Source of the DNA: an uncultured virus (IMG/VR IMGVR_UViG_3300029309_000012)
Lineage: Duplodnaviria > Heunggongvirae > Uroviricota > Caudoviricetes
Virus record (IMG/VR): IMGVR_UViG_3300029309_000012
DNA: 20,000 nt
Direction: 5' to 3' (one strand)
Part shown: positions 1-20,000 of the stretch, piece after piece
Numbering within the stretch: the stretch's first letter is position 1
Layout of the letters: each line of letters begins with the position of its first letter
The notes under the pieces: generated by a model
What the model was told of the DNA's origin: nothing
The model's database searches: none
The model's input: the letters and a program-made list of their open reading frames with translations, nothing else
Program-made: the position numbers and the translations under genes

Positions 1-161
1 ATCATGTCGCCAACCTTCAGAGTGTTGGACAGATCGTTGAAGTAGCCCGACGCATCTACTGCGGTATGTGCATCAGTGGTCGTATACACATACAGAGCAG
101 GGCGGGAGCCGGCGAGTGATTGGCCACCAAGTGCGCCAAATCCATCTTTCGAGTAAGCCAT
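1..161 (-). CDS. Virion structural protein directly downstream of capsid (possible cement/decoration protein); 3' end runs off the window
   Basis: Not in the ORF track. ATG at 161 with GAAGGAG RBS just after the capsid stop; reads MAYSKDGFGALGGQSLAGSRPALYVYTTTDAHTAVDASGYFNDLSNTLKVGDM... open to the window edge. Function inferred from position. Confidence 0.8.
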   Translation of the reverse strand, partial: MAYSKDGFGALGGQSLAGSRPALYVYTTTDAHTAVDASGYFNDLSNTLKVGDM

Positions 162-176
162 CAGTCAGTCTCCTTC

Positions 177-1025
177 CTAGCTCTCACGACATGTGATTTT
201 CGTGATGCCAACAGGGTCGATGGCTACAGCGCCAGCCGAGAACATCGAAGCAACCAGGAAGCTGGTTTTTTCCGGGATGTAATCGACGCGGCTTTGCGCG
301 TTCATGTTGATACCAAGACCCATAGCGTCACGATGGAACGCATAGACGATGCGGTCAGATGAACCGTCGATAGCCAGTCCGCCTTCATCCCTGTCGCCAA
401 CCTGGACAAACCGGAAGCCGAGGAAGGTGTTACCACCTGTCATGTCTCCAGTTACCAAGGCTTTGACAGTGTTGAAATCGGAACTGGTGACTTCGGTTTC
501 AGCCAGCAAACCATCCATGTTATTGGCATGGGCAACGATGACACGGCCTTCAGCAGGGACGTTTGCCGCGTCCATTGCCTTCTTAGCGGCACGAAGTTTC
601 GCCACGTTGAGGTTTGTGTTGGAACCACCGACTGAGTTGGCAACAGTCTGTGTGCCAGAACTTGCCACCAGCGCATCAATAACCACCTGGTCCATCCGAC
701 GACCAATAGCGCCAGCAACAACCTGGACCAGTTCTGCACGGTCCTGGAAGTTCACTTTTGCCTGGTTGAAGATGTCCGAGTATTCAGCAGCGATGTAGTC
801 TTCCATCGTCGCTGTTACCTGGGAGTAGGTTACCGACATAGGGGTCACATCGGTTTGGGGCACACGGATGCTTGCCGTGCCTTTCCCGATCTTCGGGAAT
901 TTTACGGTTGAGCCCTCGACAGTGCGTTCACGGGTGAGACCAGCCAGGGCACGTTGACCCTGGTATGCTTGCTTCACCTCACTGTCGAAGAGGGTCACAA
1001 ACGCATTGCTGATAGATACAGCCAT
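177..1025 (-). CDS. Major capsid protein (282 aa)
   Basis: MAVSISNAFVTLFDSEVKQAYQ..., FPKIGKG, IGRRMDQVVIDAL, FLGFRF: typical podovirus HK97-fold capsid. AAGGAG RBS at 1033-1038 supports ATG 1025. Follows scaffold and portal. Confidence 0.92.
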   Translation of the reverse strand: MAVSISNAFVTLFDSEVKQAYQGQRALAGLTRERTVEGSTVKFPKIGKGTASIRVPQTDVTPMSVTYSQVTATMEDYIAAEYSDIFNQAKVNFQDRAELVQVVAGAIGRRMDQVVIDALVASSGTQTVANSVGGSNTNLNVAKLRAAKKAMDAANVPAEGRVIVAHANNMDGLLAETEVTSSDFNTVKALVTGDMTGGNTFLGFRFVQVGDRDEGGLAIDGSSDRIVYAFHRDAMGLGINMNAQSRVDYIPEKTSFLVASMFSAGAVAIDPVGITKITCRES

Positions 1026-1068
1026 TTGCTTGCTCCTTCGCAAATCAAAGATAGAGGTTTACATCGCA

Positions 1069-1128
1069 ACGGTTGTCCTGGCCGGGCCGTGTATAGCGAG
1101 AACTGGCCGCAAAAAACGGTTGTCAGTT
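1069..1128 (-). promoter_or_regulatory. Structured capsid 5' UTR: two hairpins sharing a C/ACAA internal loop
   Basis: Hairpin 1 (1128-1101) AACUG-ACAA-CCGU-UUUUU-GCGG-C-CAGUU; hairpin 2 (1090-1069) ACGG-C-CC-GGCCA-GG-ACAA-CCGU. Confidence 0.6.
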
Positions 1129-1174
1129 GGGCAAACTATAACCTCACGGGGTTACGCTTACAACTGACAACCGT
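1116..1174. repeat. Perfect 14-bp inverted repeat flanking the capsid promoter
   Basis: ACGGTTGTCAGTTG (1116-1129) is the exact reverse complement of CAACTGACAACCGT (1161-1174); followed by a U run on the minus strand. Confidence 0.9.
1135..1163 (-). promoter_or_regulatory. Sigma70-type promoter for the capsid gene
   Basis: Minus strand TTGTAA (1163-1158) - 17 nt - TATAGT (1140-1135). Confidence 0.7.
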
Positions 1175-1193
1175 ATGGTTTGCCTATTGGAGA

Positions 1194-1214
1194 GAAGCCC
1201 AGGGCTTCCTTTTT
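1194..1214. terminator. Small GC-rich hairpin after the scaffold stop
   Basis: GAAGCCC-A-GGGCTTC (1194-1208), followed by CTTTTT on the plus strand. Confidence 0.45.
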
Positions 1215-2040
1215 ATGCCACGTTCTCCATGAATTGTTGCTCAACCCACTGCGTATAGGCCATGTCTTTGCCATAACGCGGGTCAGCCACAAGCTGCTGG
1301 AGTTCGTTGATAGACTTCTGAGCCCCTTCCTGGATTTCGATGGCGGGGATCGGAGCCTCATTGTATGACTGCCTGATCTTGTTCATGGCAGTGATGAAGC
1401 TGGCGTCTGTCGAAGCGTTGGCCATAGCGTTAATCTCAGCATCGTTGAGAACATTGCTTTGAGCAAACTTCATCAGCCACTGCTCTGTTTCAGCGATGAT
1501 CTTGTCAGCCCGTGGCCCCAGCTTTGCCTTCTGCTCTGCAATGGTCTCCTGGGTCTGCGCTTCCATCTCGCCAGCAGATGCCAGGTAGACTTCAGCAATC
1601 TCATTGAAAGCGTCCTGGCTAATGCCGTGCTTCTTGGCTATTTCGAGATAGCCTGTAAGCATGGGGTCGTCGCTTTCGATGCCGGCGTCAGTCATGATGT
1701 CCATAGCGTATTCGCCATCTTTCGGGGCCTTGTGTAGGCCCTGGGACATCTTTGTGCGGAGTTCCTTGTAGTCACGTTTGACTGTGGCCAGTTCTTCAAA
1801 TGCCTTCTCGACATCGGGCCCGTCAGTCTCAGACCAGAGTTCCGGCGGAATCCACTCAGGTCGATCACCCCAATCAATGGGCTCTTCATCTGCCTCATCT
1901 GTCTCCAGGTGGGGCATAGCCTCTGGCTCTGTCACCTGTTCTTCTTGTGGGGCGTTAAGGTTGAGGAGGGTTTGCTGCTCCTGGTTATCGCTCTGCGGCT
2001 CTTCCGAGTTATCGCTCACGGCCAGTTCATCTTGGTTCAT
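1213..2040 (-). CDS. Capsid scaffolding (assembly) protein
   Basis: Highly acidic and helical 275 aa with RPEWIP motif and C-terminal DPRY...Y; lies between portal and capsid. Confidence 0.82.
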   Translation of the reverse strand: MNQDELAVSDNSEEPQSDNQEQQTLLNLNAPQEEQVTEPEAMPHLETDEADEEPIDWGDRPEWIPPELWSETDGPDVEKAFEELATVKRDYKELRTKMSQGLHKAPKDGEYAMDIMTDAGIESDDPMLTGYLEIAKKHGISQDAFNEIAEVYLASAGEMEAQTQETIAEQKAKLGPRADKIIAETEQWLMKFAQSNVLNDAEINAMANASTDASFITAMNKIRQSYNEAPIPAIEIQEGAQKSINELQQLVADPRYGKDMAYTQWVEQQFMENVA

Positions 2041-2285
2041 AAGTTACGACCTCTTGTGATGCGCCTCTCAATCTCCCGGACAATGCTGTTCTGTCCCTCT
2101 CGCGCAAAGCCATGAGACGCATCTTCGCCTGGGTACCAGGTAGGCTGCTCAATCGTGGTCTTGCGGAGATGTTCAAGAACGCTCTGCCCTTCCTTTGTGG
2201 AGAAGCAACGCACAAAGGCACGATCCAGGTCATCACGATCCGATACACCTGGCGTCAGGATTTGGAATACATCTTGTTCGCTCAT
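2037..2285 (-). CDS. Bbp19-like small head-module protein
   Basis: FSTKEGQSVLEHLRK...REGQNSIVREI pattern and position between portal and scaffold, as in BPP-1-like phages. Confidence 0.75.
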   Translation of the reverse strand: MSEQDVFQILTPGVSDRDDLDRAFVRCFSTKEGQSVLEHLRKTTIEQPTWYPGEDASHGFAREGQNSIVREIERRITRGRNL

Positions 2286-3823
2286 TGCTGTGGTCCTTGC
2301 ATCTGTGCCATCGCACTCTGCATTTCTTTGATAATAGCCTCACGCGCCTCTTGGCTATTGATGATGCTGCGCGGCACGGCCATCTTCTCAACAATGTAGT
2401 CGAGCATCGCATCCTGGTTGATTGCTACCTGGCCCATCGGGCCGGCTGTCTGAGCAATCTGTGCAAACTCCAGGACATTCCGCAGATCATCCATGTTTTG
2501 CGCCTGTGCCAAGGGAGAAACAGGCACAACGCGAACTACCTTGCCATCAGCCTTCAGAGGCATATCAACCAGGTCTTTCTCGTTCATCACATAGAGTATG
2601 CGGTTGACCATCGGCATCATACATTCTGTGATGAGGCGTCCGTAGGCAGCGCCCAGGTTCTGGGACAACTCCTTCATACGTTCCACGATCTCAGTGGCTG
2701 ACCTGGCTGACTGCGTGTCGAGGGGCAGGGTGTCATCCAGGAGCATCTTCTTGATGCCCATCACCAGGTCGTTGATCACTAGCTGACCCACATTGAAGTC
2801 AGCGGCAGACCGCAGTGGCTGGAGACTTGCGCCATTGGGGCCACCGTTCCTGGCGACAGGGATTATCGCACCAGGAGCGATGGCTATGTTTTGTGGGTTG
2901 AGGACGCCATCATCGGCCGCGGTGTATACACCAGCCACAGCGATAGAGGCGTTCTTCAACACCAGTTCCTTGACCTTGTTGAGGGTCTTGATGTCGGGTA
3001 GGGCTGAGACCAACGGGCCGCGCCCGTAGACTTCGCCGGCAACCTTCATATACCTGGCGACAATCCAGGGGCTAACATCCATTGTGCGATACACCAGGTC
3101 ACTCGCACCGGCCGCTTTCTTGTCCTTTGCATAGACCAGGTGATAGCAGTAGGTCTGCATCTGCTCTGACCAGACTGTGGCCTCAAGGAGTTCAATCTCC
3201 TCATCACCCTGGTCAACGGCCTTTCGCGCCAGGTCCTCTGGCAGTTTGGCGTCAGGCCACTGTCTCTGTATCACATCAACCCTGACCCGCATCCGGCGGT
3301 AGACATTATCGACAACGCCGTAGGGCCCTTCTTCCAGGCTCACCAGGTACTGTGGGACAGCGGTGAAGCGGACAGGCGCATCGTCATCGCCAGGCTGGAT
3401 CAGCATGACGGCCGTGCCGACACATAGATCAAGCAGGAATTCCGACATTGCCAGGTCGAAGTTGGTCTGCCGAATCACATCGAACATGCGGTCAGTGTAT
3501 AAATCCAGGGCCTGGCCGATTTCTTCCTGGCGGTCCTCTGGCACCTCATTGCCATTCTGGAGCCGGCACCAGTTGCGATATGGCGGGAAGAGGGCGGACT
3601 GGATGCGGTTGGCAAACCTCTGTGTCGAGTTGATGGCCGTCGCATCGAAGACCCTGGCCATCTTGTCCTGGCCTGGCGACTTGCCGTCATAAAAGCCGGA
3701 GTAGAGATTGCGTTGCGGCAGGGCGAACTCGTAACACTCCTCATAGATGGACCGCCACTGGTTCTTCCTGGCGTCCGCCTTCTCAGCGCGTTTCATAATC
3801 TCATGCGGTGTGAACTGTGCCAT
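2282..3823 (-). CDS. Portal protein (head-tail connector, T7/BPP-1 type)
   Basis: 513 aa; FDATAINS, GEVYGRGP, LPDIKTLN, SATEIVER, VSPLAQAQ motifs typical of podovirus head-tail connectors. Confidence 0.95.
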   Translation of the reverse strand: MAQFTPHEIMKRAEKADARKNQWRSIYEECYEFALPQRNLYSGFYDGKSPGQDKMARVFDATAINSTQRFANRIQSALFPPYRNWCRLQNGNEVPEDRQEEIGQALDLYTDRMFDVIRQTNFDLAMSEFLLDLCVGTAVMLIQPGDDDAPVRFTAVPQYLVSLEEGPYGVVDNVYRRMRVRVDVIQRQWPDAKLPEDLARKAVDQGDEEIELLEATVWSEQMQTYCYHLVYAKDKKAAGASDLVYRTMDVSPWIVARYMKVAGEVYGRGPLVSALPDIKTLNKVKELVLKNASIAVAGVYTAADDGVLNPQNIAIAPGAIIPVARNGGPNGASLQPLRSAADFNVGQLVINDLVMGIKKMLLDDTLPLDTQSARSATEIVERMKELSQNLGAAYGRLITECMMPMVNRILYVMNEKDLVDMPLKADGKVVRVVPVSPLAQAQNMDDLRNVLEFAQIAQTAGPMGQVAINQDAMLDYIVEKMAVPRSIINSQEAREAIIKEMQSAMAQMQGPQQ

Positions 3824-3975
3824 TAGGTGCCCACTTCCTTCTGTGCTTTTGAGTGGGCGCTTTTGAAGCTGCTGCCTAATCTCATGCTTTCGCGCATCAT
3901 CTTCATATGTTTTTTGGAATGATGTTGTGAGTGGTTCAGCAATAGCCTTTTTTGATTTTTGGTTAACTTTTTCAT
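3823..3975 (-). CDS. Small basic His/Lys-rich protein (50 aa)
   Basis: Not in the ORF track. MKKLTKNQKRLLLNHSQHHSKKHMKMMRESMRLGSSFKSAHSKAQKEVGT*; coupled to both neighbours (TGATG and TAATG overlaps). Confidence 0.8.
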   Translation of the reverse strand: MKKLTKNQKRLLLNHSQHHSKKHMKMMRESMRLGSSFKSAHSKAQKEVGT

Positions 3976-4262
3976 CACGCTTTTGCCTTCAGTCTTTTAG
4001 AGATTGCCGCGGACTTCTTCCTGGCATCGGCCTTGGATGACGCGCCCCAGGCCCGGAGGGAGAGGAGTAGCCTGGTAGGTCGCCCCTTGCTGTCGCGCTC
4101 CGGCCCGGAGTTGCCGGCCATACGCGCCAGGAAAGAAGCGCGGCGTGGGTTGTCACCAGACTTGACCGGGGGCTTTAGGTTCGCCCCTTCCTTCCGCTTG
4201 AAGTGGGCCCGACCCGCAGCGTTCAATCCGCCCTTCGGGTTCTGGTGTCGCTTCAGTGTCAC
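3975..4262 (-). CDS. Small basic phage protein (DUF6321-like)
   Basis: HQNPKGGLNAAGR...RRASFLARM...LSLRAWG; family recalled from memory; coupled to neighbours. Confidence 0.75.
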   Translation of the reverse strand: MTLKRHQNPKGGLNAAGRAHFKRKEGANLKPPVKSGDNPRRASFLARMAGNSGPERDSKGRPTRLLLSLRAWGASSKADARKKSAAISKRLKAKA

Positions 4263-4474
4263 TTCTTCTTACCCTTCAGCAGATCGGCGTCAGCCTTCCG
4301 CGCACCGCCACGGCCGGTGACGAAAGATCGAACCCTGCCCATCGCCCAAGCGTTAGCTGAGACTTTTGGTCTGCTACCACTGGAATAGTAGGCCCCCAAC
4401 CCACGTCTATAGACTTGCATCAGCTTGGAATGGCTAAAGCGACTTGCCCCTGGGATACCGGAAAAACTAGGCAC
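4259..4474 (-). CDS. Small basic protein (DUF5824-like)
   Basis: VYRRGLGAYYSSGSRPKVSANAWAMGRVRSF motif; overlaps neighbours. Confidence 0.7.
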   Translation of the reverse strand: MPSFSGIPGASRFSHSKLMQVYRRGLGAYYSSGSRPKVSANAWAMGRVRSFVTGRGGARKADADLLKGKKK

Positions 4475-4649
4475 GGCTTCTCTCCTTTGAGATGCGGTCC
4501 ATCATGGCGGGGGTCAGTTTCCCTGCCTTGTAGAGCCGGCGCGTGTTCAATATCTCTCTGCGCCTGGCGTCAGGGTTTTTGGCCCCGGCGATATACTTCT
4601 TAGGGACGCCAGACTTCTTGTCTTTCGGGACGCGCTTGAACTTACGCAT
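4467..4649 (-). CDS. Small basic hypothetical protein
   Basis: 60 aa, K/R-rich (VPKDKKSGVPKKYI); TAATG coupling to the upstream gene. Confidence 0.7.
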   Translation of the reverse strand: MRKFKRVPKDKKSGVPKKYIAGAKNPDARRREILNTRRLYKAGKLTPAMMDRISKERSRA

Positions 4650-4918
4650 TACGCGCCCAACTGCGTGTTGGCACCCTTATCGGTAATGCCCTTGGCCGCA
4701 TTGGCACGGGCAGGAGATAGCAGCAGACGGTATGCACTGCGACCCCGACGCCTTGCCCTAGCAGAAGCAGCAGCGGTCCTGGATGCAGCAGCCTCTTGCT
4801 GATCAAGCCGCGCTTCCTGCTTGTCCAGAAGTTCAGTTTGCCTGTCCATCGCCTCTGTCTGCTTTTTCATCGCCGCAGACGTATCCGGCATCTTTGGCTT
4901 AGAGAAAATCGCGCCCAT
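4649..4918 (-). CDS. Small coiled-coil probable virion protein
   Basis: MGAIFSKPKMP...RRRGR...LLS...LGA; type of gene usually found just before the portal. Confidence 0.72.
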   Translation of the reverse strand: MGAIFSKPKMPDTSAAMKKQTEAMDRQTELLDKQEARLDQQEAAASRTAAASARARRRGRSAYRLLLSPARANAAKGITDKGANTQLGA

Positions 4919-5394
4919 CAGTAGAACCTCGCAAAAACATCATAGTCGTCACCCTCTGGCCCATAACGGGTGAGGGTGGCTTCTCTCTCAAAGTAAAGAG
5001 CCTGGGCAAACCTGACAGCTTGAAGGTGTGATGAACGGACCATGAATTGCAGTCTTCGTAGTCCCATAGCAGGACCAACGTGACTGATGATGCCTCTACC
5101 ACCCCTTACTAATGCAACTGCTCTAGTACCAATGCGACTGCTTGGCACCATCCAGCCCTCTGCCAGGCCTGGCCAGATGGGGTAGATGCCAAAGCAAAGC
5201 ACGGGTCTGTTGTCATCGAACACGGTAAATGCTGGCGTTCCCTCTGCCTGGTGACGCAGATACTCACCAAAGTCCGGGATCGCAGCCGCCAGGTCCTTGG
5301 ACTTTTCGCCCAGGGGCATCAGCTTCAGATGACCATAGTGAAACTTCACAGTCCGATATCCACACCAGGCCTCAACCTGGTCAGGCGTCACCAT
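4918..5394 (-). CDS. GNAT acetyltransferase-like protein
   Basis: CFGIYPIWPGLAEGW, LRRLQFMV, FEREATLTRYGPEGDDY; GNAT-like fold pattern; directly after terL. Confidence 0.65.
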   Translation of the reverse strand: MVTPDQVEAWCGYRTVKFHYGHLKLMPLGEKSKDLAAAIPDFGEYLRHQAEGTPAFTVFDDNRPVLCFGIYPIWPGLAEGWMVPSSRIGTRAVALVRGGRGIISHVGPAMGLRRLQFMVRSSHLQAVRFAQALYFEREATLTRYGPEGDDYDVFARFY

Positions 5395-6938
5395 ACCGAG
5401 AACTCAGTCTTGGCCACGGCTTGCTGGAACACCCCGCGGCTAGGGCCCCTGGTCATCCGCCGATGCTCACCAGCCCCAAGCAGCAGATAGCCAAACGCAT
5501 CGCCAACGTGGCTGCTGTCATTCTTATTGGGCATGTCCCGGAACCTGTCAGTCCCGCCACTGATCCCAACCCTCTTGAAGTGATAGCCACCCGCCAGGGC
5601 CTTCCTCAAGCGGCTGCAACGGGCATTGACCCGCAGACCAGGCTTACCGTCCACAAGCCGCAACATAGGCGCTGCACCAGCCTCACGCCGCACCTGGAAG
5701 TCATTTGACGCCGTAGGCTGGGCCGTCAGTCCAATCGTCCGCAAATGATCAAAAGCCGTGACCTCAAATATCTCATCACGCTTCATGCCGGCCGGATCGC
5801 CCCAGACCTTCACCTCAGACTTCGGATACTTCATGTTCAACTCATAGAGCAGCATCTGGCCAAACCGCTCCAGGCCCATATCCTCAGTCACAATCTCATC
5901 CAGGATGTGCCACTTGCCAGACATAAACCGCTGGCCAATCACCGCCGCAGGGGTCAAGCCAAAGTCCAAACCAACATGGATCGGCAGCGACAGATCAACG
6001 CCCAGGTCATCATCGACCATGATCGTGTCCTCATACTCATGCCAGACCGGCTTGCCCTCTTTGACATACACATACTTGCCGCCGACATAGCACTCAATCC
6101 AGTCCAACTCCTTGTCGCCAATCTGCTGCTCATAATAACCCTGCGGCAAATTCTTGATGTTCTCAGCCCTGGCATTGTTCACCCACCACCGGCCGGCACC
6201 CGGCATCGCATCAACATCCGTACTGACACTCTCAATCATGCCAGGCGGCTGCTTGTAGAAGTTCCACTTGTACTTGCCCTTGACCCTCTCCTTCTCAGAC
6301 AAGCGATGCCACCAGTGGTCCGAATCCATCGGATTGGTGTCAGCCCATATCCCGCGCCAGGGACAACCACCATGGCCCCTGGTAGGATAACGCCCGACAC
6401 GATGAGTAAGCCCCTGGACGATACTGAGCGGCAGTTCCCTGGCCTCGTTCACCCAGGCCCCTGATAATTCTAGAGAAAGCAATTTCCGTATATCTTTAGG
6501 CTGATCCAACGCCAGGAAGATCACCTCACAATCAATCCCCGCAGCATCTCCCCTGGCCGGCAACTTGATATGATGCGTCAAAGGTGGGCTCCAACGCATT
6601 GGCCCAAATGTATGTTCCGGGAAAAGTTCAAGCCAGGTCTTGATCGTCGTCGTCCGCAACTCAGGATAACTGTTCCTGACCACAACAAAGCGGCTGTACC
6701 TGACCCCATCCTTCGGCGAGACCGGCTGCTTCACCGCCCGGAGCATCACCTCCGCGGCACAAGCATACGACTTGCCAGAGCCAACAGGCCCCATCAAACC
6801 CCGAAAGAAAGCATCATCACTCAGGAACTTCCACACCGTAGGGCTGGTGCTGAAATCCAAATCCAAGCCACCAAAGGCACCATCAGCATCAACACGACGC
6901 CGGCTAGACCTATCACTCGCCGCTCTTGTCCTCGCCAT
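5388..6938 (-). CDS. terL: Terminase large subunit
   Basis: Walker A GPVGSGKS, Walker B region AWVNEARE, coupling motif DTNP, nuclease GLDFG and SHVGDA. GAGGAG RBS supports ATG 6938. Confidence 0.95.
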   Translation of the reverse strand: MARTRAASDRSSRRRVDADGAFGGLDLDFSTSPTVWKFLSDDAFFRGLMGPVGSGKSYACAAEVMLRAVKQPVSPKDGVRYSRFVVVRNSYPELRTTTIKTWLELFPEHTFGPMRWSPPLTHHIKLPARGDAAGIDCEVIFLALDQPKDIRKLLSLELSGAWVNEARELPLSIVQGLTHRVGRYPTRGHGGCPWRGIWADTNPMDSDHWWHRLSEKERVKGKYKWNFYKQPPGMIESVSTDVDAMPGAGRWWVNNARAENIKNLPQGYYEQQIGDKELDWIECYVGGKYVYVKEGKPVWHEYEDTIMVDDDLGVDLSLPIHVGLDFGLTPAAVIGQRFMSGKWHILDEIVTEDMGLERFGQMLLYELNMKYPKSEVKVWGDPAGMKRDEIFEVTAFDHLRTIGLTAQPTASNDFQVRREAGAAPMLRLVDGKPGLRVNARCSRLRKALAGGYHFKRVGISGGTDRFRDMPNKNDSSHVGDAFGYLLLGAGEHRRMTRGPSRGVFQQAVAKTEFSVW

Positions 6939-7329
6939 CCTTCTCCTCATAGTCGGTCACAACCGGACCCGTCATGTTGATCCCAATCACAGATGGCCGG
7001 TCACTCTTCTCAAGACCCGGTGTCAACAAACCATGATGCTGACTTAACATCCGCAACGCCGACACCTTGTCGTGCATCTCAACCTCAATCGCATTGCCCA
7101 TCCTGGTCGGCGTGACTTTCACCTTCTTGATCGCCCTCCTGGTACTCAAAGGCACATCCTTCGCATCCTTCAACGTCACCCGACCCTGCTCATCCCAAGA
7201 CATGACCTCAGTGATGTCCGATGTCGCCAGCGTGGCCAACTCCTGCTTCACGCCCTCACGCTCATCACCATCGCCATACACCAGCGCCTTACGCATCTGG
7301 CGCACCGTCATCTTCTTCTCATCGCTCAT
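6913..7329 (-). CDS. terS: Terminase small subunit
   Basis: ELATLATSDIT...AIKKVKV...IEVEMHDKVSALRML pattern; overlaps the terL start. Confidence 0.75.
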   Translation of the reverse strand: MSDEKKMTVRQMRKALVYGDGDEREGVKQELATLATSDITEVMSWDEQGRVTLKDAKDVPLSTRRAIKKVKVTPTRMGNAIEVEMHDKVSALRMLSQHHGLLTPGLEKSDRPSVIGINMTGPVVTDYEEKDGEDKSGE

Positions 7330-7471
7330 GCTTCGTCCCCATCCAGGCAAACGGTTTCTTGTACGGCCGGTCCTGACGCGATGGCGCAGAAGCAGATACA
7401 TGCCAGGCCTTCTCGCGGATGCGCCTCAACTCCTGCTTGAACCACTCAAGCCTTTGCTTTCTCGTAAGCAT
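7319..7471 (-). CDS. Small hypothetical protein
   Basis: MLTRKQRLEWFKQELRRIREKAW..., AAGGAAG upstream; fills the gap between neighbours with overlaps. Confidence 0.45.
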   Translation of the reverse strand: MLTRKQRLEWFKQELRRIREKAWHVSASAPSRQDRPYKKPFAWMGTKHER

Positions 7472-7754
7472 CCAGGACTTCCTTCTCAATGTCGGCAATC
7501 CCGCGGCCAATGCCGCCATAACCAATGACATCCGCCCAACTGTCGTCATGCGTCGGCTCATTCATCAAACGCGATAGCTTCACCGCCACCATGCACATCA
7601 CCACCTGGTTCGGAGATATGTCCTGGCCCAACAGCACAGACCATAACTGCGCGATGTGCGTATGATTGGAGTAGGGCGTCCCATAGTTCGCGCCACGCTC
7701 CTCAAGGATGTCGGCCACGCTCTCTATGGCCTGGCTGTAACGGTCATCGGTCAT
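7446..7754 (-). CDS. DUF6378-like protein (nucleotide-modification-associated family)
   Basis: ERGANYG...IAQLWS...VVMCMVAVKLSRL...HDDSWADVIGY. Confidence 0.8.
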   Translation of the reverse strand: MTDDRYSQAIESVADILEERGANYGTPYSNHTHIAQLWSVLLGQDISPNQVVMCMVAVKLSRLMNEPTHDDSWADVIGYGGIGRGIADIEKEVLDAYEKAKA

Positions 7755-7911
7755 TGGCAAAATCTCCAAAATTTTGAGCGAGGCCCCCCACAGTACACGC
7801 GGAGGGTGGGGGCCAAGGGGTGCTTTCCCAATGATATCAATGCGTTGCGCTGCAATGCAGGGGCCCTTGTCAATAGCGATACGAGCGTTTGGCTGTTGTA
7901 AATCCAGGACA
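7755..7911. promoter_or_regulatory. Intergenic control or packaging region with IHF consensus and inverted repeats
   Basis: TATCAATGCGTTG (7835-7847) matches WATCAANNNNTTR; GGCCCCCCAC...GTGGGGGCC repeat; imperfect palindrome at 7871-7898. Confidence 0.5.
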
Positions 7912-8574
7912 TCATAGTGCCGCCCATTTGGCAACCTGTTCCAGCGTGAGCGGTGGCGTACGGCCAGCCTTGAGGTTATGCCTAGTCATCTCAACGGTTG
8001 CAGCCCGGACGGCCTCTGCATCCACGCCGCGGTCTGCCAGGCTCCTGGCGAAGTCCTCGCTCTGACCAGCCATCCTCCGCTGGCCAGATGCCATCTCGAC
8101 GCCCTGGACAAACGCTTGCGCCAATATCCGAAAGTCCGAACTCTCACCCCCGGACCCCCTTCTCTTATGCTGAACCTCCTGCTCTTCAGCCGGCTCCTCT
8201 GCCACCTTTGGCCGTGGCGCAAAGAACTGCTCTTTTGATGGCAGCGGTGTTTGCGGTCCTTCAAACAGCACCTGGTATCGGTTGGTCTTCCACTTCGACT
8301 TGGCCTTGAAAGGATAGGCGCGGGGTTGCAGCTTTCGTATGTAGCCAGTCTCCAGCAGCCTCTTGAGATGTACGCTGACAGTCTTGGTGCTTCGGGAGAT
8401 ATGCCTGGACAGAGTGAGCCTGGACGGCCAGCAGATGCCATAAGCATTGGTATGCAGACAGAGGGCTCCGAGCGTTCTGAGCGTCGTCCAGTGCATCTTA
8501 TCGTCCTGGATGGCTCTAGCTGGGATCACGCTATACTTGCGGATGTCGGGCTTATCAGAAGGGGATTGGGTCAT
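7912..8574 (-). CDS. Helix-turn-helix replication-initiator-like protein
   Basis: YSVIPARAIQD...CWPSRLTLSRHISRSTKTVSVHLKRLLETGYI...NRYQV: wHTH typical of phage replisome organisers. Confidence 0.75.
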   Translation of the reverse strand: MTQSPSDKPDIRKYSVIPARAIQDDKMHWTTLRTLGALCLHTNAYGICWPSRLTLSRHISRSTKTVSVHLKRLLETGYIRKLQPRAYPFKAKSKWKTNRYQVLFEGPQTPLPSKEQFFAPRPKVAEEPAEEQEVQHKRRGSGGESSDFRILAQAFVQGVEMASGQRRMAGQSEDFARSLADRGVDAEAVRAATVEMTRHNLKAGRTPPLTLEQVAKWAAL

Positions 8575-9148
8575 TTGGCGTCTTATCCTTTGGCTCAATG
8601 TCAGTGACCTTTGCACCAGCGAAGTGTTGTTTGATCTCCAGGACGGTCCCTGGCACGAAGGCAAGCAACTCCTCTGCCGCCAGGTAGACGACACCTTCGG
8701 GCTGCTCTTTGGGCATCTCTTCGACAGACCTGACCAGGCGGACGGTCCATTGCTTATGCCGCATCTCCCAGAAGTCAGTTGGGTCTAGTGTCCTGGCTCC
8801 GATCCTGGTCGCCTCTTCATCAAGAGCAATCCAGGCACGTTTCATCTGCGCCCCTAGTTTCTGGATACGCTCATCATCATTCGCAGCGATTGCGGTGTTA
8901 AATCTGTCTCGTGCAGTCAGGAACTTTTTGCCCAGTGTCTCATCAACCAGACGCTCCAACCTATCGACCCCCCACTTCAATTCCATCTCTCTCGCCACCA
9001 GGTCATGAGCCTCGACCATCAGCCTCGCATCATCGGACAACCGGACAGTGGGACAGGACTCTAGAGAGTGTCCTGTCCGTCCCGTCTGTCGGACATTTGT
9101 CCCAAAGATGTCCCGCTGTCCGTAACCCTTTGTTTTCATTCTGGACAT
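8555..9148 (-). CDS. Hypothetical phage protein (start uncertain; 5' part overlaps origin repeats)
   Basis: ARE-MELKWGVDRLERLV, RAWIALDEEA, C-terminal NDPIPF acidic-aromatic tail. Confidence 0.7.
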   Translation of the reverse strand: MSRMKTKGYGQRDIFGTNVRQTGRTGHSLESCPTVRLSDDARLMVEAHDLVAREMELKWGVDRLERLVDETLGKKFLTARDRFNTAIAANDDERIQKLGAQMKRAWIALDEEATRIGARTLDPTDFWEMRHKQWTVRLVRSVEEMPKEQPEGVVYLAAEELLAFVPGTVLEIKQHFAGAKVTDIEPKDKTPNDPIPF

Positions 9149-9168
9149 TCTGTCCGTCCCAACTGTCC
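9035..9168. repeat. GGACA/TGTCC pentamer cluster, putative replication origin
   Basis: About 12 GGACA/TGTCC copies in 134 bp, including the inverted repeat GGACAGGAC-N10-GTCCTGTCC (9051-9078), immediately after the primase-helicase stop. Confidence 0.7.
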
Positions 9169-9170
9169 CA

Positions 9171-11012
9171 TCATGTTTTCACCCTCCAGACCAGATTTTG
9201 CCATTTTGCGGCGATATTTCGCTGAATAAGAGCCTCTGCTGCCCTGCTAAAAGCCTTCCTTTCGGCGTCTGGATTGCCTGTAGAAATGCTCTTTGCCAGG
9301 GCGATATTTCGCCATTGCGCCTCATCGACCACCTGGACGCCGGCAGGATAGTTCTCACCGCCGGGCGATGGCTTGCCATGTTGGATGAGTGCCTCGGTTA
9401 GGGCGTCCAGGACAGCCCTCTGAGCCGGCCTGAGGCCCTTTGTATTGCCGCCTGTAGGTTGATCCGTCCTGGTCAGCACCAGGCTTGTATCGCTCTCCAG
9501 GGCCAGGGCATCGGTTGATAGTTCGACGCTGGAGGTATTCATCCAGATCGGGTCCATCATCTCTGCGTCCTTTTGCTTCTCCACAGTGAGGCTGACGGCC
9601 TCTCCCATACGCTCCACCCTCATGGACAGGTCTACAGCGCCGAGCGTGGCTGATGAGCCTCTGTGGCCTCTGCTGCTGTCCTTTCCAGAGTGGTGGATAA
9701 ACATGACGCAACAGCCGAAGGCATCTCTGACCTCATCCATAGCCTTGATGGTGCGGCCCATATCCTGGCTGCTGTTCTCATCGCCCTGCATTGATCTGGC
9801 GAGAGTGTCGAAGATAACCAGGGAGACGGGGCCCTGGGCTGTTGCCTGGATTGTGGTGTGAAGGTCCTGGGTGTTGATCTCATCCATCAGATCGACGGCA
9901 GTCGGAATCACGATGAAGGGTGCGGCCTGGTCCTTGCCATTATGCTTATGCCAGGCGGCAATCCTCTTCTTGAGGCCACCAACGCCTTCGCCTGCCACAT
10001 ATACGACCTGGCCACCCAGGACGGGCTGGTCCTGCCAGGCAGTCTTGTGGGCGATACTGAGAGCCATATCCAGGGCAATGAATGTCTTACCGCAGCCTGG
10101 CTCTCCATACATCATGGCCAGGGACTTGTCTGGCACCAGGCCTTCGACCAGCCACTCGACTGGCGGCAGTTGTGCAATGTCACTGAGCGAGAGTGTTGGC
10201 AGTGGTGTGACGCGCTCTCTAATCTCTTCTGCGGCTCTGATCAGTTGGCCCAGGGCCTGTCTGTCACCGCCGGCATCTAGCCAGTCTGTGACATCGCCTT
10301 TGTCCTTGTCTGACAACTTGACGACTTTGATCCGCTTGGCCTTGCCCTGGAGTTGGCCCAGGAGAGTGCGGACATGGGCATCGCCGGCCTTGTCATTGTG
10401 GGGCAGGATGATGACATCACGGCCCTCAAACCATTTGTTGAGGCTGTCGGCCCACTTGCCGGCCCCACCAGAATTACAGGTTGTGACGAAGCCCAGGGCG
10501 GCAAGATTGTCCGCGTCCTTCTCACCCTCACAGATGAAGATGGGCTTGTCTGGATTGTTGATGATGTCGGGCAAGTGATAGGGCAGGGGTTCGGCATCCC
10601 CAAGGCCCCATACCGTTTTGCCATTAACAATGCGCCGCTGCCGGAAGGTCTTTGGCTCATAACGGCACACTTCATATGTTACCTCACCATGCTCATCGAC
10701 ATACGGGTAGGTCGCCACCAGGGAAGTCCTGATGGTGTCATGACCGTTGGCTTGGCCATTGGGTCGCTCGACTTCGATGCCGATGCTCTCCAGGAACTCA
10801 GGCACATTGGCCAGTGGATTGTCGCGTTTGATCAGGCTGGATACGCCGCCGCCGGTCTCTGTTTCGTGGCAAAACCAGGTGCCCTTCTCCAGGTCTACGC
10901 TCATGGAGCCGTGGCTACCCCAGCGCAATTCCCTCTTGTTGGATAGCTTTGCGTTTGGCTCACCCAAAAGAGCCTTGGCCACTATCTCTATGTGTTGTGC
11001 TAATTCTGACAT
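9171..11012 (-). CDS. Primase-helicase: N-terminal Zn-ribbon-like region, TOPRIM primase, RepA/AAA_25 helicase
   Basis: TOPRIM IFICEGEKDAD and ILPHNDKAG; Walker A GEPGCGKT; VVYVAGEG; Walker B VIFDTLAR; IHHSGKD..RGSS. Confidence 0.92.
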   Translation of the reverse strand: MSELAQHIEIVAKALLGEPNAKLSNKRELRWGSHGSMSVDLEKGTWFCHETETGGGVSSLIKRDNPLANVPEFLESIGIEVERPNGQANGHDTIRTSLVATYPYVDEHGEVTYEVCRYEPKTFRQRRIVNGKTVWGLGDAEPLPYHLPDIINNPDKPIFICEGEKDADNLAALGFVTTCNSGGAGKWADSLNKWFEGRDVIILPHNDKAGDAHVRTLLGQLQGKAKRIKVVKLSDKDKGDVTDWLDAGGDRQALGQLIRAAEEIRERVTPLPTLSLSDIAQLPPVEWLVEGLVPDKSLAMMYGEPGCGKTFIALDMALSIAHKTAWQDQPVLGGQVVYVAGEGVGGLKKRIAAWHKHNGKDQAAPFIVIPTAVDLMDEINTQDLHTTIQATAQGPVSLVIFDTLARSMQGDENSSQDMGRTIKAMDEVRDAFGCCVMFIHHSGKDSSRGHRGSSATLGAVDLSMRVERMGEAVSLTVEKQKDAEMMDPIWMNTSSVELSTDALALESDTSLVLTRTDQPTGGNTKGLRPAQRAVLDALTEALIQHGKPSPGGENYPAGVQVVDEAQWRNIALAKSISTGNPDAERKAFSRAAEALIQRNIAAKWQNLVWRVKT

Positions 11013-11021
11013 AATCACCCC

Positions 11022-11057
11022 AAAAGAATGGGGCGGAGAGCGTGAACCCCCCGCCCC
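11022..11057 (-). terminator. Intrinsic terminator or attenuator between the SSB-like gene and primase
   Basis: Minus strand GGGGCGGGGGG-TTCACG-CTCTCCGCCCC-ATTCTTTT: 11-bp stem with G.U pairs and a U-rich tail. Confidence 0.7.
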
Positions 11058-11065
11058 GTACCGGC

Positions 11066-11590
11066 TCAAAACAAGATTTCGTCATCGTCCTCTTGTTTGG
11101 CTTCTTCTTGCTTCGGGGCAGGGGGTGTCTCTGCCTCTGGCTTATCCATCCACTTCACCAGTTCAAAGTTGGGTATGCGGGTAGCGCCTTTGCCACTGGT
11201 GTCAGCGGTTGAGCCGGCATATTTAAGAGCAGCAGCTTTGCCCTGGTTGTCGGACATCTGTGCGTGGATTGTCTTCCAGATAGCGCCCAGGCCGCGATTA
11301 ACGCCGGCACCATTGGATGACCACTCGCGCCAGCCGATGTCCTTGATGTACACCATGACGCTGAAACCGCGCTTGTACTCACCATCAGGCTTGGGCCCTC
11401 TGACGCCCAGGGTTTCATCCCAGACCCACTCCGGGGCCACGCCCTCCTGGATCAGGCCCCAGCCCGTCTTGAGGCTGTCAGGGTCCATAGTGATGCCCTT
11501 GAGGTCGATCTCATTGTCATCGACATACCAGGCATTAACAGATGGTTTGAAGCGGATGTACTCAGCAGAGCCGCCGTCTAGATCAAGCAT
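11066..11590 (-). CDS. Probable single-stranded DNA-binding protein
   Basis: Aromatic beta-rich core with acidic C-terminal tail EDDDEILF; located in the replication module. Confidence 0.65.
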   Translation of the reverse strand: MLDLDGGSAEYIRFKPSVNAWYVDDNEIDLKGITMDPDSLKTGWGLIQEGVAPEWVWDETLGVRGPKPDGEYKRGFSVMVYIKDIGWREWSSNGAGVNRGLGAIWKTIHAQMSDNQGKAAALKYAGSTADTSGKGATRIPNFELVKWMDKPEAETPPAPKQEEAKQEDDDEILF

Positions 11591-11930
11591 TGTCTCTTTC
11601 TCCTTGCTCGTTTAGCCACCCCATGTCAGTTGCAAACCTGACCATCAGGCTTTCCGGGATGACGTACAGTCGATGCTTTCGATCCGCTCTTACGATCAGA
11701 AGGTCCGCATCATCTTGAGAGAGCCATTTGTATAACTCTCTGAAGCCGTCCTTTCGGCGCTTGCACTCGACCAGGAGCCCGTTGAGGTTCAGGTCGCCAG
11801 CAAGGTCAGCCGAATAATGTTTGTATGCCCCTGACCCAAGGACGCGCCGGCACTCAACGCCAAGGTCGCTCCAGAAGTCCTGGGCCTCTTTCTCCAACTC
11901 ATAGCCACGTTGCTTATTGCGCCGGCTCAT
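11583..11930 (-). CDS. Holliday junction resolvase (PD-(D/E)XK, Hjc-like)
   Basis: NKQRGYELEKE, RRVLGSGA, GDL, VECKRRK. Confidence 0.85.
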   Translation of the reverse strand: MSRRNKQRGYELEKEAQDFWSDLGVECRRVLGSGAYKHYSADLAGDLNLNGLLVECKRRKDGFRELYKWLSQDDADLLIVRADRKHRLYVIPESLMVRFATDMGWLNEQGERDNA

Positions 11931-12115
11931 CTCACTGCCTTCGCAATCTGGTCTAGTGTTTGGCTATTAGAAGCCGCCTGGACACGTTTTGCCAAATTTT
12001 CTCTCAAGATTTCTTCAACCAGGCTCGACACAGAGCGGCGCTGGCTTTTTGCCAGTGTTTTCAACTCTGTGGCTACATCCTGGGAGAGGTAAAGAGAGTA
12101 TTGTTTGACCTCCAT
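11927..12115 (-). CDS. Ribbon-helix-helix (Arc/CopG-like) regulator
   Basis: KQYSLYLS-QDVATELKTLAKSQRRSVSSLVEEILRE; AAAGGAG RBS; first gene of the leftward operon. Confidence 0.85.
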   Translation of the reverse strand: MEVKQYSLYLSQDVATELKTLAKSQRRSVSSLVEEILRENLAKRVQAASNSQTLDQIAKAVR

Positions 12116-12161
12116 TTCGGCTCCTTTGGAAAAATAATTGTAAAAAAGTACCGTTTGGCTA

Positions 12162-12190
12162 TTGCAATAACACTAAAGCGGTACTAGGTT
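12162..12190 (+). promoter_or_regulatory. Rightward sigma70-type promoter in the divergent control region
   Basis: TTGCAA - 17 nt - TAGGTT; overlapped by palindrome TATTGCAATA (12160-12169) and inverted pair AGTACCGTTT / AAGCGGTACT. Confidence 0.65.
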
Positions 12191-12231
12191 AAAGGTGAAA
12201 GTGAAGTGAACAGAGAGAGGAGAGACCCCTG

Positions 12232-12501
12232 ATGCCTGACACATTTCGCATCCCCAAGCGTTACTACGACGATCATGTCGATTGTGACTGCGAGGCTCCG
12301 GCAATCATCAAAACCACCAAGCAGCACTACTGGATTCGGGCAGAAGAGACGCCTGAGATGGCTGAGTTCCGAAGCCGTGCGGCTTTTTACGCCGAGCCCC
12401 ACATCGACCCGGACAGCCCTTACTTGTGGGGCTTAGTTGTTAGCGCCCGGGCGACCATCAAAGTGATCGGAGAAACAACAGAGGAGACTGCCAATGACTA
12501 A
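12232..12501 (+). CDS. Hypothetical early protein
   Basis: GAGGAG RBS; first ORF of the plus-strand arm. Confidence 0.7.
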   Translation: MPDTFRIPKRYYDDHVDCDCEAPAIIKTTKQHYWIRAEETPEMAEFRSRAAFYAEPHIDPDSPYLWGLVVSARATIKVIGETTEETAND

Positions 12502-13054
12502 ATGGAACAGAGAAGCCGACACCCAGGGCGCGATGAAGATCGCAGACAAGCACAGTACCGCGGTGGCCTATGTCTGGGCTGGCGATGTGCCGGTGGTCAA
12601 AACCTACTGCGCCAAGCGGCAGAAGCACGACGGGTGGTATCGGTTCCCCAAGGGGGCCAAGGCCGCAGAGCGGTATATCGCTGACTACTTCGCCGGGGTC
12701 CAGGCCCATGAGCAAGCCAAAGCCGACTACAAGGCGCGGCAAGAGGCAGAGGCTGACCAGGTTGAGGTCGGCGGCATCTACAACACAAGCTGGGGTTATG
12801 ACCAGACCAACGTGGACTTCTACCAGGTGGTCGGGCGGACGGCCAAGACTGTCCAGTACATCGGCCTGGGCAAGAGCATCTATGACACTGACTGCCCCGC
12901 GGCTGACACTTGTGTCCCGGACACCACCATCAAGGGCGAGAAGGTCTACACCGCCAAGATCAACGGCAACGGCTGGCGGATCGGGACCTTTCGGTTCGCC
13001 CGTCCCTGGGACGGCAAGCCGCAACATCAGACAGCAACAGGCTGGGGCCACTAG
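12494..13054 (+). CDS. Hypothetical early phage protein
   Basis: [24 protein letters not shown] motif; coding-like codon usage. Confidence 0.8.
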
Positions 13055-13061
13055 AGGAGAG

Positions 13062-13268
13062 ATGATGAACATCAGAAACGGAAACGGTTATCTGCCAGGC
13101 AGCTACTTCGACGCCGAGGTCAAGCGCCTGGTAAAGCAGCCCACCTGGGCCCTCAAGAACATGATTAAGGCCCTCAAGATGCACCACTGGCTCAACACCA
13201 ATGAGGAGCGGGTGCGGCTTGAGGCAGCGAAGGTAGCGTTGAAACAGAAGCGGGGCGCTAAATGCTGA
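13062..13268 (+). CDS. Hypothetical protein (68 aa)
   Basis: GAGGAG RBS before ATG 13062; [31 protein letters not shown]. This is the real 3' part of track ORF 12570..13268. Confidence 0.75.
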
Positions 13269-13552
13269 GTATCGGACAAGAACTCTACTACACCGGGGGG
13301 CGTAACTTCACGCCCCGTTGGGCTGTCATCGAATGTCTGGTCGACCAGGACAAGTTCGGGGCGCGGTTAAGCAGTGGTGGCACGGCCCTGATCACTGAGG
13401 CTGATGTCCACACCGAATGGGCCGGGCCAGGGATGCTCAAGCCATGCGGCAAGGATGTCCTCTGGATCACCCTGGGGGCCTTCAAACAATACCGTCTGAA
13501 ACAATGGGGATACTACAAAGATGATGACACGAGAACAGCAACAGGCGCGTGA
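13262..13552 (+). CDS. Hypothetical protein
   Basis: Overlaps both neighbours in the operon. Confidence 0.6.
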
Positions 13553-13793
13553 CGCCTGGCTTGCCAGGGACGAAGCCGAGGCACAGAAGAGCCTGGGCGA
13601 GATCAACGGGATCGAAGCCTACGCCAAGGCGACAGACGACCAGAAAGCCATCATCGCCTTTGGCATGACGCCCATCGAATTGTTCCCGGTCAACTGTGCA
13701 TACGGGGGCAGGGCGACACACCCACAGTGGCGGACAGGCTTCGCCATAGGGCTGATGACTGCGGCGCGTATGAATGGGGGGATGAGGGTCTGA
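13521..13793 (+). CDS. Hypothetical protein
   Basis: 90 aa ending at a hairpin; coding-like codon usage. Confidence 0.65.
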   Translation: MMTREQQQARDAWLARDEAEAQKSLGEINGIEAYAKATDDQKAIIAFGMTPIELFPVNCAYGGRATHPQWRTGFAIGLMTAARMNGGMRV

Positions 13794-13810
13794 GGCCTTC
13801 GCCCCCTTTA
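13776..13810 (+). terminator. Probable intrinsic terminator
   Basis: GGGGG..TGAGGGTC-TGA-GGCCTTCG-CCCCC-TTTA; the T tail is short. Confidence 0.55.
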
Positions 13811-13814
13811 GCTA

Positions 13815-13843
13815 TTGTAACCAGGGTGAATACCCATTATATG
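13815..13843 (+). promoter_or_regulatory. Promoter for the recombinase operon
   Basis: TTGTAA - 17 nt - TATATG; spacer holds GGGT-GAAT-ACCC; AAAGGAG RBS downstream. Confidence 0.6.
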
Positions 13844-13862
13844 TAGAGTGAAAGGAGAGAGC

Positions 13863-14012
13863 ATGAAGACAGCAATACAGTTCCTGGCCTTTATGATCAC
13901 GACCTACCAGACCGCTACCTATGAGCAGTGGCTGGCAGCGTTTGAGGCTTTGCCCCTGGCAGAGCAGGCCAAGGTCAAGACAGCAATCAAAGAGATGAAG
14001 GAGATTGCCTGA
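13863..14012 (+). CDS. Small hypothetical protein (49 aa)
   Basis: Not in the ORF track. AAAGGAG RBS; MKTAIQFLAFMITTYQTATYEQWLAAFEALPLAEQAKVKTAIKEMKEIA*. Confidence 0.72.
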   Translation: MKTAIQFLAFMITTYQTATYEQWLAAFEALPLAEQAKVKTAIKEMKEIA

Positions 14013-14198
14013 TGAAGAGAACCATCAACCTGTTTGTCAGTGAGGACATCACAGAAGCCGCCAAGGCTGCACACAAAGCCGCCAGGGCCATGAGCAACGA
14101 TGGCGCCGACTGGAAGGATGTCGAGGCCATGTACTGGCACGCGACCAAGCTGTTTGAGATGGCCAGGGAATATGACGTTGAGGAGATTGCCTGATGAA
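13999..14198 (+). repeat. 18-bp direct repeat at two consecutive gene junctions
   Basis: AGGAGATTGCCTGATGAA at 13999-14016 and 14181-14198. Confidence 0.9.
14012..14194 (+). CDS. Small hypothetical protein
   Basis: AGGAG RBS; TGATG coupling at both ends. Confidence 0.72.
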   Translation: MKRTINLFVSEDITEAAKAAHKAARAMSNDGADWKDVEAMYWHATKLFEMAREYDVEEIA

Positions 14199-14406
14199 AA
14201 TCACCAGACTGAAGAAGGGCTATGTGATCCGCGTGACCGACACTGAGTTCAGCGTCCTGGATATCACAATGCAGGAAGGCAGAGGCTCTGGCATGTGGGT
14301 CGACGAAGATAACGGCCATATGAAGCCAGCCGAGCAGCGGATCATCACCGAGGTCAACACAAACAAGCGCGACTGGATGGTCGTCACAGAAGACAGGAGA
14401 GGGTGA
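14194..14406 (+). CDS. Small hypothetical protein
   Basis: AGGAG RBS; TGATG coupling. Confidence 0.72.
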   Translation: MKITRLKKGYVIRVTDTEFSVLDITMQEGRGSGMWVDEDNGHMKPAEQRIITEVNTNKRDWMVVTEDRRG

Positions 14407-15098
14407 TGGCACCCCATAGCGGCAAATTCATCGCCTATCTCAGGGTCTCGACCCAACGCCAGGGCCAGTCGGGCCTTGGCATAGAGGCGCAGCGCGAGAT
14501 CATCAACAACCATCTCAATGGTGGTGAGTGGGATGTGATCGCTGAATACACTGAGACAGAGAGTGGCAAGCGGTCTGACCGCCATCGCCGCCAACTCAAA
14601 GCCGCTCTCCAACAATGTAAAGCAGAGAACGCCACGCTGATCATAGCCAGGGTTGACCGTCTGACCCGTAACCTGGCGTTCCTGACCGCGCTCTTGGAAT
14701 CGGGTGTCCAGGTCATCGCTTGTGACATCCCTCAGATGCACTCACCAGCCGCCACCAAGTTCGTCCTGCAACTCATGGCCAATATCGCAGAGTATGAGGG
14801 CGAACTGATCTCAGAGCGTACCAAGAAGGCTCTCGCGGCCAAGAAGGCGAGGGGCCACAAGCTAGGCACCCCAACCCCAGAGAAGGGCGCAAAGGCCGGC
14901 GGTGCGGCCACAAAGGCCAGCATTGACGAATGGACCGAGGAGTTACGACCCATCGTCCAGGAACTCCGCACATATGGATGCGACACCCTGGAGAAGATGG
15001 GCAAGGGATTAGAGGCCAGGGGGGCTAGGACCTTCCGCGGCAACACAACCTGGGCACTGAGCAGTGTCCGCAACCTGGTAAAGAGGATTGAGGGATGA
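14403..15098 (+). CDS. Serine recombinase (resolvase/invertase catalytic domain plus short C-terminal DNA-binding region)
   Basis: IAYLRVSTQRQ with catalytic Ser, E.ESG, ARVDRLTRN, AEYEGELISERTKKAL, G.KLG.P; C-terminal LEARGART.RG..W..SSVRN. Confidence 0.92.
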   Translation: MMAPHSGKFIAYLRVSTQRQGQSGLGIEAQREIINNHLNGGEWDVIAEYTETESGKRSDRHRRQLKAALQQCKAENATLIIARVDRLTRNLAFLTALLESGVQVIACDIPQMHSPAATKFVLQLMANIAEYEGELISERTKKALAAKKARGHKLGTPTPEKGAKAGGAATKASIDEWTEELRPIVQELRTYGCDTLEKMGKGLEARGARTFRGNTTWALSSVRNLVKRIEG

Positions 15099-15577
15099 AA
15101 CCAGAACAGATTACCCAGGACAATGACTGGGCTATGGCCCCGCCTGCTGACATTTTTGAACGTCTGCTTACTGACTACAAACTGGCTGTTGCCGAGATTG
15201 AACTGGCACACCGACTAGCTCGTAATGAAACCGGGCATGGCCGAATGTCTGATTATTTTACCAGTACCAATAACCGATTGGGCTTTTACTACCTCATGCT
15301 GAAATGCAGCTATGTAAAGCAACCTTACACCGTCACCCAAATCGCTGAAGCACTCATAATCAGCCGGCAGAGTGCGACGACACTGGTACAGGAATGCCTG
15401 GCCGAGGGTTGGATAGAACAATGCGAATGTCCAAAAAAACATTATCAGGCTTCAAAAATTTTAATTGATGCCGACAGTCACTATGCCCTGCGGCGGCTGG
15501 AGAGACTTAAAAAAATCGGCTACCAAAAGGCCGCGCAGCCACTCCAAGAATACATGAAACTGTGTCAAACCGTTTGA
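15095..15577 (+). CDS. Winged-helix (MarR-like) DNA-binding protein
   Basis: YTVTQIAEALIISRQSATTLVQECLAEGWIE HTH; ATGA overlap with the recombinase. Confidence 0.7.
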   Translation: MKPEQITQDNDWAMAPPADIFERLLTDYKLAVAEIELAHRLARNETGHGRMSDYFTSTNNRLGFYYLMLKCSYVKQPYTVTQIAEALIISRQSATTLVQECLAEGWIEQCECPKKHYQASKILIDADSHYALRRLERLKKIGYQKAAQPLQEYMKLCQTV

Positions 15578-15645
15578 CATTGATTTTCTGGTTCTCAGAA
15601 ATATTTTGGAAAGTGAGGTGAACAATATGGGAAAGAATAGAGAAC
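15563..15645 (+). promoter_or_regulatory. Palindrome containing TTGACA, followed by a candidate alphaproteobacterial LexA box
   Basis: TGTCAAAC-C-GTTTGACA (15563-15579); GAAC-N7-GAAA-N7-GAAC (15620-15645). Confidence 0.45.
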
Positions 15646-16025
15646 CGAGCGTTGGTAAGATGAGTGAGTTTGATAAAGCCAAGCAAGAGGCGCGTGAGAT
15701 ATACGGCCTTTACAAGGGCAGTGCCACTGCCAGGGCAAAGCGATTTGCCAATGAGGAACACCGCTCAAAGTTGCTTGGGGGCAAGTCTGCTTGCCGCATC
15801 ACCATCCCGTCTCTCAAAGCAGAGCATCTTGATAGCGCGGTCTATCATTTGAGCAACCTGGTTGAGCAGTTGAAAGACGCACAACAGTCCGAGACAAACA
15901 CCATCGGCAAGATGTATCTGCTCCGCTCCTATGCCTACCAATGTCACCGGAACCTCAAGGTCGATGCAGACAGGGGCTACTCTGATCCGCGCCGTCCTTA
16001 TGAGGATTTTCGAGGGGCACGGTAA
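15627..16025 (+). CDS. Hypothetical protein (start 15627 or 15660)
   Basis: GAGGTG RBS before ATG 15627; open frame to 16025. Confidence 0.7.
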   Translation: MGKNREPSVGKMSEFDKAKQEAREIYGLYKGSATARAKRFANEEHRSKLLGGKSACRITIPSLKAEHLDSAVYHLSNLVEQLKDAQQSETNTIGKMYLLRSYAYQCHRNLKVDADRGYSDPRRPYEDFRGAR

Positions 16026-16096
16026 TCACCACATATTGTGGGTCAAGCAACTCTACCGTTTGGCTCTTGGTTACACTATTATGTTGGAGAACAAAC

Positions 16097-16375
16097 ATGG
16101 AAAGACAGGTGGATACAATGGGCAAACCTGAAGATATGTCGCATAATGTATATAGTGACAAGCGAGTTGCTAACCGCAACATCTTGAATCATATAATCAA
16201 TTCAACTTACCACAGTAACTTAACTGACCTAACTGAGAAGCGTTACACGATCAAGCAGATTTTCACCTTCCTGGGCGAACTGTTTGCGGCGTTTCTGCTC
16301 TTCGGCGGCGCTATCTATCTGATCTCTATCTCAGATGCCCTTGACCAGCATATGCTGGAATTTCTGGGGCGTTAA
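16097..16375 (+). CDS. Hypothetical membrane protein with one C-terminal TM helix
   Basis: GGAG RBS; hydrophobic IFTFLGELFAAFLLFGGAIYLISI. Confidence 0.6.
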   Translation: MERQVDTMGKPEDMSHNVYSDKRVANRNILNHIINSTYHSNLTDLTEKRYTIKQIFTFLGELFAAFLLFGGAIYLISISDALDQHMLEFLGR

Positions 16376-16376
16376 G

Positions 16377-17351
16377 ATGGTCGGTAAAATTACAAGCGAT
16401 GCCAAGCTGACTGGCCACACTGCTCCGGTGCTGATGGGTGAGAGCCCGTATATGTACCCAAACGATCTCATTGCAAAAATTCTTAACGCGCAGGGCAGGG
16501 GAAACTATCAGACAGATACGTTCTCCGGCAACGAAGCCACAGAGTTGGGCAACGATCTGGAGCCCTTCATCATCGGCAAGTGTGCCCAGCGTTTGGGCTT
16601 TGACAAGTACAACGATGAGATCACCAAGGTCTATGCCTATGAGGATTTGTTTGAGGTCAGCCTGGACGCCATCATCTTCAACGACAGCAAGACGATCCAT
16701 GCCAGTGACAGCATCAAGCTGATGAATGGCCAGGAGAGTATGACGCTAAAGGGGAATGGGGTGGTAGAGAGCAAACTTACCTCTGCGCCATACACAGATG
16801 TCCCGCCCCCATACCGCGGCCCCAGGCAGTTGGACATGCAGATGATGTGCTATGGCGCGAAGTGGGGCGTGATAGCCACGCTTTACCAGGGCACCCGCCT
16901 GGTCCTCTATGTCTATGAGGCAAACCAGGATCGCTTCGATGAACTGATTGACGCCGGCCGTGACTTCTACAGACGCCTGGACGGGCCTGAGTGGTATCCC
17001 GCTGTTGATGGTGTCGATGCAGCCAAGGTTCATAGCCAGGCTGATGACAGTCTGCCACCGATGGACCTGGAGCCAATCGCAGACCTGGCGATGACCTACT
17101 ATGACGCCAGGAGAGCAGCGAAGGCAGCAGAGGCCCTGGCCAAGTCCATTGAGCCAAAGCTGATGGATGCCCTGGGCAACCATGAGAGTGGCATCTTGAA
17201 TGATGAGTTGGGCAACCCGCTCTTTGAGTTGAAGTGGCCCACCAGGTCATTCAAGGCGCAGCCAGAGAAGGTGACGCCGGCCAAGCCGGCACGGGTTGAG
17301 CGTCAGAAGTCGCTGACAATCCCGGCCAAGTGGTTAGGAGACATGGCATGA
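16377..17351 (+). CDS. YqaJ / lambda-exonuclease-like recombination nuclease
   Basis: MGESPY, ATELGNDLEPFI, VSLDAI, VVESKLT, QLDMQMMC motifs. Confidence 0.85.
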   Translation: MVGKITSDAKLTGHTAPVLMGESPYMYPNDLIAKILNAQGRGNYQTDTFSGNEATELGNDLEPFIIGKCAQRLGFDKYNDEITKVYAYEDLFEVSLDAIIFNDSKTIHASDSIKLMNGQESMTLKGNGVVESKLTSAPYTDVPPPYRGPRQLDMQMMCYGAKWGVIATLYQGTRLVLYVYEANQDRFDELIDAGRDFYRRLDGPEWYPAVDGVDAAKVHSQADDSLPPMDLEPIADLAMTYYDARRAAKAAEALAKSIEPKLMDALGNHESGILNDELGNPLFELKWPTRSFKAQPEKVTPAKPARVERQKSLTIPAKWLGDMA

Positions 17352-17629
17352 GTTTGACCCCGCGGCAAAAAGATGTCCTGGACTTTATCGTCTCTTACCA
17401 GAAGGAGCATGGCTATACGCCGACATATGGTGAGATCGCTGTCGGGATCGGGAACTCTGCCAAGTCACTGCATGGAGTGCATCGCCTGGTCCAGCGGCTG
17501 AAGGAGAGGGGATATGTCACCTCGACCCACGGGTCAGAGAGGTCGATCCAGGTTCTCAGGACTTCGCCAGTTGATGCGCCTGTTCTCGCGTCTCATCATT
17601 CCGGCGGGTCCAACCAGCCCCAAACGTAG
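17348..17629 (+). CDS. LexA-type DNA-binding HTH protein without the peptidase domain
   Basis: LTPRQKDVLDFI...GYTPTYGEIA...VHRLVQRLKERGYV...RSIQV; AGGAG RBS and ATGA overlap. Confidence 0.85.
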   Translation: MSLTPRQKDVLDFIVSYQKEHGYTPTYGEIAVGIGNSAKSLHGVHRLVQRLKERGYVTSTHGSERSIQVLRTSPVDAPVLASHHSGGSNQPQT

Positions 17630-18089
17630 GGAAGGTCTTGAGCCTTTCGTAGAACGCCTGGCGTTTGAAATACATATCATCAACCAAGCTGGCCGCGTCA
17701 TGTTCTTTGATTGCGGCCAGTGTCATTGGGCCTATACCGCCATCGACCTTGACCCCGATAATCTTCTGGATCATTCGCGCACTACGGCCAACCCCGCCGT
17801 TCACTGCTAGGTCAAACAGGCTCCAGTCGAGACCCGAAGGTAGGTCATCTCCGCGGACTCTATTCCAGTATTCCTGGCGATAGATCGTCTCGACATGAGC
17901 GTCCGGGATGTTACGCATCACATCCTCAGTGATCTCAGCGTCCACATCCATCGCCTCAGAGAGCCACTGCCCATAGACCCGTGCCGTGATGCCCTTGTTC
18001 GTCATGCCGCCTGGATCGTCAGGGTGATTTACAAACCCGCCCTCATGAGCCAGGAGCCACTCCAGGCATTGGCCAAAGTTCTGTTTCAT
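17556..18089 (-). CDS. Endolysin, glycoside hydrolase family 108 with peptidoglycan-binding domain
   Basis: HEGGFVNHPDDPGGMTNKGIT, YRQEYWN, FDLAVNGG, VDGGIGPMTL, FGAGWTRR. Confidence 0.93.
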   Translation of the reverse strand: MKQNFGQCLEWLLAHEGGFVNHPDDPGGMTNKGITARVYGQWLSEAMDVDAEITEDVMRNIPDAHVETIYRQEYWNRVRGDDLPSGLDWSLFDLAVNGGVGRSARMIQKIIGVKVDGGIGPMTLAAIKEHDAASLVDDMYFKRQAFYERLKTFPTFGAGWTRRNDETREQAHQLAKS

Positions 18090-18469
18090 TTTGGCACCTT
18101 GGTATCTGTGTTGTTCTTCTTGTCGTATGACCTCATGCCGGCAATGCCTAACATGCCAAACAACAGGGGCATCATCACCGACATATCTGCCTGGGGGATA
18201 GTGACGCCAAAGCCAGCAGCGATTGGGCTGACTAAATAGTTGATGCCGAGAGACCAGCCGCAGATGTGCCCGATGAGCGGACGCCACGACGATTGGAACC
18301 AGTTGCCCTTCGCATCCTCTTTGGCAACCTCAATCTGAGCCAAGGACAACTCCTGGGCATGGCGCTCTGCCATTGTCGCCAGGTCATGAGCCAGCTTTGC
18401 CTTTTGATCTTTGTCCTCAATGAATTTGTCAAGCAGCCCACTGACAGGGCCAATTAATGCCTGGATCAT
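18086..18469 (-). CDS. Holin (3-TM, GTA-type family)
   Basis: LIGPVSGLLDKFIEDKDQKAKLAH, SWRPLIG, LFGMLGIAGMRSYDK; overlaps the endolysin start. Confidence 0.85.
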   Translation of the reverse strand: MIQALIGPVSGLLDKFIEDKDQKAKLAHDLATMAERHAQELSLAQIEVAKEDAKGNWFQSSWRPLIGHICGWSLGINYLVSPIAAGFGVTIPQADMSVMMPLLFGMLGIAGMRSYDKKNNTDTKVPK

Positions 18470-18687
18470 TCGTAAATCTCCACAGTCTTAGGATCGACCT
18501 GGCGCGGCACACAGTAGGCAGTTGCCTTGTCCCTGGGGTCGATTGACCCATAGGTTCCGTATCTGTGGCTCACAGACTTGGCAAAGTAGTTGCACCGCTC
18601 TATCGACCAGAACATCATATTGCCGCTCTCTAGTTTGCGTTCCGGGCCCGTGCCCAGGTAAACAAGCAAGAGAAAGACATCGACCAT
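18466..18687 (-). CDS. Hypothetical protein
   Basis: Coupled to neighbours; CNYFA and AYCVP motifs. Confidence 0.7.
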   Translation of the reverse strand: MVDVFLLLVYLGTGPERKLESGNMMFWSIERCNYFAKSVSHRYGTYGSIDPRDKATAYCVPRQVDPKTVEIYE

Positions 18688-18830
18688 CAGGCCCGTTTCT
18701 TCATGGCCTTTTTCTTAGCCGCCATGATGATGTCACCGCGTGTGACCTTGTTCTTGTCGCCATACATAGACGCTAGTTTCTTCTTAGGACGGCCTACCTT
18801 TGAGCCGTAAGTTCCTTTTCCCATTGGCAT
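18687..18830 (-). CDS. Small basic protein (47 aa)
   Basis: Not in the ORF track. MPMGKGTYGSKVGRPKKKLASMYGDKNKVTRGDIIMAAKKKAMKKRA*; AAGGAG RBS; TGATG coupling at both ends. Confidence 0.78.
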   Translation of the reverse strand: MPMGKGTYGSKVGRPKKKLASMYGDKNKVTRGDIIMAAKKKAMKKRA

Positions 18831-19042
18831 CACTTGTCTCCTTTTGCTTCTTTGCCGAGATACAATCCGTAGACGCCCGTCATGACGCCCATTATGACAC
18901 TACAAAACGCGCTCTGAGCGGTGGTGGGGTCTTCTAAGTTCATGAACCATTCAGCGCAACGCCAGGACATGGCTACTGATGCAATCATCGTTAGCTTGGC
19001 CGTGAGGTTTACTTTTAGGTAACGCTGGAACCAGTCGGTCAT
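18830..19042 (-). CDS. Small two-TM membrane protein
   Basis: MTDWFQRYL...WFMNLEDPTTAQSAFCSVIMGVMTGVYGLY; ATGA overlap. Confidence 0.72.
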   Translation of the reverse strand: MTDWFQRYLKVNLTAKLTMIASVAMSWRCAEWFMNLEDPTTAQSAFCSVIMGVMTGVYGLYLGKEAKGDK

Positions 19043-19500
19043 GACAAACCTTTCAGATATTGGACGAATAGATACAACACTGCGGCCCCCACAATCAGAA
19101 TGGCTGGGATGACAGTCCACATGATGATGGCGTCACGAACTTTGGCCCGTCGCTCCAGCTCGTCCTTTTGCAGTTGCCGCTGCCGAGCTATCTCCGCTTG
19201 GAGCCGCTCCCACTGTCCGGGCTTGCCGAAATACTGAAAAATCTGGTGCATCTCTGCCCGCATTTTTGTCAGTTCTTCTTTGCGGAAAAACTCATCTATA
19301 CCGGCCTGCTCTGCGCCAGTTAGCTTGGAGAATATGCTGTTCTTTTTTCTTGTGGCTCCAAAATTTAATTCAGCTTCAGCCTTGGCGTAGCGCGAAATCG
19401 GGCCCGAAAGACTAGACAGGTCCTTGCCGGCCTTGACGGCGCTGGAAATGGCGCTACTGGCCGCAGAAATTGCCCCAAATGCACTGATAGGGTCGATCAT
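19039..19500 (-). CDS. Hypothetical membrane-anchored protein
   Basis: MIDPISAFGAI..., coiled coil, C-terminal TM helix. Confidence 0.78.
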   Translation of the reverse strand: MIDPISAFGAISAASSAISSAVKAGKDLSSLSGPISRYAKAEAELNFGATRKKNSIFSKLTGAEQAGIDEFFRKEELTKMRAEMHQIFQYFGKPGQWERLQAEIARQRQLQKDELERRAKVRDAIIMWTVIPAILIVGAAVLYLFVQYLKGLS

Positions 19501-19501
19501 T

Positions 19502-19672
19502 TCAGCCCCTCATTAACACGGTCAGAAGCAGCACAATAGTCGTGCCGGCAGACCCAACAAGCACAGCCTCAAGCCGTTTGACACGACTGAGCAGTTCGAT
19601 GAAACGCTCCTGACTTAACGCTGTCAGCGTGTCCAGTTCAGCCTTGACCGATTGTGCCGTTGGCTTGCTCAT
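19502..19672 (-). CDS. Small coiled-coil plus TM protein (XhlA-like architecture)
   Basis: Not in the ORF track. MSKPTAQSVKAELDTLTALSQERFIELLSRVKRLEAVLVGSAGTTIVLLLTVLMRG*. Confidence 0.75.
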   Translation of the reverse strand: MSKPTAQSVKAELDTLTALSQERFIELLSRVKRLEAVLVGSAGTTIVLLLTVLMRG

Positions 19673-19797
19673 TTTTTGGTTTTACTTCCCTTGGGTCGGC
19701 CTCGCTTCTTAGGGGCAGGGGCCTTTTCAACAATCTTGGGCTCTTGTTTGCCGGCAAATTTTTTGAGGTGCGGGTTAAGGTCATAAACGTGGGGCAT
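19669..19797 (-). CDS. Small AT-hook-containing protein (42 aa)
   Basis: Not in the ORF track. GAGGAG RBS; MPHVYDLNPHLKKFAGKQEPKIVEKAPAPKKRGRPKGSKTKK*. Confidence 0.72.
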   Translation of the reverse strand: MPHVYDLNPHLKKFAGKQEPKIVEKAPAPKKRGRPKGSKTKK

Positions 19798-19867
19798 CAA
19801 AACTCTCCTCAGTCTATCTAATAGCCAAGTCATTCTATTGGCCTTTGTAAATTAGTGCCAAAAAAAA

Positions 19868-20000
19868 TCACTCAGCGTCCGCGATGGTCAACTCACCGGC
19901 TGCGACCTGTTTTATTATTTCGTCGTAGTGGCGGTTGCCGGTTGCGCCGTTCTTCACAGTATACGTCTTGCCATCAATGACGAATTTGATGTGAGTGTTG
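19868..20000 (-). CDS. 3' end of a tail-fibre-associated small protein (partial)
   Basis: ...GNRHYDEIIKQVAAGELTIADAE*; this C-terminal pattern is common after tail fibre genes in marine phages (recalled, not searched). Confidence 0.65.
   Translation of the reverse strand, partial: NTHIKFVIDGKTYTVKNGATGNRHYDEIIKQVAAGELTIADAE

Follow-up and report, generated by a model that had tools for sequence, protein, structure and literature searches.

A Candidate Structured RNA at the Head of a Phage Capsid Transcript and a Lineage-Specific, Terminator-like Hairpin Formed with Its 5′ Half

Introduction

What occupies the 187-nt gap between the gene in the scaffold position and the major capsid gene of an uncultured tailed phage, and does this gap mark the point where one transcript ends and the next begins? 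The stretch of DNA analysed here, referred to as the window, comprises 20,000 nt (bases 13973-33972) of a virus record that is 34,395 bp long and rated as 98% complete. A preliminary description of the gap had reported a promoter within an inverted repeat and two alternative RNA folds, the choice between them depending on the promoter from which the transcript was started. Phages of this type, relatives of the MEP301 and HTVC010P type, are known almost only from metagenomes, and to our knowledge nothing is known about the timing or dosing of their structural genes. Sequence features, conservation, covariation and predicted energies were computed; the transcript start, termination and every functional role we infer.

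Methylophilales phage MEP301 was the only match at the DNA level in the phage collection. Among isolates, the capsid protein is closest to those of MEP301 (64%), SI2 (48%), Vibrio podoviruses (~35%) and HTVC010P-type pelagiphages (~30%). The genome collection contributed 12 capsid relatives, all of them MAG contigs that carry conflicting taxon labels; a host can therefore not be inferred.

Results and Discussion

In the left part of the window every long ORF is located on the minus strand, and the sense RNA is the minus strand. Coordinates are given on the plus strand throughout, with genes and RNA on the minus strand. The portal gene (3823-2282, −; phrog_332, E = 1.9e-83) is followed by an 82-aa ORF (−) and by a scaffold-like ORF of 275 aa (2040-1213, −). 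The latter gave no PHROG match; its name reflects that it lies between portal and capsid, the arrangement also seen in MEP301. Its stop codon TAA (1213..1215, −) and the start codon of the major capsid gene at 1025 (gene 177..1025, −; phrog_3437, E = 4e-48) delimit the 187-nt gap in which all elements discussed below are found. A Shine-Dalgarno sequence AAGGAG (1034..1039, −) stands 8 nt before the capsid start codon, and the capsid gene heads a tightly packed minus-strand late block of ~15 kb.

The capsid transcript is predicted to form two hairpins between ~1128 and 1064, with one base between helices P1 and P2. Both hairpins share an asymmetric internal loop in which 5′-G-NYAA-C lies opposite 5′-G-C-C. 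Leader hairpin 1 (1101..1128, −; RNAalifold, covariation, model R2) consists of helix P1 (1128-1124 with 1105-1101, −), the internal loop with ACAA 1123-1120 opposite the single C1106 (−), and helix H1 (1119-1117 with 1109-1107, −), arranged in the order P1, NYAA, H1, apical loop, H1′, single C, P1′. Leader hairpin 2 (1064..1099, −; RNAalifold, covariation, model R3, MFE fold) contains the tentative helix P2 (1099-1096 with 1067-1064, −), an outer stem (1090-1087 with 1072-1069, −), the single unpaired base C1086, an inner stem (1085-1084 with 1078-1077, −) with the apical loop 1083-1079, and the internal loop ACAA 1076-1073 (−). Here the order is outer stem, single C, inner stem, apical loop, inner return, NYAA, outer return. 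The apical loop closes the CCG/CGG side of the motif in hairpin 1 and the GG/CC side in hairpin 2.

The two C/ACAA hairpins had already been proposed in the preliminary description, and RNAalifold predicts them independently: applied to a MAFFT alignment of 26 leaders without structural input, it returned exactly the two-hairpin core. The minimum free energy (MFE) structure of 1128-1060 is the proposed two-hairpin structure plus P2 (−13.9 kcal/mol). For the 110-nt leader together with the start codon the MFE structure differs from the proposed two hairpins, and its stability is not above that of shuffled sequences (z = +0.91; 163 of 200 at least as stable). Three clades share the position of helix P2 and differ in its sequence, which is UCGC/GCGA, ACCUG/CAGGU, and ACUGGC/GCUAGU or ACUUGC/GCGAGU, respectively. 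Taken singly, P2 beats shuffles at p <= 0.05 in 3 of 50 leaders; it is absent in L033, L038 and L043, and L034 shows no more than a 4-bp helix located elsewhere. We keep P2 as a tentative part of the structure. An A/U-rich stretch of ~25 nt lies between the structured part and the ribosome site, and the core ends ~38 nt upstream of the start codon.

To follow the leader in relatives, viral contigs were scanned with the capsid protein, which yielded 591 confirmed relatives. The best 80 of these 591 provided 75 upstream regions of at least 200 nt, and 73 of them carry both G-NYAA-C boxes, one ~90-125 nt and the other ~41-57 nt before the start codon. The exceptions are L002, in which the upstream half is an unrelated sequence, and L046. 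The boxes persist down to ~60% capsid identity, and the sequence between and around them varies.

The pairing partners vary together. For hairpin 1, 46 distinct sequences were aligned after cutting at sequence anchors, not by pairing. In this set, in which as in that of hairpin 2 the counts are inflated by relatedness according to the warning of the tool, pair 7-29 occurs as CG (20), GC (18) and UA (8) and pair 14-25 as CG (31) and UA (15), both with 0 unpaired, and pair 15-24 as GC (21), CG (15), GU (2), UA (1) and UG (1) with 6 unpaired. The covariation score of 0.395 compares with 0.158 ± 0.016 in shuffled alignments, 0 of 500 of which reach it, and with at most 0.144 for slid partners. In hairpin 2 (36 distinct sequences) pair 12-33 is found as GC (26), CG (6), AU (3) and GU (1), with 0 unpaired, at a covariation score of 0.214 vs 0.112 shuffled (0 of 500). 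Both hairpins are supported by compensatory changes. Since the covarying pairs change mostly between clades, they represent few independent events.

Inspection by eye of distant relatives from the genome collection added new pair types in H1 and the outer stem. L090 has H1 as UCG/CGA together with a 7-bp P1, L091 combines a GC/GC H1 closed by a GAAA loop with CUAG/CUAG as outer stem, and in L098 H1 is CCC/GGG. Three covariance models were built, R1 for both hairpins and R2 and R3 for single hairpins. R2 matches L098 with 27.5 bits and L090 with 17.4 bits, and R3 matches L087 and L090 with 24.1 bits each and L091 with 16.4 bits. Within the 34.4-kb genome, R1 scores 70.5 bits at 1056-1132 (−), the next match being at 14.4 bits, and R2 on hairpin 1 gives 30.8 bits as the sole significant match. 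The site at 6354-6410 (+) was considered as an extra copy because of its 14.4 bits with R1 and was rejected with only 10.3 bits (E = 1.7) with R2; none of the three models found a further copy in this genome. R1 recovers 42 leaders among 81 sources. Those missed have a longer inter-hairpin linker with extra hairpins or are cut by contig ends, and they are covered through the single-hairpin alignments.

Base pairs preserved through compensatory changes, here mostly between clades, are what is expected of a conserved structured RNA. Judged by these comparisons, the double hairpin is conserved and probably selected, and it is a candidate for a new structured RNA heading the late transcript. An Rfam 15 scan of 900-1400 on both strands gave 0 matches at E <= 10. 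R1 found no match in the capsid leaders of MEP301, SI2, Vibrio phage 121E34-1 and HTVC010P.

By eye, MEP301 alone among the cultured relatives appears to retain a hairpin-2-like stem (GG-C-CCAGA ... UCUGG-CAUA-CC); no model detects this variant.

An architecture with each box forming a local tetraloop or a boxB-like NGG-AYAA-CCN hairpin was tried and discarded. In L047-type sequences box 2 reads CGG-AUAA-CGG, which cannot pair locally, and its long-range partner covaries, so that a local hairpin is excluded. The boxB hairpins of lambda and P22 carry a GACAA-type pentaloop, and the letters GACAA are present in both boxes of the window; the similarity ends there, as the local hairpin is excluded for the leader boxes.

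The position of the promoter relative to this structure is conserved as well. TTGTAA-N17-TATAGT, which the preliminary description placed inside the inverted repeat, is present on the minus strand at 1163-1135, with the −35 hexamer TTGTAA at 1158..1163 (−), the −10 hexamer TATAGT at 1135..1140 (−) and 9 of 12 matches. Its spacing of 17 nt lies within the 16-18 nt of sigma-70-type promoters. By itself the promoter match occurs at chance frequency: 7 such matches were found in the window vs 10.5 ± 3.4 in shuffles. In 40 of 50 distinct upstream regions, a −10-like hexamer (TATAGT, TATATT, TATAAT or TATTTT, its position taken from the best −35/−10 pair) ends exactly 10 nt before the G of box 1, the base preceding NYAA; in the window this base is G1124. 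At this fixed spacing, and with a start ~7 nt past the −10, the transcript would begin at the first base of P1, at 1128/1127 in the window, and hairpin 1 would be a 5′-terminal hairpin. From the conserved promoter position we therefore infer a capsid transcript start at ~1128/1127, in agreement with the start near 1128 expected beforehand.

Public RNA runs were consulted as well. Assembled pieces from three studies end at 1118 (X1), 1101 (X2) and 1100 (X3). As metatranscriptome contigs cannot show ends, this hints only weakly, if at all, at a 5′ boundary. The stretch 1121-1440 is covered in 0 of 4 runs, and an uncovered stretch proves nothing.

Which role could such a leader have? A conserved internal loop that occurs in both hairpins points to a site of specific recognition and not simply to a stabilising structure. 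Masking of the ribosome site was evaluated by partition-function folding of 49 leaders. The mean unpaired probability of the site was 0.40 in the native sequences vs 0.41 with the structured part shuffled. As accessibility is unchanged by shuffling, a masking switch is unsupported. This result also bears on a ligand-sensing riboswitch with two similar aptamer halves, a reading suggested by two similar, conserved internal loops arranged in tandem within a 5′ leader. The Rfam scan matched no riboswitch family, and no expression platform is predicted, with ribosome-site accessibility unchanged and no terminator after the leader; we consider a riboswitch highly improbable.

The ompA 5′ stem-loop, the T4 gene 32 and regA operators and P22 scaffold autoregulation are examples of 5′ stabilisers or translational operators. 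Similar to these, the leader has a hairpin that begins with the very first nucleotides of a strongly expressed mRNA, and its repeated, conserved loop motifs suggest a protein site. It differs from them in that the ribosome site lies outside the leader structure, and among elements of the ompA/T4/P22 type we know of no counterpart to an NYAA/C internal loop in two permuted copies.

A further comparison leads to the put sites of phage HK022, described as ~65-nt double-hairpin elements needed for read-through of intrinsic and Rho-dependent terminators (PMC8632103). By analogy, the leader might be a processive antiterminator: on emerging, its double hairpin would attach to the host RNA polymerase during elongation, so that the polymerase crosses the ~15-kb late block without Rho-dependent or intrinsic termination; a terminator upstream would then let pass only polymerases carrying a correctly folded leader. 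The likeness is one of architecture. As described for putL and putR (PMC8632103), the leader is a promoter-proximal double hairpin of a phage using the host polymerase, with ~65-69 nt and one base between the helices; it lies directly downstream of the promoter and heads a long, tightly packed operon. A shared architecture carries little weight by itself, and binding to polymerase is hypothetical here. The leader has no sequence or structure match in HK022, where the best R1 hit of 10 bits (E = 0.26) lies inside a tail gene. Downstream terminators to overcome are not evident in the late block: its minus strand has terminator-like sites of 5-7 pairs only and no intrinsic terminator stronger than 7 pairs, Rho-dependent sites not being predictable. 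A put-like function is possible but rather unlikely in our view. We rank the functional candidates with a 5′ protein-binding platform acting on stability or translation first, a put-type polymerase-binding RNA second and a riboswitch last.

More speculatively, the double hairpin, in which the NYAA/C internal loop is used twice, could represent a new class of cis-acting RNA that docks onto the transcribing host RNA polymerase or binds a dimeric phage or host protein and thereby switches on the whole late operon. We put this forward with considerable reserve, as something that we would not expect to hold. If true, it would mean RNA-based late-gene control in an abundant group of aquatic podoviruses, and the lineage of the window would couple the leader to a terminator made from its own 5′ half, so that only transcripts from the internal promoter are licensed.

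This coupling would be based on the inverted repeat, which is present as previously reported, with two 14-nt arms at 1116-1129 and 1161-1174 that are 100% complementary and 31 nt apart. Among perfect inverted repeats of the window with loops of at most 60 nt it is the longest, and an inverted repeat of at least 14 nt occurred in 1 of 100 dinucleotide shuffles. The downstream arm (1116..1129, −) supplies the 5′ strands of P1 and H1 in hairpin 1 together with the ACAA loop between them, and the upstream arm (1161..1174, −) reads ACGGUUGUCAGUUG in RNA. The U run reported after the repeat is a U6 run (1111..1116, −) directly 3′ of the downstream arm. As the inverted copy lies upstream of the promoter, RNA from the scaffold gene would pair it with the 5′ half of hairpin 1. 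The long stem claimed for read-through RNA is indeed the predicted MFE structure, a long extended hairpin at 1109..1183 (−). From the outside in, it consists of A-tract/U-tract pairs (1183-1179 with 1113-1109), the 13-14 bp stem of the repeat and inner helices. Its core of 13 + 6 + 6 bp (~25 bp) has interruptions of 2 nt and 1 nt and a 6-nt apical loop. For 1186-1108 the read-through fold reaches −36.4 kcal/mol, vs −6.5 kcal/mol for hairpin 1. Folding of a 196-nt context yields the long hairpin as well, at z = −2.88, and 1 of 200 shuffles reached this stability. It excludes hairpin 1, and both the −35 and −10 hexamers lie inside the long stem. According to the predicted folds, the U6 run has two roles: in read-through RNA it is a terminator tail, and in RNA started at the promoter it forms the hairpin 1 apical loop.

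Similar to intrinsic terminators, a stable, GC-containing stem-loop on the sense strand is located after a stop codon with a U tract immediately 3′, and an A-tract pairs with the U-tract. In comparison to these, the stem is unusually long with ~25 bp, it encloses the −35 and −10 of the next promoter, and its 3′ arm and U run double as the hairpin 1 5′ strand and apical loop of the next transcript. The U tract is U7, U6, UUUAUU or UUUAAUUU in relatives, and only UUU in L007.

The same stem could mainly be a processing site of the RNase III type, which would separate scaffold and capsid messages and set separate stabilities for them. A double-strand-specific nuclease needs a certain stem length, for which ~25 pairs are long enough, and the prediction gives about two turns of near-continuous double-stranded RNA with only two small interruptions. 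Two properties of the stem are those of intrinsic terminators, namely the U6 tail that follows it immediately and its extension by A-tract/U-tract pairs, and in a sister clade a plain terminator occupies the corresponding position. As the main role of the stem, processing appears unlikely to us.

How far does this long hairpin extend among the relatives? The upstream arm is confined to the sub-clade of the window, where the long hairpin is the MFE structure in 7 of 9 distinct members. Sequences of the inner helices differ among these members, and the pairing is kept. In L005 and L006 the arm has decayed, and hairpin 1 is the MFE structure even in the read-through context. The arm is absent from the other clades. 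The conserved upstream arm that the preliminary description had expected in relatives is thus found in the sub-clade and not beyond it. Likewise, the fold depending on the promoter, also part of that description, is predicted for these 7 of 9 members and must be regarded as a lineage feature that does not belong to the conserved element.

The L011-type sister clade carries a canonical GC hairpin with a T run in 12 of 18 distinct regions. This hairpin with its T run ends 34-47 nt upstream of box 1, immediately before the promoter or at the promoter's upstream edge. No terminator was found in the L047-type clade by the criteria used for the sister clade. With the arm missing or decayed in relatives and the L047-type clade lacking a terminator, insulation from upstream transcription is not a universal requirement. 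Ending the upstream unit just before the capsid promoter appears to be common, not universal, and the lineage of the window would do so with a terminator-like copy of the leader's own start.

This narrow distribution raises the question whether the repeat is a recent, neutral inverted duplication without function, with the leader alone being selected; its restriction to one sub-clade and its decay in L005 and L006 would be expected in such a case. Its retention in 7 of 9 distinct members speaks against this view, as do inner helices that vary and yet pair, arm changes that are compatible with wobble pairing, and the terminator at the equivalent place in the sister clade. We regard a neutral origin as quite improbable.

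The arm substitutions help to distinguish RNA from DNA. Four distinct transitions in L001 and L003 all give G·U pairs in the sense RNA, which favours a sense-strand RNA stem over a DNA palindrome, four events being few. The possibility of a DNA palindrome arises from the repeated 9-mers. Two copies of GACAACCGU had been noted in the leader and are present on the minus (sense) strand at 1124-1116 and 1077-1069. Exact copies of GACAACCGT are located at 1069-1077 (−), 1116-1124 (−) and 1166-1174 (+), thus three within 106 bp around the promoter, two direct and one inverted, and none elsewhere in the 20 kb. They could be DNA operators for a phage or host regulator, with the inverted repeat as a palindromic operator pair and RNA folding as incidental. 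The strands opposite the boxes covary with the boxes, though, which a DNA site would not require. Moreover, box sequences differ between clades with the pairing kept, the substitutions in the arms would be A·C mismatches on the other strand or in a cruciform, and the upstream copy is absent from most relatives. With these observations, DNA operators are very doubtful.

Taken as a whole, we read the scaffold-capsid gap as a transcription-unit boundary that combines a promoter, a two-hairpin leader and a lineage-specific terminator, and we assign this explanation a probability of roughly 0.6. A host-type (sigma-70-like) promoter at 1163-1135 would start the capsid/late transcript at ~1128/1127, and the first ~65 nt (1128-1064) would fold into two adjacent hairpins with the same internal loop in each. 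The double hairpin may serve as a recognition platform for a protein or RNA polymerase at the 5′ end of the late mRNA, and this platform could control stability, translation or elongation of the late operon. In the sub-clade of the window, an inverted copy of the first 14-20 nt of the leader lies upstream of the promoter. RNA from the scaffold gene would pair this copy with the 5′ half of hairpin 1 into a hairpin of ~25 bp ending in U6, which may act as an intrinsic terminator, possibly also as an RNase III substrate, and would end the upstream unit. RNA started inside the repeat, and thus without the upstream arm, would fold the leader instead.

The lasting result is a candidate new structured RNA, together with a probable terminator specific to one lineage and built from the 5′ half of this RNA. 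With its covariation, fixed promoter distance and single copy per genome, the leader represents a concrete, clonable control element. It would mark the start of the late transcript and provides a model for finding that start in other contigs. Leader and upstream arm together form a defined test case for the choice of a fold by the origin of the transcript. The element measures ~190 bp; reporters in E. coli would suffice, and no phage growth is needed.

According to literature, candidate RNAs upstream of capsid genes have been described before. Fremin et al. 2023 report five candidates upstream of T7-type capsid genes in IMG/VR, DNAVirus_3706, _5397, _231, _3823 and _3864 (PMC10690425). As described there, these share with the leader an origin from uncultured aquatic Caudoviricetes and a location upstream of major capsid genes. 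The motifs listed in that work lie within 25 nt of the start codon; the core in the window ends further upstream, as given above. The leader may already be one of these five. Searches on capsid-associated RNA motifs and on HK022 put RNA gave no description of the leader, and the statement is limited to these topics.

Two minor features of the gap complete the analysis. The crossing pairing GGCAAAC/GTTTGCC (1130-1136 / 1178-1184) proposed in addition to the two folds is present in the window, with 7 bp (32 of 500 shuffles as long), and it belongs to an 11-nt, 91% complementary repeat at 1130-1140 / 1174-1184. It is not kept in the 8 other distinct members of the sub-clade, where 3-5 bp are found, which is chance level (297 to 500 of 500 shuffles); as a conserved feature it was rejected. 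Directly after the scaffold stop codon, the MFE structure contains a small GC hairpin (1193..1209, −) with a poor sense-strand U tail. In the terminator scan this hairpin is terminator-like on the plus strand only, where 1194-1208 is followed by CTTTTTATGC.

Between the two leader hairpins and the capsid gene, a short A-rich element with an ACC end (UAAACCU, GAAACCU or UUUACCC) follows hairpin 2 at a distance of about 12–15 nt and occupies positions 1054-1060 (-) in the window. It is conserved in most clades of capsid relatives and is found even in the cultured phage SI2 (GAAACCUUG). No measurable pairing of this element with the ribosome site was obtained in folding. Directly 3′ of P2, the tentative basal helix of hairpin 2, a start codon is followed at once by a stop codon (AUG-UAA, 1059-1064 (-)). 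Locus L001, which belongs to the sub-clade of the window, carries AUG-UGA at the equivalent position. This codon pair is without a ribosome site and is not conserved in the sister clade (L011-type).

Variants of the leader were observed in other relatives. In loci of the L047-type clade (e.g. L047:1189-1299) the linker between hairpin 1 and hairpin 2 contains two additional hairpins, one of which has the sequence GCGCG-GCCAYAA-CGCGC. The loop of this hairpin, 7 nt long, resembles the GCC / AYAA motif in a third, collapsed version. On a 3.5-kb contig, unrelated GC-rich sequence takes the place of the promoter and the 5′ half of the leader (L002:1-210), with the junction lying inside hairpin 1; the contig is either rearranged or was assembled as a chimera. 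Three further contigs with this capsid type (L087, L088, L092) are of whole-phage size (31–34 kb) and belong to MAGs with the taxon labels Opitutae, Polynucleobacter and Flavobacteriaceae. The contigs have the appearance of phage genomes that were carried along in binning, so these labels are not evidence of a host.

Elsewhere in the window, a motif resembling hairpin 1 (CCAGG-GACAA-CCA...UGG-C-CCCUGG) is located at 6354-6410 (+), antisense within the large terminase gene. It scored 14.4 bits (E = 0.011) with the two-hairpin covariance model and only 10.3 bits (E = 1.7) with the model of hairpin 1, and is probably a chance occurrence. The best promoter-like site of the window, TTGGCA-N18-TAGAAT (19832-19861 (-); 10/12), is close to the right end and may be an early promoter; it is closely preceded by a weak hairpin-1-like match at 19893-19946 (11.9 bits, E = 0.63).

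Directly 3′ of the stop codon of the scaffold gene, which is named by position, a GC hairpin (1193-1209) is accompanied by a T run on the + strand (CTTTTTATGC), antisense relative to every nearby gene; the tail on the sense strand reads UCUCUCC. The hairpin may serve as an antisense transcription stop or as a weak terminator in the sense direction. The strongest terminator-like site of the window, a 12-bp stem with nine GC pairs followed by ATTCTTTTGG, is located at 11030-11057 (-) between ORF 11590-11066 and the primase/helicase gene, where it overlaps the listed TTG start of the latter.
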